This document shows, one piece after another, positions 1 through 64,000 of a stretch of DNA of 64,000 nt. Positions within the stretch are counted from its first letter, which is position 1. The number at the start of each line of letters is the position of its first letter. The notes beneath the pieces are model-generated. The model saw nothing but the letters and a program-made list of their open reading frames with translations. It was not told the origin of the DNA and made no database searches. The stretch spans positions 4,766 through 68,765 of the forward strand of contig DAOWGI010000005.1 of assembly GCA_030637655.1 (NCBI GenBank), written 5' to 3'. The position numbers and the translations under genes are program-made. This DNA comes from a candidate division FCPU426 bacterium (lineage in GTDB: Bacteria; Oederibacteriota; JAAXVQ01; JAUVAV01).

Positions 1-649
1 TCTCCAGGTCATTGGCTACGCTGTAGCTCACAGAACGGAGAATGTATTCCGCAAAAAATGAGACAAAAGGCATAAATTCATAACTGACACCAATACCGAG
101 GTTAACGCCAAAACCGGTAAAGTCCGCTTGGGCAATACGGCTGGTATAATCGTAATCCACTTTGCCGGTTAATTCGGTATCCGAGTAGAGTTCGCCTTTT
201 TCGATATTGAGTAGAGTATAGTTTAAACCGGCAATGAGATGCAACTCAGCCGGCATGATCGGGATGACCAGCTTGGCGTTTAAGTCTACAAAATGATAGG
301 TCATCAATCCTTCGGGTTCATTGAACAAGGAAGAAGTATCTTTGCTGTGGGCGAAAGTACAATATTGAATTTCAGCACCCCAATATCCCTGGATATAGTC
401 CATACGAGCAGCAAAGCCCATGGCCATATCCTCGGGTGTTGGCAGGTCAAGATACTGATAGCTGGAACTGTCAAAATCATAATGTTTTAAAATATTTTGT
501 CCGTTGAAATCTCCAGTGGCAACCGTGTTGTGAGCACCGCCGATTCCAATACGCAATCCGTCAGCAGCGATTGGAGCAGCCAGAGAAGTCATTAACAGAA
601 GCGCTCCTACAGCAGATCCAATACAACATTTTAATAATGGTGTTTTCAT
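1..649 (-). CDS. outer-membrane beta-barrel protein (porin-like), 3' end beyond window
   Basis: ATG at 649..647 with signal peptide (MKTPLLKCCIGSAVGALLLMTSLAAP); alternating hydrophobic beta-strand pattern; frame stays open to the window edge. Confidence 0.45.
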   Translation of the reverse strand, partial: MKTPLLKCCIGSAVGALLLMTSLAAPIAADGLRIGIGGAHNTVATGDFNGQNILKHYDFDSSSYQYLDLPTPEDMAMGFAARMDYIQGYWGAEIQYCTFAHSKDTSSLFNEPEGLMTYHFVDLNAKLVIPIMPAELHLIAGLNYTLLNIEKGELYSDTELTGKVDYDYTSRIAQADFTGFGVNLGIGVSYEFMPFVSFFAEYILRSVSYSVANDLE

Positions 650-805
650 ATAATACCTTCCTTTCCTGAATAATAAGCTAAGACTATTTATGACGTAAAA
701 CGGAACTAAATTCAAGAGATTATTTCTAAAATTTAAACGTGACCCCTGAATAATATAGTTATATACTGTATGCCTTAACTCAATATCTTTTGAAATGAGA
801 GGGAA

Positions 806-1714
806 ATGAATAAAACTAAATTTGTATTTATCTGTTTGACACTTATCTTTATGGCTAAAACCGGTCTGGCAGAACCCCTGACTATGACAATCACTTTGAC
901 CAGTACACAAACCTTAACCATGACTTCTACAACTACCATAACACCGACTTTTACGGTTACTGAAACATACACCTCGACCCCGACTTACACAGTGACTCCA
1001 ACTCATTCTCCGACGAGAACTAATACACCAACATATACCATAACACCAACCATCACGCCAACCTGGTCAATCACACCGACCTATACAGACACACCCACAG
1101 TGACTCCTACAGATTCGCCGACTTTGACAGGCACGCCTACATTTACTCCCACGCATACTCCGACTACTACTGCTACCCCAACCGCAACCGAGACGAAAAC
1201 TTATACAATTACCCCTACTGCGACTATAACCTCGACATTAACGATCTCTGTGACTTCGACTCTTTCCGCGACGAATACGGTTAGCCCGACAATTACTCCA
1301 ACTGCCACCGTGACCCCCACCTCCACGATTACTCCGACAATTTCTGCAACATCGACTGTCACCAATACCAGCACAGTCACTTCTTCGTCTACGATCACTT
1401 CGACCCACACACATACTTTAACACCATACACAGGGGTTGGATCGGATGTTATTACGTATCCTTCGCCGGCTGCGGGAGGCGATATCTGGTTCTATTACAG
1501 GGCAGAACAAGGATCCAGGATGCGTATTCAAATCTATAATATTGTTGGAGAAAAGCTGGATTTTGTTGAAAAATACCATCATATCTCCGGCTATCATCGC
1601 ATTCACTGGGATATACGTAATGCGGCACCTGGCATTTATATTTATCGAAGTAAACGAATAGCTGCGGATGGCAGAAATACATTTAAATTTAATAAATTGG
1701 TTATTGTGAAATGA
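806..1714 (+). CDS. secreted Thr/Pro-rich repeat (mucin-like) protein with type-A T9SS C-terminal sorting domain
   Basis: N-terminal signal peptide; about 200 aa of TxTPTxT low-complexity repeats; C-terminal ~85 aa ([10 protein letters not shown]...IYNIVGEKL...GIYIYRSK...KLVIVK) matches Por_Secre_tail architecture. Confidence 0.6.
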
Positions 1715-1788
1715 CACTAATCCTGAATGACAATTCATTGTCTGGGTGGACGATTGTTGTATTTTTGACGCCACGTGGGAATAACCGG

Positions 1789-2568
1789 TTAAATTCTTTG
1801 CAGTAACCAGATTGCGCCCTGGGTTTCGTTTTCAATGACTTGGCATTCATCCAATTGGTGTTGCACGTACTGGGAGAATAGTTTTGTTTTGTCAGGGAAG
1901 CGTTTTATCAACTCGGCTGCCCGTTTTTGGATGACTTTATTATTCTGATGGTTGTAAGCAATTATCTCATTTTTAGGTACAAGCAATTCTTGGATCAACT
2001 GATCACCATGCGAGAGCAATTGCCGCCTGGCTTCTTCGCGCGTTGCCACGTATTCATAGCCGGGGAATTCCAAAGGTTTTTCGGCCGAGGAGAAACCGTC
2101 ATCGATCAGAATGTATCCGCCCGGATGAACGGTCTGCCGCAATTGTCCGATACACGATTCTAAATTCCCAAGTGCCGCACCCACAGCTGCGTAAATAACG
2201 ATATCATAGTTGCGAACGCTTGGGAGAATCGTTCGTATATCCGCCAAGGCAAATTTGCAGAGTTTGTTGACCCCGTATTCTTCGGCTTTTTGCTTGGCTT
2301 CCTCCAGAAAGGGTTGAAAGTGATCATAGGCGTCGATGTACAGACCAAACTTTTGTGCCAGTGTTATGGACACAGCGCCTTTTCCACACCCCACATCCAG
2401 AACACGCGATTCATCAGCAGGCAACCGCAAGGGCAGCAGCATATCGAAAATATGGTTGGGCGAACTGCCCAAAATCCAAATGTCGGCTAATAGTTCAGGT
2501 AAAAAAGGCAGCAATTCGACCGAAATATCAAGTGACTCTGCAATTTTTTGTTCATTTGGAAACGTCAT
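1789..2568 (-). CDS. class I SAM-dependent methyltransferase
   Basis: Motif I VLDVGCGKGAVS and downstream acidic motif; 259 aa. Confidence 0.7.
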   Translation of the reverse strand: MTFPNEQKIAESLDISVELLPFLPELLADIWILGSSPNHIFDMLLPLRLPADESRVLDVGCGKGAVSITLAQKFGLYIDAYDHFQPFLEEAKQKAEEYGVNKLCKFALADIRTILPSVRNYDIVIYAAVGAALGNLESCIGQLRQTVHPGGYILIDDGFSSAEKPLEFPGYEYVATREEARRQLLSHGDQLIQELLVPKNEIIAYNHQNNKVIQKRAAELIKRFPDKTKLFSQYVQHQLDECQVIENETQGAIWLLQRI

Positions 2569-2872
2569 TTGTTTTCCTCCTCAGATAGACCTCTACCTAT
2601 GTTATAGGAACGTCACTTATGGTTTAGTCTTAATATTGAAAACAGGGAAAATACTTTTTTGTCCTTTTTTTTCGAAGGTTCTTTAGTAGTATAAATGTGA
2701 ATTTGGAGTGACCCAGGAGAGGCGTATGAATAAATACCTAACGCTATGAATCAGAAAAAATAAGTGTGCCTAGTGCCACCTTGGATTTTCAAAAGTTGTG
2801 CCTGGACATTTAGGAATTCGATTGGAAATGCCGATACTGAATAAATAAAAATACTATCAAGGAAGAGGTGCT

Positions 2873-3316
2873 ATGGGCGCTGAAGACTATACCAGCGATG
2901 TAATTGTAGAAAAAAGAAAATTTCCGCGCAAACCTCTAAATCTGATTGTTCATTTTCACGTAATCTCTTCTAAACCGGGCGAGGAAATGCACGAATCCAC
3001 TGAGAATATAAGTGCCTGCGGGTTGGCCTTTCGTTGCGGGCAAAAGCTGGAAAAGGGACAAAAGATAATGATCACGCTCTATCTTCCACCGAAGGAGAAA
3101 CGCAATGATGATAAAAAAAATTTGGTGTGTCAGGAGGAAGAATGCGCGGAAGTTAAAATTTTTGCACACGTGATCTGGAATATGCCCATGGTTGGAGGCC
3201 GGTTTATTCATGGGGTTGAATTTATATCGGTTGATTTGAAAGACAAAAAATTAATTGATGAATTTCTATACGATTATAGTATGAATCTTCCTAATATTAC
3301 GCAGGCTGACCAATAA
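2873..3316 (+). CDS. PilZ-domain protein (putative c-di-GMP receptor)
   Basis: RKFPRKPLNL ... ENISACGLAF fits RxxxR...DxSxGG PilZ signature; RBS AAGGAAGAGG upstream. Confidence 0.6.
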   Translation: MGAEDYTSDVIVEKRKFPRKPLNLIVHFHVISSKPGEEMHESTENISACGLAFRCGQKLEKGQKIMITLYLPPKEKRNDDKKNLVCQEEECAEVKIFAHVIWNMPMVGGRFIHGVEFISVDLKDKKLIDEFLYDYSMNLPNITQADQ

Positions 3317-3419
3317 ATCCTATTCAAAAAAAACGCCTGGTTTGAATACTCCGGATGGATAATTTTAATTAAATCCAGTATAATGCCTGGTAATTATATA
3401 AATAAAGGACACGCTAAGC

Positions 3420-4040
3420 ATGTCACAATGTGAGGAACAGATTCCCCCGTATAGCCATTTAGGGTATTATTCACCCCAACGCATGGCCCAGTATTATTAT
3501 CAAATCAAAGCCATACGTGAATCCGGCGCGAAAAAAGTGTTGGAAATTGGTCCGGGGCCGGGTGCGGTAACGCATATTTTACGAAAAGCGGGGCTAAAAG
3601 TATTGACCTGTGACTGCGAGCAGCGCTTGGAACCGGATCTGTGCGGTGATATACGAGAATTACCTTTGCCAAATGATGCAGTTGATTTTTCTCTCTGCTG
3701 TCAGGTATTGGAACATCTGCCGTTTGAAGATTTTACGCGTGCTTTAAAGGAATTGAAAAGGGTGACGCGCGATCAAATATTTATTTCAATTCCCTATGTC
3801 TCCCGGGTTATTTATTCGTTGCATAAATATCCGGGAGGCCGAAGAAATTCCTGGGTATTTCATATTCCGTGGTTGCCCAGCAGAGGAAAACCGGCACCCG
3901 GTCATTTGTGGGAGATGGGCAGAAAAGGATATTCCAAATCAAGAATCGTGAAAGCAATACGTGACGTCGGATTACGACTTATGGCTGATTTTACACCGGT
4001 GGATTCACCGCAAAATCAATATTTTCTGTTGGAAAAATAA
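3420..4040 (+). CDS. SAM-dependent methyltransferase (Methyltransf_11-like)
   Basis: VLEIGPGPGAVT glycine-rich SAM motif; CCQVLEHLP motif. Confidence 0.65.
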   Translation: MSQCEEQIPPYSHLGYYSPQRMAQYYYQIKAIRESGAKKVLEIGPGPGAVTHILRKAGLKVLTCDCEQRLEPDLCGDIRELPLPNDAVDFSLCCQVLEHLPFEDFTRALKELKRVTRDQIFISIPYVSRVIYSLHKYPGGRRNSWVFHIPWLPSRGKPAPGHLWEMGRKGYSKSRIVKAIRDVGLRLMADFTPVDSPQNQYFLLEK

Positions 4041-4078
4041 GAACATCCCTGTGATGTATTGATTTATGAGGAGTTAGC

Positions 4079-4912
4079 GTGATTACTGTATTGACCATTG
4101 CTTACAATCAACGCTTGTATACAGAAATGCTGCTCAACAGTCTATCCCGTCCAGAATGCGCAAATGTACCATTTGAACTGGTATGTATAGATAATGGATC
4201 CACTGATAAAACCGAACAACTGGTCGTAACCTATCCACTGACCAAGAATCCGAATTTCAAAAATCTTACGTACTTTGCGTTTTCGGAAAACCTGGGTGTG
4301 GCTGCGGCAATTAATAAAGGATTTCAACTGGCCCAAACGGATTATATTGTACAAGCGGATAATGATGTTGTATTTGGTCCGCAGAGCCTGAGTATTATGC
4401 GAGCCTGGATGGAGCGGTATCCCCTGGGTATGATTTCACCGAATTGGCCTTGGATTCAGAAAAAGCTCGGGATTCGTTATTTTGAGAATCCAGGGGATAT
4501 TACCCCTCCTAAACTAAAAAAACTCAAAAAAACAGGCTTGAAAGCCAAATTAGAGCCATTTCGGGCAACTGGTTCATGCTGGATGTGTTCACAGGAGCTT
4601 TTTGCTAAAATTGGGGGTTGGGATACGGAGTATAAAAACATTTGTGCTTCTGACGACTTTTTATGGAAAGTCTCACTTTCAGGAGCCAAACGGTTTATTG
4701 TTCCATGTCCGGTATATCATCCTGGTAAAATCACACGCGGTAAAATTCCGGAAAATTCTGAACAGCAGGAAAAGGATCTGCGTCGCTTTGCGGAAAAGTG
4801 GGGCGGACATCCGGAGGATAAAAGCCGCTTGCGTGAGCTGCAACGCAAAGCCGGAGTTGCTCCGGATCCGGAGCTGCCGAAAACCATATGGCAGCGTTTA
4901 TTTCACTGGTAG
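4079..4912 (+). CDS. family 2 glycosyltransferase
   Basis: ITVLTIAYNQ...ELVCIDNGSTDKT and DxD region typical of GT2. Confidence 0.7.
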   Translation: MITVLTIAYNQRLYTEMLLNSLSRPECANVPFELVCIDNGSTDKTEQLVVTYPLTKNPNFKNLTYFAFSENLGVAAAINKGFQLAQTDYIVQADNDVVFGPQSLSIMRAWMERYPLGMISPNWPWIQKKLGIRYFENPGDITPPKLKKLKKTGLKAKLEPFRATGSCWMCSQELFAKIGGWDTEYKNICASDDFLWKVSLSGAKRFIVPCPVYHPGKITRGKIPENSEQQEKDLRRFAEKWGGHPEDKSRLRELQRKAGVAPDPELPKTIWQRLFHW

Positions 4913-5016
4913 TAAGGGTATGGTTAATGTAAGGGCGAATTTTGTATTCGCCCGAAAATACGCCGGATAGAGGGCTAATGTCGGGTCGCCCAAAATTGGA
5001 GTTTGGAAAGGGAAGT

Positions 5017-5847
5017 ATGAAGCTGCTGATCGCTGTTGTTCTTATCCTGGTACTTGGGAAAATATTCATTGCCCATATGGTGCAAAAAAGTCTGTATTAT
5101 CCCAGCCGGACTATGGCTGAAACACCTGACGCACTGCATATCGACTATGAAAATATCGAAATCACAACCCCGGATGGGACCAAACTGCATGCCTGGTTTG
5201 TCAGGCATCCCCAAGCCAAAACAACGGTTCTTTTTTGTCATGGTAATGCCGGAAATATATCGCACCGCCTATTTCGAATAAAATTTTTTCATAACCTCCA
5301 AGCCAACGTGCTGCTTTGGGATTATCGTGGATATGGAAAAAGTACAGGACGGCCTTCGGAAAAAGGTCTGTATCAGGATGTCCTGGCAGTCTGCGATTAT
5401 CTGATCACTGCCAAAAATATTCCAGTTGAGAGTATTATTGCATATGGCAAATCACTGGGCTGTGCCGTAGTGACGGAATTAAGCCGACACCGGGAAATTG
5501 GATACTTAGTTTTGGAAAGCCCGTTTATCTCAGTCACTCAAATCGCCCAAGAAATGATTCCCTGGCTGCCAATGAAATATATTATTCGGCAAAAATATGA
5601 TAATGTTGGTAAATTAGCAGTCAGTGCGGTGCCGAAATTAATTTTGCATGGACGCTATGATGAGATTATTGATTATCACCATGCAGAAATGTTGCATCAA
5701 CAGGCTGCCGGCCCCAAAACATTTTTATCGTTTGACGGTGGACACAATGATATTATTTATGTAACGTCGCAGGAGTATAAGAAGGTATTTCAAAAAATCA
5801 TGAAAAACTGTCAAACGGCAGTGGCGAAAACTAAAAAAAAGAACTGA
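5017..5847 (+). CDS. alpha/beta-fold hydrolase
   Basis: GxSxG nucleophile elbow (GKSLGCAV), HGNAGN oxyanion region; start chosen at ATG 5017 (RBS AAAGGGAAG) rather than ORF-track 4942. Confidence 0.6.
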   Translation: MKLLIAVVLILVLGKIFIAHMVQKSLYYPSRTMAETPDALHIDYENIEITTPDGTKLHAWFVRHPQAKTTVLFCHGNAGNISHRLFRIKFFHNLQANVLLWDYRGYGKSTGRPSEKGLYQDVLAVCDYLITAKNIPVESIIAYGKSLGCAVVTELSRHREIGYLVLESPFISVTQIAQEMIPWLPMKYIIRQKYDNVGKLAVSAVPKLILHGRYDEIIDYHHAEMLHQQAAGPKTFLSFDGGHNDIIYVTSQEYKKVFQKIMKNCQTAVAKTKKKN

Positions 5848-5870
5848 ATACACTACACATAGGAGGAACC

Positions 5871-6242
5871 ATGGCCAGAGAAATCACAGATGCGCAAAAT
5901 TATCAGGATCGTTTGTTGAAATTAATTCCCAGTGAGATTATTGGCGCCTATTTGTTCTTGCAGGGAGTTATACCGAAAGAACACGGCAAATGGGGAACTT
6001 CAATAGTGGTTTTCATTCTATGCATTATGACTCCCCTTTATTTAAAGCGGATCCAAAACGTGAATAAGAAAAACCAATTGGTGGTAACGACCATATCGTT
6101 TTTAGTTTGGGTGTATTCATTTGGGGGGCCGTTTACCTTTTGGGGTATCTATCAACCCTGGTTGGGATCCATTATTCTGGTTTTATGGACCATGACAGTT
6201 CCCTTGGTGTTTGCACCGACTCTCAAAGCCAGGCCGGCGTAA
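5871..6242 (+). CDS. small integral membrane protein, unknown function
   Basis: 123 aa; 3-4 predicted TM helices; strong RBS GGAGGAAC. Confidence 0.35.
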   Translation: MAREITDAQNYQDRLLKLIPSEIIGAYLFLQGVIPKEHGKWGTSIVVFILCIMTPLYLKRIQNVNKKNQLVVTTISFLVWVYSFGGPFTFWGIYQPWLGSIILVLWTMTVPLVFAPTLKARPA

Positions 6243-6328
6243 AGCGCGGAATAGTATGCTGTATCTATTACTGGACCATAAGGCCTCGATGTGGTACACT
6301 TTATGTGGTTAAAAAACAAGAGCAGGTG

Positions 6329-6739
6329 ATGCTGATGACTGCGAAATCCTTTGCTGAAAATCGCTGCTACCCACGACTTCTTATCAATTTGACCCTCAAC
6401 TACAAATATCTTGAATATGGCAATCTTTATCATGCTTTAGAAAGCAGGACGCTGAATTTAAGTGCCTGTGGATTGGCCATGTACACGGATCGAATACTAC
6501 CTAAAGATCAGCACATTTTAATGACCTTGTTTTTACCTCGCGAAAATGTGGTTGCCAATCCGGGTGAAAAAACCAAAAAAACAGATGACAACTATCTTTC
6601 AGTTATGTTGCTTTCGAGCGTTGTTTGGTGCCATCAAGACGAAAACGATGAATGTCATGTCGGCTTGAAGATTATGCAAGTGGAACCGGAACACAAAAAG
6701 CGTTTGCAACTTTTTTTGGCTTCACATAAATTGGATTAG
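6329..6739 (+). CDS. PilZ-domain protein (paralog)
   Basis: ENRCYPRLL...NLSACGLAMY PilZ signature; C-terminal VVWCHQDE module shared with the 10423 paralog; start moved to in-frame ATG 6329 because upstream ORF-track extension overlaps 5871..6242. Confidence 0.5.
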   Translation: MLMTAKSFAENRCYPRLLINLTLNYKYLEYGNLYHALESRTLNLSACGLAMYTDRILPKDQHILMTLFLPRENVVANPGEKTKKTDDNYLSVMLLSSVVWCHQDENDECHVGLKIMQVEPEHKKRLQLFLASHKLD

Positions 6740-6860
6740 TTTCATAACACGCGTTACCAATAGTGAAAAAAATCCGGCACTGTTCTGAGGGTGATTTTTG
6801 TCCAGTTCGGAGGAACTGGTTTGGAAATCAGAGTGTGGGAGGGCAGCAGAAAGAATAAAA

Positions 6861-8594
6861 TCACTTCTGTTTTTTTTGGATTTTGGCCCAAGTGTCCCGC
6901 AACGTGGTCGTGCGATTAAAGACCGGATAATCAGGGGTTGAATCCGGATCCACGCAAAAATAACCATGCCGCATAAACTGGAAGCGCGCGCCGGATTCGA
7001 GATTTTTTAAACTTGGTTCTAATTTACAATTGGTTAAAGTAACCAGTGAATCCGGATTTAAATTGGTTTTGAAATCCTTGCCTTCCGGCACAGCGTTGGG
7101 ATCTGCTGTGGCAAATAAATGATCATATAAACGTACTTCCGCAGTCACGGCGTGCGCTATAGATACCCACTGTAAGGTCCCTTTAACCCGGCGCTTATCC
7201 GGCGTGCCGCCGCCCCGTGATTCCGGATCATAGCTGCAATGCAATTCGATTACTTCGCCGGTGGTTTTATCTTTGATTACTTGCCGGCAGGTAATGTAAT
7301 AGGCGTGTTTGAGCCGGACTTCACGTCCGGGTGCCAAACGGAAATAACCTGTGGGCGGGTCTTCCTGAAAGTCGGTTTGCTCTATATACACAGTGCGTGT
7401 AAAGGGGATTTTGCGCGTGCCGGCTGAAGTGTCTTCGGGATTGTTTTCAGCATCAAATTCTTCCACTTGTTCTTCGGGATAATTCTCGATAACCACTTTG
7501 AGCGGATGCAAAACCGCCATGACCCGCTGGGCGCGCAAATTTAAATCTTCGCGCAAATAAAATTCCAAGGTGCCTATCTCAATAACGCTATTGGTTTTAT
7601 TCACGCCAATGTGGTTGCAAAAATTTCGGATGGCTTCCGGAGTATAACCGCGTCTGCGCAATCCGGAAATAGTAGGCATCCGGGGATCGTCCCACCCATT
7701 GATAATATTTTCATTGACCAGTTGGAGTAATTTGCGTTTGCTCAAAACGGTATAGCTGAGTTCCAGGCGGGCGAACTCAATTTGCCGCGGCCGGCAAGCA
7801 ATAGTAATGTTATCCAAGACCCAAACATATAGCGGACGATGATCCTCAAATTCCAAGGTGCATAATGAATGTGTGATATTTTCAATGGCATCAGAAATAC
7901 AATGCGCGAAATCATACAGTGGATAGATGCACCATTTGTCGCCGGTTCGCGGATGAACGGCGTGCTTGATACGATAAAGAGCAGGATCCCGCATATTGAT
8001 GTTGGGATGGGACATATCAATTTTGGCGCGTAATACGCACTCGCCTTCTTTTACCTCACCACAACGCATTTTTTCAAACCAGGCCAAATTTTCTTCCGGG
8101 CTGCGGTCGCGGTACGGGCTGTTTTGGCCGGGTTTCGTGAGGGTGCCCCGGTAGCCCCGGGTGTCTTCAGGGGAAAGGTGACAGACATACGCCAATCCTT
8201 TATTAATGAGCTCGATCGCGTACTGATGGAATTGATCGTAATAATCCGAGGCATGATACAGGTGTTGTCCCCAATCAAAACCCAACCACCGCACATCTTT
8301 TTCGATGGCATCAATGTATTCCTGCTCCTCTTTCTCCGGATTGGTATCATCAAAACGCAAATGACAGACTCCTTGATATTCTTGAGCAACACCAAAGTTG
8401 AGATTGATGGATTTAGCATGTCCGATATGCAGGTATCCATTGGGTTCCGGCGGGAAACGGGTTTCCACCCGTCCGGCATGTTTATTGGAAGCGATATCCT
8501 GCGTGATTATTTTCCGGATAAAATCCAGTGATTGGCTCGGTGTTTCCGAAGTTACTTGCGTAGGTTCCGTCATTTTGAAAAACTCCTTAAGCAT
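6861..8594 (-). CDS. glnS: glutaminyl-tRNA synthetase
   Basis: [17 protein letters not shown] (HIGH), VLSKR (KMSKS variant); 577 aa with GlnRS-type C-terminal anticodon-binding region; close match to GlnRS N-terminal consensus. Confidence 0.9.
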
Positions 8595-8796
8595 GAATAT
8601 GGATGGATATTATAAGTATTTATATCCCAAATGTAAAGTGGTTGTGACTGAGGATTATTTACTATTTTTTACTTTGCCGAAACGGTTGATTAGTTTAGAA
8701 TATCATTTATATTAATTCTGCCCAAGGAGAAGTCCATGTCCAACCGTTTCCAATTTGTTTTCTCTGTATTGGAAAAGGATATGCGTGAAGCGGAGC

Positions 8797-9303
8797 ATGA
8801 CTATATTTGTTGAAGAAATTATTTTCCAACCGGAAATGCGATTGATAGGGAAGACGATTGAGGTGCAAGGCGAGCCGAAAGTGCGGGTTCAAACGGTGCG
8901 AGCACTTTGGGAAAGCTTTAATGTATCTGTGCATACAGTGACAAACCATATCCGAAAAGCAGCTTGGCAAAAATATGGAGTCTCCTTTAATCCGCAACCG
9001 GGCAACCACTTTTCCTATATGGCGGCAGTAGAAGTGTCTGAAGTGGATGACGTTCCGGAGGATATGACAGGGAAGATGCTACCGGCCCTGACTTATGCGC
9101 GCTTTTGTCATCACGGCGATTTTTGTAATCTGCCCACTACCATATATGAAATATATAACAAATGGCTCCCGGATTCCGAATATCATCTGGTTCCTGGATG
9201 GCAATGCGGTATAAGCCATTTTGAACGCTACGATCAGCGTTTTCAATGGTCCTCAGCAGAGTCGGAAATTGATATTTTTCTACCTATACGTACAAAAGCC
9301 TAG
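8797..9303 (+). CDS. GyrI-like / AraC-effector-binding-domain protein
   Basis: ~170 aa with duplicated beta-alpha-beta-beta halves typical of GyrI-like small-molecule binding domain; start at ATG 8797. Confidence 0.45.
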   Translation: MTIFVEEIIFQPEMRLIGKTIEVQGEPKVRVQTVRALWESFNVSVHTVTNHIRKAAWQKYGVSFNPQPGNHFSYMAAVEVSEVDDVPEDMTGKMLPALTYARFCHHGDFCNLPTTIYEIYNKWLPDSEYHLVPGWQCGISHFERYDQRFQWSSAESEIDIFLPIRTKA

Positions 9304-9500
9304 GCATGTTTAGTCAGAATTCAGGAGTCAAAATAAGAACGTCGGAACGAAATTTTCAAGATTTAATTGTGCGGCAAAAAGTTATCAGTTTATTTTAGGC
9401 GCAAAGACGCATAACATCAACAAAACGTAGAATCTTGTTCTGATTTTATTCTGAATTCTGGATTCTTACTACTGGATACCTGAGTAGTTACTAATAAACA
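9304..9500. repeat. ~190-bp repeat element (family C), inverted copy at 63880..64000
   Basis: 9355..9470 is reverse-complement match to 63890..64000; internal imperfect terminal inverted repeats (agtcagaattcag / ctgaattctga). Confidence 0.6.
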
Positions 9501-9550
9501 ATGTATTGCGCCGGTTGATAAATATGAATTAATGATTTCAAGGAGGAGTT

Positions 9551-10291
9551 ATGCGTACATCCAATCCAGCACTGAGTGAAAAAATTTTTACCCGAAGTGC
9601 CGGCCTGATAGCCGGTGACAATGTAATGACCATCCAGGGCACGGTCAATAAAGTCTTTCTGTTGATGGCTATGCTGCTGATCGCCGCTTTTTGGCCCTGG
9701 TCTATGTTTTTTAAAGGGCAAGTAGCAATGGTCATGCCCTTGCTGTGGATCGGCCTAATTGGTGGTTTGATTACCGCATTAGTGACCGTTTTTAAGAAAG
9801 AGTGGGCTGGGATTACAGCGCCTTTATATGCAGTTCTGGAAGGATTGTTGCTGGGAAGCCTATCTGCCTTTTTTGAAAAACAGTTTCCGGGGATTGTAAT
9901 TCAGGCGGTAGGACTTACTATGGCAACCTTGATTTCTTTGTTGATTCTGTACAAAACCGGAATTATTAAAGCTACGGAAAATTTCAAGCAGGGTGTGATA
10001 TCCGCTACTGGGGCCATCTGTTTGGTGTACATGGCCGGCTGGGTCATGGGCATGTTTGGGTTGAATATGCCTTTTATTCACGAAAACGGATGGTTGGGTA
10101 TTGGTTTCAGCTTATTTGTGGTGGTTATTGCGGCTTTGAATTTGGTCTTGGATTTTGATTTTATTGAGAAGGGGTCGGAAGTTGGCGCTCCGAAATTTAT
10201 GGAATGGTATGCTGCGTTTGGGCTGTTGGTGACCTTGGTCTGGTTGTACTTGGAAATGCTGCGTTTACTGGCCAAATTGCGCAGCCGGTAA
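9551..10291 (+). CDS. Bax inhibitor-1/YccA family membrane protein
   Basis: N-terminal MRTSNPAL...TIQGTVNKVFLLMAMLL and 7-TM topology typical of BI-1/YccA. Confidence 0.7.
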   Translation: MRTSNPALSEKIFTRSAGLIAGDNVMTIQGTVNKVFLLMAMLLIAAFWPWSMFFKGQVAMVMPLLWIGLIGGLITALVTVFKKEWAGITAPLYAVLEGLLLGSLSAFFEKQFPGIVIQAVGLTMATLISLLILYKTGIIKATENFKQGVISATGAICLVYMAGWVMGMFGLNMPFIHENGWLGIGFSLFVVVIAALNLVLDFDFIEKGSEVGAPKFMEWYAAFGLLVTLVWLYLEMLRLLAKLRSR

Positions 10292-10422
10292 AAGGCATTG
10301 ATCATTGAGACGCAGTAGGGGCGGGTCCTAGACCCGCCCACCAGATAAATTATTTATAACGATTGTTTTGGGAATTAAAATCAAGTATACTTATTAGCAT
10401 AACAAATCCACAAGGACAAACT

Positions 10423-10851
10423 ATGATTATATCCTATACCGGTAAGGTGAAGGTAGAAAACCGGCGCTTTCCGCGAGTGCGATTTAAACTGGGTATTCAT
10501 TATGCTGAGGTGCAAAAAGGCGAACTGCCCAAACCTCTTCAATCCCTGGCCGAAGATGTGGGTGTCGGTGGTATGGCGATGTATAGTAATAAAAAATTGA
10601 CTAAAGGACAGTTACTTACAGTTAATATTTATCTTCCGCCGGCTGAAAAATATATTAATACTTCCAAAATTCCCGTGTATCTGAAAGAAGAATGCGAACC
10701 GGTTACCTTATTCGCTCGCGTAGTCTGGTGCCACCAGGATAAAAAACACGGATTTCGCGCAGGAATTAAATTTTTCGATGTGGATAAAAAAAATGCAAAG
10801 CAGTTCAAACATTTTTTGGTTGAATACGAATTGGATGAGCCGATTTCGTAA
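10423..10851 (+). CDS. PilZ-domain protein (paralog)
   Basis: ENRRFPRVRF...DVGVGGMAMY PilZ signature; IYLPPAEK...VVWCHQD module shared with 2873 and 6329 paralogs; start at ATG 10423 with AAGGA RBS. Confidence 0.6.
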   Translation: MIISYTGKVKVENRRFPRVRFKLGIHYAEVQKGELPKPLQSLAEDVGVGGMAMYSNKKLTKGQLLTVNIYLPPAEKYINTSKIPVYLKEECEPVTLFARVVWCHQDKKHGFRAGIKFFDVDKKNAKQFKHFLVEYELDEPIS

Positions 10852-11057
10852 ACGATGACAGACATATGCTTTCGAGTCAGTTCCTATAACCGTAATAGTA
10901 TTTTTTGCACTGGTAGCTTGAGCATTTAGTCGCTTTTGTTAGTAGTAAGAGGGTATTTGGTGACTACGGTAGGGGCGTTTAATTAAACGCCCCCACAAGA
11001 TTCCCGATCAAGTATGGAGATGACCGGAATACTAAATTAATCAAGTTTAAGTAAGGA

Positions 11058-11429
11058 TCATTTAACCGTCGTTTGATCTTCCAGTACTTCCGAAATAATC
11101 ATATCCCAATCGCTTAATTGTGATAATGTCATAGGTGCTAATTTCAATCCACAGGTAGTACAATTTTTTTGAGCATCCCAGCGTTTCCATTGAATATGAC
11201 CCTGTCCTTTGATTTTTATAAAAGGATTAGGCAAGTCCAGATCAAAATCAAGGTGCTTTTTTTCAATCAATTCCGCGGAAAGGGGAAGTTCAACGCACAT
11301 ACCATTGATGCTGATGTCTTCAATCCTGCCATGTGAGGATATTTTGTGATTTTTTTCCTCATCCTCGTAGGTAAAACGAATAGGAATATCTACTTTCGCG
11401 CGATTGTCTGAACCCCGCTGTTTTTTCAT
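11058..11429 (-). CDS. PilZ-domain protein
   Basis: RAKVDIPIRF...EDISINGMCV fits PilZ motifs; 123 aa; RBS GGAGG in 3' end of upstream gene. Confidence 0.5.
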   Translation of the reverse strand: MKKQRGSDNRAKVDIPIRFTYEDEEKNHKISSHGRIEDISINGMCVELPLSAELIEKKHLDFDLDLPNPFIKIKGQGHIQWKRWDAQKNCTTCGLKLAPMTLSQLSDWDMIISEVLEDQTTVK

Positions 11430-11432
11430 GGT

Positions 11433-11615
11433 TTATTGTTCCTCCTTTTTTGTGTTGTGAATGTCTTGCTCTTTAATGCGGAGAACATTAACTAAGTAAT
11501 ATTCGAGTGCTTCGCGTACCACAAAACTAAAACTACGTCTTTTTTGATCTGATACATTTTTCAAAACATCAATTAATTTCTGATCGTTTTCTGGAAGATA
11601 GAAGTTAATAATCAT
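11433..11615 (-). CDS. ribbon-helix-helix (CopG/Arc-like) small DNA-binding protein
   Basis: 60 aa; beta-strand then two helices pattern (RRSFSFVVREALEYYL); 3-nt gap to downstream PilZ gene. Confidence 0.4.
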   Translation of the reverse strand: MIINFYLPENDQKLIDVLKNVSDQKRRSFSFVVREALEYYLVNVLRIKEQDIHNTKKEEQ

Positions 11616-11688
11616 TTGTGGCCCCCTAATATCATATAAGATATTATATGATATGATAATATCTTGTCAACAAAAAAATAAAATATCT

Positions 11689-11746
11689 GTAGGGGCACGA
11701 TGCTTGTCCGACATCGCTTTAACGAAGTCGGATGCTGTGCCCCTAC
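11689..11746. repeat. extended REP-like palindrome (GTAGGGGCAC...GTGCCCCTAC) flanked by T-runs
   Basis: 58-nt imperfect hairpin with GTAG/CTAC ends in divergent intergenic region; T-rich tracts on both strands. Confidence 0.5.
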
Positions 11747-11823
11747 AATCTGCCTTTTTTCTTTACATTCAATAAAAAAAACGTATAATTCCTGTATATT
11801 TTGGGATTGGGAGGATCTTTTTT

Positions 11824-12579
11824 ATGTCTGGACATTCCAAATGGGCAACCATTAAACGATCTAAAGCAGCAACTGATGCCAAACGCGGTAAGGCGTTTAC
11901 CAAAGTGACCAAAGAAATAATTCAAGCTGCCAAAAACGGTGGTGGTAATCCTGATATGAACGCTCGTTTGCGGACTGCAATCTTAGCTGCCAAAGCTGTA
12001 AATATGCCGCATGACAATATCAAAAGGGCTATTATGAAAGGAACCGGAGAGTTGGCCGGCGAATCGTATGATGAAATTATATACGAAGGCTATGGTCCTG
12101 GTGGGGTTGCCGTCATGATTGAAATCACCACTGATAACAAAAACCGGTCTGCCTCAGAGATCCGTTCGATTTTTTCCAAACGTAATGGAAATTTGGGTGA
12201 ACCTGGTAGTGTGTCCTGGATGTTTGAGAAAAAAGGACAGATTGTGATTAAAAAAGCGTCTATTTCCGAAGATGATTTGATGACTTTAGCTTTGGAGGCA
12301 GGAGCTGAAGATATTACGACCGAGGAAAGTACATATACTGTAACCACCAATGCCAAGGATTACGAGGCTGTAGATACTGCTTTAAAAGATAAAGTGGAAA
12401 CTGTATCCACGGAAGTTACCATGATCCCGAAAAACGTGATTACCGTGGACAATACCAAAACAGCAGAATCACTCCTGAAATTGTTGGAAACCTTGGAAGA
12501 TCATGATGATGTACAGAATGTGTACTCGAATTTTGATATCCCGGATGAGATAATGGAATCTCTTAGAACAGAAGAATAA
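11824..12579 (+). CDS. yebC: YebC/PmpR family DNA-binding regulator
   Basis: MSGHSKWATIKRSKAATDAKRGKAFTK canonical N-terminus. Confidence 0.9.
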   Translation: MSGHSKWATIKRSKAATDAKRGKAFTKVTKEIIQAAKNGGGNPDMNARLRTAILAAKAVNMPHDNIKRAIMKGTGELAGESYDEIIYEGYGPGGVAVMIEITTDNKNRSASEIRSIFSKRNGNLGEPGSVSWMFEKKGQIVIKKASISEDDLMTLALEAGAEDITTEESTYTVTTNAKDYEAVDTALKDKVETVSTEVTMIPKNVITVDNTKTAESLLKLLETLEDHDDVQNVYSNFDIPDEIMESLRTEE

Positions 12580-12597
12580 TAACAGCGTTAAAGACGC

Positions 12598-13221
12598 ATG
12601 CTTATGCGTCTTTACGAAGGAAAGGGTAGTGTAATTGTGGAAGAAAATGCTTATGATGATTTACGGCTTTACTTGCAGGCCGTAATGCCGAATGCCAAAA
12701 ATATTTCCGGTAAACAGTGCTCCAAACTGTATGGCTTGGTACGCCGGTCCCTGTTATGGGAAAAACAAGAGGAAACCGAAGCTACCCAAGTGTATAGACC
12801 GGAAAGCACAAATGAGTTACAGTTCTTGATCCAATCCTTAAACCTGGCAACTGAGGAAGAAATAAAGGCAGCAGTAGAGGAATTGCAATTATCACCGGAA
12901 GAAAAAGAATTGGAATATGTCCATTGGGCTTTTCGCCGTCAATCTGCCAATGGCGAGATATTGATTCAAGATGCGCTTATTGCTTTCAAGCTGGTACGCA
13001 TGAATCAGTATCAATATTTGCTGCTGTGCCGGGAAAACAATGCCGATGTGGCGGATAGTTTCACACGTGCTTTTAACCATACTCCGGATATTTTTTCAGA
13101 ACACGCTTTAATGATTGAAGATAAAAGCTGTGCCGGTTGGATGTGGATTCTGGATCCTGACAAGGAACGGGCAAACCAAATGAAAGAGGAAATATCCGCG
13201 CTCTGGAAAGTGAAAAAGTAA
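12598..13221 (+). CDS. hypothetical protein (start uncertain; GTG 12640 with AAGGAAAGGG RBS is an alternative)
   Basis: ORF in yebC-psd operon position; annotated ATG lies inside a REP-like hairpin (12589..12614). Confidence 0.35.
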   Translation: MLMRLYEGKGSVIVEENAYDDLRLYLQAVMPNAKNISGKQCSKLYGLVRRSLLWEKQEETEATQVYRPESTNELQFLIQSLNLATEEEIKAAVEELQLSPEEKELEYVHWAFRRQSANGEILIQDALIAFKLVRMNQYQYLLLCRENNADVADSFTRAFNHTPDIFSEHALMIEDKSCAGWMWILDPDKERANQMKEEISALWKVKK

Positions 13222-13883
13222 TGAAATTTCAGATCACCAAACAGAGTAAAGTTGTATTAAATATTTTTATGGCACTTTTTTTTATTGGTCTGCTGACTTT
13301 TATAAGTGCGAAAGATGTATTGAAATACTCAGGGTTTATAATTACCCTGTTTTGTATATTGAGCGTTGGCATTATTATTTATTTCTATCGGGATCCGGAA
13401 CGGCAGACAGTAGCGGATTCGGATATCATTCTGGCGCCGGCGGATGGAATGATCGTGCGCATAGAGCAAACTACTGAGGAGAAACATCTCAAAGGTTCTG
13501 CTACTCTGGTGGCAATATTCATGCATATAGGCAATGTGCATGTCCAGCGCCTGCCCAGTGACGGTACCTTGCTGTGGGAACAGCATCAACCGGGAAAATT
13601 CCGGGCGATCCTGGATCCAAAAGCGCCGATTGAAAATGAACAGCGCTGGTACGCTTTTGCAAATCAAGACCGCAACTTTACCTTGGTTCAAATTGCCGGT
13701 TTGCTTGCCAGACGAACGATTTCCTGGCTACAGCCGCAACAGAAATATACCCGTGGCGAACGTTTGGGAATGATTGCTTTGGGTTCTGAGGTTGATTTAT
13801 ATTTACCGCCTGAGGCGGATATTACAGTCCGGGTTGGAAAAAAGGTAAAAGCGGGTATTACTCCGCTGGGTAGGTGGAAATAA
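13221..13883 (+). CDS. phosphatidylserine decarboxylase family protein (short form)
   Basis: ~220 aa; LGSEV near C-terminus consistent with PSD proenzyme cleavage region; adjacent to CDP-alcohol phosphatidyltransferase. Confidence 0.65.
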   Translation: MKFQITKQSKVVLNIFMALFFIGLLTFISAKDVLKYSGFIITLFCILSVGIIIYFYRDPERQTVADSDIILAPADGMIVRIEQTTEEKHLKGSATLVAIFMHIGNVHVQRLPSDGTLLWEQHQPGKFRAILDPKAPIENEQRWYAFANQDRNFTLVQIAGLLARRTISWLQPQQKYTRGERLGMIALGSEVDLYLPPEADITVRVGKKVKAGITPLGRWK

Positions 13884-14719
13884 TGGCGCCGACTTCACGC
13901 GTTATCCACTCAGGGAAGTATCTGTTGCCGAATCTGCTGACAACTTTTAATCTGATCTGCGGCATGATTGCTATTTTAGTGGCAATTGAAAATTATACTG
14001 CCGGAGTTATAAATCAGCCGGGAGAGTACGCCATCACTGCCTGGTTGTTATTGGCCGCAATGGTTTTTGATTATTTGGACGGAAAGGTAGCGCGCTGGAC
14101 CAACACGGCCAGTGATTTTGGCGTGAAAATAGATTCCTTTACGGATTTTGTCTCCTTTGGAATCGCTCCGGTCGTAATAGCGTACACAGCTTTATTGCAA
14201 TCCGTATCCCTGTTGATACAAATCATTGCTTGCTTCTCGTTTCTATTGGCAGGAGCATGGCGCTTGGCACGTTTTAATTGCGAAACCATAAGTGAAGCTT
14301 CATCTCAAATTTTTATCGGATTGCCTATTCCGGCAGCCGCGACCTTTGTGGCGACCATGGTATTGGTCTCGTCTGGTCCGAAAAGCATGGTTCCGCGTTT
14401 TTTGGGTCAGTCCATGCATGATTTATCGCCGCAAATGGCCGGTACCTTAACGGCCTTTTTATTGATTGCGTTGGCAGCTTTGATGATAAGCCGAATCCCA
14501 TTTCCAGCCTTCAAAAGGATGAACCGGCGCAATTTAATATTGCTGGGTGGAGTTGGGATTTTCTTTTATGTTTTATCTTTGGTCTTGCCCTGGGGCAATA
14601 TTATTTTCCTGATTATGTTATTGTATATTTTTATTGGGTTGTTTCAATATTTTTTAAATAGAGTCTTGAGATTGCATCAAAAAGAGACTATAGGAAAAAA
14701 AGTACGACGAATTTCATAA
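13874..14719 (+). CDS. CDP-alcohol phosphatidyltransferase (likely phosphatidylserine synthase)
   Basis: DYLDGKVAR...G...D...D motif (D-G-x2-A-R-x8-G-x3-D-x3-D); multi-TM. Confidence 0.7.
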   Translation: MEIMAPTSRVIHSGKYLLPNLLTTFNLICGMIAILVAIENYTAGVINQPGEYAITAWLLLAAMVFDYLDGKVARWTNTASDFGVKIDSFTDFVSFGIAPVVIAYTALLQSVSLLIQIIACFSFLLAGAWRLARFNCETISEASSQIFIGLPIPAAATFVATMVLVSSGPKSMVPRFLGQSMHDLSPQMAGTLTAFLLIALAALMISRIPFPAFKRMNRRNLILLGGVGIFFYVLSLVLPWGNIIFLIMLLYIFIGLFQYFLNRVLRLHQKETIGKKVRRIS

Positions 14720-14725
14720 ATAGGA

Positions 14726-16702
14726 GTGAATGGATCCATGCCGGAGTATTGCATTTCTTTGTCTGAAAATAAAAAAATCGCGGTAGCGCCGGGCACTACG
14801 CTGGGAGAAGCCTTAAAACAGCTCAATCCGGCTTTATACGGTAAAGCCTTAGCCATAAAAATCGGAGACCGGTTTTTTGATCTGGCGCGGGAAGTTCCGG
14901 TTGGTGAGAGTCGCATCACAGTCCTGGATTTTGCCTCGCCGGAAGGCCGGGAGGTATTTCGTCATTCCACCGCACATTTGATGGCCGCGGCAGTCAAAGA
15001 ATTGTTCCCGGAAACAAAAGTAACGATTGGTCCTTCCATCAAAGACGGTTTTTATTATGACTTTGACCGGGATACCCATTTTACCCCGGAAAGCCTGGAA
15101 ACCATTGAGAAACGCATGAAAGAGATTGCTCAAAAGAAACTGTCATTTATCAGAAAAGTCGTGTCCAGAGAAGAAGCCCGTGAGTTGTTTGAAAAAACGG
15201 GGGAGACCTACAAGCTTGAATTGCTGGATGCGATTGAACCCGGCCAGGATGTCTCGCTCTATTTTTTAGGAAACTTTGTTGATCTCTGCCGCGGTCCGCA
15301 TATCCCGCACTCCGGCCTGTTAAAAGCATTCAAGTTGCTCTCCGTGGCCGGCGCGTATTGGCGCGGCGATGAAAATAACAAGATGCTGCAACGGATTTAT
15401 GGGATTGGTTTTGAAAAAAATTCGGGTTTAGAAGCATATTTGCAGCGTTTGGAAGAAGCCAAACGCAGGGACCACCGCCGCTTGGGAAAAGATTTGGATC
15501 TTTTTTCTTTTCATGAAGATTCCGGAGCAGGACTAGTGTACTGGCATCCCAAAGGTTCGAAGATTCGCATGCTCATGGAGGATTTCTGGCGAGCAGAGCA
15601 TTTACAGAATGGGTACGAAATTCTCTATACACCGCATATCGGAAAAGCTCAATTGTGGGAGACTTCCGGTCATTTAGCGTTTTATAAGGAATCCATGTAT
15701 GCACCCATGGTTGTTGATGAACTTGATTATTATATCAGACCTATGAATTGTCCTTTTCATATAAAAATATATAAAAGTGATGTGCGCTCCTATCGCCAGT
15801 TGCCAATGCGCTGGGCGGAGTTGGGAACTGTATATCGCTATGAAAAATCCGGCGTTTTGCACGGTTTGTTCCGGGTTAGAGGATTCACTCAGGATGATGC
15901 GCATATTTTCTGCACACACCGGCAATTGGCGGGCGAAATTCAGGAAGTATTGCGATTTGTGCTGTACATTCTAAAAACCTTTGGATTCAAAGAGTATGAA
16001 ATATATCTCTCTACCAAGCCGGAGAAAGATACTGTGGGTAGTGATGAGGTATGGGACCAAGCTACTGAAGCGTTGCGCAAAGCGCTTGAAAATTCAGGCT
16101 TGCCATATGCTGTGGATGAGGGTGGGGGAACCTTTTATGGTCCGAAAGTGGACATAAAAATCAAAGATTGTTTGGATCGAATCTGGCAATGTTCAACCAT
16201 TCAGGTGGATTTTAATTTGCCGGAACGGTTTGATATGAAATATGTTGGTGAAGATGGAAAAGAGCATCGGCCCATCATGATTCATCGGGCCTTAATGGGT
16301 TCCTTGGAGCGCTTCTTCGGAATTATGGTCGAGCATTATGCCGGCGCTTTTCCGGTTTGGCTGGCGCCAGTGCAAGCCAGGATTTGCACTATTGCGGATC
16401 GTCATCAGGAATTTGCCCAAGAAATTGTGAAGCAATTGAAGTCACACGGAATACGCGTTGATATTGATATGAAAAGCGATAAAGTCAATGCTAAAATACG
16501 CAATGCGCAATTAGAAAAGATACCGTACATGCTGGTGGTGGGAGACCGGGAAGTGGAACAGCAGGCAGCAGCCTTGCGGATACGCACCGGAGAAAATCGC
16601 GGTGCCATGCCAATTGAAGAAATCGCGAAATTAATCCAGCGAAAAAACGCGGATAAGGCGCTTGACCTGGTAGAGACGCGATTAATCGCGTCTCTAGATT
16701 AA
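14726..16702 (+). CDS. thrS: threonyl-tRNA synthetase
   Basis: TGS, editing, class II catalytic (HRALMGSLERF) and anticodon-binding regions; last 11 codons and TAA stop lie inside a tandem REP. Confidence 0.9.
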   Translation: MNGSMPEYCISLSENKKIAVAPGTTLGEALKQLNPALYGKALAIKIGDRFFDLAREVPVGESRITVLDFASPEGREVFRHSTAHLMAAAVKELFPETKVTIGPSIKDGFYYDFDRDTHFTPESLETIEKRMKEIAQKKLSFIRKVVSREEARELFEKTGETYKLELLDAIEPGQDVSLYFLGNFVDLCRGPHIPHSGLLKAFKLLSVAGAYWRGDENNKMLQRIYGIGFEKNSGLEAYLQRLEEAKRRDHRRLGKDLDLFSFHEDSGAGLVYWHPKGSKIRMLMEDFWRAEHLQNGYEILYTPHIGKAQLWETSGHLAFYKESMYAPMVVDELDYYIRPMNCPFHIKIYKSDVRSYRQLPMRWAELGTVYRYEKSGVLHGLFRVRGFTQDDAHIFCTHRQLAGEIQEVLRFVLYILKTFGFKEYEIYLSTKPEKDTVGSDEVWDQATEALRKALENSGLPYAVDEGGGTFYGPKVDIKIKDCLDRIWQCSTIQVDFNLPERFDMKYVGEDGKEHRPIMIHRALMGSLERFFGIMVEHYAGAFPVWLAPVQARICTIADRHQEFAQEIVKQLKSHGIRVDIDMKSDKVNAKIRNAQLEKIPYMLVVGDREVEQQAAALRIRTGENRGAMPIEEIAKLIQRKNADKALDLVETRLIASLD

Positions 16703-16714
16703 TCGCGTCTCTAC
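16670..16714. repeat. tandem REP-like palindrome (GTAGAGACGCGATTAATCGCGTCTCTA x1.5)
   Basis: gtagagacgcgattaatcgcgtctctagattaatcgcgtctctac; overlaps thrS 3' end. Confidence 0.7.
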
Positions 16715-16726
16715 AAAGGATGAAAA

Positions 16727-17929
16727 ATGATCAGCAAAAAAGGAATGTCCTGTGTTCCGGGATTCAAATTCTCCGGAATTGCGCTTGAGGGCAAAAAGAA
16801 AAGCTACGGCTTGATTTACTCGGAAAGCGAGCATACCCTGGGTGCGGCGGTCTATACCCGCAATGATATTCAAGCCGCGCCTATTTATGTTTCCAAGGAG
16901 ATGGATGCCAAAACCGAGAGCAAACGTGCCATCCTGGTCAATAGCGGCAATGCCAATGCTTTTACTGGTGAACAGGGATTGCTGGATGCCGGAAAAAGCA
17001 TCGAGCAATTGGGCAAACAATTAAAAATCAAGCCGGAGGAATGTTATGTCGCATCCACCGGAGTTATTGGGCAAACCTTACCCCTGGATCGTATTCTGAA
17101 GAAAATGCCTGAATTGATTGGAAATTTAGCTGCCAAGCATGATCAGGCATTTGCCCAAGCTATTCTTACCACAGACACACGACTCAAACAAGCTGCGCTC
17201 ACATTTGAAATTTCCGGACAAAAAATCAACCTGGCAGGATGCGTAAAAGGCGCCGGCATGATACAACCTAACATGGCCACAATGCTTTGTTTTGTTGTCA
17301 CGGATGCCCAAATCAGTCATAAGTTGTTGGATAAAGCGCTGCGTATGGCTGTTGACGAGTCATTTAATGTCATTACCGTAGATGGTGATACCAGCACGAA
17401 TGATTCTGTATTTATTTTGGCCAATGGGTATGCGTCCAATATGCTGATTGAAAAAGAGAATAGCGACTTTTCTGTTTTTGCAAATCGCCTCAAAGAATTA
17501 TTGCATTATTTGGCCATGGAAATTATTGCTGACGCGGAGGGTATTACCAAGCGGATATATATCCAGGTAAAAAAAGCCAGAGACAAAGAACAGGCCATGA
17601 AAATTGCCTATGCAGTAGCAAATTCACCCTTGGTTAAAACGGCTTTTTTCGGAGAACAACTTAATTGGGGTAGGATTGTTATGGCAGTAGGAAAAGCCAT
17701 GACCGGCGTTGAAGCTGATAAACTGGATATAAATATAAATGAATATGAAATTGTAAAAAGGGGTGAACCTCAGACTAAAGCTGAATATTATCAGCAAGCT
17801 GAACAATCTTTAAAAAGGAAAAATATAGAGGTTGAAATATATTTAAATCTGGGAAATGAAAGCAAATCCGTGGTCACAACTGATTTATCTTTAGAATATA
17901 TTAAAATAAACGCGAATTATATCTCGTAG
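16727..17929 (+). CDS. argJ: bifunctional ornithine acetyltransferase/N-acetylglutamate synthase
   Basis: ATML autoproteolysis site (NMATMLCFVVTDA); 400 aa. Confidence 0.9.
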   Translation: MISKKGMSCVPGFKFSGIALEGKKKSYGLIYSESEHTLGAAVYTRNDIQAAPIYVSKEMDAKTESKRAILVNSGNANAFTGEQGLLDAGKSIEQLGKQLKIKPEECYVASTGVIGQTLPLDRILKKMPELIGNLAAKHDQAFAQAILTTDTRLKQAALTFEISGQKINLAGCVKGAGMIQPNMATMLCFVVTDAQISHKLLDKALRMAVDESFNVITVDGDTSTNDSVFILANGYASNMLIEKENSDFSVFANRLKELLHYLAMEIIADAEGITKRIYIQVKKARDKEQAMKIAYAVANSPLVKTAFFGEQLNWGRIVMAVGKAMTGVEADKLDININEYEIVKRGEPQTKAEYYQQAEQSLKRKNIEVEIYLNLGNESKSVVTTDLSLEYIKINANYIS

Positions 17930-18024
17930 AAATTGTAAGGGCGGGTTTAAAACCCGCCCTTATGGAATATAATAACGTCGGATAATACATATTATGTTAA
18001 CTATGCCGCGGAATATAATAGTGG

Positions 18025-19842
18025 TTATTTTTCCAAAGATTTTATTCCTTTTATTTTTTCACGGGCCCGGGTGATATGCTTTTTTGATTTTTCGTCATCA
18101 GGATTCAAAATCAGCGCATCTTTCCAGTTTTTGATGGCTTCCTCAAGTTGATTTTGGATGTAGTTTTGCAGACCTTTTTTATACAAGCTATCAGCGATTT
18201 TCAACAGTTGATTTTTGTTTTCCTTGATTTTTTGCCGGGCAATTTGATTTTTATTATCAATAAGCAGCACTTTCTTCCAAGTCAATAAGGCTGAAGCCAG
18301 GTCATTTTCCCGTAAATCAATACTTGCTTCCTGCAAAAGTTTATCTGTTTCCTCTGTTAACTTGATTTTGGTCGCTGAAATATAGCGCTTGGCCCGTTTG
18401 TTTTGGGAATCCACAGCAAGAACTTTTTGCCAGGTTTCAATAGCTTTGCGGTATTTTCGCGTTTGCAAATACTTTAGTCCTTGGGAGAATAAGTTGTTGA
18501 TTATTTGTTCTTTCCGGTTACTTGATCTGGTGGCTTTAACTGCTGTCAATTGTTTGTTGATCTGCTTAAGATATTTATTAGTGGCTTTATATTTTTTATC
18601 GATTTCCATTACTTTGTTGAAATCAATCAAGGCATTAACATACTTTTTCTTGCGCATGGCTGCCAACCCGGCTTTATAGTGCTTCTCAGCCAAGAGCATT
18701 TGTAACTCTTGTTTGGCTTTTTTCAGCTTTTTATCCAATCCCCTATAGCCGGGATTTAAGGCCAGGGCTTTTTCATAAGCGAAAACAGCTTTTTGGTATT
18801 CACGCTTATTAAGATGATGATCACCGGATCGAATATTGTTTTGTATTAATCTTCTCTGTTTTTCTTCCAATTTTTTCTCCAGTCTCCGAACGATTTTTTC
18901 TTCTTCCTTGGTCGAGCGGCCGAATGGAAAAGTGACGGAAATGCGATGGATATTACCCAAGTCAGTATAAGGCGAAAAAGTGTAATCCAGTTTATAATCT
19001 GTGATTTCGGCGCCCAATCCGGCAGTGAGACCGGATAAAGCGCCCAAATCATTACCATATTGGTAATATTTATACCCTGTTCTGAAAAATAAGACTTCTT
19101 CTATATTAAATTCCGCTCCGATTTTAAAAAGCATCTCCTGCTGCAGCGGTTTGCTGATATCAAACGCCAGCAAGAGCTGCTGGTTGAATAATTTGTATGA
19201 GGATCCGAACTCGATGGTAATGGGCAGAGGATCTGCCTGGGCAATGAATTTAATGGGTAAACCGAGGTTTTTTATCACTACACCGAAAGTAAGGTCCGGC
19301 AATAGAAGGTCTTTTACCAGGCCGCACAAATCCGCCGCAATACTCCGGGCGGAATATACATCAATTACTTGATAAATCCCTTTTACATTCAAACCGCTGG
19401 ATATATATTGGTCCCAGGCATGACTCCAACTGACGCCAAAATAAGCATCATAGGCGCTAAAAGTTGAGGGTTCGTCATTTAAGGAAGCGATTTTTTCAAA
19501 GGTGTTATTGTAGGAAAAATAAAAATTCACGCCAATAGCGTCTTCTTTGGTAAACGGTATGCCAAATGCCAGATATTCATTTCTGAAATCCTGGATGAAT
19601 TCCGTATGCACGAACAGCAGTTCAATGTTGGGTGAATGGATTAAGCCGGCAGAGTTCCAAAAAATACTATTCATGTCACCTGAGACACCCACAAAAGCCT
19701 CACCCATGGCTGCGGGCCGAGTGCCTACTGGTTCATTCAAGAATATAGCGCCTGCGGATTCGTCATAAGCATTTGCCTGGCAGGCGAACAACAGGCCGGC
19801 GATTAATGGAATTAAGCATGAATTAAATATTCGTTTTCTCAT
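18025..19842 (-). CDS. outer-membrane beta-barrel (FadL/PorV-like N-terminus) fused to C-terminal TPR-like helical repeats
   Basis: Signal peptide; GTRPAAMGEAFVGVSGDMNSIFWNSAGL resembles FadL-family N-terminal signature; C-terminal ~290 aa of TPR-like repeats; immediately downstream of T9SS cargo gene. Confidence 0.45.
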   Translation of the reverse strand: MRKRIFNSCLIPLIAGLLFACQANAYDESAGAIFLNEPVGTRPAAMGEAFVGVSGDMNSIFWNSAGLIHSPNIELLFVHTEFIQDFRNEYLAFGIPFTKEDAIGVNFYFSYNNTFEKIASLNDEPSTFSAYDAYFGVSWSHAWDQYISSGLNVKGIYQVIDVYSARSIAADLCGLVKDLLLPDLTFGVVIKNLGLPIKFIAQADPLPITIEFGSSYKLFNQQLLLAFDISKPLQQEMLFKIGAEFNIEEVLFFRTGYKYYQYGNDLGALSGLTAGLGAEITDYKLDYTFSPYTDLGNIHRISVTFPFGRSTKEEEKIVRRLEKKLEEKQRRLIQNNIRSGDHHLNKREYQKAVFAYEKALALNPGYRGLDKKLKKAKQELQMLLAEKHYKAGLAAMRKKKYVNALIDFNKVMEIDKKYKATNKYLKQINKQLTAVKATRSSNRKEQIINNLFSQGLKYLQTRKYRKAIETWQKVLAVDSQNKRAKRYISATKIKLTEETDKLLQEASIDLRENDLASALLTWKKVLLIDNKNQIARQKIKENKNQLLKIADSLYKKGLQNYIQNQLEEAIKNWKDALILNPDDEKSKKHITRAREKIKGIKSLEK

Positions 19843-19856
19843 GTTGATTCATCTCC

Positions 19857-19884
19857 GTAGAGACGCATGATTATGCGTCTCTAC
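19857..19884. repeat. REP-like palindrome gtagagacgcatgattatgcgtctctac
   Basis: perfect 10-bp stems with GTAG/CTAC ends; between two minus-strand genes, abutting the RBS. Confidence 0.65.
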
Positions 19885-19891
19885 CACTGCC

Positions 19892-22438
19892 CTATTTTAC
19901 GATGGCAAAGCGTTTTTTTATTTTTTGCGTGCCGTACGCGGAGTGGGTCTCCATAATGTAATAATAAATGCCGCTGGCATAATTGGATATATCGTAATTA
20001 ATAACAGTTCCCTGTTCTCCTCCTGATATCGATCCCTGGTACTGATCCACTTCTTTGCCAAGTTTATTAAAAAAGCGAATAACCACATTGGCGTCAACAG
20101 TTGCGGAAATATAAATATGCAGTTGATTGGTTGAGACAGCCGGATTGGGAAAAGTTTTAACACTGCTGATTTTGAGGAGGTTGGATAATAAAAATGTTCT
20201 GGTCTCAGATAGGGGGCCCCAGGAAATGCCGTCTGTGGCTAAAACTTGCCACCAATAGGTTTTTCCGCGTTCGAATTCCATTGAATCCGGTATGGAAAAA
20301 GCCATGATGCTGTTGGAATAATAATATGTTTCACTCCAGCCGGTTTGAGTCTGAGTTTGATCAAAATTATGCAATATAGTGCTGAATTGGTCATCACTGA
20401 TTAATAAGCGTCCGTTTAAGGTATTGCCGGATTCGCTTTCTGCTTTGAATTGAAAGCATATTTGAGAATTTGGAGATGAGTAGTTGTCAATTGGCGAAAT
20501 AATAACCGGTATTAAAGGCGGGGTTTGCACCACAAATAAATAATTATCAGTAACCAGGCTCCAGTTATTATTATCCTTATCAAAGGCAAAAGCCCGCCAG
20601 GTGTAGGTGTTGCCCGAAATCAGTGAGTCGGTTTCCGGAATAGTCAAGCAGGCGGTTTCGCCTGAAGCATACGCGGTTTTACTCCAACTCCCGCCGTTTT
20701 CGGACAAGTAGACAATAACGCTTTCAAAATCATTGGCACTCATTTCAATTTTATAATTCAAATCGCCGGAAGTAGGGCTGGTGGAAAGCACCTGCAAATA
20801 AGGGTTTTTCGTCACAATAATGGAATTGTGGGTTGGTGATACTATAGCGGGAATCGCCGGCCTGTCAACAGTGGTAAAATGATAAGTACCTGAAGAACGG
20901 CTTTGCTGCAAATGATCGTATATCCATACTCTCCAATAATAGTCGGTTCCGGGCACCAATACATCCAAATTCGGTTCGCTGTTTAATATCTGACAGCAAG
21001 CGGTTATGCCCGCGTAGGCTCCGCTTGGCAGATAACGCTCCTCATCCCAACCATCATAGGTGGATTGAAATATTTTTGGATTCGAGAGCTGGCTGTCTTT
21101 TGAGAGTAAAATCATGCAAGTCAAAGTATCGCCGTCCGGATCAGCGCCCATGATGTCCAAGCCCGGAACGCAGCTTACATTGATTTGGTCATTGCCGGGA
21201 AAAAGCTGCTGTGGTGATAAAGGCGGATCATTGGGTGAATCGCTTATGGTAAATGAACGATAGGTAAAAGCGGAGACCCAGTCTGCTCCGTTGTTGCTGG
21301 TAACCGAGACGCTCCAGTAATATGTTTCTGAGGTGACCAGATTTTCCTGGAACGAGTATGAAGCTTGTTCTCCGGATTGGAAATAATCTTTACCTTCCCA
21401 GCCTGCGTCCGGATCCATCTGTGTGGCGGTAACTGCGATAGGCCCTGTGCTGCTATTTAAACGTAAAATAATCTGATATTTTAAAAACTTAGAGCCCGCC
21501 GGATCCGTGGTTTGAAAAGTAAGTGTGGGTTTGTATCCCACTTTTTGGCCATTATCCGGGGACAATAATTCCGGGGGATCAGGCAAAGGAGCATTAGCCA
21601 CCAGGATAGTGCCCATGTCGCCTGCTTCAGATGAACCGCCGCCATTTTTACCTCCGTTGATGATATACTCGCCGGAGGTTCCGCCAACAACTGTATGTCT
21701 GATAATTTTAATTCGTCCGCCCCCGCCCCCGCCGGCTTCTTTAATCGGGTCATCTTTACCGCCGCCCTCACCGCCGGACACGTCTAATTTAAAACTACCG
21801 TTCAGCAATGTGAAAATACTGTTTATTAAAACACAACCGCCGGATCCCCCGCCCACAGTGTCGTATTTGAACGTATTTGCGCGGGCCAGCAGTTCCGCGC
21901 TGGAGGTTATGGTCAAGGTCATGGCATCCAGGCGGATATACCCTCCGCCATAGCCTGAATATTGCGTGTCATAATTAGCTCTCCAACCATAAGAGCCGGT
22001 ATAACCTTTATAATAGGAATCGTAAATCAAACCGCCGGCGCCGTAATATGATCCCCCACCGCGGCCACCCGCGCCGCCATAGCCTGCGCCGCCACCACCG
22101 CCAAATAAAAGTTTTGATGGGGGTTGCCCTTTACCTGTTTCATTGTAGCAGACACCTTCGCCCTTGATTACGCCGTCAATGCGTATTCGTGGTGAAATCA
22201 AATTCAAAGCGCCCTTATTAACGCCGGAACCATCATAAGGAATGATTTTTACTTCGCCGCCGTTTTTGACATGGATGGATACGCTTTTATAAACAACTCC
22301 GGAAAGGAATACGGTTTCACCGGATTCAACTACCAGAGATTTATAGTTGTTTATTAGAGCATAGGCGTCTGTGGTCATTAAAGAAGATGTAAAAAGGGCC
22401 GATAAAATTATAAAAGTAAGCAAGCAATAATTTTTCAT
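19892..22438 (-). CDS. large secreted protein with Gly-rich region, FN3/Ig-like repeats and type-A T9SS C-terminal sorting domain
   Basis: Signal peptide; GGGGAGYGGAGGRGGG tracts; C-terminal FPNPAVSTN...VIRFFNKLGKEV...GIYYYIMETH...KIKKRFAIVK. Confidence 0.6.
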   Translation of the reverse strand: MKNYCLLTFIILSALFTSSLMTTDAYALINNYKSLVVESGETVFLSGVVYKSVSIHVKNGGEVKIIPYDGSGVNKGALNLISPRIRIDGVIKGEGVCYNETGKGQPPSKLLFGGGGGAGYGGAGGRGGGSYYGAGGLIYDSYYKGYTGSYGWRANYDTQYSGYGGGYIRLDAMTLTITSSAELLARANTFKYDTVGGGSGGCVLINSIFTLLNGSFKLDVSGGEGGGKDDPIKEAGGGGGGRIKIIRHTVVGGTSGEYIINGGKNGGGSSEAGDMGTILVANAPLPDPPELLSPDNGQKVGYKPTLTFQTTDPAGSKFLKYQIILRLNSSTGPIAVTATQMDPDAGWEGKDYFQSGEQASYSFQENLVTSETYYWSVSVTSNNGADWVSAFTYRSFTISDSPNDPPLSPQQLFPGNDQINVSCVPGLDIMGADPDGDTLTCMILLSKDSQLSNPKIFQSTYDGWDEERYLPSGAYAGITACCQILNSEPNLDVLVPGTDYYWRVWIYDHLQQSRSSGTYHFTTVDRPAIPAIVSPTHNSIIVTKNPYLQVLSTSPTSGDLNYKIEMSANDFESVIVYLSENGGSWSKTAYASGETACLTIPETDSLISGNTYTWRAFAFDKDNNNWSLVTDNYLFVVQTPPLIPVIISPIDNYSSPNSQICFQFKAESESGNTLNGRLLISDDQFSTILHNFDQTQTQTGWSETYYYSNSIMAFSIPDSMEFERGKTYWWQVLATDGISWGPLSETRTFLLSNLLKISSVKTFPNPAVSTNQLHIYISATVDANVVIRFFNKLGKEVDQYQGSISGGEQGTVINYDISNYASGIYYYIMETHSAYGTQKIKKRFAIVK

Positions 22439-22503
22439 ATATGCGAATCCTTACTTTATTATATATTTAGCTTCGGATATTTTACTGGAAACTTAATGTT
22501 GGG

Positions 22504-22675
22504 TTGTCATTCCCGAACGGTTTAATCGGCCCCGACCGGAAAAGATATATAGGGACGCATTCGGCAGGAATCTGGTTTTTTAAACCGTATCCCCGATACA
22601 AGCATTCGGGGATGACGGCGTGGAGGCTGCATTCGGGGATGACAAACAAAAAAACGCATGATTGCCATGTTCAGT
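22504..22675. mobile_element. MITE (family A composite) copy 1, long form
   Basis: gtcattcccgaa...ttcggggatgac inverted termini with tail aaacaaaaaaacgcatga...; 5 copies in window. Confidence 0.6.
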
Positions 22676-22705
22676 AATGTCTTCGGGGTTACCCCGCCCT
22701 TACAT

Positions 22706-24496
22706 TTACGCGGTTAAACGCTTTTTTTGTTTCTCAAACTGGGCTTTCATGCGTTCAGGCAGTTTGTCTTCGAACTTGTTCATGAATTCTTCAATCTCAT
22801 CCAATTCAGTAACCCAAGCTTGTTTGTCAACATTTAGTAGGGTTTGCATATCTTCCGTGCTGATGTCCAGACCAATCAGATCTATATCCTTAGGACTAGG
22901 AACAAACCCGATGGGTGTTTCTTGGCCTTGGCTTTTACCCTCAAGGCTCTCACACATCCACTTCAACGCGCGGCTGTTATCACCAAAACCCGGCCATAAC
23001 CACTTGCCTTCCGCGTTTTTACGGAACCAGTTGACATAGAAAATTTTAGGCGCGTTTTCACCCAGCTTATCACCAATATCAAACCAATGCTGCCAATAAT
23101 CCCCCATGTTATAACCGCAGAACGGCAGCATGGCAAAAGGGTCCCGGCGCAGCTTTTTCTTTACATCCAAGGCTGCGGCAGTAGGTTCTGAAGCGGCGGT
23201 GGCGCCCATATACACACCATGATCCCAATCAAAGGCTTTAGTTATCAATGGCACCACTGAGGTTCTTCGGCCGCCAAAGATAAAGATATCAATCAACACA
23301 CCGGCCGGATTCTCCCAATCCGAACAGATAACCGGACATTGACGGGCAGGTGCGGTAAAACGGGCATTGGGATGCGCGCCTTTTTCGCCGGATTCCGGTG
23401 TCCATTCGCGGCCTTTCCAATCAATACCGTGTTTGCACTCAGTTCCCATATCTTCCCACCATACGCCATTATCATCTGTATGCACACAGTTGGTGAAAAT
23501 AATATTGGCTTTCAAGGTATCCATGGCTTGAGGATTTGAAGCATAACTGGTTCCAGGGGCAACACCAAAGAACCCGGCTTCCGGGTTAATCGCGTACAGC
23601 TTGCCATCATCACCAATTTTCATCCAGGCAATATCATCACCAATGGTTTCGCATTTCCAGCCCTCTATAGCAGGCTGCATCATGGCCAGATTGGTCTTGC
23701 CACAGGCAGATGGAAAAGCAACAGCGATATGAAAGCGCTTGCCTTCAGGATTTGTCAGACGCAGGATCAACATGTGTTCCGCCATCCAGCCTTCACGTTT
23801 GGCCATGGTGGAAGCAATGCGCAGAGCCAGGCATTTTTTCCCCAGCAAAGCATTTCCGCCATAACCTGAACCAAAGGACCAGATCATGTTTTCATCAGTA
23901 AAATGTGAGATGTATTTTTTCTCAATCGGAGCACAGGGCCAGGCCACATCCTTTTGATCTTTTTCCAAGGGCGCGCCCACAGAATGCAGGCAAGGAATGA
24001 ACTCGCCCTCACTACCCAAGACTTCAAGCACTTTATCCCCTACTCGTGTCATGATATGCATATTGGCCACAACATAAGGGCTGTCTGTGATCTCAACGCC
24101 TATTTTGGAGATGGGCGATCCAATCGGACCCATGCTAAAAGGAATAACATACAAAGTGCGTCCTTGCATGCAGCCGTCGTATAGGTCTCGCATGGTTTTT
24201 TTTAATTCATCCGGATCTATCCAATTGTTGGTAGGACCCGCATCCGCCTGATTTTTGGCGGCAATGTAGGTGCGGTCTTCCACGCGTGCCACATCCGTGG
24301 GATCGGACCGGAAAAGGTATGAATTAGGATGCTTGGATTCATCCAGCTTTATGGTGGCGCCTGAATCCACCATGATTTTCATTATATTATTATATTCCTT
24401 CTCAGAACCATCACACCAATAAACAGAATCCGGTTTGCACATGCCCTCAACTTCTGAAATCCAATTTAATAATTTTTGATTTTTTGTTTTTACCAT
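22706..24496 (-). CDS. pckG: phosphoenolpyruvate carboxykinase (GTP)
   Basis: 596 aa; strong similarity pattern to GTP-PEPCK (N-terminal PEP-binding and kinase motifs). Confidence 0.9.
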   Translation of the reverse strand: MVKTKNQKLLNWISEVEGMCKPDSVYWCDGSEKEYNNIMKIMVDSGATIKLDESKHPNSYLFRSDPTDVARVEDRTYIAAKNQADAGPTNNWIDPDELKKTMRDLYDGCMQGRTLYVIPFSMGPIGSPISKIGVEITDSPYVVANMHIMTRVGDKVLEVLGSEGEFIPCLHSVGAPLEKDQKDVAWPCAPIEKKYISHFTDENMIWSFGSGYGGNALLGKKCLALRIASTMAKREGWMAEHMLILRLTNPEGKRFHIAVAFPSACGKTNLAMMQPAIEGWKCETIGDDIAWMKIGDDGKLYAINPEAGFFGVAPGTSYASNPQAMDTLKANIIFTNCVHTDDNGVWWEDMGTECKHGIDWKGREWTPESGEKGAHPNARFTAPARQCPVICSDWENPAGVLIDIFIFGGRRTSVVPLITKAFDWDHGVYMGATAASEPTAAALDVKKKLRRDPFAMLPFCGYNMGDYWQHWFDIGDKLGENAPKIFYVNWFRKNAEGKWLWPGFGDNSRALKWMCESLEGKSQGQETPIGFVPSPKDIDLIGLDISTEDMQTLLNVDKQAWVTELDEIEEFMNKFEDKLPERMKAQFEKQKKRLTA

Positions 24497-24692
24497 GGTT
24501 TCTCTTAACTCCTATCTTTTTTATCACTGCCGAACACGAATACAGCGCATTTAATTACAGAAAAACCCGAGCTAGGCAGCGAAAATATGGCAAGAGGCTG
24601 TCCATTCGGGTAATGTTAAAATTAAAGCTTTATATCATTTTTAGCTTTATATTGCAATGTTTTTCGAAAAAAAATGGCAACCAAAAAATGGC

Positions 24693-24852
24693 AACCTGTC
24701 AGTGAAGCATTTTTTCAGTTTGTCATTCCCGAACGGTTTAATCGGGAATCTGGTTTTTTAAACCGTATCCCCGATACAAGCATTCGGGGATGACAGGGTG
24801 GGGGCTGCATTCACGGATGACAAACAAAAAAATGCATGACTGACATGTTACA
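24693..24852. mobile_element. MITE (family A composite) copy 2, short form with outer TIRs
   Basis: outer gcaacctgtcagtgaagc ... gactgacatgttaca; inner unit lacks 38-nt segment present in copies 1 and 3. Confidence 0.6.
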
Positions 24853-24860
24853 AATAATGG

Positions 24861-25043
24861 GTAACAGGTCAGTGAGGCGGGAAAAACCTAATCCGGATAA
24901 ACCAGAACCAAGATTAACCGCCGATGAACGCCGATAGACGCAGATATTTATAGCTTAAAAGATAATAAAAATTTTAATCTGTATTTATCGGCGTTCTTAT
25001 TCTGACTCCTGACTCCTGAATTCTGACTACCTGAGTAGTTACG
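24861..25043. repeat. composite repeat: MITE-B-type end (gtaacaggtcagtgagg) joined to family-C-type end (ctgaattctgactacctgagtagttac)
   Basis: shares 5' 45 nt with 62883.. and 31302..31347 (rc); 3' 50 nt with 9451..9495; abuts stop of the 968-aa gene. Confidence 0.5.
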
Positions 25044-25050
25044 ATTTTTT

Positions 25051-27957
25051 TCAGAACGATTGGCCCAAACCCCACACATAGACTGTTTCTGCCGACGTGT
25101 CTGTTCGTTGCGAAACATCAAAACGGATGGTTAATAATTCTTTGCCGAGCAAGAAGGTGTGCAAACGCAAACCCAATCCGACGGAATTCCTGATATCAGC
25201 CAGACTCGATTCCATGAAATTATTACTCACTACACCGATGTCATCATACAAAACCATTTGAATGGATTTCAGCAATAAAAAATCCAACGGCCAGAGTGTA
25301 TAATTGATATTTTGTGCAATGGGAAAACGGAATTCGAAATTACACACAGCCACCTGACTTCCCAATAATTTTCCATAACGATAACCACGGATGGTCACTG
25401 AATCCGGCAACAAACCAATACCGCCGAATAAAAAGACCGGATGTTCAGGTCCCAAACTCGCCGCAACTAGAAGCCGGGAACTGAAATTCAAGGACGGATT
25501 AATAAAATCAAGGCTTTTGTAAGCCTGGGCATTGACTTGAAATAACGTGTAGTTTTCTTCCCCACCGAAGATACGATCCGCCCAAATCAGAGAGAGATTA
25601 TGCCGAAAACCATTGGTAGGCGCGTAATCCCACCAAGCAGTACTGTCATGAATCAAGGATAGGCGCAAGGTGGTAATTCTGCGGTACTGCCTTTCTTCTT
25701 CGTGCTGCCGGGTTAAATAACGAAGGCCGAATTCTGTTTCTACGCGATCATAATGAGTAAACGGCCTTACAAATCCGAGAGCGCCACCGACTTCCTCATC
25801 ATTAAATTCATCCAGCAGATCGTTGGTTTCCAAGTCAAGAATACGATAATAATTGCGGCGATAGTAAATCGCAGTAATGATGTCTACCGGGTAACTCAGG
25901 TTCGCGTAGGACAATCGAGTACTGGCTTGATACCCGGGCACAATATCACTAATTAGACTTACCAAATGATTACCTAAATAGTCACTGGCTGTGATATAGC
26001 CGCCACCGACAATGCCTTGGGAGCTGTCATAGCCTGCCAATAAAAAGAGCAGATCAGGACTAAAGCGAAATTCATACGGACGTTCATCGCGAATAACACT
26101 TTGAGCGGTTTTGGTGGTTATTTCCTGTGCCACAGTTATTTTCAGCTTTTCGTCCCTAACCCCATCTTTGAGAATTTCCTCTTCTGAAATCGGCAATGAA
26201 GGGTTTTTAATAAACCCGGCAACTACTGCTTCAGAAAGTGTGATTTCCTTTTCGTTGGAGCGTGGACGTGTTGGCATGGAAAACATCAGGTAATTACCGT
26301 CGCTATATGCCGCAAAGGCCAATTTCTTTCCGTCCGGAGAAGGCGCCGGTTGAAAAACACCTATACGGACATCTGTTAGCTGTACTGCTTCGGAAGTGGC
26401 CAAATCCATGCGATATAAATTGAAAATCGCATTGCTATCACCGGCATAATACAGATAATTGCCATCCGGTGAAAACACCGGTGTTTTGTGCTCAGTTGGC
26501 CGGCTGGTCAAGGGAACCGGCGCTTCGTTGGGATTTTCCATGGATTTCCAGATCAATTGCCAATGCGTTTCCCGTTCGCTGCTATACACAATGGCAAGAC
26601 CGTCAGGCGACCAGGCTGGGGCGTCATCCGCAAAGGTGTCATTGGTCAAGGGTTGCAAGGAGTGGGTGGTTAAGGTATATAAATATATATCACCAAACCC
26701 ATTGTTCACACCGGAAAGTGCGATCTGTTTTCCGTCCGGTGACCAGGCGGGAGAGAAAAAGGTATCAATTGGAAGATCTAAACGTTGGATTTTCCTATTC
26801 TTAACAGAGAGCAGATAAAGATGATCCTTCCCTTCTTCACGAGCAACAAAAGCCAAGTGTTTGGCATCCGGAGACCACGCCAGCGCCCGACCGCGCAGGG
26901 AAAAGTTTTCGTATTTTTTTGTGGTTACAGCATACGCGCGGGTTCCTTGTCCCCGGGGTTTGAGATAAACACGTGTTACTTGATCCCGGTTGGAAACAAA
27001 GGCCAAATAGCGTCCATCCGGAGACCAGACAGCGCCGGTGTCCATGCTGCTTCTGCCGGTCGGAGCGGAATTTAAAGGTGTGGCAAAATCCGCCGGAGTT
27101 TCCCGTTTGTTGGCTTGGACCCAATATTTCTGCTTAACCCAAAAGAGAAAATCATGATTGAATTCACGTAAGCCTAGGCCGATGGTTTCACGCAGTATTT
27201 GCGAGATGGAAATTTGGCTCTTGAATTTCTTGAAAATCGCAGACAACTTGTCCTCGCCAAAGCGATCGGCTAAATACTGGACTGCCAACTGGGATTCCTT
27301 ATAGGCCAAATACGTATCGTCCAGGTGATTGAATCCCTCCATCAAGGTCAAAGGAATCAAGCGATCGTTTAAAACAGCATCCCTAACCACCATCGCACCA
27401 ATGCTGTCCCAGTCTTGTGCTCCGTATTCCGCATACCCCTCGATGATCCAGAGCGGGATTAAGTATCCTTTGTATACGCGAAAGGATCGTAATCCCTCTC
27501 CATACAAAATATTAAATTGGAGAACGTGGATAAATTCGTGGAAAATAACCTGACGGAGCTTTTCTTTGGAATCAGGTGCCGGCAAGGCAACCCGATTTTT
27601 ATATGCTTCCGTGAAACCGCCGGTTCCAACCCCGATTACATGCGGAAGAATATTGGTTTGCTGAAAGTCGATCTGATTACGATAAATAAACAGCGGGGTT
27701 TTCAAGAGTGGTTTTTCCCGCATTAAGCGGGTACCATGTTGATAGGCAGCCTCGGCTATTTCGCAGACTTCCCTGGCCAGCGTTTCTTCTTCAGGATAAT
27801 AGTGTATCTCAAAATGATCAGTTTCAAAAACCTGCCAGTGTAAAGCACGCGTCTGTAATTTATTTTTTCCAAAATATCCGGCTGCTGCGGTGAGTGCCAA
27901 TAGCAAGACACAAATAAAGAAACTCAAGCTGATGTGAAGGAGGCTTCTCAATTTCAT
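25051..27957 (-). CDS. multidomain outer-membrane-associated protein: HExxH domain + TolB-like PD40 beta-propeller + C-terminal beta-barrel-like region
   Basis: Signal peptide; VIFHEFIHVLQ; repeated SPDG(K/R)xLAF blades; C-terminus ends in ...VWGLGQSF (terminal Phe typical of OM beta-barrels). Confidence 0.5.
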   Translation of the reverse strand: MKLRSLLHISLSFFICVLLLALTAAAGYFGKNKLQTRALHWQVFETDHFEIHYYPEEETLAREVCEIAEAAYQHGTRLMREKPLLKTPLFIYRNQIDFQQTNILPHVIGVGTGGFTEAYKNRVALPAPDSKEKLRQVIFHEFIHVLQFNILYGEGLRSFRVYKGYLIPLWIIEGYAEYGAQDWDSIGAMVVRDAVLNDRLIPLTLMEGFNHLDDTYLAYKESQLAVQYLADRFGEDKLSAIFKKFKSQISISQILRETIGLGLREFNHDFLFWVKQKYWVQANKRETPADFATPLNSAPTGRSSMDTGAVWSPDGRYLAFVSNRDQVTRVYLKPRGQGTRAYAVTTKKYENFSLRGRALAWSPDAKHLAFVAREEGKDHLYLLSVKNRKIQRLDLPIDTFFSPAWSPDGKQIALSGVNNGFGDIYLYTLTTHSLQPLTNDTFADDAPAWSPDGLAIVYSSERETHWQLIWKSMENPNEAPVPLTSRPTEHKTPVFSPDGNYLYYAGDSNAIFNLYRMDLATSEAVQLTDVRIGVFQPAPSPDGKKLAFAAYSDGNYLMFSMPTRPRSNEKEITLSEAVVAGFIKNPSLPISEEEILKDGVRDEKLKITVAQEITTKTAQSVIRDERPYEFRFSPDLLFLLAGYDSSQGIVGGGYITASDYLGNHLVSLISDIVPGYQASTRLSYANLSYPVDIITAIYYRRNYYRILDLETNDLLDEFNDEEVGGALGFVRPFTHYDRVETEFGLRYLTRQHEEERQYRRITTLRLSLIHDSTAWWDYAPTNGFRHNLSLIWADRIFGGEENYTLFQVNAQAYKSLDFINPSLNFSSRLLVAASLGPEHPVFLFGGIGLLPDSVTIRGYRYGKLLGSQVAVCNFEFRFPIAQNINYTLWPLDFLLLKSIQMVLYDDIGVVSNNFMESSLADIRNSVGLGLRLHTFLLGKELLTIRFDVSQRTDTSAETVYVWGLGQSF

Positions 27958-28021
27958 AACCCAACTACTCCTAATTCATATCGTCAAAAACACGCTCGCT
28001 TCTTTTGATAAAAAGCAATTA

Positions 28022-28969
28022 TTATATTTCGAGCCCAGGCTCCAGCCAAGAACCAAATTTCAATCCAAAAAGAAAACCTAGGATTCCATCTTTGTGATTC
28101 CGGGAACCTTGCAGTAAATGTTTGAAAAAGGCAGGACTCTTTTCCTGCAATACTTTAGGTTTTCCCTTAATTTTCGCGAGAAAAGCAGCAGTATTTACCG
28201 CATCATCTAAATTGCCTAATTGATCCACCAATCCCAGGCCTAAGGCCTGGCGTCCGGAAAAAACCCGGCCATCGGCCAGTTTTTCCAATTGTGCTTTTAC
28301 ATCCTCCGGCGGTAAATCCGTGATATTTATTCTCCTTTTCGCAGCCAGCGCTTGCGCGATCCGGTCTCCACGCGTATCCAAGATCATTTCCACGAATTGC
28401 TGATGCAGATCGTCAATCATTCCCTGCAGAAGCCGTCGCTCACGCTTATTTAATTTCCGCGAGAAATCACCTATATCTTTATATTTTCCACTTTTGATGA
28501 TTTCCATACGCAGTCCGAGTTTTTCCATTAATTGCCCGGCTTCCGGATAACGTAAAATGACCCCGATGGATCCCGTAATGCTGGCCGGATTCGCAAATAC
28601 GCGGTCCGCGGCACAGGAGATATAATATCCACCTGAAGCACATACTTCAGCCATGGAGACTACTACCGGTTTTCCCTGCCGGCGAATTTTTTGGATTTCT
28701 TTGGATATGGACTGAGCGGAAGCCAGGGTTCCGCCCGGTGTGTTGATATGAATCACGATGCCTTTGACCAGTGGCTGGTTATTCATTTTATGCAGTTGTT
28801 TGATCAAGGCGCGGTCTTCCAGAATCATACCTTGAACTTTGATTAAACCAATATGGCCTCTCCGGTTGATTTTCACGAGAGTTAGCCTGGCGAAAATAAC
28901 CAAAAGAATGAATCCGGCCAATCCTATGGCAATAAAAATAATTTCTTTTCTGTGTTTACGCATGGTCAA
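28022..28969 (-). CDS. sppA: signal peptide peptidase SppA (36K type, S49 family)
   Basis: N-terminal TM anchor; ClpP/crotonase fold with VCASGGYYIS catalytic serine region. Confidence 0.8.
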   Translation of the reverse strand: MTMRKHRKEIIFIAIGLAGFILLVIFARLTLVKINRRGHIGLIKVQGMILEDRALIKQLHKMNNQPLVKGIVIHINTPGGTLASAQSISKEIQKIRRQGKPVVVSMAEVCASGGYYISCAADRVFANPASITGSIGVILRYPEAGQLMEKLGLRMEIIKSGKYKDIGDFSRKLNKRERRLLQGMIDDLHQQFVEMILDTRGDRIAQALAAKRRINITDLPPEDVKAQLEKLADGRVFSGRQALGLGLVDQLGNLDDAVNTAAFLAKIKGKPKVLQEKSPAFFKHLLQGSRNHKDGILGFLFGLKFGSWLEPGLEI

Positions 28970-29037
28970 CTCCTGCCTATTGTTTAAACATATTTAAATA
29001 GTATACTATTCTTTCCAGCTTCGCGCTATGCTTTTAC

Positions 29038-29212
29038 TAACATGTCAGTGAACTGTGGCTAAACAAAGGTTGTCATTCCCGAGGGTTTAATCGGCCCCGA
29101 CCGGAAAAGATATATAGGGACGCATTCGGCAGGAATCTGGTTTTTTAAACCATATCCCCGATACAAGCATTCGGGGATGACAAACAAAAAAAACGCATGA
29201 CTGACATGTTAC
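29038..29212. mobile_element. MITE (family A composite) copy 3, long form with outer TIRs
   Basis: taacatgtcagtgaac...gtcattcccgag...ggggatgacaaacaaaaaaaacgcatgactgacatgttac. Confidence 0.65.
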
Positions 29213-29220
29213 CCTTTTAC

Positions 29221-30048
29221 TTAAGGATGGATTGCTTTCAAATTTTTTTTCTGCATGGCATCCAGAATTTCTTGCTGCAATTGTTTTTCGCGAGTTGTCA
29301 TCCGCGGTGCGATGTTGTCCATAAAAACGATTGCGTCTTTTTCCAACCAGATCATGCCCTTTTTAACACAATACTCCAAATATGACCGGCGATGAAAAAT
29401 ACTGGCGCTGGGATACTCCCGGTCCATAGTTCCCCAAATGGTTTTAGCGATTCTTTGCCCCAGCTTACGGCTGCGATGATACTCAATGACCGATTGCAAT
29501 TCAGTATAGGTGATCCAACCTGACCCGGACAGAAAATATACGGCATCCTCAATAAATTCCGCTTTCTGATGCTCAAAGGAATCCAATGAGAGGATGGCAT
29601 AGCGGGAGAGACCCCAAATATGATTGAATGCCGACCGAAAGTCATCCAGAGTGTGTTCCGGAGCAAAATACTTGATAGTGCGCACTTGTTTGCCGGCGTT
29701 GTCTTTCCAGGCCAGGGCAATTATTCCTTTGGCCGCGTGTGCCCGCAATAAACGACCGCGGTATTTTTTTTTAAGAGCAAAACCGCGTATGCGTTTCATG
29801 GCCAGGAAACATTTGCGGTATTCTTCCCAGGGTACGGTCCCGGTGCGTTTGCCGAGATAGTTTTTCAGCCATACACTTACGGCTTCTCCTTTTTGTTCAA
29901 GAATAAGCGCGGTTTCATCTTGGCGAATGCCGCGTACATCATAGATGACCAACCGTGAAAAGGTGATATCATGGTCTTCAGTATTAGCGGTGACAGGCAG
30001 CAAGGTAAATATCAGAATCGCCGGGAATGCCCAGTGCAGTGTTTTCAT
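29221..30048 (-). CDS. hypothetical secreted protein, translationally coupled to prfB
   Basis: Signal peptide; 4-bp overlap with prfB stop; no recognisable motif. Confidence 0.4.
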   Translation of the reverse strand: MKTLHWAFPAILIFTLLPVTANTEDHDITFSRLVIYDVRGIRQDETALILEQKGEAVSVWLKNYLGKRTGTVPWEEYRKCFLAMKRIRGFALKKKYRGRLLRAHAAKGIIALAWKDNAGKQVRTIKYFAPEHTLDDFRSAFNHIWGLSRYAILSLDSFEHQKAEFIEDAVYFLSGSGWITYTELQSVIEYHRSRKLGQRIAKTIWGTMDREYPSASIFHRRSYLEYCVKKGMIWLEKDAIVFMDNIAPRMTTREKQLQQEILDAMQKKNLKAIHP

Positions 30049-31134
30049 GATCCGGATAGCTGTTTCAAATAGCTTTCGATGAAGGGATCCAATCCTCCAT
30101 CCATAACACGTTGCACGTCCCCAACTTCGTAATTGGTTCGGTGATCCTTAATCATATTGTAAGGATGGAAAACATAGGAACGGATTTGACTGCCAAAAGC
30201 GATTTCTTTTTTTTCTCCATATAAAGTTTTGTTTTTTTGGGCTTTTTCTTCCTGGGCCCGAACATATAAACGGGCTTTTAATACCTTCATGGCATTGGCC
30301 CGGTTTTTAATTTGTGACCGGTCTTCCTGGCATTGCGCCACAATCCTGGTCGGCAAGTGGGTGATACGCACTGCGGATTCGGTTTTGTTCACATGTTGGC
30401 CACCGGCGCCGGAAGCTCTAAATACATCAATCCGCAAATCTTCATCTTTGATCTCAATCTCTATTTCATCTTCAATATCCGGAACCACATCAATCGAGGC
30501 AAACGAGGTATGCCGACGTTTGTTGGCATCAAAGGGTGAAATGCGCACCAGACGATGCACACCTTTTTCCGCCCGCATATAACCAAAAGCACAGTCACCT
30601 TCAATGGCAAAAGTAGCGGATTTAAGGCCCGCTTCTTCTCCGGGTTGATAATCCAACATAGTTATTTTGTATTTTTTATTTTCGGCCCAACGTATATACA
30701 TACGCAACAGCATCTGCGCCCAGTCTTGCGATTCTGTGCCACCGGCGCCGGGATGCACAGAGACAATGGCGGAATCACGATCATTGGGACCGGAAAGCAT
30801 TAAGCGAAATTCGCAGGCATCCGCTTCTGCCTGCAAGGTGTTTAGGCCGGATTGCAAATCCTGTTTCAGATCCGCGTCGGAGTCATCTTCCACCAACAAT
30901 TCGACTGCTGCTTTCAAATCCGCCAAGCGTGTTTGTAAGGAACTATAAAAATCAACATCACGACGGCAGCGCGAGAGTTCGGTGTTTAAAGTTTTGGCGT
31001 GCTGCTGATTGTTCCATATATCCGGCTGGGACAACTCGGTTTCTAAACGTTTCATCTGTTCCTGTTTGGCAGAAACGTCAAAGATACCTCCCGAGTTTTT
31101 CAATTCGTGTTTCCAATTGCGAAATGACTTCCAT
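30045..31134 (-). CDS. prfB: peptide chain release factor 2 with programmed +1 ribosomal frameshift
   Basis: Frame-0 ATG 31134 encodes MEVISQLETRIEKLGRYL then CTT TGA C shift site (31083..31077) preceded by GGGAGG; +1 frame continues DVSAKQ...; SPF and GGQ-containing body. Confidence 0.85.
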
Positions 31135-31160
31135 ACTCAATGTTATTCTCCTTTGGTATA

Positions 31161-31299
31161 GTAACATGTCAGTGAACTGCGGTTAAACATAAGGTTGTCA
31201 TTCCCGAGGGTTTAATCGGGAATCTGGTTTTTTTAAACCATATCCCCGATACAAGCATTCGGGGATGACAAACAAAAAAACGCTTCACTGACATGATAC
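31161..31299. mobile_element. MITE (family A composite) copy 4, short form
   Basis: gtaacatgtcagtgaactg...gtcattcccgag...ggggatgacaaacaaaaaaacgcttcactgacatgatac; directly upstream of prfB. Confidence 0.65.
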
Positions 31300-31301
31300 C
31301 C

Positions 31302-31347
31302 GATTTATCCGGATTAGCTTTTCCCGCTTCACTGATATGTTACTTTG
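31302..31347. repeat. MITE-B terminal fragment (reverse orientation)
   Basis: rc = gtaacatatcagtgaagcgggaaaagctaatccggataaatcgg, matches 5' end of 24861 and 62883 elements. Confidence 0.5.
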
Positions 31348-31389
31348 CATAGCAGTATACGCTTGACAAAGCCAGGCGTTAAAATAAAC

Positions 31390-32403
31390 TTATTCTTCGG
31401 TAAATACAACCTGATATTTTGATTTGGGCAGCAGGAATATTAGAAATGGTTGTGAACGCATCGTATTCTCTGTTTGGGTTGGTTCAATTACGTGATATTT
31501 TACAACCCATTGGTTTGCTTTTGGTTGTGATTCTTTTAAGCGGATCTCATAACCATGTCCCGGTTTGTTTCCCAAAAAGATAGCGCCGACCTGTTGCTGC
31601 TTCCAATTGACTGCCGGTATGGCAACAGATTGAATTTTAGCGCGCTGCCACAGGCTTTTAAGTTCAGTCGGTGAGGCGGCTATCAGGGTTTCCGGCTGTC
31701 GGATAGCACAAGCATCTCCGCTCCATTCTCCGGTTTGACGCACCAGTTGAGGTTTGGCAACGAGCAGATAATCCGGAGCAGCCTGTTCTCCTCTGCTGCG
31801 CGCGGCCGCAGGGGCAAGGCTCACAGGTTGAATAATCGCCCGGGAAAGTGTTTGGCGCTGTTTTTTTCCGGCTACTGAAACGTATTCGAGTTTGGGTCGA
31901 GGTAAAGGCGGCAGCGCGTCTTTATGTTTGGTAACGTATTTTTGCGGAAGTGTTTTCAATCCAGCAGATGTTTTTTTGCCGGCCTCCGACATTTTTTGAC
32001 CGGCCATACGCGGGATTTTTTTAGCAATCGGTTGTTCTTGGGCAGATAAGGTTTCTGTGGATTTGGCTTTTTTGAAATCATCCGTAGGATTTTGAACAAC
32101 CACAATCAACAGAACCACTGCTGCGGCTGCTACGGAACTTAAAGAAAGAGTTCCCCATAGATTCCAACGCCGGGCGGAAGCATATTCTTTATTTAATCGC
32201 TCCCTACACCGGGCAGGTAAATACGAAGGTGCCTCCACGCTCTGCAAAGCGCCAAGTAGGTTTAAGGTCTCGGCATATTTCCCGCATTCGCAGGTACAGG
32301 CGGTACATTCCTGTAAATGTAGGTGTACGGCCTTTTCTTCATCCGGAGTTAAGGTGTGATCTGCATACAATGGCAGCAATTCATTACATTCACGGCAATT
32401 CAT
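31390..32403 (-). CDS. anti-sigma factor (zinc-finger N-terminus, TM, periplasmic domain)
   Basis: CRECNELL...HLHLQECTACTCEC ZAS-like motif; single TM; 4-bp overlap with upstream ECF sigma gene. Confidence 0.55.
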   Translation of the reverse strand: MNCRECNELLPLYADHTLTPDEEKAVHLHLQECTACTCECGKYAETLNLLGALQSVEAPSYLPARCRERLNKEYASARRWNLWGTLSLSSVAAAAVVLLIVVVQNPTDDFKKAKSTETLSAQEQPIAKKIPRMAGQKMSEAGKKTSAGLKTLPQKYVTKHKDALPPLPRPKLEYVSVAGKKQRQTLSRAIIQPVSLAPAAARSRGEQAAPDYLLVAKPQLVRQTGEWSGDACAIRQPETLIAASPTELKSLWQRAKIQSVAIPAVNWKQQQVGAIFLGNKPGHGYEIRLKESQPKANQWVVKYHVIEPTQTENTMRSQPFLIFLLPKSKYQVVFTEE

Positions 32404-33002
32404 GATGATCTCCCCAAAATAGGATCAAGCGCGTTGCGCAACAGACGTCGCGCTCGGGACAATCTTGATTTAACTGTTCCTAGTGGAATATGGCACAAAT
32501 CCGCTATCTCCTCATACGAGTACCCCTCAATATCCCGTAAAATAGTGACTTCCCGCTCATCCGGCGGAATTTTTCCTATGGCTGCGCGAACAATTTGGGA
32601 AGTTTCACTTTGCTCGACCTTTTCTAAAGGTCCCAAACCATTCTCCTCCAACTCCAAATGACAACCTGCTGAATCTTCGGAAGGATCCTCGTTGATTGAC
32701 TGGTGCTGAAAGTACTTTCGGCGTTTTTGACTGCGCACCATATTTTTCCAAAGATTCACAGTAATGCGGTGCAACCAGGTTTTGAATTCCGATCGTCCCT
32801 CAAACCGTTTTACTGCCTGAAACGCCCGGACAAATGTCATTTGGGTAAGATCATCCGCATCCGAACGATTGCCGGCAGTTAAATTATACGCTAAGTTAAA
32901 CACATAATTTGTATGATATTTCACAAGAGCTTCAAATGCCTCGCAGTCGCCTTTGCGTGCCTGATTCACATAGCCCTTAAGTACTTCTTTAGAATCTGTC
33001 AT
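32400..33002 (-). CDS. RNA polymerase ECF sigma factor (sigma-70 family)
   Basis: Region 2 (YHTNYVFNLAYNLT...DLTQMTFVRAF) and region 4 (EIADLCHIPLGTVKSRLSRAR) motifs. Confidence 0.85.
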   Translation of the reverse strand: MTDSKEVLKGYVNQARKGDCEAFEALVKYHTNYVFNLAYNLTAGNRSDADDLTQMTFVRAFQAVKRFEGRSEFKTWLHRITVNLWKNMVRSQKRRKYFQHQSINEDPSEDSAGCHLELEENGLGPLEKVEQSETSQIVRAAIGKIPPDEREVTILRDIEGYSYEEIADLCHIPLGTVKSRLSRARRLLRNALDPILGRSS

Positions 33003-33195
33003 TTAGACCCCAATCTCCTTTTTCAGTTCATACTTGTTGGGAGCAAAATTAAAAAAAACTTTGAGTTTTGGTTATAAAACAAATAGAATAATAAAGCAAG
33101 CACGGTTTTTGCTAAATTATCCCGGATACGAAATTTCACTTGCCAATGCACATATATTTTGGTAAATAATTCTAAATCCCTAAAGGAGATTATTT

Positions 33196-33987
33196 ATGTT
33201 GCGTGTGTCAAAGCCACTGGTTGCCGTACTCTTGAGTGCGGGTATAGCCATAATTGCGGGATGTGCCGTTTTGGGGGATGTAATTCATAAACCTGACGTT
33301 CTGGTACAAGAAATCAATTCCCAATGGATTACCCCTGAACAATGGCGGCTCTTGGCAAAGATGCAAGTGAAAAACAAGAATCCCTTAACACTCTCTTTTG
33401 TTCGTGCTTCCTATTCCATCTGTGTGAATGACCAACGTGTGCAAACTAAGGTATTCACTGCGCTGCCGGTGGTCCCGCCTTATTCTGTAAAATCTTTTGC
33501 CATTCCCTTGCTGCTCAACCTGCGAGATATCCAAAAATATACTTCTGAAGAGCAGAATCTCCGGCTGCGGTTTTCCGGCCGGTTGTTTCCTACTGAAAAA
33601 TCCAATGTCTCCCCCCTGAAATTTGAATACGCAAGCACCTTGTTCATACCGCGTCTGCCAAAGTTTGTATGTAAGCAAATCAAACCTATTAAGAAAACCA
33701 AAGGCCATGTTTTTCTGTTCGAGACTAAAAACTTAAATGCTTATCCGGTCACCATTGTGAAATTGAAAGGATACGTTACTATCAAGAACAAAAAATTCAA
33801 ATTGCAGCCACTGGACAAACCGATTTCTATCAAACCATATGCTGATCAAAAACTTGCCTTCATCAGCCGAGAGCTTACCCGGGTAGCAGTAAAAAGTGAT
33901 CACCATTTGAGCTTGTTTGGTGAAATTGAATTAATTTCCCAACACGGCAGTATGATTGTACCCCTGACGCAGGAAATGAAATACTAG
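33196..33987 (+). CDS. lipoprotein with tandem LEA-2/NDR1-HIN1-like domains
   Basis: Lipobox AGC after signal peptide; two ~100-aa beta-rich repeats. Confidence 0.35.
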   Translation: MLRVSKPLVAVLLSAGIAIIAGCAVLGDVIHKPDVLVQEINSQWITPEQWRLLAKMQVKNKNPLTLSFVRASYSICVNDQRVQTKVFTALPVVPPYSVKSFAIPLLLNLRDIQKYTSEEQNLRLRFSGRLFPTEKSNVSPLKFEYASTLFIPRLPKFVCKQIKPIKKTKGHVFLFETKNLNAYPVTIVKLKGYVTIKNKKFKLQPLDKPISIKPYADQKLAFISRELTRVAVKSDHHLSLFGEIELISQHGSMIVPLTQEMKY

Positions 33988-34164
33988 GAGTGTGAGCATT
34001 TAGTCTGTTTTTTTTATGTTGTCATCCCCGAATGCTCTTATCGGGGATATGGTTTAAAAAACCGGATTCCTGCTGAAGGCGTCCCTATATATCTTTGCCG
34101 GTCGGGGCCGATTAAACCCTCGGGAATGACAACCTTTGTTTAATCACAGTTCACTGACATGTAC
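33985..34164. mobile_element. MITE (family A composite) copy 5, long form, reverse orientation
   Basis: rc of copies 1/3 including 38-nt long-form segment; outer TIR cacagttcactgacatgtac. Confidence 0.6.
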
Positions 34165-34204
34165 GCGTAAAGTATATATTATTATGAGATGGTTAATATA
34201 TGAA

Positions 34205-34990
34205 TTATTTTTTGGCCGGGGCGGAGGATTTTTTGAGTTTGCCGGGTTTCGGCCTCTTTTTTTTGCCTGGTTTTTTCTTCTTTTTTTCTTCGAAAATGTC
34301 GCGACCAAAATGACAACGCAGTATTTTGGTGAAGGACTTGCGAGGGACAACACCCGAGATCAGATCTATGCGCCATTCGCTCCTTTCTTTGACCAGCCAG
34401 ACACAACCCGGCATAATAAGACGATCACCTTCCCATACCCACCATCGTTTAAAATAAGCTTCGTCACGTATTTTCGAAAACGCATTAGTGGGATCAATCC
34501 AGAGTTTGCGCGGATCGTCCCGGACCGGTCCTGTATCTTCGTGCGCTATTTCATAGGTCTCCCGCGTAAATACGATGGCATAATTTCCGACGATGTAATG
34601 TTGTCCCGGCACGAAAAAACCGATTCGTTCCGGCATAATGGTTTCTCCGTCTTTCCCTTTTTTCATCATTTTTTTGTTTTCTTGTTCGTGCATGAGAAAA
34701 AACATATCAGTAAGAATGGTCTCGGCCGTAGGAATGGTTTGGTCTTTTTTGCCTGCACGGGCAACCTGTTTGGCTTTGGTGTTGATCATTTTAACCATTT
34801 TTTTATCAACCAAGGAAAGCAATTCAGCAGCTTCGGAAAACTGCTTCAGGCGCAATAAACGATAAAAATCCTCTACCACAACTGTAGGTTTTTCCGTTCC
34901 GGCTTCCAGTTGTTGGGGCATTACACAGCTTAACCAACTCATAAGACAGACGAACAAAGTTGCCCGCTGGATCCATGCATTATTCATCAA
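34205..34990 (-). CDS. hypothetical secreted protein with Lys-rich C-terminal tail
   Basis: Signal peptide; EEKKKKKPGKKKRPKPGKLKK tail; 11-bp overlap with upstream TPR gene. Confidence 0.4.
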   Translation of the reverse strand: MMNNAWIQRATLFVCLMSWLSCVMPQQLEAGTEKPTVVVEDFYRLLRLKQFSEAAELLSLVDKKMVKMINTKAKQVARAGKKDQTIPTAETILTDMFFLMHEQENKKMMKKGKDGETIMPERIGFFVPGQHYIVGNYAIVFTRETYEIAHEDTGPVRDDPRKLWIDPTNAFSKIRDEAYFKRWWVWEGDRLIMPGCVWLVKERSEWRIDLISGVVPRKSFTKILRCHFGRDIFEEKKKKKPGKKKRPKPGKLKKSSAPAKK

Positions 34991-36635
34991 TTTCGCCTTG
35001 TAGTTTTCGAATCAAAGAAATCAGACGACGACGTTCCGGCGCCTTGGGACGCAGTTTTAAATAGGTCACATATTCTTTGGCCCCTTCTTCGCGATATCCC
35101 TGAGCAACAAACTCCGTTCCCAGCCAGAGATGGTCCTTGGGGTGTTTACGGCGAGCCGCCCTTTGCGCTTTGTCTAATTGTTTGCGCGCTTCAGCGCCTA
35201 ATCTCTTTTTGCGCAGCGTCTTGGTCATTAACAGCAAAATCTCGAAGTTGCGCGGTTGTATGCTCAGAGCAATACTGGTGTAAGAATACGTCCGGTCAAA
35301 ATTTCCTTTTTCAAAAAAGGATTGTCCCAAGATCAGGGCGGTTTTGGATTTTAGCAGTTTGACTTCGCGCCAGGTTTTCACTGCTTCTAATTTGTAAATT
35401 TCAGTCATAACGTCCATATAACGTTTCAGACGGTATAAGGCCGAAGCGCGCAAGTAATATAGTTTGGCGTTGGCGGGTTCGAGTTTTAAGACTTCCTTAA
35501 GATAGACTTCCGCATGTTTGTCATTGCGCTTGAGAAGCAACTGACCCAATTCACGCTGAAACGGTTTCTTTTGCAGTTCGGTCCCCTGTTGGTCCAATCC
35601 CCGGAGCAATATTTTTTCCGCCGCTTCGACGTCTTTCAGAAAACGCTGAACATAACCCAGGAGTAAGTAATTGCGGTAATTGGCAGGATGCATAGCTAAA
35701 TTTTCCAAGGCAATTTTTTTGGCTTGCTCGTATTGTTTTTTGGTTAAATAATATTCCACTTGTGCGTTCATGAGTAACGGCTGATGGGGTTCGTGTTTGG
35801 CGGCAGCCTCGATGTCCTGCCAAGCCAGTCTCAAGTTCTTATCACGGAATTTGCCTTGCTGATTATGGGCGATATTGATACGGCAATTGGCACGTGTGGC
35901 AAGCGCCAAGACAAATTTAGGATCGCTTTTGAGAGCCCGCTTGAGCATTGGCAGCGCTTTTAAACAGAGGGTTTTGCCGCTCGGATTGGGAGCAAGGGTG
36001 TTCAAAGCCGATATATAGGTCTGGTAGGTGTTAAACAAGTTGGTTCCCGGTATTTTCCTCATGGCCTTGGTTTCGGCAGCGGTAACCTTAAGATTTAAAA
36101 TATCGCTGGTTTTTTCAAAGAGTTTAAAATACAGCTTTTGCAACTGATTTTTAGTTCCGCTGATTTTAAACGACCGGGCTTCAAAATTGCGTCCCGGTAT
36201 TATTTTGCAATTTAATATAATTTGTTTTCCTTTTATTTTATAATTTCCGTACAGCAAGGAAATATCCTTTTCGTCTGCCAGGATTTCCATCTGTCCCGGT
36301 TCTGGAGCGCTGTTTCCTAATTTGTATTCCTGCTGCAAGGCTTCCAGTTCGTCATTTTTTAAAAAAACAATGGTTTTCAACGACAAGGTGGCCTGTGCCA
36401 TGGCAATACGAAAGGCATTTCCGAACCACGCATGTTTTTTCGCCATGGCATTGGCAGGCCGCAAAGGTACTACTAAGAGATATTTTTCGAAAGCAGCAGC
36501 TTGACTCTGCCCGGGACAGAGCACTATAAAAAACAAGAGTACACAAAACATGCACAGCGGCCGGTATTGTTTCAAGGGAAGTCCCCACTTTCCTAGCAAA
36601 ATAAGGTTACTTAAGCAGGCTGAAGGTTTTTTCAC
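34980..36635 (-). CDS. TPR-repeat protein (secreted)
   Basis: Multiple 34-aa TPR-like repeats; internal signal peptide-like MFCVLLFFIVLCPGQSQA suggests true start may be downstream of ORF-track start. Confidence 0.55.
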   Translation of the reverse strand: MKKPSACLSNLILLGKWGLPLKQYRPLCMFCVLLFFIVLCPGQSQAAAFEKYLLVVPLRPANAMAKKHAWFGNAFRIAMAQATLSLKTIVFLKNDELEALQQEYKLGNSAPEPGQMEILADEKDISLLYGNYKIKGKQIILNCKIIPGRNFEARSFKISGTKNQLQKLYFKLFEKTSDILNLKVTAAETKAMRKIPGTNLFNTYQTYISALNTLAPNPSGKTLCLKALPMLKRALKSDPKFVLALATRANCRINIAHNQQGKFRDKNLRLAWQDIEAAAKHEPHQPLLMNAQVEYYLTKKQYEQAKKIALENLAMHPANYRNYLLLGYVQRFLKDVEAAEKILLRGLDQQGTELQKKPFQRELGQLLLKRNDKHAEVYLKEVLKLEPANAKLYYLRASALYRLKRYMDVMTEIYKLEAVKTWREVKLLKSKTALILGQSFFEKGNFDRTYSYTSIALSIQPRNFEILLLMTKTLRKKRLGAEARKQLDKAQRAARRKHPKDHLWLGTEFVAQGYREEGAKEYVTYLKLRPKAPERRRLISLIRKLQGEIDE

Positions 36636-37858
36636 ACTCCGGCATGTTCCAGGCCCAAAGTGGATCCGGTAATATCGCCTTCCAAGAGATAAAGCCGTAT
36701 ACGATCACCGCGTGTGGCCGGCGCGCCGCTTTTTCTCAAACGGTACAACCGTTCCGGCAGAAACAAGGCCGGTAAAGACCATAATTTTTTCTCTGTAAAG
36801 CGCACCGCATATTCACGCGTGGCAAGGAGTTCTCGATATCCCCATCCGGGAACCGCGGCACTTTTATGCAAATTGATTTCTTTGACCGGTTCAATTCCGG
36901 TTCCTTGAGCATAGTTATTCCAGGTGCCGATCTGAATGAATTGTGCCTGATTCCTTAAATTGTCTTCCCACGTGGCGGAATACTTTTCTCCCTGACGCCG
37001 GGAAAAAACACGGGGTCCGCGATCACCGCTCCCGCCGCAGCCTCGATCATCATAACCGGGATTGACAATTCCAGAAATGAACTGATAACGTCCTTTGCTT
37101 ACGGCATTTTGACAATTTTCCCAAAACATTTCATCCGTATCATAATCCGAAAAATAAATGTTAACTCCGGGAGCAACGCTTTCCCATTGTGAAAAATCAA
37201 CGCCGTACATCTGCGATTGATAGTTTTGGATCACAAACAAGTTGGATTTTAACTGATTTTGTAATTGATCCCATTCAGCCACGGTGAAAAAGGGCCAATC
37301 CCAGGCGGGGTTGGACTTGCCGCAATTTTCGAGTATCAGCAGCGGCTTGTTCTCTATGCGCAAATATGCTGTTGAGGAAAAGAAATGCTCCTCAGCATAC
37401 TGTATAATAGTAAGCGCGTGTTGCACGGCTTCAACTCGGTTTTTCACCTGGGTTTGCAGCGGTGGAAAACAGCTATCATCGTTAAAACAGAAGGCGATTT
37501 TAAAATCCAGTTGTTCTGCTTGCTTTAGCAATACTTTGATATGCTCTACGTCTATTTCGGTAATGCCCTGTGTCGCATGAGCGAAATAGTCAATAATAAA
37601 AGCATCAATACCAACGGCTTTGGCCAAAAGGATATGATATTCCGCCAGATCCGGATCCCCGGAATCATAAGTTCCGATGACCGGCATATAAACTGAGGCA
37701 ATATCATATTCACCATTGGGCAAACGGTTTTGCGGATTGTGATGATATTTGGCAGGTTTGTTCTTGCCTGAAAATTTCCAACGACCCCAGTCACTGGAAA
37801 ATTCAGGATTTCGATATGAAATCAAGTAACGTGCAGCCAATAGCGGTTTCATTTCCAT
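36632..37858 (-). CDS. putative TIM-barrel glycoside-hydrolase-like protein
   Basis: Alternating beta-alpha pattern; C-terminal QIGTWNEYAQGTGIEP resembles conserved strand-8 region of several GH families (GH99/GH71-like); low certainty. Confidence 0.3.
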   Translation of the reverse strand: MEMKPLLAARYLISYRNPEFSSDWGRWKFSGKNKPAKYHHNPQNRLPNGEYDIASVYMPVIGTYDSGDPDLAEYHILLAKAVGIDAFIIDYFAHATQGITEIDVEHIKVLLKQAEQLDFKIAFCFNDDSCFPPLQTQVKNRVEAVQHALTIIQYAEEHFFSSTAYLRIENKPLLILENCGKSNPAWDWPFFTVAEWDQLQNQLKSNLFVIQNYQSQMYGVDFSQWESVAPGVNIYFSDYDTDEMFWENCQNAVSKGRYQFISGIVNPGYDDRGCGGSGDRGPRVFSRRQGEKYSATWEDNLRNQAQFIQIGTWNNYAQGTGIEPVKEINLHKSAAVPGWGYRELLATREYAVRFTEKKLWSLPALFLPERLYRLRKSGAPATRGDRIRLYLLEGDITGSTLGLEHAGV

Positions 37859-37914
37859 GACAACCCAGACCTCCCTTAAAGTAATTTTTATATGCTAAGT
37901 TATTTTTTTCAATG

Positions 37915-38220
37915 TTACTGATTTGTATTATATATGTATGACTTCACAACACCTTCCGGCGTGTAGACAATTGTTAAATCAGTCGTCACCGGCGACCCGA
38001 ATAGACCGAATTTATAATTCAGATACGTGGCCGTGGGATCACCGGAATCAATACCTGTACGAAACGGACTTCCCAAAGGCTTTTCAATGTCAGCACGAGT
38101 GGTTTTGCCGATTACAATTTCGGAAACCACCGTAGCTGGAAATGGTTTGCCCACAGTTACGCAGCCGGTAAATGAAATCAATAAAATGCCTGACAAAAGG
38201 AGCCAAATTATGTTTTTCAT
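37915..38220 (-). CDS. small lipoprotein, BamE/SmpA-OmlA-like
   Basis: Lipobox FTGC; ~100 aa; ...TRADIEKPLGSPF... resembles SmpA_OmlA fold motif. Confidence 0.4.
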   Translation of the reverse strand: MKNIIWLLLSGILLISFTGCVTVGKPFPATVVSEIVIGKTTRADIEKPLGSPFRTGIDSGDPTATYLNYKFGLFGSPVTTDLTIVYTPEGVVKSYIYNTNQ

Positions 38221-38261
38221 ATGCTTTATCCTTTCATGAAAAAAAAATATTTCCAGCTTGT

Positions 38262-38708
38262 TTATTTGATGCGATATTCTTCAAACCGGTCATGGGTAAC
38301 ACCACATATTGGGCATACATCAGGAGGCAAAGGCCTGACGCAAAGATAACCGCAAACTTTGCAGCGCCACATTTTTATGGGCGATGGTGGCCTGTCTTTT
38401 CGTTCTGGAACCGTAATCACCTCTTTTTTTTTCACGAGGACCTCCCGACTGACATACAAACCGCAATAACATGTGCCGAATTCATTTATGTCTTCATCCC
38501 GATAATCGCAGGGACAAATCATGGAAAGGTCTTGTGTGTACTTCCCTGTGGCCAAGCGACAGGGACAAAACAGATAACCGTACCGTTCTTCATTGATCAG
38601 CAGACTTTCCAACAACTGGTTAGTCATGGAATCGTCGGGATTCAGAAAATTTCCCCCTCGTTTCTGAACAACTTCTTTCAATTTGGAAATCGCATACTGG
38701 TCCGGCAT
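38262..38708 (-). CDS. ferredoxin:thioredoxin reductase catalytic-subunit-like protein fused to C-terminal rubredoxin-like domain
   Basis: CPCR...CPC...CYC spacing as in FTR catalytic chain; C-terminal WRCKVCGY...CPICG rubredoxin knuckles. Confidence 0.6.
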   Translation of the reverse strand: MPDQYAISKLKEVVQKRGGNFLNPDDSMTNQLLESLLINEERYGYLFCPCRLATGKYTQDLSMICPCDYRDEDINEFGTCYCGLYVSREVLVKKKEVITVPERKDRPPSPIKMWRCKVCGYLCVRPLPPDVCPICGVTHDRFEEYRIK

Positions 38709-38959
38709 TATTTTTTACAGGCGTTACGAATTTCTTCAGGTTTGAAACCAACTACCACATTTCCTTCCGCAAAAACCAGAGTTGGAAAACTCTTGACCGG
38801 ATTATGTTTGCCCAGTTCTTGCATGGCCGCTTCACGTTTATCGCCGGTTAATTTATCCATGGCGATTTCATCGAATTTAATTCCATTCTCTTTTAAGTGT
38901 ACGCGTGTTTTTCGGCACCAAATGCAGGTGGAAAGTGAATAAAATTTGATTTTTTTCAT
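38708..38959 (-). CDS. glutaredoxin-like protein (CxxC)
   Basis: MKKIKFYSLSTCIWCRK thioredoxin-fold active site; start at ATG 38959 with GGAGG RBS; stop overlaps FTR-like gene start. Confidence 0.6.
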   Translation of the reverse strand: MKKIKFYSLSTCIWCRKTRVHLKENGIKFDEIAMDKLTGDKREAAMQELGKHNPVKSFPTLVFAEGNVVVGFKPEEIRNACKK

Positions 38960-39152
38960 AAACGGACCTCCTATATACCAGGTTATTCTAATATTCTTTA
39001 TTTTAATTGTCAAATGTCAATATAGCGGTAACCCCGGACTTTAGTCCGGGGTTACCGCATTCCCTCTACCTTTTAGGGAGAGGGATAAAGGGTGAGGGTT
39101 ACCTGAATACTCCGCACTTCAGTGCGGGGATGATTTATTCATTGTTAGTTTT

Positions 39153-40076
39153 TTATTTTTGGGCTTGTTCCAACATTACTTGAAAGGCCTTACTGGCTTC
39201 TCCGAAATACACGCTCATGTGCGGGAAAGGAATTTCAATCCCCTTTTCATCAAATGCTTTTTTTAATCTTCTGCGGTACTCGCGCGCGACTTCCCATTGT
39301 TTGATCGGTCTGGTTTTCACTCTGGCTTTAACCACTACCGCGGAATCTGCGAAATCATCAACACCAAACACTTCCAATGGTTCCAAAATCATAGGTCTGT
39401 ATTTTTCATCTGAACGCATGGATTCCAGGACAGCGGACATAATTTCCGAGACTTGATCAGTATCTTCTTTGTACGCTACACCGATATCAAATACATAGGC
39501 CGACCATCCCAGGGTCATATTGGAAATTGTATTAATAGAACCATTGGGAAAAATATGGACCACACCGGATAAATCACGCAATACAATGGTACGTAAATTG
39601 ATGGCTTCCACCAATCCGCCGGTGCCGTTAATGATGGCCACATCCCCTAAACGCACCTGGTTTTCTAAAATCAAAAACAAACCGCTAATAAAATCTTTGA
39701 TCAGACTTTGAGCGCCAAAGCTTACGGCCAAACCAAGCACACCGGCTGTGGCCACCATGGGGCCTATATTGATACCCAATTGCGAAAGCACGATCATGAT
39801 CGCCACACTCCACATAATCCCATAAACCGTTTTTCTTAAAACACTAACCAAGGTGCGTATTCTTTTGTTCAGTTCTTCTTCCCGGTGTTTATCTTCGGCT
39901 TCTTTTTTCAACATTCGTTTTGTCATGAATCCTTCAAAACCACGCAACATGTATTTCAAAAATAGATTCAAAACAATGAAGAGCAGAAGCGTTAACACAA
40001 TACGCGGTCCAGCTACCAGTATGAATTCCAAGAAATCTCTTGAATATTGTGTAAAATCAATATTGAATTTTTCCAT
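39153..40076 (-). CDS. mechanosensitive ion channel (MscS family)
   Basis: 3 N-terminal TM helices then conserved MscS beta-domain (GDVAIINGTGGLVEAINLRTIVLRDLSGVVHIFPNG). Confidence 0.8.
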   Translation of the reverse strand: MEKFNIDFTQYSRDFLEFILVAGPRIVLTLLLFIVLNLFLKYMLRGFEGFMTKRMLKKEAEDKHREEELNKRIRTLVSVLRKTVYGIMWSVAIMIVLSQLGINIGPMVATAGVLGLAVSFGAQSLIKDFISGLFLILENQVRLGDVAIINGTGGLVEAINLRTIVLRDLSGVVHIFPNGSINTISNMTLGWSAYVFDIGVAYKEDTDQVSEIMSAVLESMRSDEKYRPMILEPLEVFGVDDFADSAVVVKARVKTRPIKQWEVAREYRRRLKKAFDEKGIEIPFPHMSVYFGEASKAFQVMLEQAQK

Positions 40077-40097
40077 CGGGTTGCTCCTTTTTAAGCA

Positions 40098-40769
40098 TCA
40101 ATCGGAAAACGAGACCTTTTTTTTATAATTAATAAACCGAATGGTCAAATTATGCCGTTCGTCACTATCGCGAATTTGAAAGCGTATTTTTTTATAATGT
40201 GTTTTAAGCGGTAATGAATACCTAAACCGTCCGGTAGCGCTATGCAGGACAATTTCTTCAACTTGTTCGGGAGTCGTATATACGTATAATTTTTTAATTG
40301 GTGTCCGGGTAATGCTCTTTTTCTTCTTTTTGCCGGAAGCAATGAAATCCAGTTCCACTTTTATATCAATGCCGTATCGTCGATCAACGCGCACTACATA
40401 CTCGACGCCTCGGTAAAATGGTTTTTCCGCCGGAGCTTTGGTAAGTATGGGCCGCTGTCTCAGTTTTTTTCGTTTTTCTTCTTTCCCGGTTTGGAAATAG
40501 AGATCCTGAGGTTGTTTTACTTGCAATACTTTCAAGGAACGAATCATTATCGCTTTCGTTCGGTTCTGTTTAGTCAAGAACCCGAACATATTTTTAGCAT
40601 TCCAAGGGATTGAGGAATGTTTTTTTGGCAGCGAGGGTGAGGTTGTAAAATCAGTTTCGGATTCTGCACCAGGGCTTGAGTACGCTGTTGGAGTAGCACT
40701 CGCTATTTTACTGCCAAACACCATAAAAAAGCCCAGAACAATAATCACCTGATATTTGGTAGCATTCAT
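40098..40769 (-). CDS. hypothetical secreted protein
   Basis: Signal peptide; Lys-rich; no motif. Confidence 0.35.
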   Translation of the reverse strand: MNATKYQVIIVLGFFMVFGSKIASATPTAYSSPGAESETDFTTSPSLPKKHSSIPWNAKNMFGFLTKQNRTKAIMIRSLKVLQVKQPQDLYFQTGKEEKRKKLRQRPILTKAPAEKPFYRGVEYVVRVDRRYGIDIKVELDFIASGKKKKKSITRTPIKKLYVYTTPEQVEEIVLHSATGRFRYSLPLKTHYKKIRFQIRDSDERHNLTIRFINYKKKVSFSD

Positions 40770-40777
40770 TTTTCTCT

Positions 40778-41100
40778 ACCTGCTTTCCGAAATTAGTATC
40801 TTAGTTCTCAAATTCGTGCTTTTTATCCGCCTTCGCAGAAGACCCCGGCCTTGGCCTAAGATGAATGCGTAAGTTGCTACGGCGTGATGTCGCCCCACCA
40901 CTTGGGCGGATAACCGCGGCGAAGCCGGGTATTCCGGGTACCACGGGCTTGTCCGTGGGGCTCCATGGCAGAAAATTATTCGCCGTAAAGAGCGCAAAGA
41001 ATTTTTTTTGTCAGGATAACAGGATTGACAGAATTTATTTAAAATCCCGTACATCCTGTTAATCCTGTCAAATATCTTTAGTTCCGGCTTGTCCGGGTTA
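40778..41100 (-). repeat. ~160-bp repeat (family E) carrying a 140-nt GC-rich insertion; second uninterrupted copy at 57629..57790
   Basis: rc(41100..40986) and rc(40844..40778) align with 57629..57790; first 3 nt overlap rnd stop codon. Confidence 0.6.
40845..40985 (-). ncRNA. candidate structured RNA / mini insertion (GC-rich, multiple stems) inside family E repeat
   Basis: ~65% GC island in AT-rich intergenic DNA; stems ccacgg/ccgtgg, ccgg/ccgg, ggcc/ggcc; preceded on the minus strand by TTGACA-N17-like promoter sequence; absent from the paralogous copy at 57629. Confidence 0.3.
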
Positions 41101-42339
41101 GATATCTGCGGATTTGCTTTTCTTAACTTCCCCGGCTTTATGTTTGTTTAGTATTTTCTCAATGTCTTGCTCAAATTCCTGTTTTTGCCAAGTGCGTACT
41201 TCATTCCCGGCTTTGTCCAGGGTTTGATAATTCGCCAAACGTTCCAAACTGGACATGGGCCACAACAAGGCTGGATCCAGACCGGAATTTTTTCCCCGGG
41301 CCGCACGCCATGATTTTAAAGCAGTAAAGAGTTCCATGGTTTCAATATTTTTTCGCACAGAGGGTTTGCGTCCGGAGTTTTTTTGCAGTGGAATCGGTGC
41401 AGTAGCTCTTCCCTGTTTCAGTGCCTGATGCAAGGCCGACTGCCGTCGTTTTTGAAATACCACGGCCAATCCTTTAATGTTTTTAAATTCCGCTTCAGGA
41501 CTCCTGGCCAGCGCAATCAACACATCATCACCCATGACACGAAACGGGGCACGATCCATTTCACGGCAAAGTTTTTCCCGGAAAATAGCAACCTGTTGAA
41601 GAACAGCACGCTCCTTATCGTTTAGTTTGCGGCTTCCTTTGACCGACCATAATAAGGCTTCGTCACCAACAGGGCCATCGGATTTTAATTTTTCCAGCAA
41701 TGAAACTTCCTCCAGCGCCCAAGCGTCCCTGCCTTTGTGTTGCAACCGGTGCAGCAATACGTCTTTGAGTTTTAAAAGATAACAAACATCTCCTGCCGCG
41801 TACACTAGTGATTTTTGCTCTAAAGGCCGACAGGTCCAATCCTGCCTCTGCAAGGATTTGCTCTTGGGCAATTCGACACCTAAGAACTCCTGCAAAACAT
41901 TCGACAATCCCAGTTTTTTTGAGCCTAAAAAATGAGCTGCCACAGCAGTATCAAAAAGATTTTTTACGCGAAAACTAAAATCACGATCTAAGGCACGCAA
42001 GTCATTTTCACAGGAATGAAAAACTTTGCAAACCGCGGGATTGGCCAGAAGTTTTCCCAATCCCTTTAGATTGGTGCCAACCAGCGGATCCAGTAAATAA
42101 ACCTGGTCGTACAATCCAATTTGTATCAAGCAGATACGATCAGGATAACGATAGTAACCATTGCTCTCGATGTCCAGCGCTAAAATAGGTTCTTTTTGCA
42201 ACTGTTCAACCAGAGCGTCCCATTCATCCTGGTTGGCAATCAGCCGAAATTGTTTTTTGGCATCATGGGGTATTCCGGCTGCATATGTCTCTGTTTGTTT
42301 CGTTACACTCAATTTAGTTTTTTGTACGCAGGGCGGCAA
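41098..42339 (-). CDS. rnd: ribonuclease D (3'-5' exonuclease + HRDC)
   Basis: DEDDy motifs (LALDIESNGYY..., ...YAAGDVCYL) and C-terminal HRDC-like region. Confidence 0.75.
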   Translation of the reverse strand: MPPCVQKTKLSVTKQTETYAAGIPHDAKKQFRLIANQDEWDALVEQLQKEPILALDIESNGYYRYPDRICLIQIGLYDQVYLLDPLVGTNLKGLGKLLANPAVCKVFHSCENDLRALDRDFSFRVKNLFDTAVAAHFLGSKKLGLSNVLQEFLGVELPKSKSLQRQDWTCRPLEQKSLVYAAGDVCYLLKLKDVLLHRLQHKGRDAWALEEVSLLEKLKSDGPVGDEALLWSVKGSRKLNDKERAVLQQVAIFREKLCREMDRAPFRVMGDDVLIALARSPEAEFKNIKGLAVVFQKRRQSALHQALKQGRATAPIPLQKNSGRKPSVRKNIETMELFTALKSWRAARGKNSGLDPALLWPMSSLERLANYQTLDKAGNEVRTWQKQEFEQDIEKILNKHKAGEVKKSKSADI

Positions 42340-42751
42340 ATTCTTCCTTGGATATGCCGGACCAACGTTTTCCTTTCTGTATGAGATATGTTTCCAAGGC
42401 TGCTAAATTCGCGAAAAAATGTTCGTGATCATTAGCGCCGGTGTTTCCGTGGCATTCGGTTTCACCGGATTCATCCCAGCCGTAATCCCGACAAATTTTC
42501 GGCCGGTTATGATACATCCCGCATTTTCCCTCATTCGAAAGAAAATCACATTTGTTGTTTACTTGCAAATACCATTCTTTATCTTCAATGAACAAAGCCA
42601 CATCTCTGTGCGCGATATACCAACGCAGATGATCGTAATCTTCCGCGCTGCGCGGTTTATCAATCTGTAGGGCGAAATATCGGCAGCATTGGCCACCACA
42701 GACATGGCAATTGAGTACCGGTTGTTTCTGTTGCGAATCGTTTTCTGACAT
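42314..42751 (-). CDS. YkgJ-family Fe-S/zinc-binding protein (CxxCxxCC)
   Basis: NCHVCGGQCCRYF and second Cys cluster; 26-bp overlap with rnd. Confidence 0.55.
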   Translation of the reverse strand: MSENDSQQKQPVLNCHVCGGQCCRYFALQIDKPRSAEDYDHLRWYIAHRDVALFIEDKEWYLQVNNKCDFLSNEGKCGMYHNRPKICRDYGWDESGETECHGNTGANDHEHFFANLAALETYLIQKGKRWSGISKEEFAALRTKN

Positions 42752-42768
42752 CCTGGTAAAATTCCTTT

Positions 42769-43722
42769 CTATTGAATATTATTTAAGGCTTGCAGCGCTT
42801 CTTGACGGATCATATGGTTTTCGTTTTTCGTCAATTCTTTCAATTGAGGCCGGGCCAGCGGATCTCCGATTTCACCCAAGGCCCGGATAGCGGCTATGCG
42901 TACATCCTGGTCCTCATTACGAGTGGTAGATAGTAAGGCAATCACGACTTTTTCGCCAGCAAAAAAAGACAATTCATCACAAGCCAGAAGACGAATTTCC
43001 GGGCCGGCATGGCCCAGGGCACGTATTAATCCTTGTATGGCAGCGGGAGTCTTGATTCTGCCAAGTGCTATGACAACCTCCCGGCATACCCGTTTGTTCG
43101 GATCTTCCAATCGTTTTATCAGTTTTGGCACAGATGCTTTGTGTTTCATACGGCCCAAGACTTTGATTGCTTCAAGTCGTACAACCGATTCCTTATCTCC
43201 CAGCAAATTTTGGATGTCCGGAATTGCGGCTTTAGAATGAATATATCCCAACGCTTGCAGCGCGCCAACACGTTTAAATTTGTAGGTATGACCCAAGGCT
43301 TTACGCAAGGCCGGCACTGCCGGTTCTCCAAGCATGACCAGTCGTTCTATAGCAGTTTGCCTGCGGTGATGCTCGGTTCCCAAATCATGAATGAGTTTAC
43401 GTATTTCTTTGGCATGCCGGTCATCTTCGGGTGTCGGTGTATGACGCGGTAATATCTTTTTCAGCATCATTTTACGTTCTTCTTCAGTTGTTGCCAGATC
43501 GTCTTTTTTCGTCACTTCTTTGTCTTTGCGAAAATATCGTTGATAAAATTGATATTTTTTTTCATCTTGCTTAGTTCTGCGCCACGGTGTTGGTTTGGGT
43601 GTGGGATTTTTAAATTCCGACGCAGTACTGCCTTTGTGGGTTCTTGCCTCGGATTCCGCAGGCAGGCAGACCATTTCCACACTCGTAAACAGCAAAGCGA
43701 GAGCAAATATGAGGTTTAACAT
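42769..43722 (-). CDS. HEAT/PBS-lyase repeat protein (secreted)
   Basis: Signal peptide; >=6 HEAT-like repeats (VRxxAixALGxiG...). Confidence 0.6.
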   Translation of the reverse strand: MLNLIFALALLFTSVEMVCLPAESEARTHKGSTASEFKNPTPKPTPWRRTKQDEKKYQFYQRYFRKDKEVTKKDDLATTEEERKMMLKKILPRHTPTPEDDRHAKEIRKLIHDLGTEHHRRQTAIERLVMLGEPAVPALRKALGHTYKFKRVGALQALGYIHSKAAIPDIQNLLGDKESVVRLEAIKVLGRMKHKASVPKLIKRLEDPNKRVCREVVIALGRIKTPAAIQGLIRALGHAGPEIRLLACDELSFFAGEKVVIALLSTTRNEDQDVRIAAIRALGEIGDPLARPQLKELTKNENHMIRQEALQALNNIQ

Positions 43723-43782
43723 TATTTACAACATCTCCACAGCAGTATATCAGGAATTAGGAACTCCCAAAACTGCGATTAT

Positions 43783-45600
43783 TTATTTAATTCGTCCTGT
43801 ATTCCGGTTAATTTCCCGAATACTCGTATTTATTTCCAACTCCAAAAGGGTTTCCAATGCCAGTGGCATAATCATACTCCAATTGTGATCTCCGAGAGTG
43901 CCTGGACGGTTGATGCGGTATTCCCGGGGATCTTTATCAGCAAACAGCGTGCTGAGGGATAACCAGTCCTGAAGCAATTGGATACTAAAGATTGAAACAG
44001 TCTGATTTACTTTTTCAAGTGTTTTTTTTGCAAACTCACGGGAAAATTCTTCTTTCGCTTTCCCTGTCAGACCAACATGCCGCCAGAAAATTTCGCGCTC
44101 AGAAAAAGTTTCGCGATATTGACTTAAAAAATCCCGAACCTGATCCCGGGGCCGTTGTAATACAGCCAAAAATTTATCTTCCGAATCGAGTTCTGTTTTC
44201 CAGCGCAGCCTGCCGTCGGCTGATTTGGCTTGAGCAAAGATTTGCGGGATCAACCGGTCCGCGTCCAGCCCGCGGTTCTGACATTTTTGACGAAAGACCG
44301 CTTCTTCCACAGTCCCGACTTCGTACTGCCACCAGCCCCGTAAATCGCAGGTATCGTGGGTTGAAATTGCTGCTATAGAATTGGGTCGAAATTCATGATC
44401 CGCAAAAAACCGGTTAGTGTTTCCCCAATCCCTTTGCCAGCGCTGAACATCCATACCAACAATCCCATATTCCCGTATGGTTTTGTAGGAGCAATCCGGT
44501 ACTGTGCCAAGGTCTTCAGCACAGGGAAACATCGTGGTGTTGGAGAGCATCACATCCAACAATTGTTTGCCATGCTGTTCCCAGACAGCCTCTTCCTGAG
44601 GATCGAACACTCCTTTTAATTCCGATTGATTTAGTGGAATTGTCCAGAGTCGGAAAATTCCCACAAAATGGTCAATTCGAAACATATCAAAAAAATGCTC
44701 CGCATATTTTAATTTTTGGATTAAATAATCATATCCATGCTTGGCAATAACATCCCAGGCATATGGTGGCATGCCCCAGGTTTGACCATCAGCAAAATAC
44801 ATATCCGGCGGTGCACCGGATGCTAAATTCAATTTAAAATATGTCTGATGCGCCCAAACATCCGCACTATCTTTAGACACCAATAAGGGCAAATCACCCA
44901 GCAAAAGTACGTTTTTGGACTGCGCATACGCTTTTACACTTAATAGTTGTTCATATAATTGCCACTGTAACCATTTCTGAAAAAATATGTCAACCGCATA
45001 TTTTTTTAATAGTTTCTGACACGCTTCCGGGGCTTTCCGCTGCAATTCATCCGGCCATTCCCACCAGGCTTTTTCCTCATGCAATGTTTTTACGATTTTA
45101 AAAAGCGCATAATCGTTGAGCCAGAATTCATTCTGTTTTAAAAACGAGGTAAAAGCAGCGCAATTTTCCCAGGTTTGGCTCTGAAACATATCCTGGAGTA
45201 ATTTTAATTTAGCCTTTTTTATTCCATAATTCACACTTTCAGTGCCACTCGGAAAAGCTTTTCTTAGGGCGGCAATATCTTTGACAAAGGCCTCTTTTGG
45301 GACAGCATGCAATTTTTCCAAAGCCAGGTACATTGGCTCCAAAGCAAAGGAACTTTTCGCGTCATATGGCGTGAAAGTGAAACCTACGTCATTGAGTGGT
45401 AATAGTTGGATAATACTAATACCGGTTTTTTGGCACCAATCAATTAACAATGACAGATCAGAGAATTCACCAATACCAATGCTTTGGCGTGAATAAAGAG
45501 AAAAGAGCGGCGCCACAACACCCGCTCTCCGTGAAGTGGTGATCTTTTTCCAATGTTGTGCAGCGGGAGTTGTATACAGCCAGTTGTAATCATAATCCAT
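43783..45600 (-). CDS. malQ: 4-alpha-glucanotransferase (amylomaltase, GH77)
   Basis: 605 aa; GH77 signature regions (AGVVAPLFSL, catalytic Asp/Glu spacing). Confidence 0.8.
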   Translation of the reverse strand: MDYDYNWLYTTPAAQHWKKITTSRRAGVVAPLFSLYSRQSIGIGEFSDLSLLIDWCQKTGISIIQLLPLNDVGFTFTPYDAKSSFALEPMYLALEKLHAVPKEAFVKDIAALRKAFPSGTESVNYGIKKAKLKLLQDMFQSQTWENCAAFTSFLKQNEFWLNDYALFKIVKTLHEEKAWWEWPDELQRKAPEACQKLLKKYAVDIFFQKWLQWQLYEQLLSVKAYAQSKNVLLLGDLPLLVSKDSADVWAHQTYFKLNLASGAPPDMYFADGQTWGMPPYAWDVIAKHGYDYLIQKLKYAEHFFDMFRIDHFVGIFRLWTIPLNQSELKGVFDPQEEAVWEQHGKQLLDVMLSNTTMFPCAEDLGTVPDCSYKTIREYGIVGMDVQRWQRDWGNTNRFFADHEFRPNSIAAISTHDTCDLRGWWQYEVGTVEEAVFRQKCQNRGLDADRLIPQIFAQAKSADGRLRWKTELDSEDKFLAVLQRPRDQVRDFLSQYRETFSEREIFWRHVGLTGKAKEEFSREFAKKTLEKVNQTVSIFSIQLLQDWLSLSTLFADKDPREYRINRPGTLGDHNWSMIMPLALETLLELEINTSIREINRNTGRIK

Positions 45601-45861
45601 ACCTGTTACTCCAAATAAAAGATTAGAGAATATACCATGAATTTCAGGATTATACCTTAACTATTTGTATTGCTTAATTATACCTAAATGGTCTTTTTTT
45701 AAATAAAATTTCGCACACAGGCCTTATAAACAACTCGAACCATGTCTGAAAAAGTATTGAAAAATAACCACAATCAAGATATTTCTCGAAACCACTTTAA
45801 GCTCTTGACAACCTATATTATATATGGAAAAATTGCCGGAAATTATTCCGGAGGTTTTTTT

Positions 45862-48285
45862 GTGAAACTATCGTGGTCATGGCTTAACGAATTTATTGAT
45901 ATACAGGATATTACTCCTCAAGAACTTGCCCACCGTTTGACAATGAGTGGTTTGGAAGTGTCAGGCATAGAAGATAAATCAAAAGGCATGGAATCTATTG
46001 TGGCCGGACGCTTAAAACAGGTTGTGCCGCATCCCAATGCCGACAAATTAAGCCTTACTATAGTAGAGGTCCCTAACCAGGAGTTGAGAATCGTATGCGG
46101 CGCCAAGAATATTGCAGCCGGTGATATTGTTCCAGTCGCTTTGGAAGGCACTGAATTGCCTAATGGGCTTAAAATCAAGCGTACCAAAATCCGGGGTGAA
46201 GAATCCTGTGGTATGATCTGTTCTGAGAGTGAACTCGGCCTGGCAGCATCCTGTGAAGGCATAATGCAGCTTCCATCAGATACTCCGTTGGGAGCTTTAG
46301 TGATAAACCTTCTCCACTTGAACGATATTACTATTAATGTTGAAATTACTCCCAATCGTTCGGATTGTCTATCGCATATAGGAATCGCGCGTCATCTCTC
46401 TGCTGTTTTGGATCGGCCGTTGAAAATGCCTGCCGTATCTTTAAATGAAAAAGAACCCTTGGCGGCATCAACATATCAGGTCAAGGCAGACCCGGATTCC
46501 GGCTGCTATCGCTACTGCGCGCGCATTATCCGTGATGTGACCATTGCCCCCTCCCCGCTTTGGATGCAACGCCGTTTGGAAGCGGTTGGAATTCGACCTG
46601 TAAACAATATTGTTGACATTACGAATTATGTGCTGATGGAAGTTGGTCATCCACTACATGCTTTTGATCTTGATAAACTGCAAGGCACAACCATCTTGGC
46701 CCGTCGCGCCCAGGAAAAAGAATCCCTGGTTACCCTGGATGGCTTAGAAATAAAATTGGATACAGAGGACCTGGTTATTGCCGACGAGACACGACCGGTC
46801 GCTTTGGCCGGAGTTATGGGCGGAGAAAATACCGAAGTTACGGATATCAGCAAACATATTTTACTCGAAGCTGCTTGGTTTGACACGCGTATTGTCCGCG
46901 CCATGAGCCGGAAAACCGGTTGTAGTTCGGAATCCTCATATCGTTTTGAGCGAGGCACTGACCCGGAATTAGGATTACTACTCGCCCTTGACCGGGCCGC
47001 ACAGCTCATGACTGAACTCGCAAACGGCACCCTGCTCAAAGGCATAATTGATTCCTACCCCGCAAAGATAAAAACTCATAAAATTCGGTTACGTCTGTTA
47101 AGAGCGGAAAAGGTTTTAGGCATGTCTCTGGATGCCGGACAAGCTCTCTCCGCACTCTCGCGGCTCGGTTTTCTGGTGGCAGCCACAGATCAAGAAAATG
47201 TTTATTCAGTACGCGTCCCTACTTTCCGGCCTGACGTCACCATTGAAGAAGATCTTTACGAAGAGATTGCCGAAGTGATTGGTTATGATAAAATCCCAGT
47301 CACTAAACCACAGTTCACCTTGATTTGTCCTGATAAAATACCGTATCAAGAGTTTCAGCAAGCGTGTCGTGCGGTTGCGGTTGGTTCCGGCGCGCAAGAA
47401 ATTTTAACTTACAGCTTTCATAGTCCGGCTCATTTTGACCGTTTGCGTATTCCGCCGGAACACGAGTGCCGCTCTGCCCTGCGGCTTAAAAATCCCATGA
47501 GCGAAGAAATGTCGCTCATGCGGCCCTTGCTCTTGCCGGGTCTGATTGAAACCCTTTCCTACAATCAGCGTCGCGGACAAGATCGTATATATTTATTCGA
47601 GACCGGATCTGTGTTTTTACCTCGCTGCGGAGAACCCTTGCCGGCCGAACCAAAACATTTGGGCCTTGCTTTGTACGGGCCGCAGCAACCCAGGTATTGG
47701 CGTTTGGGTAAAAAGCGTGCGCTGACGGACTTCTATGATTTAAAAGGAATCATTGAGAATATTATACAGCGCTTGCATATCAAGACCAGGATCAGGTTTG
47801 AACCAACGGAATTCCCTTTTTTGCATCCGATGATTTCCTTCAGCCTGCAAAGCGCGGATGGGAAGAGCCTTGGTTGGGCCGGCGCTTTGCATCCGGAGTC
47901 GCAGGAAAAGTATAAATTAAAAGAGACGGTTTTGGTGGCTGAAATTGATTTAACCGCTCTTTTTCCCTTCTGGGTGGAACGACCGGGTGTCAAACGTTTT
48001 TCACGCTATCCGGCAGCTGTCCGTGATATATCTCTGGCAGTGTCCGAGGAAATTCAGGCCGGCGATATAGTCAAAGCCATTTTAGCTGTCGGTCAAGAAC
48101 TGGTTACAGATGTAACTCCCTTTGATCTTTATCAGGGAGAAGAACTTTCCCCCGGCACCAAGAGTTTGGCTTTTGCTTTGACTATGCAAGCCTTGGATCG
48201 TACTTTGTTGGATGAGGAAGTGAATCAAATGCAGACTAAAATAATTTCGCATTTACGGAATAAATTCAACGCTCAGCAGCGCTAA
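45862..48285 (+). CDS. pheT: phenylalanyl-tRNA synthetase beta subunit
   Basis: GTG start 45862 with GGAGG RBS (VKLSWSWLNEFID canonical N-terminus); tRNA-binding, B3/4, B5 and FDX-ACB domains; pheS not adjacent. Confidence 0.9.
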   Translation: MKLSWSWLNEFIDIQDITPQELAHRLTMSGLEVSGIEDKSKGMESIVAGRLKQVVPHPNADKLSLTIVEVPNQELRIVCGAKNIAAGDIVPVALEGTELPNGLKIKRTKIRGEESCGMICSESELGLAASCEGIMQLPSDTPLGALVINLLHLNDITINVEITPNRSDCLSHIGIARHLSAVLDRPLKMPAVSLNEKEPLAASTYQVKADPDSGCYRYCARIIRDVTIAPSPLWMQRRLEAVGIRPVNNIVDITNYVLMEVGHPLHAFDLDKLQGTTILARRAQEKESLVTLDGLEIKLDTEDLVIADETRPVALAGVMGGENTEVTDISKHILLEAAWFDTRIVRAMSRKTGCSSESSYRFERGTDPELGLLLALDRAAQLMTELANGTLLKGIIDSYPAKIKTHKIRLRLLRAEKVLGMSLDAGQALSALSRLGFLVAATDQENVYSVRVPTFRPDVTIEEDLYEEIAEVIGYDKIPVTKPQFTLICPDKIPYQEFQQACRAVAVGSGAQEILTYSFHSPAHFDRLRIPPEHECRSALRLKNPMSEEMSLMRPLLLPGLIETLSYNQRRGQDRIYLFETGSVFLPRCGEPLPAEPKHLGLALYGPQQPRYWRLGKKRALTDFYDLKGIIENIIQRLHIKTRIRFEPTEFPFLHPMISFSLQSADGKSLGWAGALHPESQEKYKLKETVLVAEIDLTALFPFWVERPGVKRFSRYPAAVRDISLAVSEEIQAGDIVKAILAVGQELVTDVTPFDLYQGEELSPGTKSLAFALTMQALDRTLLDEEVNQMQTKIISHLRNKFNAQQR

Positions 48286-48314
48286 CGTCAGGTGTACAGG
48301 AGACAATTATTTCC

Positions 48315-48596
48315 ATGGTTGTGGACGAATGGACAAAACTGGTTCGACACGTCGATTCCTTAATCAATGAATTGCGCGTCGCGAGAGAAGAAACTAAAAA
48401 ATGGCGCGCTCATGCCATCGAACTGGAGCGTTTTAAAAATACCGAGAATCGCGCCGTCCTTTTGGAGAACCAGTCCGAAGCACGCGAACTGGAGCGCTTC
48501 CGCAAAGAAAGAAAAAAAATGATTACCATGGTCACAAAACTCATCGCTGAATTGGACCAGGCACAAATACAAGTGCTGGAGAATAAAAATGGGTGA
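48315..48596 (+). CDS. ZapB-like coiled-coil cell-division protein
   Basis: 93-aa all-coiled-coil protein immediately upstream of zapA with 8-bp overlap. Confidence 0.45.
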   Translation: MVVDEWTKLVRHVDSLINELRVAREETKKWRAHAIELERFKNTENRAVLLENQSEARELERFRKERKKMITMVTKLIAELDQAQIQVLENKNG

Positions 48597-48960
48597 AGAA
48601 CGTCATGGTATAAAAGTAAATATATTCGGCAGTGAATACGTCATACGCGGCGAAGCCGATGAAGCCTACATTCAATCTTTGGCGCAGTATGTGAATGAAA
48701 AGATGAAAGAGATTGCTCAAAGTACGCATCTGACCAGTCCTGTGAAAATCGCCATGCTAGCCTCAATTAATATGGCAGACGATATTTTTCGTCTACGCGA
48801 ACGTCTTCAAGATAAATCCGCTGCGCAGCAAACATCCCTGCCCCAAGAACCACTACCAGAACCAGCTCCAGAGCTTTTGGAAACTGAAATATCTTCGGTC
48901 GCGCCGGAAGCCATTACCGCGCTTTCTCAGCACATCAAATCCGCTTTGGAAGAGGAATGA
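48589..48960 (+). CDS. zapA: cell division protein ZapA
   Basis: N-terminal ...VNIFGSEYVIRGEADEAYIQSLAQYVNEKM... typical ZapA. Confidence 0.7.
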   Translation: MGEERHGIKVNIFGSEYVIRGEADEAYIQSLAQYVNEKMKEIAQSTHLTSPVKIAMLASINMADDIFRLRERLQDKSAAQQTSLPQEPLPEPAPELLETEISSVAPEAITALSQHIKSALEEE

Positions 48961-49870
48961 TTTTTGGAATTTCTTCCAGCAAAGCTTTAGAATCCAGCCA
49001 AGTGACGCGTTTTTCAGCCCGAAACCAGGTCATTTGACGCTTAATATAACGTCGGGTATCCCTTTTGATCAACTCGACAGCCCGCTGGTAGGAATACTCA
49101 CCTTGTATGTTTTTCACTAAATGCGAATAACCAATAGCCTGCATGGCAGGCGCTTTGGCAGACACACCACTGTGCAGCAGTGCTTTGACTTCCTCCAGCC
49201 AACCCTTGTTCAGCCAATGATCAATACGTTGTTCTGCCAAATAATACATTTCTTCCCGCGGACGTGCCAGACCAAACCATTTTGCCGGAATCGCAGGTCT
49301 TGCTGGTTTTCGTCTTCTGAGTTCCGAAGCTTTTTTGCCGGTTAAAAGCCTTATTTCCAAAGCCCGGACCACACGTATACGATCAGCAGGATAGAGGGTA
49401 GCGGCTGTTTCCGGATCAAGACTTTTCAGTTGTTCAAACAGTCTTTTATTACCCTCGCTTTCGGCCCTTTGCTTTAATTGTTGACGTAAATCCGGGTCTG
49501 CCGGCGGAACCGGTGCTAAGCCATCTAAAAAAGAACGGATCCACAGTCCGGTGCCACCTACCAGAAAACAGGTTTTGATTTTAGTTTTTATTTGCAGGTA
49601 GGCAAGATCCGCCATATGGGTAAAATCTTCTGCTGTGACAGTCTGCTCAGGTTCTGCCACAGAAACCAGATGATGTTTTACTTGTCGAACCTGTTCGCAT
49701 GTGGGTTTACCTGTGCCAATATCCAGTTTTTTATAGATTTGACGTGAATCCGCGGAAATGATTTCACCGTTTAAGTGCTGAGCCAATTGAATTGCCAAAT
49801 TTGTTTTACCGGATGCAGTGGGTCCGACAATCGTGATAATGGGTAGATCAATTGCCGGTTGAGCGCTCAT
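48935..49870 (-). CDS. miaA: tRNA dimethylallyltransferase
   Basis: P-loop GPTASGKT, DSRQIYK motif. Confidence 0.9.
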   Translation of the reverse strand: MSAQPAIDLPIITIVGPTASGKTNLAIQLAQHLNGEIISADSRQIYKKLDIGTGKPTCEQVRQVKHHLVSVAEPEQTVTAEDFTHMADLAYLQIKTKIKTCFLVGGTGLWIRSFLDGLAPVPPADPDLRQQLKQRAESEGNKRLFEQLKSLDPETAATLYPADRIRVVRALEIRLLTGKKASELRRRKPARPAIPAKWFGLARPREEMYYLAEQRIDHWLNKGWLEEVKALLHSGVSAKAPAMQAIGYSHLVKNIQGEYSYQRAVELIKRDTRRYIKRQMTWFRAEKRVTWLDSKALLEEIPKIIPLPKRI

Positions 49871-51655
49871 TTAACCGGCATAATTCCGTTTGAATATTTT
49901 ATCCAGCTCATCCCAGGAAAGGCGAAAAATATAAGGTCTTCCGTGCGGACAGGTCGGCAATCCTTTCAGGGCTCGCATTTGTTTGATGAGTGCCAGCATG
50001 CTTTCCGGTTGCAGGCGTTCTCCGGCTTTCACAGCTGCTTTGCAGGCCATGCTCTGCAAAATTTTTTCTCTAAACTTGTTTTTATCCATCAGCTTACCGG
50101 TCTCAGCCAGCCACTCAATAACCTCATTGACAATGGCAATCAAATCTCCCTGCGGAAATTGATCCGGTTGGGTTTGAATGGTAAAAGTATTGCCGCCCAA
50201 AGGTGATATTTCCAAACCCATCTCAGAAAACAGTTCCCTTGCCTCAGTGAGCAATCCGGTTTGCGAAGGCTTAAGTTCAAACGTTAAAGGCAGCAATAAA
50301 TTTTGCCGGGGCAAGTCCCGTGGCCATTGCAAAAAGGATTCATAAAGAATTCTTTCGTGAACAGCATGTTGATCCACCAGGAAAAAGCCTTGTTCATCTT
50401 GCACGGCAATATAGGTCCGGCCGACCTGACCAATGACACGCAATGCAACTTCCGCGGATGGTTCTTCCCCGATAGGGGCGCGATTAATCGCGCCCCTACC
50501 ATCTATATATGTAGCAATCGATTCTTTCACCCGGTCTTGGGACCAACCCATTGGCAAGGATTGCGGAGAATAAGTAGGGGCGCGATTAATCGCGCCCCTA
50601 CTTGGTTTTTCCTTAGATGTTGAAATATGCAATAAACTCGAGGGTTTACTGCCGGTCAGATCTCCTTGCTGCAGCACATTTTGGATAGTGGTATAAACCA
50701 AATTGTGAATACCATGTTCATCACGCAAACGCACTTCTCTTTTAGCAGGATGCACATTAACATCAACCAGATGATTAGGCATGGTGAAGAACAAATAGCA
50801 GATCGGAAAACGGCCTTCCGGTATTAGTGTCCTATAGGCTTGAATCACAGCATGCGCGATACCACGATGTTCAACCGGGCGTTGATTGATGAAAAAGCGC
50901 ATGCCGAGCCTGGTATTGCGATGATCAGAGGGATTCGCAATTCGTCCTCGAATCCAAATCCCGCCTGCTTCCCTCTCCACTGGCAGCATATTTTGCGGTA
51001 AAGCACTTCCATACAGTGTTGCCAAGCGGTCGGATAATATTTTAGTAGGCGGACAATTAAAAAGTTCACGCCGGTCTACAATCAGTTTAAAACCAACACG
51101 TTTGTGCGCAATAGCGGCCAACTCTACGACTTGTACAATATGGGATTGTTCAGTGGAATGAGTTTTCATAAATTTGCGGCGGGCCGGAGTATTAAAAAAG
51201 AGATCTTCAACAACAATCGTAGTTCCGGCCGCGCAACCGGTTTCGCCTTTTGACGTGATCTTGCCGCCGGAGAGTTTCATGCGAAATCCCACCGATTTTT
51301 TTTCCGGCCGCGTTAAAATTTCCACCTGGGAGACCGCGGCAATGGATGGCAGGGCTTCCCCGCGAAAACCCAAAGTGTCAATATTTTCCAAATCTTCCGC
51401 TTTACTGATTTTACTGGTCGCGTGCCGGGAAAACGCCAATTGGGCATCCTCCACATTCATACCCTGGCCATCGTCAGTCACGCGTATACTTTGGAAACCG
51501 GCACTTTTAATTTCCACTTCAATTCTGGTCGCCTTGGCATCCAGGGCGTTTTCAAGCAACTCTTTAACCACCGCAGCCGGACGTTCCACCACCTCGCCGG
51601 CGGCAATCAGATTGGCAACCTGATCCGATAATATTTTAATATGTGTATTGGTCAT
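49871..51655 (-). CDS. mutL: DNA mismatch repair protein MutL (with two in-frame REP insertions in linker)
   Basis: GHKL ATPase motifs (ELLENALDA, DDGQGM, GFRGEAL) and C-terminal dimerisation domain; linker contains 2x RGAINRAP encoded by REPs. Confidence 0.9.
   Translation of the reverse strand: MTNTHIKILSDQVANLIAAGEVVERPAAVVKELLENALDAKATRIEVEIKSAGFQSIRVTDDGQGMNVEDAQLAFSRHATSKISKAEDLENIDTLGFRGEALPSIAAVSQVEILTRPEKKSVGFRMKLSGGKITSKGETGCAAGTTIVVEDLFFNTPARRKFMKTHSTEQSHIVQVVELAAIAHKRVGFKLIVDRRELFNCPPTKILSDRLATLYGSALPQNMLPVEREAGGIWIRGRIANPSDHRNTRLGMRFFINQRPVEHRGIAHAVIQAYRTLIPEGRFPICYLFFTMPNHLVDVNVHPAKREVRLRDEHGIHNLVYTTIQNVLQQGDLTGSKPSSLLHISTSKEKPSRGAINRAPTYSPQSLPMGWSQDRVKESIATYIDGRGAINRAPIGEEPSAEVALRVIGQVGRTYIAVQDEQGFFLVDQHAVHERILYESFLQWPRDLPRQNLLLPLTFELKPSQTGLLTEARELFSEMGLEISPLGGNTFTIQTQPDQFPQGDLIAIVNEVIEWLAETGKLMDKNKFREKILQSMACKAAVKAGERLQPESMLALIKQMRALKGLPTCPHGRPYIFRLSWDELDKIFKRNYAG
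50470..50498. repeat. REP-like palindrome (ataggggcgcgattaatcgcgcccctac) inside mutL
   Basis: perfect palindrome; in-frame. Confidence 0.7.
50574..50601. repeat. REP-like palindrome (gtaggggcgcgattaatcgcgcccctac) inside mutL
   Basis: perfect palindrome; in-frame. Confidence 0.7.
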
Positions 51656-51672
51656 AATGTCGTGTCCTTATC

Positions 51673-51700
51673 GTAGAGACGCCCAATTTGGGCGTCTCTC
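51673..51700. repeat. REP-like palindrome gtagagacgcccaatttgggcgtctctc
   Basis: same stem family, loop ccaatttgg. Confidence 0.65.
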
Positions 51701-51782
51701 TTGATTTTCATGGTATTTTTATACCTTGTTTTTGGGATTGTGTCAATTTATGGGTGAATTGATAATGATTGATAATGATATT

Positions 51783-51811
51783 GTAGAGACGCCCAATTTG
51801 GGCGTCTCTAC
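51783..51811. repeat. REP-like palindrome gtagagacgcccaatttgggcgtctctac
   Basis: second copy 110 bp downstream. Confidence 0.65.
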
Positions 51812-52121
51812 GTTTGGTGTCCTCACGTTTTTTTCGTCCCCCATCCCCGCGCCTCCTATGTTTTTTATTCAATTGGTATGACAGGAAAAAGAGGATTTTC
51901 TTGCAGGTTATTTTTAATTATCAGGATTGGGTTTTGAGGGAATATTATCTAGAGTCATGATTCATGAGCGTCCCGGAACATGCATTTGCTCCATTTATTG
52001 CCTTCTATCAACTTCCCATACATTGGCTGTTGAACTAGTGAAAAAGCGAACATTGATACTTCCAGGCCCGGAATTTTCGCGTTGAAATTGTTCATATAAA
52101 AAACCTCTTTCATAGTTTACT

Positions 52122-52499
52122 TTATTTCAAATAAACCATGGCCTCCATCTCAATCCGGCAGCTAGCTGGCAAGGCAGCTACCTGCACTACTGCCCGGGCA
52201 GGATACGGTGCCAAGAAAAATTCCTGGTATATTTTATTCATGTCCTGAAACTCTTTGAGATCAGTCATGTAAACCGTGACTTTTGCTGCCTGGGATTTCT
52301 GCGCCTGGCTGGCAATTAGTATTGCTTCCAGGTTACGGAATACCTGCTGGGTCTGTTCAACAATTCCCGGACCAACCAATTTAGCAGTAGTTGAATCCAA
52401 TGGAATCTGGCCGGAAATAAACATCCACTCCCCGGCTTTTACTGCCTGGGAATAGGGCCCAATGGGCTGCGGCGCTTGATTAGTTAAAATAGGTATCAT
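52122..52499 (-). CDS. ridA: RidA/YjgF family enamine-imine deaminase
   Basis: 125 aa; conserved YjgF fold motifs (PARAVVQVAALP...). Confidence 0.8.
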   Translation of the reverse strand: MIPILTNQAPQPIGPYSQAVKAGEWMFISGQIPLDSTTAKLVGPGIVEQTQQVFRNLEAILIASQAQKSQAAKVTVYMTDLKEFQDMNKIYQEFFLAPYPARAVVQVAALPASCRIEMEAMVYLK

Positions 52500-52511
52500 C
52501 TCTCCACCTCT

Positions 52512-53423
52512 TTAAAAATCATCTGGTAATTTAAATACTGTTTCTTTTATTGAAAAATCAACTGAAATATCTTCATCTGGATTTTGTGGTATGTAACTGA
52601 AATATATTTGTTCGGGTCTGAATCTATAATTCCGTTCCTCATTTCCTCTCACATTCACACTAAGTTGATCTGAAATCTTCGCATCTACAATTTCAAAAAG
52701 CTTGCATAGCAACGATTCATCTTCGTTGGACTTTTTCTTATTTAGAGCATCCACAACTTTTATTCTTTTTGAACTGTCCCTATAATGAAAACAGCCATTT
52801 CTAATCAGGTTATTGGCACGTCCAAATAATCTTCCGACCATCTTTTGCATTTTCTTTTTATCCATCCTGGGATAGCTTTTAATTTTATCTTTGCATTTAT
52901 CACATAATTTTATTTTTTTACACTCATCACAAAGTATCTCTTTTTGATCTTTTCCAACAATCCTTTCACACTCTAACCATAAATTCCTGAAAGCATCTAC
53001 CGAGGTAGTTGAATTATTCGCTAACCACAGGTAAAACAATTCTTCCTTTTTTTGACCCCATGTTTTTTCAATATCTGAAATATTTGTTAAAAAGATATAA
53101 CGAGGATTTTTCGAATAACTCATTTCAATACCATGACGCATAGCTTTCCCTGGCTCGCTCTTTATTATGAACCGGATCGCTTTTATTTGAATAGGAAAAG
53201 ATAATATAAACGAAACAGATTGCAGCCAATCTAACAGGTCGCCATCAATTATTTTTTGTGTTTCATCACTAGACTTGGCTTCAAAATCAAGATAAATTTG
53301 CAATACTCCATTTTGATTGTTTTGATTAGGTATTGTAATTATTACATTTCCATTTTTAAATATATGCTCAAAATTTGTTTTTAATCTCGTTTCTAAGTCA
53401 ACCACAATTCTGTATTTATTCAT
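52512..53423 (-). CDS. Abi-like protein with putative HEPN (R-x4-H) motif and zinc ribbon
   Basis: 303 aa, AT-rich codon usage; CDECKKIKLCDKCKDK (2x CxxC) and LIRNGCFHY (R-x4-H); lies downstream of AbiE pair. Confidence 0.35.
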   Translation of the reverse strand: MNKYRIVVDLETRLKTNFEHIFKNGNVIITIPNQNNQNGVLQIYLDFEAKSSDETQKIIDGDLLDWLQSVSFILSFPIQIKAIRFIIKSEPGKAMRHGIEMSYSKNPRYIFLTNISDIEKTWGQKKEELFYLWLANNSTTSVDAFRNLWLECERIVGKDQKEILCDECKKIKLCDKCKDKIKSYPRMDKKKMQKMVGRLFGRANNLIRNGCFHYRDSSKRIKVVDALNKKKSNEDESLLCKLFEIVDAKISDQLSVNVRGNEERNYRFRPEQIYFSYIPQNPDEDISVDFSIKETVFKLPDDF

Positions 53424-53532
53424 ACATCACCATTTTTAATTTGTCATTGCCTGTGCCCTCTGGGTACGAGGTGCATTTTACCGAAGCAATCTCAAAAACG
53501 AAAAATAGATGGCTTCTGCGCTGCACACAACA

Positions 53533-54450
53533 TCAACTCCAAGGACCACTCTTGGCCCAGCTCGTTGGGGTAGGACCAGGGCCGACAGCCGCCTTCATAG
53601 GAAGTAGCAGGAAGTCCCTGAGACGCGAAAGCAGTTCCAGAAATTCAGGCACACCTTCTTCGAGACCGCTCCTGCGAACGAATGCTCTCCACTGGACCGA
53701 TTTCACTTCGTCGCTGCTGAACTCATCCGTCAGGACCAACGGCGGCTCGCTTGGGATGTTGGTCTTGCGTCTCTTGAAGGTCGCTTGTATTGCCCGGACA
53801 AGGATATTGCCGTCGAAGGCGAAGTCCCGCGCCAGCACGTAAAGATCGTAGAAATCCTTCATTCGGCTGTTTGCAATACCCAACATGACCATGGCCTGAA
53901 ATTTCTCGGCAACTACTGTTTCACGCGGGCAGGCCCGAATGCTTGGGACCGGGAAATCCAGAAGCGTGGGATAGCTGATCTTCTTGGCCTTGGGTGTGAC
54001 TACGTCACCAAATCCCACATCGACCTGGATGGGAATTCGAGCCTTGCCAAGGAGTGCCGTTAGCGTGACGCGCTGTCCCGGGTATTCCTGTTCTTCACGG
54101 ATGGGCATGGCATTCACGGTGTTGATATCGAATATCAGGCCGTCAGGTTCGACATCAATACCGCACAGGCTGCGGAATACTTCCGTAAGCCGCTCACTGG
54201 AATTGTCACCATAGCCAAGAAAGTCCATGTCCATTGTTGGCCTGTATGACTGTCCCGTCCAAACCATGAACAGCATGGCTCCCTTGAGTATGAAATCCCC
54301 GGCATACGAAGAGACGGAAAGGCGGTAGAGGAGCCTTTCCGTCGCATAACGCGTCCAAACAAAGTTCGGGTCGTCTCCGGTTTCGCGGATTATGTTGAGA
54401 AGCCGCTGGCGAACAGATGCCGCGACGTTCGATGGCTTGTCCTTGGTCAT
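53533..54450 (-). CDS. abiEii: AbiEii/AbiGii-family nucleotidyltransferase toxin (DUF1814)
   Basis: N-terminal SVRQRLLNIIRETGDDPNFVWTRYATERLLYRLS... canonical; GC-rich relative to flanks. Confidence 0.8.
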   Translation of the reverse strand: MTKDKPSNVAASVRQRLLNIIRETGDDPNFVWTRYATERLLYRLSVSSYAGDFILKGAMLFMVWTGQSYRPTMDMDFLGYGDNSSERLTEVFRSLCGIDVEPDGLIFDINTVNAMPIREEQEYPGQRVTLTALLGKARIPIQVDVGFGDVVTPKAKKISYPTLLDFPVPSIRACPRETVVAEKFQAMVMLGIANSRMKDFYDLYVLARDFAFDGNILVRAIQATFKRRKTNIPSEPPLVLTDEFSSDEVKSVQWRAFVRRSGLEEGVPEFLELLSRLRDFLLLPMKAAVGPGPTPTSWAKSGPWS

Positions 54451-55073
54451 ACGATTGCTTCCATGTACGGACGCATGGTCTTGGTCACCCGGCAGATCTT
54501 AGCATACTTCCATAGCTCATCAGTCGAGCGCTTTCGGCCACGCAAAAATTCTCTGAGCGCTTCGAGCGCAACGTCAAGCCCGATCTTGTTCCTGTACTTG
54601 AAGCAGTCTGCCACGGTCTTGGCGGGGTTGTAGATTCTGACCTGTACGCCTTCAATAGTGTGCTCATCGATACCGTCGGTAAGTGCCTTACCAGAGAAAC
54701 GAACAATCCGTGTTTTGGGGTGCCTCGCTCGCGGACGCGCGGCCCTCCGGTTGAGAGCCATCCAGACTTTGTGAGGAGCCTGTGTTCCGATTTCGTGGAA
54801 ACGAAGGGCGGAGAGCAAGCATATTACCCCCTTGGGAACAGCCTTTACCGCCTGCGCTAGTCCGTGGTAAGCTGTTACATCGGCATCCGGCAGACTATAC
54901 AGCCCACGACCATCGCGCACGAGTTTTCCTTTAGCGCACATCTGCCGCAGGTACTCATGGTGAATCCCGTGTGAACGCACCTCGGCTGTGCTCAAAACAC
55001 CTGTATTGCGAGCGAGTTCCAGTATCTGCCCTGTCTTTCCGCCGCTTTTTTTCATATGCGTAATTATATTCAT
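54447..55073 (-). CDS. abiEi: AbiEi-family antitoxin / transcriptional regulator
   Basis: ~200 aa wHTH + C-terminal domain; 4-bp overlap with abiEii. Confidence 0.7.
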   Translation of the reverse strand: MNIITHMKKSGGKTGQILELARNTGVLSTAEVRSHGIHHEYLRQMCAKGKLVRDGRGLYSLPDADVTAYHGLAQAVKAVPKGVICLLSALRFHEIGTQAPHKVWMALNRRAARPRARHPKTRIVRFSGKALTDGIDEHTIEGVQVRIYNPAKTVADCFKYRNKIGLDVALEALREFLRGRKRSTDELWKYAKICRVTKTMRPYMEAIV

Positions 55074-55160
55074 TTTCTAATAAATGTCAATAGTTTAGCA
55101 AAAAGAAATTCGGTGGTGCTGGAGCATTCACTTTGCGTAACTATTCACACTTTTCCGGCC

Positions 55161-55583
55161 CTAAAATGTTGCACTTCTGCTTACAATTCGCCCTTCATCC
55201 AGTTTGGCGATATGCTTTTCAAATTCAAAATGATCAATGATTTCACGAGCGCGTTTGGAAAAACTCTTAATATAATGGCTGAGATTTTTTGTAATATTGG
55301 CAGGCTCACCCTTTAATTTATCAAATGTGAATTTGCTAATGTTATGGAATGATTGACTAGCAACCCGGTTTAAAACCGGTTCAAGATTCTTTACTTTACT
55401 GCTCTTGATGCTTTGGTATTTGGCCAGCACCTTTTCTTTGGTAGGTTCCAACACACAATCCAAACGCCTTAAAACCGTCATTGGCAGTATAACATCTTTG
55501 TATTTTGGTTCGGTCGGTAGGGACCCACGTAATAAATCCTCTACCTGCCATATAAAACTAACTTTTTCGTTAAAATTGTTCAT
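55161..55583 (-). pseudogene. N-terminal fragment of type I restriction-modification N6-adenine methyltransferase (HsdM N-domain)
   Basis: SFIWQVEDLLRG...YKDVILPMTVLRRLD matches HsdM_N; ORF stops after 140 aa, methylase catalytic domain absent. Confidence 0.55.
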
Positions 55584-55587
55584 TAAG

Positions 55588-55615
55588 GTAGGGAACAGGC
55601 ATGCCTGTTCCCTAC
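55588..55615. repeat. REP-like palindrome gtagggaacaggcatgcctgttccctac
   Basis: perfect palindrome with GTAG/CTAC ends. Confidence 0.6.
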
Positions 55616-55699
55616 GGTCTATTCAAATTTGAGACAGCCAGACGGTCACGGATGATGTCGTTTTATACGCGCCAATTATTTGCGGTATCGGTTTTATCT

Positions 55700-55727
55700 G
55701 TAGGGAACGGTCGCGACCGTTCCCTAC
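55700..55727. repeat. REP-like palindrome gtagggaacggtcgcgaccgttccctac
   Basis: same stem as 55588 copy, different loop. Confidence 0.6.
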
Positions 55728-55837
55728 GAAACAATGATCATCCCCGACAATTCGCACGACACCGCTTATTTTGGTTGCTAGAGATTATAAAAGAGCGGCG
55801 CGGCGCGATTAATCACGCCCCTATAATTAAATATGTT

Positions 55838-56596
55838 TTACCATGTTGTTCGAAATAAAAGTCCGGCGCCTCCCGGCAACCAGGCTACGGACCATTCACA
55901 ATCTTCGGATTCAACCAAATATCCCTCATCACCACTGATATAAATACTGTTTTCCAAGTAATAAGTTAATACCGTAGCTGCGGACCAGGCCACGAATAAA
56001 CCACCGGCTTCCCACCAATCACTATTGATGGCTTGGCCCACACCAGGAACCATAGAGGCCATTCCAGTCCACAAAGCAGCCGTTCGATCACGCTGTTCGC
56101 GATAACTGCAATTGGTAGCATGCAGCATGGCATAGGTCATAATACCATTTCTTAAAACCAAGGCAGAATAATAAAACGGCAGCAGAGATTGATTCTCAGG
56201 TTGTCGTTTACGGGTAAATTCCAGTTGACCGACAGTTCCCCAGGACATCCCGGCAACAAACAAAAGCAACCCCCCTTGCAGATAATCCTCATTGATCATT
56301 TGTCCTACCCCGGGAAGCAGCGAGGAGGTCCCGATCCAAAACGCATCATTTTCCTTCTCACCGCGCTCCACAGCGGTTATTATGGCTTCCAAGGTCGCAT
56401 AGCGTTTCAGGAGAAAGATGCTGCTTTCGTGCAATTCCCGCAGATTACTCAATTGCATAAACAAAAAGGACTCATGTTGTTGATTTTTCATCCCAGGATA
56501 CGCAGGTTGATAAGTTTGTTCGGAATTTTGTGCCTTGACCAGATTGGTACTTAGCAAACTAATCATCAGGATTGATCCTACAAGTCTTAATCGCAT
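55838..56596 (-). CDS. hypothetical secreted protein with two GVGQ-containing repeats
   Basis: Start at ATG 56596 (AGGAGCA RBS, signal peptide MRLRLVGSILMISLLSTNLVKA); ORF-track N-extension overlaps MBL gene and is rejected. Confidence 0.4.
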   Translation of the reverse strand: MRLRLVGSILMISLLSTNLVKAQNSEQTYQPAYPGMKNQQHESFLFMQLSNLRELHESSIFLLKRYATLEAIITAVERGEKENDAFWIGTSSLLPGVGQMINEDYLQGGLLLFVAGMSWGTVGQLEFTRKRQPENQSLLPFYYSALVLRNGIMTYAMLHATNCSYREQRDRTAALWTGMASMVPGVGQAINSDWWEAGGLFVAWSAATVLTYYLENSIYISGDEGYLVESEDCEWSVAWLPGGAGLLFRTTW

Positions 56597-56606
56597 GATA
56601 TGCTCC

Positions 56607-57260
56607 TTAAAAAATAATTTCCTTCCGCAAAAACGGGTTTTGTCGCTTTTCATTTCCGATGCTCGTTTGGGGGCCATGCCCGGGAAATACCAATGTTTCC
56701 TCTGGCAGGGATAATAACTGTTTATGAATGCTGTGTAATATCGTCCGTATGTTCCCCCCCGGTATATCAGTTCTTCCAATGGATTCGCGAAACAAAGTGT
56801 CGCCGGAAAAAAGAAAGGATTCAATTCGAATACAAACAGATCCTGGAGAGTGGCCCGGAGTCTCAATAACTTCTACCGGCTCTCCTCCCAGCTGCAGCTC
56901 AAATCCCTGTTCCAGTACTTGATTCGCGTCCGGCGAGGTAATTTTTGTTCCAAACGTTTGTGAAAAATTCAAAGCCGGATCCAGTAACATCGGACGATCT
57001 TTACCATGAATAAACAATGGCGCCTGGGTCGCTTCCTGGAAAAATCTGTTACCGGCAATATGATCCGCATGACCATGCGTGTTTATTATGGCTTTTATTT
57101 CAAGGTCTTCCGATTGGATGGTTTGCAGGAGTCCCAGATCCGGAGCGCCCGGATCAATGATAATGGCATGTTTGGAATCGATCTCCCGGAAAAGATAGCA
57201 ATTGGTTTCCAACCAACCCATTGGAAATACGCGAAGGATAAAACGATCCTGTTTAGGCAT
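56607..57260 (-). CDS. MBL-fold metallo-hydrolase (glyoxalase II-like)
   Basis: HGHADH motif and downstream His/Asp ligands. Confidence 0.75.
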   Translation of the reverse strand: MPKQDRFILRVFPMGWLETNCYLFREIDSKHAIIIDPGAPDLGLLQTIQSEDLEIKAIINTHGHADHIAGNRFFQEATQAPLFIHGKDRPMLLDPALNFSQTFGTKITSPDANQVLEQGFELQLGGEPVEVIETPGHSPGSVCIRIESFLFSGDTLFRESIGRTDIPGGNIRTILHSIHKQLLSLPEETLVFPGHGPQTSIGNEKRQNPFLRKEIIF

Positions 57261-57263
57261 GGA

Positions 57264-57617
57264 TTAGTAATCCCGAATAGCAGCATCAACCGTAACAAAG
57301 GCTTGCAAAACATTGTAAAATTCTAAAAGTTTAAACACATCTTCCACTTCCGGAATCATGGCTGCCAATTTCAAATCACCGCCATTCTGGCGCAGTTCCC
57401 TGAGTTCGCCGATGAAAATACCCCAGCCGGCACTACTGATGTAATCCACCTTTTCCAGATCAACGACCACTTTATAATGTTTATTCGTAAGCATATTTTC
57501 CAGAGTCCTGCTCAAATGACGCGAGGCATTCGTATCCACCAAACCTGCCACATGAATGACTGCTATATCCAAATTTGGACCGACCATGTCCACATGTATA
57601 GTCACATTGTCTTTCAT
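57264..57617 (-). CDS. STAS-domain anti-sigma-factor antagonist (SpoIIAA-like)
   Basis: VDLEKVDYISSAGWGIF conserved phosphorylatable Ser region; ATG 57617 with AGGAGG at -6 preferred over TTG 57623. Confidence 0.7.
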   Translation of the reverse strand: MKDNVTIHVDMVGPNLDIAVIHVAGLVDTNASRHLSRTLENMLTNKHYKVVVDLEKVDYISSAGWGIFIGELRELRQNGGDLKLAAMIPEVEDVFKLLEFYNVLQAFVTVDAAIRDY

Positions 57618-57628
57618 AAGCAACCTCC

Positions 57629-57790
57629 TAACCCGGACAAGCCGGAACCAAAAATATTTGACAGGATTAACCGGATATACGGGATTTTAAATAAATCCTG
57701 TCAATTCTGTCAAAAGAAATTATTTGCGTGCTGATCGGCGAATAATTTTCTGCCATAAAAAGCACGAATTTGAGAAATAAGTTACTAATA
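57629..57790 (+). repeat. family E repeat, uninterrupted copy
   Basis: aligns with rc of 41100..40778 minus the 140-nt GC-rich insert; contains TTGACAGGATTAAC...TTTTAAAT promoter-like segment. Confidence 0.6.
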
Positions 57791-57801
57791 GCAATATTCT
57801 A

Positions 57802-59055
57802 TTACGCGGATATTTTTTCACTTTTTGCTTGGCCCTTGTTCAATTGTACTAATTGTTTCTGCCAATGTGAATAAGTACTTTTGAATTTTTCATAAACCAT
57901 GGTATGCTGGCCCACTTCCTGTCGAAATACAGAAAGCATATTCACCCCTTCAGAAATAAGCGCTTCCAATTTTACCAGCAATTTATCCATTAGCAGGCTG
58001 TCCTGATTGGATTCGTTGTTCATTGTAGTAAGCTTATTTACAATTTTTTCTATTCCCTTGACCTCACGCACAATATGCATAAAAGTATCACCAGCTGCAT
58101 AGACGACTTTGATGTTCTCTTCCAATTTATTGGTTGTGCGCATGGCTGAGATGGCATTATTGGTCCGGATTTCTATCTCTTGAATAAGATTTCCGATCTC
58201 TTCACTGGCATTTTTCGAGGATTCCGAGAGTGTACGGATTTCAGTGGCCACCACTGAGAAACCTCTGCCGGCATCACCGGCCCGGGCTGCTTCAATCCCG
58301 GCATTGAGTGCCAATAGTTCGGTTTTCCGGCTGATGTTACTGATCGTTGAGATAAATTGATTCACATGGCGCGACATTTCATTTAAGTCTTCAATGATTT
58401 TGGTTGAGGATCCCATGGTATTCTTCAGTTCACTTATAGCTCTAATTTCTTTGCCAACACTTTTGATTCCTTCGTGGGCCGTAGCGCTCGTCTCGAAAGC
58501 GTTTTTATATATCTCTTTGGTGGATGCTGTCATTCCCGAGGCTGAATTCACCAAGAAGTGATTGATTTTAATAATTTTCGTAATTTGTTTCAATGACTGA
58601 GCCATATTCTCATACAATTGGGTGGTTTTCGATTCTTTGGTGTTGAAGGCGTCCATTTTATCCATGCGAAGCGCGACGATATTGGCAATTTCTTTCTCCA
58701 GCCATTGATTAGAAGAAGCAACCTCATTTTTCAATCGAGTAATGGTTTCGTTTACCATATGTAATTCAATCTGCAATGATACTTGCATCTCGTCCCCATC
58801 AGGTCCCTTAAAGTTTTGTTGGGAAGCAGATCTTTTTATAAGATAAGCTATTTCACCAAGTGATTTATTATAAACAACATATAAATATATGTATACAAAA
58901 AGTGCTGCCATGGAGCCGGCCGGTATAATCGCCAACCAGATCTGCCGAAAAGTACCGGATACAATTGCTATAGTAAATCCTGTCATCACAGCAGAAAAAA
59001 ACACCACTGCAGCCGGTCCCCAAAGTTTATTACTCGTCATCGGTAGTGGTTTCAT
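57802..59055 (-). CDS. methyl-accepting chemotaxis protein
   Basis: Two N-terminal TM helices; highly conserved MCP signalling domain (ATEIRTLSESS...). Confidence 0.8.
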   Translation of the reverse strand: MKPLPMTSNKLWGPAAVVFFSAVMTGFTIAIVSGTFRQIWLAIIPAGSMAALFVYIYLYVVYNKSLGEIAYLIKRSASQQNFKGPDGDEMQVSLQIELHMVNETITRLKNEVASSNQWLEKEIANIVALRMDKMDAFNTKESKTTQLYENMAQSLKQITKIIKINHFLVNSASGMTASTKEIYKNAFETSATAHEGIKSVGKEIRAISELKNTMGSSTKIIEDLNEMSRHVNQFISTISNISRKTELLALNAGIEAARAGDAGRGFSVVATEIRTLSESSKNASEEIGNLIQEIEIRTNNAISAMRTTNKLEENIKVVYAAGDTFMHIVREVKGIEKIVNKLTTMNNESNQDSLLMDKLLVKLEALISEGVNMLSVFRQEVGQHTMVYEKFKSTYSHWQKQLVQLNKGQAKSEKISA

Positions 59056-59117
59056 TATGGATTTGAGTTTACCATATTCTGAATATGAAAACTGCTGGAA
59101 AATTATGCTCTATAAGG

Positions 59118-60344
59118 TTAATTTTTATTAAGCGATAGCTCTGCCAACCCCGGAAAGGGCGATAGTATTCTGGGTAACACACCCAATGATTTGGCGATCA
59201 CTAAACCATAATTGGAAATCGGCACTTGTGCCTCCTGGGCGCGTAGTATTCGGGTGAGCACTTCACGGCGATTGGTCATGCAAGCCCCGCAATGCACAAT
59301 AAAATTATAATCCTTCAGATCCTGTGGAAAATCGTGTCCCACACGATACTCAAAGTTGAGCTCTCCGCCTACATATTGAGTAAGCCAGCGCGGAATTTTA
59401 ACCCGTCCGATATCTTCACCAATCGGATGATGAGAGCAGGACTCAAGAATCAAAACGCGGTTTCCCGGCTCCAGAGTATCAATAGCATGAGTGCCTTTCA
59501 CAAAGGTTTCCAGATCACCTTTCCAACGAGCGAATAGCACTGAAAAACCTGTCAAGGGAATATCCGACGGCACACAGGCACTGACGTTAAGAATAGCCTG
59601 AGAATCAGTTACCACCAATTTAGGTGGCCGTTTGAGCTCGTTGAACAGCATATCCGCTAATTCCCGTTCCTTCACCACAATGGCTTTGGCATCACAATCA
59701 AGGACTTCTCGAATGGCTTGAACTTGCGGAAGAATTAAACGTCCTTGGGGTGCTTCCAAATCAAGGGGTACTGCCATAACCACCAGATCTCCAGGCCCTA
59801 CTAAATCCGAGAGAATATCAGGACTGTTAAACAAAGCAGGCGGCGCAACCCGCACAATGGCCTGTCGTAGTTGGTCTAAGCCCAGTGTTTTTACGGCAGA
59901 AACCTGCACAGTTTCATTGCTGTTAGCTTGACTTGCCTCCAGGGCTGATGACGCCGGAGTCTGTATATCCATTTTATTAAAAATAGTAACAAAAGGCAGT
60001 TTTTTTCTTTTAAAGGTTTGCGCTAAATCCTGTTCAAATTGACCCCAAAACCAGTCTGTAACCAAAAAAGCAAGATCAACTCTGTCCAACGCTGCCTTAG
60101 TTTTGGCAATACGCTTCTCTCCTAAATCACCAACATCATCCAACCCGGCAGTATCTAAAAAAAGAACCGGACCCAAAGGTTTCAGCTCAATTGGTTTTTG
60201 CACCACATCCGTTGTGGTGCCCGGTGTATCCGAAACAATGGCTGCTTCTTGCTGGGTCAAAGCATTCAAGAGCCTTGATTTGCCAACATTTCTTCTGCCA
60301 AATATTCCAATATGTATTCGCATTCCTTTTGGTGTGTCTTGCAT
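59118..60344 (-). CDS. hydF: [FeFe]-hydrogenase maturation GTPase HydF
   Basis: GxxNVGKS P-loop, DTAG; C-terminal CSHH...HCGAC cluster-binding motif. Confidence 0.8.
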   Translation of the reverse strand: MQDTPKGMRIHIGIFGRRNVGKSRLLNALTQQEAAIVSDTPGTTTDVVQKPIELKPLGPVLFLDTAGLDDVGDLGEKRIAKTKAALDRVDLAFLVTDWFWGQFEQDLAQTFKRKKLPFVTIFNKMDIQTPASSALEASQANSNETVQVSAVKTLGLDQLRQAIVRVAPPALFNSPDILSDLVGPGDLVVMAVPLDLEAPQGRLILPQVQAIREVLDCDAKAIVVKERELADMLFNELKRPPKLVVTDSQAILNVSACVPSDIPLTGFSVLFARWKGDLETFVKGTHAIDTLEPGNRVLILESCSHHPIGEDIGRVKIPRWLTQYVGGELNFEYRVGHDFPQDLKDYNFIVHCGACMTNRREVLTRILRAQEAQVPISNYGLVIAKSLGVLPRILSPFPGLAELSLNKN

Positions 60345-60461
60345 GCTGTTTCAATGCTCCTAAAAATCAGTATTTTTCAATATCATTTCTAATAATATGC
60401 TTTAAATATAAGGAAAAGAGAGCACGTGCCTGCAATTATAATATTTAGTAAATTCATTCTT

Positions 60462-60914
60462 TTAATACGTTTTGTGACCATAGTTATTTTTCCAAAGCCG
60501 GAATAATTCCAAACACTCTTTTTTCATGCATCCGGCAATTATTTGTATTTTAGATTTTCCATAATTTTTCATTTTTATATTTGAGATAGTCAATTCGCGA
60601 AAACCATGACGTTTTGCGTCGCTTATTTTAGCTCCATAAAATATTTTTTTAATCCCCGCCCAATGGATAGCACTAAAACACATTGGACATGGTTCACAGG
60701 TGGAATAAATAATTGCCCCTGAAAGATCAACAGTTTTTATTTTCCGACAGGCGCTGCGTATGGCTTGAATTTCAGCGTGTGCCGTAATATCAGTATTTTT
60801 CCAGACGTTATTGTGATTCAACGCGATTACTTTGCCTTTTAAAACCACACAAGCACCAAATGGCGTTTGTCCGAGCCTAATCCCCTTTTTAGCAATTTCA
60901 ATAGCTTTACGCAT
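60462..60914 (-). CDS. CMP/dCMP-type zinc deaminase (TadA/guanine deaminase-like)
   Basis: HAE...PCPMC zinc-binding motifs; start at ATG 60914 (ORF-track start 60971 also possible). Confidence 0.6.
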   Translation of the reverse strand: MRKAIEIAKKGIRLGQTPFGACVVLKGKVIALNHNNVWKNTDITAHAEIQAIRSACRKIKTVDLSGAIIYSTCEPCPMCFSAIHWAGIKKIFYGAKISDAKRHGFRELTISNIKMKNYGKSKIQIIAGCMKKECLELFRLWKNNYGHKTY

Positions 60915-61290
60915 GAAGTATGTCTGTAATGTTTCACTCCAGGTTTTTACACTTGGCGATTTTAATCTCATTGGTTTTCAACTTTTTTTTTTTAAAAATT
61001 CTAAAACATTCACTGCCTCCTGCAAAAATAGTTTATCACAGTCACCTTTTTTATTCCGGATTTTATTTTTGTAGCCGCAGGCCGAATTGCCTCACATTAA
61101 ATGTTACAAGGCTGAAATGCCTATAGCCTAATGATATTTGTTGACTCATGAAGGATGTTAATAAACGTTTCTTTTTTTGTCATCCCTATGAATGACAACA
61201 TAAAAAAACCGACCAATTGCTCAAGCTCCTGGCACGATAAGCTGCCACTTGACAAGCCTCTTGACCCGGCATTTCAGCAACCCCTTATTT

Positions 61291-61812
61291 ATATTGTTCA
61301 GCATAATTAGAAAAACCACCGGAATTATGGGCAATTTGATCTCACGCTCCACGCTATCAGACCCCATGTTTAAAATTCTGAGAACACAGCACAGTTTCAT
61401 GAGATTTACAGCTAACATATCTGTATTTGATATGCCTCAACCAGATTCTCAGCACAAGAAAGAGTTAATTCTGTCAATAATCATAGCTCCTCACAACCAG
61501 GAATATATATTCACGTTTTTTATTAAAGTTAGTTGAAATGTACACATTAATTCTGTTCTACTAATTAGAATAACAACAGTATATGTCCTTTACTGTTCCT
61601 GTAAACTCTCATGTAATAAGGCTATTTTTTACTCAGATTTTTTAAGTAATTAATAAATTGCGACTTTAATTTGTGTGTTCTGCATAGTGATTTAGACTTT
61701 ATCTTGAGCTCTAACATCTGATCCTTTACTTTCATTTTGTGATTAATTTCTCAGCCTTCATACTTATTCCCCTGAACATTTAAATAGTTTCTCCAAACAG
61801 AGTAACACAATA
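61291..61812. repeat. ~520-bp AT-rich repeat (family D) copy A
   Basis: ~88% identical to 63203..63737 with 1-nt and 18-nt indels; no conserved reading frame. Confidence 0.65.
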
Positions 61813-62630
61813 ATATATGCCAACAGCGCGGCCTGAATTGGACCCAACCCCCACCGGTTTACGGATCCACTCACCGAGGTATCCCGCGTTGCAACAATAT
61901 CTGATAGGCAATCCATCTATCCCCTTCGGAATAATAAACTGCCAGTGCGGCACCAGCCGGCTGTGATCGTCTATGGTTGCCAGCAGATACGTCTTCTTCC
62001 GCCTCCTGTTTTTCTCCACCTGCGCGGTCCATACATGGCTTCGGATTGCTACAAATCATTTGGATTCTCTGCCTCAAACCGCCTCTGATCCACTGCGGAC
62101 GGCAACGCTGGCTTCATCTTTTCGGCTCAATGCAAAAAACAGTACAGCGGGCTTTCCGCTAACTCCTCTTCTTTCGCGATTTCGCGCTTTTGCAGTTCCA
62201 GGCGTAACCGCGGTATGGAAGCGCGCGGCATCTCGGCTCTCATCAGCAAAATCCCTTCCCCCAATTCGCTCCCCAGTACCCGCTTTGCCCGCGGTCCTCA
62301 CGCACCTGCGGATACAACGACTTCAGCTTTCGCCCTCCGGCCAGATAACGGTGCTGCCAATGCTTGATTGTGCTTTTCGAAATCCGCGTTCGGTATGTCC
62401 CGGGTATTTTATACCTCTGCTCAGACTTCTCCCGCAAAAGCCGCTCCTGCCTCCCTTAGTCCGGCTCGTTCCCACTCACAAACTCCGAAATAACTCCGAA
62501 CCGGAACACTGCCACCTGCTTTTTCGCTTCTTCGTCCATCTTTTGCCTCCTGGTTTAGTTTTTTACTGCTCCCAGGGAGGCCATCACGTCTGATTATAAT
62601 GACACTCGTAGGTTGGCTGGTGGCTGGCAT
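61780..62630 (-). pseudogene. IS481/IS3-type DDE transposase (rve integrase core) remnant, frameshifted and C-terminally truncated
   Basis: LLATIDDHSRLV (D..HSR integrase core motif) in 61780..62019; upstream fragments in two other frames (62243..62437, 62421..62630); GC-rich vs flanking repeats. Confidence 0.5.
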
Positions 62631-62882
62631 TCATTTATCAACACCATCACAGTCTGGACTTTCCAAGGAGTCTTTTTCCCAGATTTTTTGAATCAATGCC
62701 AGCCACTGCCGGTTTGGCACTTTGGGCGGCATAAACCTATAAACTTCATTTCACCACCGCATTGGGGACAGATTAGCGGATTGCCAACAGCGGCATCGCT
62801 AAAGCATTCTCCATGCTTTTTTCAGGATGTCACAAATGAGTTATTTTATTCTGAAAAGTTCAGGAGGAAAATCAAAACATTT

Positions 62883-63115
62883 GTAACAGGTCAGTGAAGT
62901 GCTGTGTTTTGTCAAATAACCCGGAAACATAATCCGGATAAACCGGAACTAAAAAGGTATATTCACCGCAGAGGACGACACATGGATTGTTCTATGTAGA
63001 GACGCGATTAATCGCGTCTCTACAGTTTTTATCCCATCTTTCGGAGGCAAGTCGCGTCCCTGGGAAAAAATAAATTAGCAGACCATATGTCTTTCTCGCT
63101 TCACTGATATGTTAC
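62883..63115. mobile_element. MITE (family B) with TGTAACAGGTCAGTGAAG / CTTCACTGATATGTTACA termini, containing a REP
   Basis: 17-bp TIRs; internal 45 nt shared with 24861 and 31302 copies; REP at 62996..63023. Confidence 0.55.
62996..63023. repeat. REP-like palindrome gtagagacgcgattaatcgcgtctctac
   Basis: identical unit to thrS 3' REP. Confidence 0.7.
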
Positions 63116-63202
63116 AAATGTTTTGAAAAAGTAGGTGGGGTTAGTTCACTTTAATGTGAGAGTAAACACTTGAGTCAGAATTAAAAAAAATCATATTTAT
63201 CT

Positions 63203-63737
63203 TGTTTAGCATAATTGGAGGCCAGACCAGGATTATGGGCAATTTAATCGCATGTCCCACAGTATCAGGCCCCATGTTTAAAATTCTGAGATCACAGCAC
63301 AGTTTCATGAGATTCACAGCTAGGATTTTAACCTCAGCTAACACATCTGCATTTGATATGTCTCAACCAGATTCTCAGCACGAGAAAGAGTTAATCCTGT
63401 CAATAATCTTAGCTCATCAACAACCAGAAATATATATTCACGTTTTTTATTAAAGGTCAGTTGAACTGTATCCCTTAATTCTGTTCTACTAATTAGAATA
63501 ACAACAGCATATATCCTTTACTGTTATTGTAAACTCTCATGTAATAAGGTTATTTCTTATTCAGATTTTTCAAGTAATTAATAAAATGCGACCCTAATAT
63601 ATGTATTCTGCATAGTGAATTAGACTTTATCTTGAGCTCTCACATCTGATCCTTTTCTTTCATTTTGTAATTAATTTATAAACCTTCATACTTATTTCCC
63701 TAAACATTTAAATAGTTTCTCCAAACAGAGTAACAAC
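63203..63737. repeat. ~520-bp AT-rich repeat (family D) copy B
   Basis: direct repeat of 61291..61812. Confidence 0.65.
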
Positions 63738-63879
63738 AAGTAATATTCGATCTCTAATGATAATTAGAACTTGAATTACTTGAATATTGTACTCTATCTC
63801 TTATTATATCAATTGAATTTGTGCTTAGTTAAAATAGAACTTTAAATTGGATTATAACTATTTTTATCACAAATTTATG

Positions 63880-64000
63880 CAACTACTCAGGTATCCGGTA
63901 GTCAGAATTCAGAATAAAATCATAACAATATTCTACGTTTTGTTGATGTTATGCGTCTTTGCGCCTAAAACAAACTGATGACTTTTTGCCGCACAATTAA
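63880..64000. repeat. family C element, inverted partial copy (runs off window)
   Basis: reverse complement of 9355..9470. Confidence 0.6.

Follow-up and report, generated by a model that had tools for sequence, protein, structure and literature searches.

Results

Two palindromes in the interdomain linker of mutL

The window (the whole 64-kb stretch of DNA that was analysed) carries a mutL gene with two near-identical short palindromes inside its reading frame, the interval separating them being 74 nt of conserved native mutL coding sequence. The features of the gene, in window positions, are as follows.

49871-51655, minus strand: mutL, from the open reading frame (ORF) list, Pfam and the names of homologs
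50574-50601, unstranded: REP copy A, exact GTAGGGGCGCGATTAATCGCGCCCCTAC, a perfect 28-nt double-foot palindrome; amino acids 353-360
50500-50573, minus strand: linker stretch between the REP copies, native MutL, aligning with all orthologs
50472-50499, unstranded: REP copy B, ATAGGGGCGCGATTAATCGCGCCCCTAC, outer G changed to A (ATAG...CTAC); amino acids 387-394

The name MutL is carried by 8000 homologs of the ORF, and its 594-aa product is an endonuclease-type MutL in which the GHKL ATPase, transducer and C-terminal dimerisation domains are all intact (Pfam: HATPase_c_3, residues 27-121; DNA_mis_repair, 212-328; MutL_C, 408-548). Copy A, taken with its flanks, forms a perfect 32-nt palindrome (50572-50603). 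Copy B has a single mismatch, at its outermost base, and 26 nt of it are perfectly palindromic; compared with the GTAG...CTAC feet of copy A, one of its feet is mutated and the foot of the other strand is intact. Both palindromes had been reported in a first-pass annotation, and both exist, although the one placed there at 50470-50498 in fact spans 50472-50499 and carries the outer mismatch. The copies are identical at 27/28 nt, third codon positions included, and, as that annotation held, each encodes RGAINRAP in the same frame on the minus strand, their starts lying 102 nt, or 34 rather than 35 codons, apart. Being palindromic, the DNA encodes RGAINRAP on the opposite strand as well, which accounts for a spurious plus-strand ORF at 50303-50623. 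The mutL-type REP variant is abbreviated here as GTAGGGGCGCG...

The palindrome pattern was absent from 100/100 dinucleotide-preserving shuffles (chance expectation 0). As single-stranded DNA, copy A is predicted to form a hairpin of -17.7 kcal/mol (z -8.8) and copy B one of -14.6 kcal/mol (z -6.0); in neither case did any shuffle fold equally well. Both copies fall between the DNA_mis_repair and MutL_C domains, and hence, as had been proposed, between the ATPase and the C-terminal dimerisation domains, in segments for which the AlphaFold2 model gives pLDDT <50 (residues 335-373 and 386-402), consistent with the disordered linker that had been suggested. The stretch between them (50500-50573) encodes a conserved W-S-x-x-R-V-x-E-S-x-A-x-Y motif, modelled by AlphaFold2 as a short helix (aa 373-385).

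Comparison with other mutL genes

RGAINRAP was missing from 22/22 aligned orthologs (47–80% identity) and from all other MutL homologs checked (n = 119), except for one identical partial copy from another sample, a distribution that agrees with the expectation that the peptide would be lineage-specific; alignment thus supports lineage-specificity of the mutL REPs. Relative to the nearest orthologous genes, copy A amounts to a net gain of 18 nt, while copy B occupies the site of ~46 nt of unrelated linker in the orthologs, a net loss of 18 nt, so that the total length of MutL is unchanged. Codon-level comparison with the two nearest genes found unrelated sequence at both REP sites. The earlier picture of peptide insertions that leave the ORF unbroken therefore holds for the open frame and fails for clean 28-nt additions. 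Since a 28-nt unit alone cannot keep frame, and neither mutL site is a clean insertion, extra events are assumed. At mutL, mobility rests on between-species comparison, at no more than 79% identity.

Several other classes of element were considered and rejected. A single inserted element of ~130 nt (50472-50601) is ruled out, because the middle of this interval aligns with every ortholog, and a collapsed transposon (a footprint with abutted terminal inverted repeats) was likewise rejected. A MITE, in which terminal inverted repeats bound 50–500 bp with target-site duplications, does not fit a unit of only 28 nt that has no direct flanking repeats. Nor is this a CRISPR array, there being only two copies, with conserved mutL coding sequence as the 74-nt interval.

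No REP-free allele of this mutL, of the kind that the first-pass annotation had envisaged as a population variant, was found: the sole near-identical contig (L119), which comes from another ENA sample, matches at 100% over 3137 nt, both REP copies included. Searching the metagenome contig collection with a degenerate DNA pattern of the conserved stretch between the REPs gave no match, and a MutL protein scan of this collection recovered no relative closer than 59%.

These data bear on the idea that the palindrome pair has been co-opted, either as an mRNA structure tuning mutL expression or as a recombination substrate by which the linker is reversibly rearranged. Paired RNA of the two copies is predicted at -78 kcal/mol (z -8.1); computed deletion of the inter-copy segment removes exactly 34 codons in frame, and the ORF stays open also when the segment is inverted. 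Chance alone would, however, leave an antisense frame of 25 codons open in ~30% of cases (our own estimate), RNA structure would be unwound by translation, and the only other sample is identical, with no variant allele. Nothing else in the mutL region was suggestive of regulation, and co-option appears distinctly improbable.

The REP family in the window and in other genomes

The window holds at least 14 members of the GTAG...CTAC family, at least 12 of them besides the mutL pair; apart from that pair, only the one at the 3′ end of thrS is not intergenic. They include the following.

16670-16714, unstranded: canonical REP with a 17–18-nt partial tandem copy, GTAGAGACGCGATTAATCGCGTCTCTA
19857-19884, unstranded: intergenic double-foot REP variant, GTAGAGACGCATGATTATGCGTCTCTAC
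51675-51699, unstranded: second copy of the GTAGAGACGCCCAATTTGGGCGTCTCTAC variant, tagAGAGACGCCCAATTTGGGCGTCTCTctt, both feet incomplete, 20 nt upstream of the mutL start codon
51783-51811, unstranded: another double-foot REP variant, GTAGAGACGCCCAATTTGGGCGTCTCTAC, in the spacer upstream of mutL
55588-55823, unstranded: intergenic cluster of three family members (GTAGGGAACAGGCATGCCTGTTCCCTAC at 55588, GTAGGGAACGGTCGCGACCGTTCCCTAC at 55700 and a degenerate mutL-type copy, GGCGCGATTAATCACGCCCCTA, at 55802)
62996-63023, unstranded: intergenic canonical cross-phylum REP, GTAGAGACGCGATTAATCGCGTCTCTAC

Two of the three REP frames are free of stop codons, and read R-G/D-A-I-N-R-A/V-P/S or V-G/E-A/T-R-L-I-A-P/S-L. 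The REP at 16670-16714 provides the stop codon and the last ten codons (VETRLIASLD) of thrS (14726-16702), identified by Pfam as threonyl-tRNA synthetase.

Beyond the window, genomes of Cyanobacteria, Bacteroidota, Patescibacteria, Gammaproteobacteria, Myxococcota and other groups have more than 116 occurrences of the 26-mer TAGRGRCGCGATTAATCGCGYCYCTA, which 15 viral contigs carry as well; in PLSDB the 30-mer appears in only two records. Among finished genomes the element is present, for example, in Calothrix PCC 7716 and Nostoc linckia NIES-25. The ends of the unit are sharp (G at position -1 in 95% and C at +1 in 96% of 141 copies elsewhere), and the sequence flanking REP copies is unrelated between sites. 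There was no sign of target-site duplication, 2–4-nt flanking repeats at the element boundary being at chance level. Long ORFs contain the REP in frame in 23/122 copies (~19%), with Pfam-confirmed cases in RecG, UvrC, TsaD, MoeA, a CysJ-like protein, CobN, a P-type ATPase and others. Judged by its sequence, the mutL element is thus a cross-phylum ‘double-foot’ REP, not private to the lineage in which it was found.

In Nostoc moeA, the one readable pair of alleles shows the filled site to be a net 24 nt longer than the empty one, where ACTCA is found; across dozens of strains the REP of this gene has diverged through point mutation and partial duplication. No other filled/empty pair was found among the retrieved loci. 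A pair of viral contigs was examined as a candidate filled/empty site and set aside, as the counterpart of one REP there is the 20-nt hairpin core repeated three times in tandem, with TCTTT between the repeats.

The breadth of this distribution bears on two readings of the mutL palindromes. RGAINRAP could be a functional MutL peptide, for example a duplicated partner-binding site, under protein-level selection, the palindrome being incidental; its appearance twice in the same frame, on either side of the conserved linker helix, would fit. Such selection does not sit well with copies that agree in their DNA even at third codon positions (27/28 nt overall), or with low pLDDT (<50) around both of them; the peptide is absent from every other MutL homolog examined, the identical partial copy excepted, whereas the same DNA lies between genes in the window and within unrelated genes of other phyla. 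This reading is highly improbable, and already largely refuted. The other is that the palindromes are an assembly or library artefact, such as hairpin or linker adapters incorporated in the contig, as a perfect palindrome with restriction sites (outward-facing CGTCTC in the canonical variant; central ATTAAT) that recurs over unrelated assemblies might suggest. Both mutL copies keep the frame open, however, and recur without any difference in the contig from another ENA sample; degenerate and variant copies occur, the element is present in finished genomes, and the Nostoc moeA copy has diverged in dozens of strains, leaving an artefact with a probability close to nil.

Association with RAYT-like transposases

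Unsupervised clustering of the ORFs neighbouring REPs yielded one recurrent family, a RAYT-like protein. It matches the NCBIfam model REP_Tyr_transpos (NF047646) with an E-value of 8e-15, at 55 bits against a cut-off of 80, and Pfam Y1_Tnp at 18–21 bits, below the cut-off of 23; in-frame REP peptides split the family-model match of these proteins. Members have the motifs PNH[IV]H, FAWQ and YI(E/I)NN(P/V), and several bear the JGI name ‘REP element-mobilizing transposase RayT’. The palindrome lies in frame after the HUH motif in 111/120 RAYT-like homologs; when a member without the peptide served as the query, as a control, 45/150 carried it.

At seven Bacteroidota loci and one CPR locus a RAYT-like gene has the same REP within it or alongside it, and in the RAYT gene of locus L187 the exact mutL 28-mer is found twice. 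Each RAYT variant has its own variant of the REP (RGAINRAP with L187, VETPNLGVS with P0297, RDGVHTVST with L013). In the closest relative (L117) a RAYT pseudogene remnant lies immediately upstream of mutL, headed by the GTAGAGACGCCCAATTTGGGCGTCTCTAC variant, which differs from the variant inside mutL. Within the 64-kb window, neither tblastn nor a custom HMM run on six-frame translations detected a RAYT gene. The association seen in other genomes, together with the 5′ GTAG foot, the stable hairpin and the dispersed, mostly intergenic family in the window, supports the original identification of the palindromes as REPs.

Spread could instead have been independent of RAYT, through hairpin-driven template switching or the capture of filler DNA at breaks, with RAYT genes no more than hot targets. 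The mutL sites do resemble replacement rather than insertion, ~17% of REP copies elsewhere are the centre of longer local palindromes, partial tandem copies of 17–25 nt exist, and the window has no RAYT. Yet a constant, sharp-ended 28-mer found across phyla needs a sequence-specific agent, REP variants go with RAYT variants, and GTAG feet are a known guide sequence in TnpAREP cleavage (PMC6006769). Spread by such means therefore seems unlikely.

Discussion

Very probably, the mutL palindromes are double-foot GTAG REPs, the cognate repeat of a RAYT/TnpAREP of subclass 2.4 (Bertels group 4), which have spread genome-wide and are tolerated in the MutL linker. The element is a hairpin of ~28 nt with the guide GTAG at its 5′ end and the complementary CTAC at its 3′ end, and thus alike on both strands. 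RAYT/TnpAREP enzymes, of the HUH-tyrosine type, would cut and rejoin such single-stranded hairpins in the manner of IS200/IS605, as the literature suggests, and copies would disperse around the genome, the survivors being mostly intergenic. Genic copies would last only where the frame stays open and the added residues do no harm, for which the disordered MutL linker would qualify. The linker is, then, probably a permissive site for REPs, and MutL with both REP peptides presumably still works; that a RAYT moved the mutL copies, and when they arrived, we infer.

The REPs most like this element are the ‘double foot’ REPs of TnpAREP subclass 2.4, or Bertels group 4, described by Quentin, Siguier, Chandler & Fichant 2018 (PMC6006769). 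The resemblance extends to a long, perfect hairpin that begins with GT[AG]G at its 5′ end and closes with C[TC]AC at its 3′ end, to hosts among Cyanobacteria, Bacteroidetes and scattered phyla, and to the NH[IV]H, WQ and YIxNN motifs of the RAYT-like family; the paper also reports an in-frame REP insertion in tnpAREP itself, and insertions into other genes tolerated in flexible linkers. The present case differs from what is given there in its host, an uncultured FCPU426-like bacterium from a lineage outside that survey, and in its target, mutL, with no tnpAREP gene in the window; one exact 28-mer common to phyla including Patescibacteria, and to phage contigs, does not appear to be stressed in the paper.

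Intragenic GTAG REPs lying wholly within ORFs, and adding 10–30 residues, were catalogued by Di Nocera, De Gregorio & Rocco 2013 (PMC3733652), with two insertions in some genes. Their targets include many genes of DNA replication and repair (uvrA/B/D, recBCD, polA, dnaE2, ligase) and tRNA synthetases, and stop codons are often supplied by the GTAG termini, as is the stop codon of thrS in this window. In those REPs GTAG is left unpaired at just one end, unlike in the symmetric mutL REP, and mutL was not found among the targets in the main text or the supplements searched. In view of these 2013 and 2018 papers, the outcome seen at mutL is less uncommon than it had at first been held to be.

Rickettsia palindromic elements (RPE; Ogata et al. 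2000), as cited in PMC3184786 and PMC3733652, are likewise selfish palindromes, lying in frame in housekeeping genes at surface-exposed permissive positions. They differ in that RPE-1 is ~100–150 bp long, occurs only in Rickettsia and is not known to have a transposase, while the mutL element is 28 nt long and RAYT-linked. Its length and its unrelated host phyla exclude identity with RPE, although its behaviour (in frame, at permissive sites) is RPE-like.

A literature search by REP sequence string returned no relevant paper. The small dispersed repeats (SDRs) of Nostoc punctiforme, a subject of Elhai et al. in 2008, are said to be hairpin-forming mobile repeats of 21–27 nt that occur in heterocystous cyanobacteria and nest in one another. 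The present family also shows nesting and partial copies, and has many matches in Nostoc; equivalence of the two is a lead.

A more far-reaching proposal is that the mutL linker serves as a rearrangement cassette, in which exchange between the REPs, RAYT-mediated or homologous, deletes 34 codons or inverts the segment and so acts as a reversible mutator switch, GTAG REPs recurring in repair genes because they are adaptive there. If it were true, MutL variants without the conserved linker helix, or with a scrambled one, would be expected, and the REPs in MutL, RecG and UvrC (here) and in uvr and rec genes (Di Nocera 2013) would be adaptive, beyond mere tolerance. We give this proposal very little credence.

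With tolerated double-foot REPs as the preferred reading, the first-pass interpretation was essentially right. The phenomenon has already been described, and the conceptual gain over the 2013 and 2018 papers is small; what is added is a further host group for double-foot REPs, an uncultured candidate phylum, and a further target, mutL, and with mutL one more repair gene on the list of those decorated by REPs, which appear to be in excess. For annotators and for structure predictors, RGAINRAP, RDAINRVS and VETRLIASL may serve as markers of REP-derived sequence, and mirror-image spurious ORFs are to be expected on the strand opposite a REP palindrome. For the biology of the family, mutL is a clean case in which selfish hairpin DNA has become part of a core repair protein with the ORF unbroken.

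Two REPs are read in frame within mutL

Two REPs lie within mutL, as the first-pass annotation had reported; they are of the double-foot type. That observation is confirmed, and its interpretation is supported with the refinements described here.

49871–51655, minus strand: mutL, ORF of 594 aa (Pfam HATPase_c_3 27–121, DNA_mis_repair 212–328, MutL_C 408–548)
50574–50601: REP copy A, 28-mer GTAGGGGCGCGATTAATCGCGCCCCTAC, by sequence match
50472–50499: REP copy B, GTAGGGGCGCGATTAATCGCGCCCCTAC with the outermost G changed to A, by sequence match

Both palindromes are present, although copy B lies two bases from where it had been placed, and each encodes RGAINRAP, at MutL residues 353–360 and 387–394. 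They share one frame, with 102 nt between starts, giving 34 codons and not the 35 previously counted. Copy A and its flanks form a 32-nt perfect palindrome, the 28-mer pattern was absent from 100 dinucleotide-preserving shuffles of the window, and ssDNA hairpins of −14.6 to −17.7 kcal/mol are predicted for the copies. The endonuclease-type C-terminal motifs DQHA..E, ACK and CPHGRP are kept in the translation. Because the palindromes read alike on both strands, a 106-aa plus-strand ORF antisense to mutL (50303–50623) also contains RGAINRAP twice; it was rejected as a gene, being a mirror-image artefact, and should not be annotated.

The octapeptides lie in the MutL linker and are absent from orthologs

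The copies had been assigned to the disordered linker between the ATPase and C-terminal domains. DNA_mis_repair and MutL_C do bracket them, and AlphaFold2 gives a model (24 homologs, mean pLDDT 78) that is confident in both folded halves and falls below pLDDT 50 at residues 335–373 and 386–402, stretches separated only by a short helix (373–385). Both octapeptides therefore sit in low-confidence linker, which is presumably flexible. The closest MutL proteins belong to uncultured bacteria, some of them under the label candidate division FCPU426. RGAINRAP occurs in 0/22 aligned orthologs (47–80% identity) and, among 119 listed homologs, only in P0001, a partial copy that is identical and stems from a different sample, in keeping with the proposed lineage specificity.

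A codon-threaded comparison to L117 (79% aa identity) and L118 (67%), the nearest orthologous genes, identified the 26 residues separating the copies as native, conserved MutL. Relative to these genes the copy A site shows a net gain of 18 nt, while at copy B, where the orthologs have ~46 nt of unrelated sequence, there is a net loss of 18 nt, so that total length is unchanged at 594 aa. The ORF has indeed remained open, but on these alignments neither site qualifies as a clean 28-nt insertion, and a unit of 28 nt would by itself shift the reading frame.

In another ENA sample, contig L119 matches the window at 100% identity over 3137 nt, both copies included, which rules out a one-off assembly error. 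Artefact more generally is excluded: besides lying on this independent contig, the element occurs in finished genomes and has decayed over evolution in Nostoc moeA. No REP-free mutL allele was seen in this second sample, and two metagenome scans contained no closer relatives. Co-option of the pair for a role is possible but unsupported: RNA pairing of the two copies is predicted (−78 kcal/mol), and an exchange involving both copies would remove 34 codons without a frameshift, or flip the intervening segment and leave the ORF open, but no variant allele was seen.

REP family members across the window

The REP palindromes of the window are perfect, 26–29 nt long, and start with GTAG(A/G)G and end with C(C/T)CTAC; outer arms are common to the family, and centres vary yet stay self-complementary. 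Nearly all are intergenic.

62996 and 16670: canonical REP GTAGAGACGCGATTAATCGCGTCTCTAC
51783: REP variant GTAGAGACGCCCAATTTGGGCGTCTCTAC, with a partial copy at 51675
19857: REP variant GTAGAGACGCATGATTATGCGTCTCTAC
55588 and 55700: REP variant GTAGGGAAC...GTTCCCTAC
55802: mutL-type REP, degenerate
10969, 12589 and 17936: looser family relatives
14726–16714: thrS (threonyl-tRNA synthetase; Pfam identity of the ORF), with a REP cluster at its 3′ end

The thrS product ends ...LDL-VETRLIASLD-stop, its final ten codons and TAA being supplied by the canonical REP and a 17–18-nt partial tandem copy; argJ starts 13 nt downstream of this cluster, at 16727. REP spacing is similar at three window sites, being 102 nt (50472/50574), 108 nt (51675/51783), 112 nt (55588/55700) and 102 nt (55700/55802). 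The sequences between are mutually unrelated, that in mutL being native coding sequence, and a ~102–112-nt spacing is absent from REP pairs of other genomes. A 140-aa minus-strand ORF with only the N-terminal domain of HsdM, a type I restriction-modification methylase (55161–55583), ends four bases before the three-REP cluster at 55588–55823; the hsdM gene may be truncated or split here. A perfect 16-bp hairpin rich in GC, amid convergent ORFs (39025–39058, GCGGTAACCCCGGACT tt AGTCCGGGGTTACCGC), has no GTAG feet; it is probably a standard terminator, not a REP.

The element is shared across phyla

Scanning one genome per species for TAGRGRCGCGATTAATCGCGYCYCTA gave at least 116 loci. Hosts among the matches listed are Nostocales and other Cyanobacteria, many Bacteroidota, several Patescibacteria, methanotrophic Gammaproteobacteria, Myxococcota, Spirochaetia and Abditibacteria, and the sequence is also present on 15 IMG/VR viral contigs (L120–L134). 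The exact 28-mer GTAGAGACGCGATTAATCGCGTCTCTAC is common to Cyanobacteria, Bacteroidota, several Patescibacteria, methanotrophs, Myxococcota and phage-like contigs (L001–L116, L120–L134). REPs normally differ even among related species, making cross-phylum identity unusual; a master copy inside a RAYT (REP-associated tyrosine transposase) gene, transferred together with that gene, would explain it. That RGAINRAP is a protein-level motif is excluded, the two copies being identical as DNA (copy B's outermost base apart) and the element occurring also between genes and across phyla.

Across 141 copies, unit boundaries are sharp (preceding G 95%, following C 96%), flanks beyond the boundary bases are unrelated, there is no target-site duplication, and ~17% are central to a longer local palindrome. 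Partial and nested copies are present. One viral contig (L125, 1588–1615) has a single REP where a related one (L122, ~990–1075) has three tandem 20-nt hairpin cores, AGACGCGATTAATCGCGTCT, with TCTTT spacers and a single shared GTAG/CTAC foot pair.

In-frame insertion is less uncommon than had been considered, given published precedents (PMC6006769, PMC3733652). Of the genomic copies, 23/122 are in frame within long ORFs, reading RDAINRVS or VETRLIASL, the two stop-free frames of the canonical REP. Pfam-confirmed hosts are MoeA, RecG, TsaD, an RNase H-like protein, a CysJ-like reductase, CobN, UvrC, DAGAT, an S8 peptidase, a NifX-like protein, alpha-2-macroglobulin, GH20 hexosaminidase and a P-type ATPase, the last with four REP copies or remnants.

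Association with RAYT-like transposases

When ORFs from palindrome-bearing loci were clustered without prior assumptions, one family recurred besides generic kinase and ABC families: a ~200-aa protein at seven Bacteroidota loci, with motifs PNH[IV]H, FAWQ and YIxNN. It matches NCBIfam 'REP-associated tyrosine transposase' (E 8e-15, under the curated cut-off) and, weakly, Pfam Y1_Tnp. Its motifs compare with NH[IFV]H, WQ and YIxNNP in TnpAREP subclass 2.4, equivalent to Bertels group 4, for which 'double foot' REPs (5′ GT[AG]G, 3′ C[TC]AC) are reported (Quentin et al. 2018, PMC6006769).

An HMM of this family gave two more relevant matches. In L025 (Moraniibacteriota) the N-terminus of a homolog begins right after the palindrome, at the contig end. 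In L117, the closest relative, a C-terminal RAYT pseudogene remnant (7277–7605; ...NFTWQYRFHEHIIRDE...YIANNP...) lies directly upstream of mutL, flanked by two double-foot REPs and headed by a variant identical to that upstream of mutL in the window. At 51656–51811 the window has lost the remnant and kept two REPs; a promoter-like TTGACA-N17-TATAAA stretch ('aaattgacacaatccc.aaaaca.ggtataaaaat') is common to both.

Within RAYT-like genes the palindrome is in frame, in a loop following the HUH motif. RDAINRVST or VETRLIASL (≤3 mismatches) was found in 111 of the 120 best homologs, a sample biased by the query, and other double-foot peptides in eight more; in a word-index-free control search seeded with the one peptide-less member, 45/150 were within two mismatches, alongside many other variants. 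REP variant and RAYT variant co-vary. The gene for P0310, a RAYT-like protein encoded on L187, has two exact copies of the mutL 28-mer, read RGAINRAP, and a Bacteroidales RAYT gene (L013, ~5700–6350) has the variant GTAGAGACGGTGTGCACACCGTCTCTAC, read RDGVHTVST, in both permissive loops, with the canonical variant just beyond the gene. Both loops are filled in L032 and L187 too, and are thus recurrent or ancestral insertion sites. No RAYT-like gene was found within the 64-kb window, which leaves a small probability that the REPs of this genome spread without one; such spread fits poorly with the sharp sequence-specific boundaries and REP–RAYT co-variation.

Frame and mechanism

By analogy with IS200/IS605 and the TnpAREP literature, a RAYT would recognise the hairpin and GTAG guide on single-stranded DNA and would cut and rejoin the hairpin DNA, and selection would purge coding insertions save in-frame ones at permissive sites. 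In a filled/empty pair of Nostoc moeA alleles (~88–90% DNA identity round the site) the filled allele exceeds the empty one by exactly 24 nt (empty CCA-ACTCA-AAT, filled CCC-A[GTAG...CTAC]A-AAC). This single data point would fit a mobile unit of 24 nt that joins a GTAG/CTAC-like tetranucleotide already present at the site, in which case every insertion would keep the frame by design; the mutL sites (+18, −18 nt) do not follow this +24-nt pattern. The moeA site (L188–L190, L009; proteins P0390–P0509) is a hypervariable loop that exists in several forms: alleles without a REP have 25 aa between anchors and REP-filled alleles 8 aa more, and others show an internal duplication of 18 nt (RDAINPTDAINRVST), copies in decay, or pile-ups of the short repeats PTPHSPL and SATLTAS.

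Quentin et al. (PMC6006769) remark that REPs inserted into other genes may do no harm where a linker or loop is flexible, and GTAG REPs inside genes have been catalogued, many hosts acting in DNA replication or repair and some being tRNA synthetases, with stop codons often supplied by GTAG ends (Di Nocera et al. 2013, PMC3733652). The phenomenon is therefore already described; mutL was not found among the examples of Di Nocera et al., and the mutL REPs are thus a new example, from a lineage and a gene that are both new. Given in-frame REPs in many real genes, the mutL case is one instance of a general behaviour.

Follow-up and report, generated by a model that had tools for sequence, protein, structure and literature searches.

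The AbiE systems of Streptococcus agalactiae and Lactococcus are the prototypes of the AbiE type of toxin-antitoxin (type IV) and abortive-infection modules. They are bicistronic, with a 4-nt overlap of the two genes. The AbiEi protein combines an N-terminal AbiEi_4 winged-helix domain with a C-terminal part, and the AbiEii nucleotidyltransferase is recognized by motifs I and II, hG[G/S]x15DhD, a family-specific Arg, a Lys in motif III and the sequence +DxxD in motif IV (Dy et al. 2014, PMC3985639). An Ala at the second position of motif I occurs in AbiEii homologues, and the G50A mutant is still toxic (PMC3985639). HEPN RNase toxins, such as Ymh (PF09509), AbiD/F and RiboL-PSP-HEPN, are also found in defence loci. 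Their motif is Rx4-6H with a polar residue following the Arg (Anantharaman et al. 2013, PMC3710099). HEPN genes embedded in restriction-modification (R-M) operons have been documented, and one HEPN family is fused to an L-PSP domain (PMC3710099). The locus described here contains a complete AbiE pair, a remnant of a type I methylase and a gene of a very rare family that has some HEPN-like features.

The window, i.e. the whole stretch of DNA analysed, is 64 kb long and belongs to an uncultured bacterium of the FCPU426 lineage. Within it, the 4182-bp interval between mutL and a DUF5683-like gene (51656-55837) differs from related genomes. This interval is probably a 4.2-kb patchwork of horizontally acquired DNA, situated where two relatives have a glycosyltransferase gene. 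Its parts are a dead 5' stub of the hsdM gene of a type I R-M methylase; the abiEi-abiEii cassette, GC-rich and self-contained, which is about 1.75 kb long and has a consensus promoter of its own; orf303, a gene that is intact and AT-rich; and ridA. The four tandem minus-strand ORFs listed by the sequence-only reading are all present, and the family calls hold for three of them, the HsdM N-terminal fragment, AbiEi and AbiEii, in both Pfam and PADLOC profiles. In what this reading described as a decayed defence island, the hsdM piece is indeed decayed, and the AbiEi/AbiEii pair is intact.

The limits of the interval were set by the gene order in two relatives, STAS-MBL-DUF5683-glycosyltransferase-mutL in L007 and MCP-STAS-MBL-DUF5683-glycosyltransferase in L049. 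The flanking genes are thus kept while the content differs, and in both genomes the site is occupied by a PMT_2/TPR glycosyltransferase instead of defence genes. Because DUF5683 is followed directly by the glycosyltransferase in both relatives, and in L007 then by mutL, ridA and both spacers bearing REP-like palindromes lie inside the variable interval. The segment proposed earlier is therefore real, but its borders are wider, and ridA is not part of the flank. An intact type I system at this locus in related genomes would have spoken against the sequence-only reading, and neither L007 nor L049 has a type I system there. Parsimony suggests that the glycosyltransferase was replaced by the patch, in a comparison of distant genomes (62% protein identity for MutL and 50-56% for DUF5683). 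No glycosyltransferase remnant is detectable in the spacers, and no island-free haplotype was found among the contigs encoding identical ridA or DUF5683 proteins. In L001, what looks like a 100-bp insertion is a run of Ns at a scaffold gap.

The interval is a mosaic of compositionally foreign DNA, and the three layers recognized earlier were reproduced by measurement: the GC content is 0.37 in the hsdM stub, 0.54-0.55 in the AbiE genes and 0.31 in orf303. Relative to 42 background ORFs (GC 0.444±0.028, GC3 0.439±0.040), the z-scores for GC and GC3 are +3.6 and +4.8 for AbiEii, +3.2 and +3.7 for AbiEi, -4.8 and -4.5 for orf303, and -2.6 and -1.8 for the stub. At a finer scale, the GC content goes up from 0.27 at 53380 to 0.63 at 53599, around the border of the AbiE cassette with orf303, and drops from 0.52 at 54990 to 0.32 at 55089, around its upstream border. 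The GC-rich AbiE string quoted in the sequence-only reading is situated at about 53554-53593. The arrival of this DNA is not accounted for by a mobility gene, a tRNA or any convincing repeat at its flanks, and the window contains no structured RNAs or tRNA integration sites. A phage origin was considered and discarded, as scans of viral contigs with AbiEii and orf303 gave nothing relevant.

The ridA gene (52122-52499, minus strand; PF01042, 2.8e-36) encodes a protein of the Endoribonuclease L-PSP family. Its GC of 0.474 and GC3 of 0.500 are within the host range, and it is absent from the L007 and L049 sequences by tblastn. With its host-like composition, ridA may not be an import at all but a long-standing resident, or a host gene that was relocated. 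Palindromes resembling GTAG-head REP elements are found in both outer spacers of the interval. They are 28-29 nt long, perfect or near-perfect, start with GTAG and end with CTAC, are mostly intergenic, and occur as several sequence variants with common ends. Upstream of the stub, the two perfect 28-nt GTAGGGAAC…GTTCCCTAC palindromes reported previously are confirmed at 55588-55615 (GTAGGGAACAGGCATGCCTGTTCCCTAC, 5 nt upstream of the stub ATG) and 55700-55727 (GTAGGGAACGGTCGCGACCGTTCCCTAC). The degenerate REP reported beside them corresponds to a degenerate GCGCGATTAATCACGC element at 55803-55818, a copy of the GCGCGATTAATCGCGC core. The 466-bp noncoding spacer between ridA and mutL indeed contains two GTAGAGACGCC… palindromes, GTAGAGACGCCCAATTTGGGCGTCTCTAC at 51783-51811 and a second copy of this element, with one arm end degenerate, at 51672-51699. 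Within the window the GTAGGGAAC variant is confined to this locus, and two copies of another variant are situated in frame inside mutL.

The AbiE pair is genuine and complete, as judged by full-length profiles, motifs and gene overlap. The abiEi ORF extends over 54447-55073 on the minus strand. Its likely true start is the ATG at 55055, giving the 202-residue protein (54447-55055) that was also predicted by the gene callers and that aligns with plasmid homologues. Like the prototypes, this AbiEi has an N-terminal AbiEi_4 domain (PF13338, 1.4e-10) and a full-length C-terminal part, the PADLOC AbiEi match (4.6e-84) spanning positions 5-197 of 198. The 4-nt overlap common to these systems is present as ATGA (54447-54450) between the abiEi stop and the abiEii start. 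The abiEii gene (53533-54450, minus strand) encodes an intact 305-residue DUF1814 nucleotidyltransferase, matching PF08843 (1.3e-49; 169.8 bits against a cut-off of 22.5) over positions 1-236 of 238 and the PADLOC model (1.2e-118) over positions 2-298 of 299. All four motifs of the prototypes are found. Motifs I and II are formed by G57-A58, 15 residues and D74-M-D76, with R70 four residues before D74; the Lys of motif III is K183 (in AEK), and motif IV is K198-D199-F-Y-D202. For the Arg of motif III, no certain equivalent was recognized. K183 and motif IV are unchanged in three aligned plasmid homologues. Identity to the nearest annotated homologues from plasmids is only about 50%, and the pair described here resides in a chromosomal patch. 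The plasmid homologues are stand-alone pairs adjoining replication or recombinase genes; AbiE pairs embedded in type I operons were sought on annotated plasmids, and the best three contexts show stand-alone pairs instead.

The cassette has its own sigma-70 promoter (55063-55090, minus strand), TTGACA-16-TATAAT, which agrees with the consensus at 12 of 12 positions and is the sole such site in 51600-56000. Its -10 hexamer ends 7 nt before the ATG at 55055. This geometry suggests that the transcript is leaderless or nearly so; the S. agalactiae transcript begins 26 nt before the ATG (Dy et al. 2014, PMC3985639). The inverted repeats of the autoregulatory operator were not recognized in the promoter region. 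A direct repeat, TGAATA..TTACGCA, is seen by eye around the promoter, and a repeat search gave no inverted repeat there. In a population variant (L003, sample SAMN18200496), abiEi differs from the reference by three SNPs, all synonymous. As the pair is intact, retains all the checked catalytic motifs and has a perfect promoter, it is the one known module of the patch that probably works. By analogy with characterized AbiE systems, AbiEi would repress the operon and neutralize AbiEii. Growth would be arrested by the AbiEii nucleotidyltransferase once the antitoxin was lost or overwhelmed, for instance when a phage infects the cell or the locus is lost. The module would thus provide abortive-infection defence and addict the cell to the segment, and such addiction could account for the cassette staying intact while its neighbour decays. 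AbiE is the only part of the patch with a predictable mechanism.

The orf303 gene (52512-53423, minus strand; GC 0.309) encodes an intact 303-residue protein of a very rare uncharacterized family. Its earlier description as "Abi-like" is not borne out by any match in Pfam, PADLOC, NCBIfam, PHROG or PDB, and its homologues likewise match no family in Pfam or PADLOC. A search of 5.8 billion clusters returned only orf303 itself. Five weak, distant but collinear homologues of similar length and 19-23% identity were found among 1.84 billion representatives. The protein consists of an N-terminal α/β domain with a conserved KSEPG..R sequence (residues 87-96) and a helical C-terminal part with the invariant E153, two CxxC pairs (165-168 and 174-177) and R208-x4-H213. 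The residues invariant across the homologues are G92, R96, F145, L150 and E153. In each of the four full-length homologues an R-x4-H is aligned with the segment R208-N-G-C-F-H213, namely RQQVFH, RQKAFH, RHKLFH and RNAVFH.

The R-x4-H of this family has a polar residue (N, Q or H) after the Arg, as in the HEPN RNase toxins, and an invariant Glu is situated upstream of it inside a predicted helical region. The context of this Glu is E-x3-G, in contrast to the E-x3-[KR] typical of HEPN. Like HEPN toxins in defence loci, orf303 is accompanied by a toxin-antitoxin pair and by the remnant of hsdM, and it lies 12 nt upstream of a gene for an L-PSP protein, ridA, recalling the HEPN-L-PSP fusion. Its homologues, however, are not beside L-PSP or R-M genes. 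The likeness to HEPN is confined to a motif. None of the six members gave a match in Pfam, PADLOC, NCBIfam or PHROG, and hhalign gave a probability of 1.4% for a relationship between orf303 and Ymh. Identification as a Ymh-type or other known HEPN/Abi protein was consequently abandoned, all profile tests being negative. The AF2 model is poor, with a pLDDT of 50 overall and below 50 in the C-terminal half, and Foldseek found nothing meaningful in the PDB (TM about 0.2). The homologues are lone genes in heterogeneous, unrelated contexts without partners, once next to a RelE/MqsA-like pair and once next to a PD-(D/E)XK gene. A conserved partner gene was looked for and rejected, since the genes neighbouring two homologues (in L006 and L044) have no relationship with one another or with the family.

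From the conservation of its motifs, orf303 is most likely a stand-alone toxin- or defence-type effector with an active site including E153, R208 and H213, possibly an RNase of HEPN-like type into which a zinc-ribbon-like element is inserted. A more specific proposal can be offered tentatively, as one with a rather small chance of being right. According to it, orf303 and its five homologues form a family of their own, new and very rare, whose members are stand-alone conflict proteins about 300-320 residues long, each an α/β domain followed by a helical E…CxxC…R-x4-H domain, which act as HEPN-like metal-independent RNase toxins or abortive-infection effectors and move alone between variable regions. 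A weaker extension is that orf303 is co-transcribed with ridA from the abiE promoter, echoing the HEPN-L-PSP fusion.

An alternative is that orf303 has no role in defence or toxicity. It would then be cargo of an unrelated kind, or an ORF in decay that has survived by chance because the DNA is AT-rich. There is no family, fold or conserved gene neighbourhood pointing to a function, and an R-x4-H motif arises by chance in 16% of shuffles of its sequence. On the other hand, 303 open codons are improbable by chance in DNA of 31% GC, and a Shine-Dalgarno-like GGTGA is situated 4 nt upstream of the ATG. The five collinear homologues with their common residues and aligned R-x4-H indicate a selected fold and site, and conflict genes typically occur, as this one does, sporadically and in variable contexts. 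This alternative is on the unlikely side, although its chance is by no means negligible.

The hsdM stub (55161-55583, minus strand) is a 140-residue ORF with a match to Pfam HsdM_N (4.9e-23) and to positions 4-133 of the 661-position PADLOC type I methyltransferase model MTase_I (PDLC03029). Homology to HsdM is limited to 55191-55583, residues 1 to about 131, and the 9 codons that separate it from the stop are unrelated. With longer homologues as queries, tblastn alignments stop at 55191-55197, placing the end of homology at residues 128-132. The corresponding HsdM proteins are of the long form, about 660 residues. Residues 1 to about 131 of the stub are 65-72% identical to many environmental HsdM N-terminal domains, but neither the N6_Mtase catalytic domain nor the C-terminal tail is left, and there is no hsdS or hsdR, which makes the stub a remnant and not a system. 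The search suggested earlier for the rest of the type I system, performed by tblastn (E<=0.1) with proteins from three related type I loci, found no hsdS, hsdR or C-terminal part of HsdM in the 64-kb window. A possible displaced continuation at 41010-41072 (tblastn E 0.014-0.5) falls in an intergenic dispersed-repeat region without further similarity and was discarded. In L003 a 134-bp deletion (55489-55622) removes the stub's start codon and first ~32 codons, together with the palindrome at 55588-55615. The stub is a pseudogene because it is without a catalytic domain, is without hsdS or hsdR in 64 kb, and carries the further deletion in one sample. Retaining the N-terminal helical domain only, it can neither methylate nor restrict. 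The earlier view of this piece as a decayed remnant is thereby substantiated.

Two other histories of the patch were weighed against the patchwork explanation, and each of them is improbable. The first is decay in situ at a defence hotspot, where a complete type I system would have been eroded by successive AbiE and orf303 insertions and by deletions that left the 5' end of hsdM. The stub adjoins other cargo, its decay is ongoing to judge from the L003 variant, REP-like palindromes are present on both sides, and a 24-nt stretch just past ridA (52072-52095) marginally repeats the start of hsdM. However, there is no evidence that a complete type I system was ever here. Both relatives have a glycosyltransferase and no R-M gene at the site, and no hsdS or hsdR remnant is found in the interval or the 64 kb. 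Cargo at this site is known from one lineage only, with one intact known defence module. Furthermore, the GC of the stub (0.37) differs from that of the host, indicating that the stub itself was imported, and it could have come already truncated. A defence hotspot with successive insertions and deletions, as proposed in the sequence-only reading, may be envisaged on these grounds but is a matter of interpretation.

The second history, of similarly low probability, assumes two layers. The stub and orf303 would derive from one AT-rich donor type I operon having a toxin-like accessory gene right after hsdM, and the later insertion of AbiE would have deleted the 3' 80% of hsdM. Both genes are AT-rich relative to the host, and in the full-length type I loci of related sequence that were examined, embedded accessory genes come directly after hsdM, namely Ymh-type HEPN genes (265-274 residues; L050, L051) together with Fic and AAA ATPase genes. 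This agrees with the documented embedding of HEPN genes in R-M operons (PMC3710099) and with the conserved R-x4-H of orf303. Against it, none of the five orf303 homologues is near hsd genes, the hhalign comparison with Ymh is negative, the GC3 values of the stub and orf303 are different (0.37 and 0.26), and no hsdS or hsdR follows orf303. Acquisition of the parts as a patchwork thus remains the preferred explanation, and the order in which they were acquired is conjectural; they may have been joined in situ or in a donor.

It is very improbable that the 140-residue HsdM_N protein is a functional stand-alone product, for example one that regulates type I enzymes or acts as a decoy for them: its ORF is open with an ATG start and databases contain many short HsdM_N-only proteins, but no promoter-like site precedes the ORF, the 9 codons before its stop are unrelated to HsdM, a population variant lacks its start, no type I partner system exists in 64 kb, and the short database matches that were inspected are frameshifted full-length genes. 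The best 120 homologues of the stub are all short (106-241 residues), and several stop near residue 130 on long contigs. A recurrent hsdM breakpoint was considered for this reason and rejected as an artefact, the three cases inspected (P0012, P0042 and P0059) being frameshifted full-length hsdM genes from long-read assemblies with N6_Mtase immediately downstream.

Overall, the locus is an ordinary mosaic, in which a toxin-antitoxin cassette persists beside a decaying R-M remnant in imported DNA, in a poorly sampled candidate phylum. The true variable unit is the whole DUF5683-mutL interval, and annotators should therefore not take ridA as a fixed flank. The only part that merits follow-up is orf303, whose family has about six members among billions of proteins and a conserved candidate active site, making it a cheap candidate for a screen of toxicity and phage defence.

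Between mutL (49871-51655, minus strand) and a DUF5683-like gene lies a patch of 4182 bp (51656-55837) in which, as claimed by the sequence-only reading, four open reading frames are arranged in tandem on the minus strand between 52512 and 55583. They are a 140-aa stub of hsdM (55161-55583) that matches only the HsdM N-terminal domain (PF12161), abiEi (start ATG 55055) and abiEii, and a 303-aa frame without a family, here called orf303 (52512-53423). The flanking genes also proved to be those described earlier, namely ridA (52122-52499), a 466-bp spacer and mutL on one side, and the DUF5683-like gene followed by an MBL-fold gene on the other.

The three composition layers claimed for this segment are real. 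The window's 42 other open reading frames of 150 aa or more have a GC content of 0.444±0.028 and a third-position GC content (GC3) of 0.439±0.040. AbiEii (GC 0.547, GC3 0.631; z-scores +3.6 and +4.8) and abiEi (0.536, 0.584; +3.2 and +3.7) lie above this background, and orf303 (0.309, 0.260; -4.8 and -4.5) and the hsdM stub (0.371, 0.369; -2.6 and -1.8) lie below it. The composition of ridA (0.474, 0.500) is inside the host range, its z-scores being +1.0 and +1.5. In 60-bp windows the GC content rises from 0.27 to 0.63 across 53380-53599 and falls from 0.52 to 0.32 across 54990-55089, which delimits a GC-rich cassette at roughly 53440-55190. Among the background frames, a 206-aa frame at 61973-62593 (plus strand; GC 0.541) has the most atypical synonymous codon usage, resembling that of the AbiE genes. 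It has no Pfam match and may be another imported gene.

In the nearest GTDB genome, a candidate division FCPU426 MAG with a 62% identical MutL, the gene order is STAS, MBL, DUF5683, a 707-aa PMT_2/TPR glycosyltransferase and mutL; ridA, hsdM, AbiE and orf303 are absent from the corresponding site. A second relative (JGI metagenome) has MCP-STAS-MBL-DUF5683 and then a homologue of this glycosyltransferase, of which there is no trace in the window. This order in the relatives shows that the variable unit is the whole of 51656-55837, with ridA and the two spacers that contain REPs. The gene ridA, which had been taken as a flank, is thus inside the variable unit. By parsimony, the interval would have replaced the glycosyltransferase, the relatives being distant ones. 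The same arrangement recurs in every contig whose ridA or DUF5683 protein is identical, and an apparent insertion in one scaffold turned out to be a run of Ns. The patch borders are marked neither by a tRNA, structured RNA or integrase nor by a convincing flanking repeat. The neighboring MBL-fold gene (56607-57260, minus strand) has a "faint" precomputed match to Anti-Pycsar_Apyc1. It is syntenic in both relatives and is therefore probably an ordinary host hydrolase.

The claimed AbiEi/AbiEii pair was confirmed. Both proteins are full-length (AbiEi: PADLOC 4.6e-84, Pfam AbiEi_4 1.4e-10; AbiEii: PF08843 1.3e-49, PADLOC 1.2e-118), and their genes overlap by four nucleotides (ATGA, 54447-54450). 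From ATG 55055, the start chosen by the gene callers, AbiEi has 202 aa and aligns with its homologues over the full length. The motifs that Dy et al. 2014 (PMC3985639) established by experiment are present in AbiEii: motifs I and II as G57-A58-x15-D74-M-D76, with R70 four residues ahead of D74, as well as K183 and the motif IV pentad K198-D-F-Y-D202. The protein differs in having Ala at the second glycine position, where Ala is tolerated (PMC3985639). None of these residues varies when it is aligned with three plasmid homologues that are 46-52% identical. The sole perfect sigma-70 site of the region, a 12/12 consensus promoter (TTGACA-16-TATAAT, 55090-55063), ends 7 nt before the abiEi ATG. 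A direct repeat, TGAATA(N1-3)TTACGCA, was seen by eye at 55134-55149 and 55057-55073 (minus strand), bracketing the promoter, and is a candidate AbiEi operator. In S. agalactiae, however, an inverted repeat has been described for AbiEi, and none like it was seen around this promoter. Judging from its sequence, the pair looks functional, and an activity and a role in defense are presumed from homology. It is a new member of the AbiE family. The possibility that AbiE belongs to hsd operons does not hold for its closest homologues on annotated plasmids, which are stand-alone two-gene modules adjoining replication or recombinase genes.

The hsdM stub was correctly described as an N-terminal fragment. 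It matches the PADLOC type I methyltransferase at profile positions 4-133 of 661 (PF12161, 4.9e-23). Longer HsdM homologues align to the window only through their residues 128-132 (55191-55197), beyond which the frame ends in nine codons unrelated to HsdM. With the proteins of three complete, related type I loci as queries, no HsdM C-terminal part, HsdS, HsdR or embedded accessory gene was found at E≤0.1 anywhere in the 64 kb, and no promoter-like site was seen upstream of the stub. The listed database homologues are all 106-241 aa long, several ending near residue 130. A recurrent breakpoint in hsdM was nevertheless rejected, because the three inspected on long contigs all proved to be full-length genes broken by a frameshift, the N6_Mtase part following at once. 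Four metagenome samples carry the organism; in one of them (SAMN18200496) a contig has lost 134 bp (55489-55622), a deletion which takes out one GTAGGGAAC palindrome, the start codon of the stub and the first ~95 nt (~32 codons). Hence decay of the stub is continuing, and the piece is a restriction-modification pseudogene. The contig is otherwise more than 99.7% identical over ~10 kb; its three SNPs within the abiE pair are all synonymous.

For orf303, neither Pfam, PADLOC, NCBIfam and PHROGs nor the sequences of the PDB gave a match. When 5.8 billion protein clusters were searched through a word index, only the protein itself was recovered, entered as a hypothetical protein of "bacterium" MAG GCA_023139775.1. 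Phmmer, run exhaustively against 1.84 billion representatives, gave five weak matches (E 1e-4 to 8e-4), four of 310-320 aa and one truncated, with 19-23% identity. The matches are clearly homologous to orf303. Collinear with it from a common MxKY N-terminus onward, they agree in five invariant residues (G92, R96, F145, L150, E153), have a CxxC element and align at an R-x4-H (R208-NGCF-H213 in orf303; RQQVFH, RQKAFH, RHKLFH and RNAVFH in homologues). The R-x4-H, the polar residue after the Arg and the invariant upstream Glu resemble the signature of HEPN RNases (Anantharaman et al. 2013, PMC3710099), but the Glu does not stand in the E-x3-[K/R] setting that is usual there. Apart from weak zinc-ribbon-type matches, the six proteins gave no match to a HEPN, Abi or other model, and a profile comparison of orf303 with the Ymh HEPN genes of related type I loci was negative. 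A HEPN-like chemistry is thus a tentative suggestion and rather unlikely, and the earlier label "Abi-like" has no evidence base. The AlphaFold model has a pLDDT of 35 from the single sequence and 50 from six sequences, with only the N-terminal ~100 residues approaching 70; a PDB fold search with this poor model was uninformative. The homologues are solitary and in unrelated neighborhoods: an FtsX/MacB permease and a DUF169 gene flank one, another adjoins a RelE/MqsA-like pair and another a PD-(D/E)XK gene, and elsewhere the neighbors are unknown genes. No common partner gene was found. In our reading the family is genuine, selected and very rare, and it is scattered sporadically in the way that is typical of conflict genes.

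The palindromes noted near the stub and in the ridA-mutL spacer were all located. The window has six GTAG…CTAC palindromes of 28-29 nt. Two of the GTAGGGAAC type (55588-55615 and 55700-55727) are, within the window, confined to the patch; one perfect and one slightly degenerate copy of the GTAGAGACGCC type are in the ridA-mutL spacer, and a degenerate GCGCGATTAATCACGC core is at 55803-55818. They look like a lineage-specific REP-type family, being absent from the 11.5 kb and 3.1 kb available of two related genomes. Two GTAGGGGCGCGATTAATCGCGCCCCTAC-type copies (50478-50493 and 50574-50601) lie inside mutL, in frame in the inter-domain linker, each encoding RGAINRAP. MutL of the FCPU426 relative is without both, the first copy being a 7-residue alignment gap, which looks like repeat insertion tolerated within a coding region. 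In SAMN18200495, mutL is called as 536-aa and 71-aa pieces rather than 594 aa, suggesting a frameshift or repeat-associated variant. A dispersed repeat translating as RINRIYGILNK(S/F)CQ occurs in at least two intergenic places (~41010-41072 and ~57650-57710); a weak tblastn HsdM match at the former is a spurious product of it.

The sequence-only reading further proposed successive insertions and deletions at a defense hotspot, but the data show neither the order of the layers, nor a recurrent hotspot, nor that the site was ever occupied by a complete type I system. A 24-nt direct repeat (83% identity) relates the hsdM start (55560-55583) to 52072-52095, 26 nt downstream of ridA. The latter copy (ATGAACAATTT..AACG..AAA), encoding MNNFN.K, opens a 46-aa frame also predicted by gene callers. 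The copy may be another 5' remnant of hsdM or have arisen by chance; it is the window's best match to the hsdM start, and its score, reached by 2 of 500 shuffles, is only marginally above chance. A two-layer history may also be considered, in which a single AT-rich type I operon, with an accessory gene embedded in it, supplied both the stub and orf303 and AbiE was inserted later. HsdM of this subfamily is typically found in operons with embedded Ymh-type HEPN, Fic and AAA ATPase genes. Three such loci, whose HsdM N-termini resemble the stub and which are in long-read assemblies with many genes split by frameshifts, have hsdM, then the accessory genes (including a 265-274 aa Hypoth_Ymh of the HEPN family), then hsdS and hsdR. 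What is supported is that the imported DNA forms a mosaic, in which one piece is decaying and one toxin-antitoxin cassette is intact. The locus is an ordinary one, comprising an AbiE pair, a restriction-modification pseudogene and one orphan gene, orf303, which merits a simple functional test.

What the first reader, a model, noticed from the sequence alone, without database searches (positions are those of the whole stretch)
52512..53423. 303-aa ORF beside AbiE carries an R-x4-H (HEPN-like) motif and a double CxxC zinc ribbon
The protein has no obvious family assignment. It contains LIRNGCFHY, an R-N-x3-H arrangement like the catalytic motif of HEPN RNases (the Abi_2/AbiD/AbiF, RnlA and Cas13 class), and CDECKKIKLCDKCKDK. 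It is strongly AT-biased relative to neighbouring genes and sits 110 bp downstream of the AbiEii nucleotidyltransferase toxin. It is a candidate stand-alone abortive-infection or RNase effector, possibly a diverged member of the lactococcal Abi_2 family. This is the most plausible novel defense gene in the window.
Basis: inference. Interest (0 to 1): 0.55.

Follow-up and report, generated by a model that had tools for sequence, protein, structure and literature searches.

The report
Half-size ApeA-like HEPN defence protein
This orphan 303-aa gene belongs to a very rare, unnamed protein family whose catalytic core matches that of ApeA, a bacterial antiviral RNase that cuts tRNA, so it is probably a compact stand-alone RNA-cutting defence or toxin gene that current annotation tools miss.

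Summary
The ORF (52512-53423, minus strand, 303 aa), both motifs, the AT bias and the 109-nt gap to AbiEii are all real. No Pfam, NCBIfam, PADLOC or PHROGs model recognises the protein. Exhaustive searches of about 15 billion proteins and the contig collections found roughly nine distant lineages (18-25% identity). All full-length members keep E153, one CxxC pair and R-[N/Q/H]-x-x-F-H. A family profile searched against all PDB sequences hits only ApeA antiviral proteins (E = 7e-5 with the variable Cys loop removed, 0.012 unedited). The family's Arg and His align with ApeA's catalytic R502/H507 and its Glu with ApeA's LWIA(L/I)E helix. Reciprocal hhalign against ApeA homologs gives E about 2-5e-4, well above shuffled controls. 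The protein is half ApeA's length and lacks ApeA's N-terminal ligand-pocket domain. It has no conserved neighbour gene. The AbiE and RidA adjacency is incidental, and it is not an Abi_2 member. The double CxxC is a lineage-variable insert. Best reading: a compact, mobile, single-gene ApeA-like HEPN RNase, probably an abortive-infection or toxin effector. Structure prediction was too weak to confirm the fold. Activity, target and trigger remain untested.

The parts
52512..53423 (-). Complete coding sequence of the 303-aa protein (ATG at 53423-53421, TAA at 52514-52512); identical to MCK5243277.1 'hypothetical protein KAR34_12585 [bacterium]'
   Evidence: Six assemblies of the same population carry it with identical DNA.
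53109..53423 (-). N-terminal alpha/beta domain (residues 1-105) with invariant G92 and R96 in an 'ILKSEPGxxxR' strand. Possible counterpart of ApeA's Mid domain (tentative).
   Evidence: AF2 model with a 7-sequence alignment: strands 2-11, 20-24, 27-31, 40-49, helix 52-74, strands 79-88, 96-102, block pLDDT 65-87. Invariant columns. hhalign family 25-165 <-> ApeA 233-381 with a 2-sequence ApeA profile, not retained with a 4-sequence profile.
52950..53042 (-). First HEPN block (residues 128-158): helices carrying F145, L150 and the invariant acidic residue E153 ('F-x-x-L-W-L-x-x-E')
   Evidence: Invariant columns. Aligns to ApeA 'LLNLWIA(L/I)ESL' (Ec2ApeA 345-382, Ec3ApeA 789-826).
52893..52931 (-). 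Cys cluster C165-x2-C168-x5-C174-x2-C177 (putative small metal-binding loop), inserted between the Glu helix and the catalytic helix. Only C165 and C177 are family-invariant.
   Evidence: The model places a hairpin (158-161/184-187) here. Only weak zinc-finger-type library hits.
52785..52802 (-). Predicted catalytic HEPN motif R208-N-G-C-F-H213
   Evidence: R, F and H are conserved in every member that covers the region. It aligns to ApeA 'R-T-R502-N-L-I-V-H507'. The ApeA R502A mutant chain scores 5.7 bits lower than wild type against the family profile. It lies at the end of model helix 189-212.
52665..53072 (-). Whole helical HEPN-like region (about residues 118-253)
   Evidence: Helices 115-122, 130-137, 141-156, 189-212, 217-230, 238-253 in the model, block pLDDT 32-67. 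Profile of this region against PDB gives only ApeA hits.
52539..52613 (-). C-terminal strands (residues 271-295) including the conserved 'D-F-P' segment; probably pack back onto the N-terminal sheet
   Evidence: Strands 271-279 and 290-295, with pLDDT 74-80 for residue blocks 271-290. Conserved DFP column.
53424..53532 (-). 109-nt spacer between abiEii and the ORF, with a GGTGAT Shine-Dalgarno-like site 5 nt before the ATG. No consensus promoter and no convincing terminator, so read-through from abiEi-abiEii is possible.

Best explanation
The gene encodes a compact, horizontally mobile, single-protein HEPN ribonuclease whose catalytic domain is a distant homolog of the HEPN domain of the antiviral protein ApeA. 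Shown: family-wide invariance of E153, R208 and H213, and their alignment to ApeA's Glu helix and catalytic R502/H507. Shown: absence of any conserved partner gene, and residence in foreign-looking DNA beside other defence, TA or mobility genes. Inferred by analogy with ApeA and HEPN enzymes generally: two subunits dimerise through the helical domain to form a composite R-x4-H active site. That site would cleave RNA without metal (ApeA cuts host tRNA anticodon loops), stopping translation and aborting phage infection or acting as an addiction toxin. Inferred: the about 105-residue N-terminal alpha/beta domain, plus the C-terminal strands, keeps the nuclease off until a trigger appears. The protein lacks ApeA's about 200-residue N-terminal domain, which forms the deoxydinucleotide-sensing pocket, so the trigger and its binding site must differ from ApeA's. 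Inferred: the Cys loop between the Glu helix and the catalytic helix binds a structural metal. This would be comparable to the non-conserved Zn site at the ApeA dimer interface, possibly shared between subunits in members that have only two Cys.
For: 1. The family exists and is under constraint. The exhaustive phmmer search found 5 distant relatives; further members came from metagenome and genome scans. Invariant columns are M1, G92, R96, F145, L150, E153, C165, C177, with R208, F212 and H213 in all members covering that region. pN is well below pS.
2. HEPN criteria from PMC3710099 are met at sequence level: R-x4-H with a polar residue after R, an upstream conserved acidic residue in the preceding helix pair, and an insert between those helices and the motif helix. 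The motif sits at the end of a helix in the AF2 model.
3. The profile of the helical region against 177,635 PDB sequences gave 7 hits at E <= 10, all ApeA. The best was 9hxj Ec3ApeA at E = 7e-5, with Ec2ApeA at 4e-4, in two colinear blocks covering the Glu helix and the catalytic motif. The R502A mutant chain scores 5.7 bits lower. The unedited full-length profile has a single PDB hit, again ApeA, at E = 0.012.
4. Reciprocal hhalign against bona fide ApeA homologs (verified) scored 38.8, E = 2.3e-4, probability 44%, against shuffled controls of 15.7 +/- 2.6 (max 22.2) and 17.8 +/- 3.1 (max 27.7). With 4 ApeA sequences E = 4.6e-4.
5. Sub-threshold hits point the same way: P0003 to the HEPN family DUF4145 at E = 0.008 over model positions 6-77 of 88, and P0005 to PADLOC RTasHEPN at E = 0.04 on the motif.
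6. The gene is a solo, mobile unit. Neighbours share no homology. Gene GC is below its flanks in most loci. Contexts include AbiE plus an HsdM remnant, a TrwC relaxase, a RelE/MqsA-like pair and a PD-(D/E)xK-like gene.
7. ApeA's mechanism is documented: single-gene abortive infection, tRNA anticodon-loop cleavage, HEPN dimers, loss of function in R502A (bioRxiv 10.64898/2026.01.26.701840).
Confidence: 0.6

Rival explanations
1. It is a non-catalytic or differently acting MauJ-like protein. The family would be a distant relative of MauJ (PF17419), the uncharacterised product of methylamine-dehydrogenase gene clusters, and would share MauJ's unknown, possibly regulatory or chaperone-like role rather than being a nuclease.
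For: The family consensus hits the Pfam MauJ model at E = 7e-4 to 2e-4 (20.9-22.6 bits), and P0004 and P0003 hit it individually at E about 0.04-0.05. An annotated Methylobacterium MauJ itself scores only 16 bits on that model. hhalign of the family against 6 MauJ sequences scored 27.6, E = 0.006, colinear over about 235 columns at a low MAC threshold. Shuffled controls reached at most 18.6 and 21.1 (0 of 300 reached the real score). Lengths are similar (287-309 aa against 303-335 aa).
Against: All scores are below Pfam's cut-off of 28 bits, and hhalign probability is 6%. MauJ lacks the CxxC, the Glu and the R-x4-H, and its 'MLIHSG' His is not invariant. No family member lies in a mau cluster. 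MauJ shows no similarity to ApeA (score 12.8) or to any PDB chain. Strict invariance of E, R and H in the family argues for catalysis. This rival is compatible with MauJ being an inactivated offshoot of the same fold.
Confidence: 0.12
2. It is a third, accessory component of the adjacent AbiEi/AbiEii system. For example, it could be a HEPN partner of the AbiEii nucleotidyltransferase, analogous to HEPN/MNT toxin-antitoxin pairs in which the nucleotidyltransferase modifies the HEPN toxin.
For: It has the same orientation, lies 109 nt downstream of abiEii, and has no consensus promoter or strong terminator in between. In L013 a family member overlaps by 4 nt the end of a 522-aa gene with a Pol-beta NTase domain (NTP_transf_2, 22.5 bits against a cut-off of 21), so 2 of about 10 loci have an NTase immediately upstream. 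HEPN-MNT pairing is a known theme (PMC3710099; PMC7641770, abstract only, listed).
Against: None of the other 9 loci has AbiEi or AbiEii. The closest relative of the L013 gene (P0004, 62% identity) has an unrelated upstream gene. All-against-all BLAST of neighbours finds no shared partner. GC3 is 0.26 against 0.58-0.63 for the AbiE genes, indicating separate origins. AbiEi/AbiEii is a complete two-gene system with its own perfect promoter.
Confidence: 0.06
3. It is a diverged member of the lactococcal Abi_2 (AbiD/AbiD1/AbiF) HEPN family.
For: It shares an R-N-x3-H type motif and a defence-island context.
Against: No member hits Pfam Abi_2 or the PADLOC AbiD/AbiF models at E <= 10 or E <= 1. 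The only significant relatives with solved structures are ApeA proteins. The architecture (N-terminal alpha/beta domain, Cys loop) is unlike Abi_2.
Confidence: 0.03
4. It is a zinc-dependent nucleic-acid-binding protein or DNA nuclease in which the Cys cluster is the functional centre and the R...H pair is structural.
For: The invariant CxxC pair (C165/C177) and the four-ligand cluster in 4 of 10 members. Weak zinc-finger-type library hits on the loop.
Against: Most members have only two Cys. The loop length is variable, and deleting it improves the match to ApeA. In ApeA the zinc sites are non-conserved and judged structural. No nuclease family other than HEPN is detected.
Confidence: 0.07

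Closest known systems
ApeA (single-gene HEPN antiphage system; PDB 9HXI, 9HXJ, 9HXM, 9HXN; 'ApeA/BMEI1217' HEPN family of Anantharaman et al. 2013)
   Same: The HEPN core is shared. The 'LW(L/I)A(L/I)E' helix with the conserved Glu and the '(Y/W)(K/R)xR-N-x-(I/V)-(V/F)-H-(S/T/G)-G' catalytic motif align colinearly. ApeA is the only PDB family hit, at E = 7e-5, and reciprocal hhalign gives E about 2-5e-4. Both are single-gene units without a conserved partner and occur on mobile DNA or in defence contexts. In ApeA a metal site occurs in some members only; in this family the number of Cys/His ligands in the loop likewise varies between members.
   Different: It is half the size (303 aa against about 590 aa). 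It lacks ApeA's helical N-terminal domain (Ec2ApeA 1-198), which forms the deoxydinucleotide-binding activation pocket. About 100 residues of ApeA between the two HEPN blocks are replaced by a 12-23-residue Cys loop. It has extra C-terminal beta strands. It is not detected by the Pfam or PADLOC ApeA models. Correspondence of its N-terminal domain to ApeA's Mid domain is only tentative. Oligomeric state, target and trigger are unknown.
Other HEPN families: DUF4145 (PF13643), minimal HepT toxins, Abi_2/Swt1 clade
   Same: [quoted passage not shown] P0003 reaches DUF4145 at E = 0.008 over most of the model.
   Different: All hits are below the curated thresholds. There is no MNT antitoxin partner. 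The N- and C-terminal beta elements and the Cys loop are additional.
MauJ (PF17419), uncharacterised protein of methylamine-utilisation clusters
   Same: Similar length. Weak colinear similarity in both the N-terminal alpha/beta part and the first helices, above shuffled controls.
   Different: MauJ has no CxxC, no conserved Glu and no R-x4-H. It is always found in mau operons of Alphaproteobacteria. Scores are below Pfam's cut-off, and there is no similarity to ApeA.
AbiE (AbiEi/AbiEii type IV toxin-antitoxin / abortive-infection system)
   Same: Physically adjacent in this window and in the same orientation.
   Different: There is no homology and no co-occurrence elsewhere, and base composition differs sharply. 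AbiE is complete without it.

Membership tests
HEPN superfamily (defined in PMC3710099) | R-x4-6-H motif, with the residue after R typically polar (N, D, H) | tested here: met
   R208-N-G-C-F-H213. The motif is R-[N/Q/H]-x-x-F-H in every member covering the region.
HEPN superfamily (defined in PMC3710099) | Second conserved acidic residue upstream, in helix 2 (often E-x3-[K/R]) | tested here: met
   E153 is invariant in 10 of 10 members, lies in model helix 141-156, and aligns with the Glu of ApeA LWIA(L/I)ES. The x3-[K/R] extension is not conserved.
HEPN superfamily (defined in PMC3710099) | [quoted passage not shown] | tested here: inconclusive
HEPN superfamily (defined in PMC3710099) | Metal-independent RNase activity | not testable with these tools
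   Needs biochemistry.
ApeA | HEPN_ApeA-type catalytic domain | tested here: met
   Family profile against PDB: only ApeA chains hit, at E = 7e-5 (loop deleted) and 0.012 (unedited). hhalign against verified ApeA homologs gives E = 2.3e-4 and 4.6e-4, above all shuffles.
ApeA | Recognition by the curated ApeA models (Pfam HEPN_Apea/ApeA_NTD1, PADLOC ApeA) | tested here: not met
   No hit for any member at permissive thresholds.
ApeA | N-terminal domain (Ec2ApeA 1-198) forming, with the HEPN domain, the conserved ligand-binding activation pocket | tested here: not met
   The protein is 303 aa. The alignment to ApeA starts at about ApeA residue 233, so nothing corresponds to ApeA 1-230.
ApeA | Mid domain (Ec2ApeA 199-309) | tested here: inconclusive
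   Family 25-105 aligns to ApeA about 233-330 with the 2-sequence profile (probability 44%), but the confident alignment shrinks to the HEPN block with the 4-sequence profile.
ApeA | Single-gene system with no obligatory partner | tested here: met
   No homologous neighbour across the loci compared by BLAST; gene contexts of all ten loci.
ApeA | Decameric/dodecameric ring, tRNA anticodon-loop cleavage, activation by 5'-phosphorylated deoxydinucleotides | not testable with these tools
   Properties reported for ApeA in bioRxiv 10.64898/2026.01.26.701840.
Abi_2 (AbiD/AbiD1/AbiF, PF07751) | Match to the Abi_2 / AbiD / AbiF profiles | tested here: not met
   No hit in Pfam or PADLOC for any member or the consensus.
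AbiE system | Conserved co-occurrence with AbiEi and AbiEii | tested here: not met
   0 of 9 other family loci carry AbiE genes. GC3 is 0.26 against 0.58-0.63.
MauJ (PF17419) | Score at or above Pfam's gathering threshold (28 bits) | tested here: not met
   Best 22.6 bits for the consensus and about 15 bits for single members.
MauJ (PF17419) | Location in a mau (methylamine dehydrogenase) operon after mauC | tested here: not met
   All MauJ genes found lie in mau clusters. No family member does.
Zinc ribbon | Two CxxC (or C/H) knuckles giving four metal ligands, conserved across the family | tested here: inconclusive
   The query has C-x2-C-x5-C-x2-C. The same geometry occurs in L016, and similar ones in P0003 and P0005, but 6 of 10 members keep only one CxxC. 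The spacing is shorter than in classical zinc ribbons, and metal binding is untested.

The most novel reading that the evidence does not exclude
This family would be a previously unrecognised minimal 'mini-ApeA' class of single-protein immune RNases. It keeps ApeA's HEPN core (and possibly its Mid domain) but has dispensed with the deoxydinucleotide-sensing N-terminal domain. It would therefore sense infection through a different trigger or site, perhaps through the invariant CxxC (metal- or redox-dependent, possibly shared across the dimer) or through the small alpha/beta domain. A corollary is that MauJ of methylamine-utilisation operons would be a catalytically dead offshoot of the same lineage.
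Probability: 0.25. Interest if true: 0.6.

Novelty: new variant of a known kind. Interest (0 to 1): 0.45.

Why it matters
ApeA has only just been explained mechanistically: tRNA anticodon cleavage switched on by deoxydinucleotides bound in a pocket built from its N-terminal and HEPN domains. A natural half-size relative that lacks the pocket-forming domain poses a clear question: how is a HEPN RNase of this lineage kept silent and then triggered without that sensor? At 303 aa it would also be a small, tractable scaffold. It further shows that current defence-finding models (PADLOC, Pfam, NCBIfam) miss an ApeA-related family that is extremely rare, at about ten lineages in roughly 15 billion proteins. 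Finally, it offers a first, tentative evolutionary handle on MauJ, a protein of unknown function in methylamine-utilisation operons.

Tried and rejected
1. RidA link. The ridA start lies 12 nt after the ORF's stop, and a 'RiboL-PSP-HEPN' family is named for such associations (PMC3710099). No relative has a RidA neighbour, and ridA has host-like GC, so I rejected this as incidental.
2. AbiE third component. Rejected; see the rival explanations.
3. Abi_2 membership. No model hits.
4. Direct library scans (Pfam, NCBIfam, PADLOC, PHROGs) of the protein, of every member, of the consensus and of isolated helical regions gave only sub-threshold hits: MauJ, DUF4145 and RTasHEPN.
6. tblastn of the protein or the consensus against plasmids and phages found nothing. 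The viral-contig scan found nothing. The genome scan with the single protein found nothing.
7. The word-indexed protein searches returned only the query itself plus two members, P0004 and P0007.
8. Population variation: all six assemblies carry identical sequence, so this was uninformative.
9. Island boundaries. The paired GTAG...CTAC palindromes flanking the segment turned out to be a genome-wide REP-like repeat, not insertion scars.
10. Conserved partner search by all-against-all BLAST of neighbours found none.
11. The HEPN paper's supplement holds only links, no alignments. No searchable literature on MauJ was found.
12. MauJ against ApeA and MauJ against PDB gave no signal.
Full report
OBSERVATION. 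The minus-strand ORF 52512-53423 encodes 303 aa. It contains LIRNGCFHY (R208...H213) and CDECKKIKLCDKC (C165, C168, C174, C177). In shuffles of the protein's own residues, R-x4-H alone is common (P = 0.15), R-[NQH]-x3-H is not (P = 0.02), and a double CxxC within 20 residues is rare (P = 0.00035). Gene GC is 0.309 (GC3 0.26). Flanking host genes (ridA, mutL, miaA) are at 0.46-0.47 and the abiEi/abiEii pair at 0.54-0.55. AbiEii (Pfam 1.3e-49, PADLOC 1.2e-118), AbiEi and a truncated 140-aa HsdM N-terminal fragment lie upstream, and RidA lies immediately downstream. The gap to abiEii is 109 nt. The ridA ATG is 12 nt after the ORF's stop.

NO FAMILY ASSIGNMENT; AN EXTREMELY RARE FAMILY. Pfam, NCBIfam, PADLOC and PHROGs give nothing for the protein. 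The word-indexed search of 5.8 billion clusters returns only the protein itself, MCK5243277.1, a hypothetical protein from an uncultured-bacterium MAG. It recurs with identical DNA and identical context in six assemblies of one population. An exhaustive phmmer run over 1.84 billion representatives found five distant relatives of similar length, at E = 1e-4 to 8e-4 and 25-29% identity. A metagenome scan and a genome scan added L013, L014/L017, L015/L016 and L018, the last from an Acidobacteriales MAG. Plasmid, phage and viral collections gave nothing. In the 10-sequence alignment the invariant columns are M1, G92, R96, F145, L150, E153, C165 and C177. R208, F212 and H213 are present in every sequence that covers that region. 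Between members, pN (0.25-0.43) is far below saturated pS (0.78-0.85). By contrast, only one Cys pair is invariant. The second pair sits in an 11-residue insert found in the query, L016, P0003 and, as His, P0005.

CONTEXT: A SOLO, MOBILE GENE. No relative is next to RidA or AbiE. All-against-all BLAST of the neighbours finds no shared partner. Contexts include a TrwC relaxase/helicase directly upstream in L018 (Pfam 4e-85), a RelE-like/MqsA-like pair in L011, and a PD-(D/E)xK-like gene in L006. In L013 a 522-aa gene with a Pol-beta NTase domain overlaps the family gene's start by 4 nt. The family gene has lower GC than its flanks in most loci, by 13 points here, 14 in L008 and 8 in L010/L011. 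One lineage (P0006) is split, with the family's C-terminal tail in the next ORF. In the window, the three adjacent segments (HsdM remnant at GC 0.37, AbiE at 0.54, this ORF at 0.31) have different compositions. This indicates separate acquisitions in a defence hot spot. abiEi has its own perfect TTGACA-16-TATAAT promoter. The 109-nt spacer before the ORF has no consensus promoter or strong terminator, so read-through is possible.

THE DECISIVE LINK: ApeA. Scanning the isolated helical regions and an hmmemit consensus against Pfam produced no HEPN hit, but gave an unexpected sub-threshold hit to MauJ. After deleting the variable Cys loop, P0003 hit the HEPN family DUF4145 (E = 0.008, model positions 6-77 of 88) and the consensus hit MauJ at 2e-4. 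A profile of the loop-deleted helical region (A10) searched against all 177,635 distinct PDB sequences returned seven hits at E <= 10. All seven were ApeA antiviral proteins: Ec3ApeA 9hxj at E = 7e-5, Ec2ApeA 9hxi/9hxd at 4e-4, and Ec4 and Ec1 more weakly. The alignment has two colinear blocks. The first pairs 'lalrwlrlalrsrtvldrFvflWLalErlaG' with 'FLRSIQLHSMALKSENVENQLLNLWIALESLVP'. The second pairs 'afkdiwklRnkvFHg' with 'QLRRIYRTRNNIVHSG'. Counting along Ec2ApeA, the family's Arg falls on R502 and its His on H507. R502A abolishes ApeA defence (bioRxiv 10.64898/2026.01.26.701840). As an internal control, the deposited R502A chain scores 5.7 bits lower than wild type against my profile. The unedited full-length profile also has exactly one PDB hit, Ec3ApeA at E = 0.012, with the same blocks, so the result does not depend on my loop deletion. 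Reciprocally, I fetched two 592-aa Bacillus thuringiensis plasmid proteins and verified them as ApeA homologs (E = 1e-27 and 2e-24 over the full length). hhalign of the full family alignment against them scored 38.8 (E = 2.3e-4, probability 44%) over family 25-165 <-> ApeA 233-381. Column-shuffled controls gave 15.7 +/- 2.6 (max 22.2) and block-shuffled controls 17.8 +/- 3.1 (max 27.7). Adding Ec2 and Ec3 sequences kept the Glu-helix block (E = 4.6e-4, probability 33%), with the catalytic block as the next alternative, but dropped the extension into ApeA's Mid domain. That extension is therefore tentative.

WHAT ApeA DOES, AND WHAT DIFFERS HERE. According to the 2026 preprint, ApeA is a single-gene abortive-infection system. 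Its HEPN domain cleaves host tRNAs in the anticodon loop. Monomers (N-terminal domain 1-198, Mid 199-309, split HEPN 335-583 in Ec2ApeA) dimerise through the HEPN core and assemble into decameric or dodecameric rings. [quoted passage not shown] Some homologs hold a non-conserved, presumably structural Zn2+ at the dimer interface. A second preprint reports cleavage of RNA-phage genomes (10.64898/2026.03.20.713152, abstract). The present family shares the HEPN core and the solo-gene lifestyle. It is half the length and has nothing corresponding to ApeA residues 1 to about 230. It replaces about 100 residues between the two HEPN blocks with a 12-23-residue Cys loop and adds C-terminal strands. 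It cannot sense ligands the way ApeA does.

MECHANISM PROPOSED. Shown: conserved E/R/H aligned to ApeA's catalytic residues, a solo mobile gene, and a defence or mobility neighbourhood. Inferred: a HEPN dimer forms a composite R-x4-H site and cleaves RNA without metal, probably tRNA or another translation-related RNA, giving growth arrest or abortive infection, or acting as an addiction toxin. Inferred: the small alpha/beta domain with the C-terminal strands acts as the regulatory module. Inferred: the CxxC loop binds a structural, possibly inter-subunit, metal. I put the probability that the helical domain is homologous to the ApeA HEPN domain at about 0.8. For the whole statement (active RNase acting as a defence or toxin effector) I give about 0.6.

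RIVALS. A MauJ-like non-catalytic role has some support. The family and MauJ show weak colinear similarity above shuffles: Pfam 20.9-22.6 bits against a cut-off of 28, and hhalign 27.6 against a maximum of 21.1 in 300 shuffles. However, MauJ lacks every catalytic-looking residue and shows no similarity to ApeA or to any PDB chain. At most, MauJ is an inactivated cousin. An AbiE accessory role, Abi_2 membership and a zinc-centred function are each disfavoured, as detailed in the rival explanations.

NOVELTY AND VERDICT. The suggested Abi_2 affiliation, the AbiE link and the 'zinc ribbon' emphasis are not upheld. This is a new, very rare variant of a known kind (ApeA-type HEPN defence proteins) that curated models do not detect. 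Interest is moderate. Its value lies in being a natural minimal ApeA-like protein without the known sensor domain, and in the tentative link to MauJ.

Noticed in passing
window 16671-16696, 19857-19884, 50473-50498, 50572-50603, 51675-51699, 51783-51811, 55588-55615, 55700-55727, 62995-63024: A dispersed family of 25-32-bp perfect palindromes, most with (G)TAG...CTA(C) ends (REP-like). They often occur as doublets 110-112 nt apart (REPIN-like). Two doublets happen to bracket the ridA-to-HsdM-fragment segment.
   Followed up: partly
window 50473-50498 and 50572-50603 (inside mutL, 49871-51655, minus strand): Two of these palindromes lie inside the mutL reading frame, in frame. Each encodes 'RGAINRAP' in the MutL linker region, which looks like a repeat element tolerated within a coding sequence.
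   Followed up: no
window 55161-55583 (-) and 51955-52113 (-); repeat 52072-52095 / 55560-55583: A 140-aa ORF is only the N-terminal domain of a type I methyltransferase (HsdM_N, 4.9e-23), i.e. a truncated remnant. A 24-nt direct repeat (83% identical) shows that a small ORF just downstream of ridA starts with the same 'MNNFN.K.' codons. This suggests a rearranged or duplicated hsdM 5' end flanking the segment.
   Followed up: partly
window 55063-55090 (-): A perfect sigma-70 consensus promoter (TTGACA-16 nt-TATAAT, 12 of 12) lies immediately upstream of abiEi. Its -10 element overlaps the longest-ORF start, so the real AbiEi start is probably the downstream Met giving the 202-aa product called in public annotations.
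   Followed up: no
L013:1393-2961 and L013:2958-3626: In one metagenomic relative, a 522-aa gene with a Pol-beta nucleotidyltransferase domain (NTP_transf_2; weak PADLOC 'oligonucleotide cyclase' hits) overlaps the family gene's start by 4 nt (ATGA). This could be a lineage-specific NTase-HEPN pairing.
   Followed up: partly
L011:1192-1824 and L011:1858-2175 (also L010, L012): P0006 is a split copy of the family gene. The first ORF stops just before the R-x4-H position, and the next ORF encodes the family's C-terminal 'DFPED...GFSLLNM...W' tail. It is a decaying copy present in three samples.
   Followed up: partly
L018:5140-7899 and L018:7995-8987: In an Acidobacteriales MAG the family gene sits about 90 nt downstream of a TrwC-type relaxase/helicase gene (Pfam 4e-85), i.e. 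on a conjugative or mobilisable element.
   Followed up: partly
L019-L024 (mauJ genes of Paracoccus, Methylobacterium, Indioceanicola plasmids): Pfam's MauJ model (PF17419) covers only the C-terminal helical half of MauJ and is narrow: an annotated Methylobacterium MauJ scores 16 bits against a 28-bit cut-off. MauJ shows weak but above-shuffle similarity to the family studied here.
   Followed up: partly
L025:1555-3333 and L026:1564-3342 (Bacillus thuringiensis plasmids pBMB267, pBT1850294): Full-length ApeA homologs (E = 1e-27 to Ec3ApeA) are annotated only as 'hypothetical protein'. They lie next to xerS recombinase and TnpB/Rpn transposase-like genes on Cry-toxin plasmids.
   Followed up: partly
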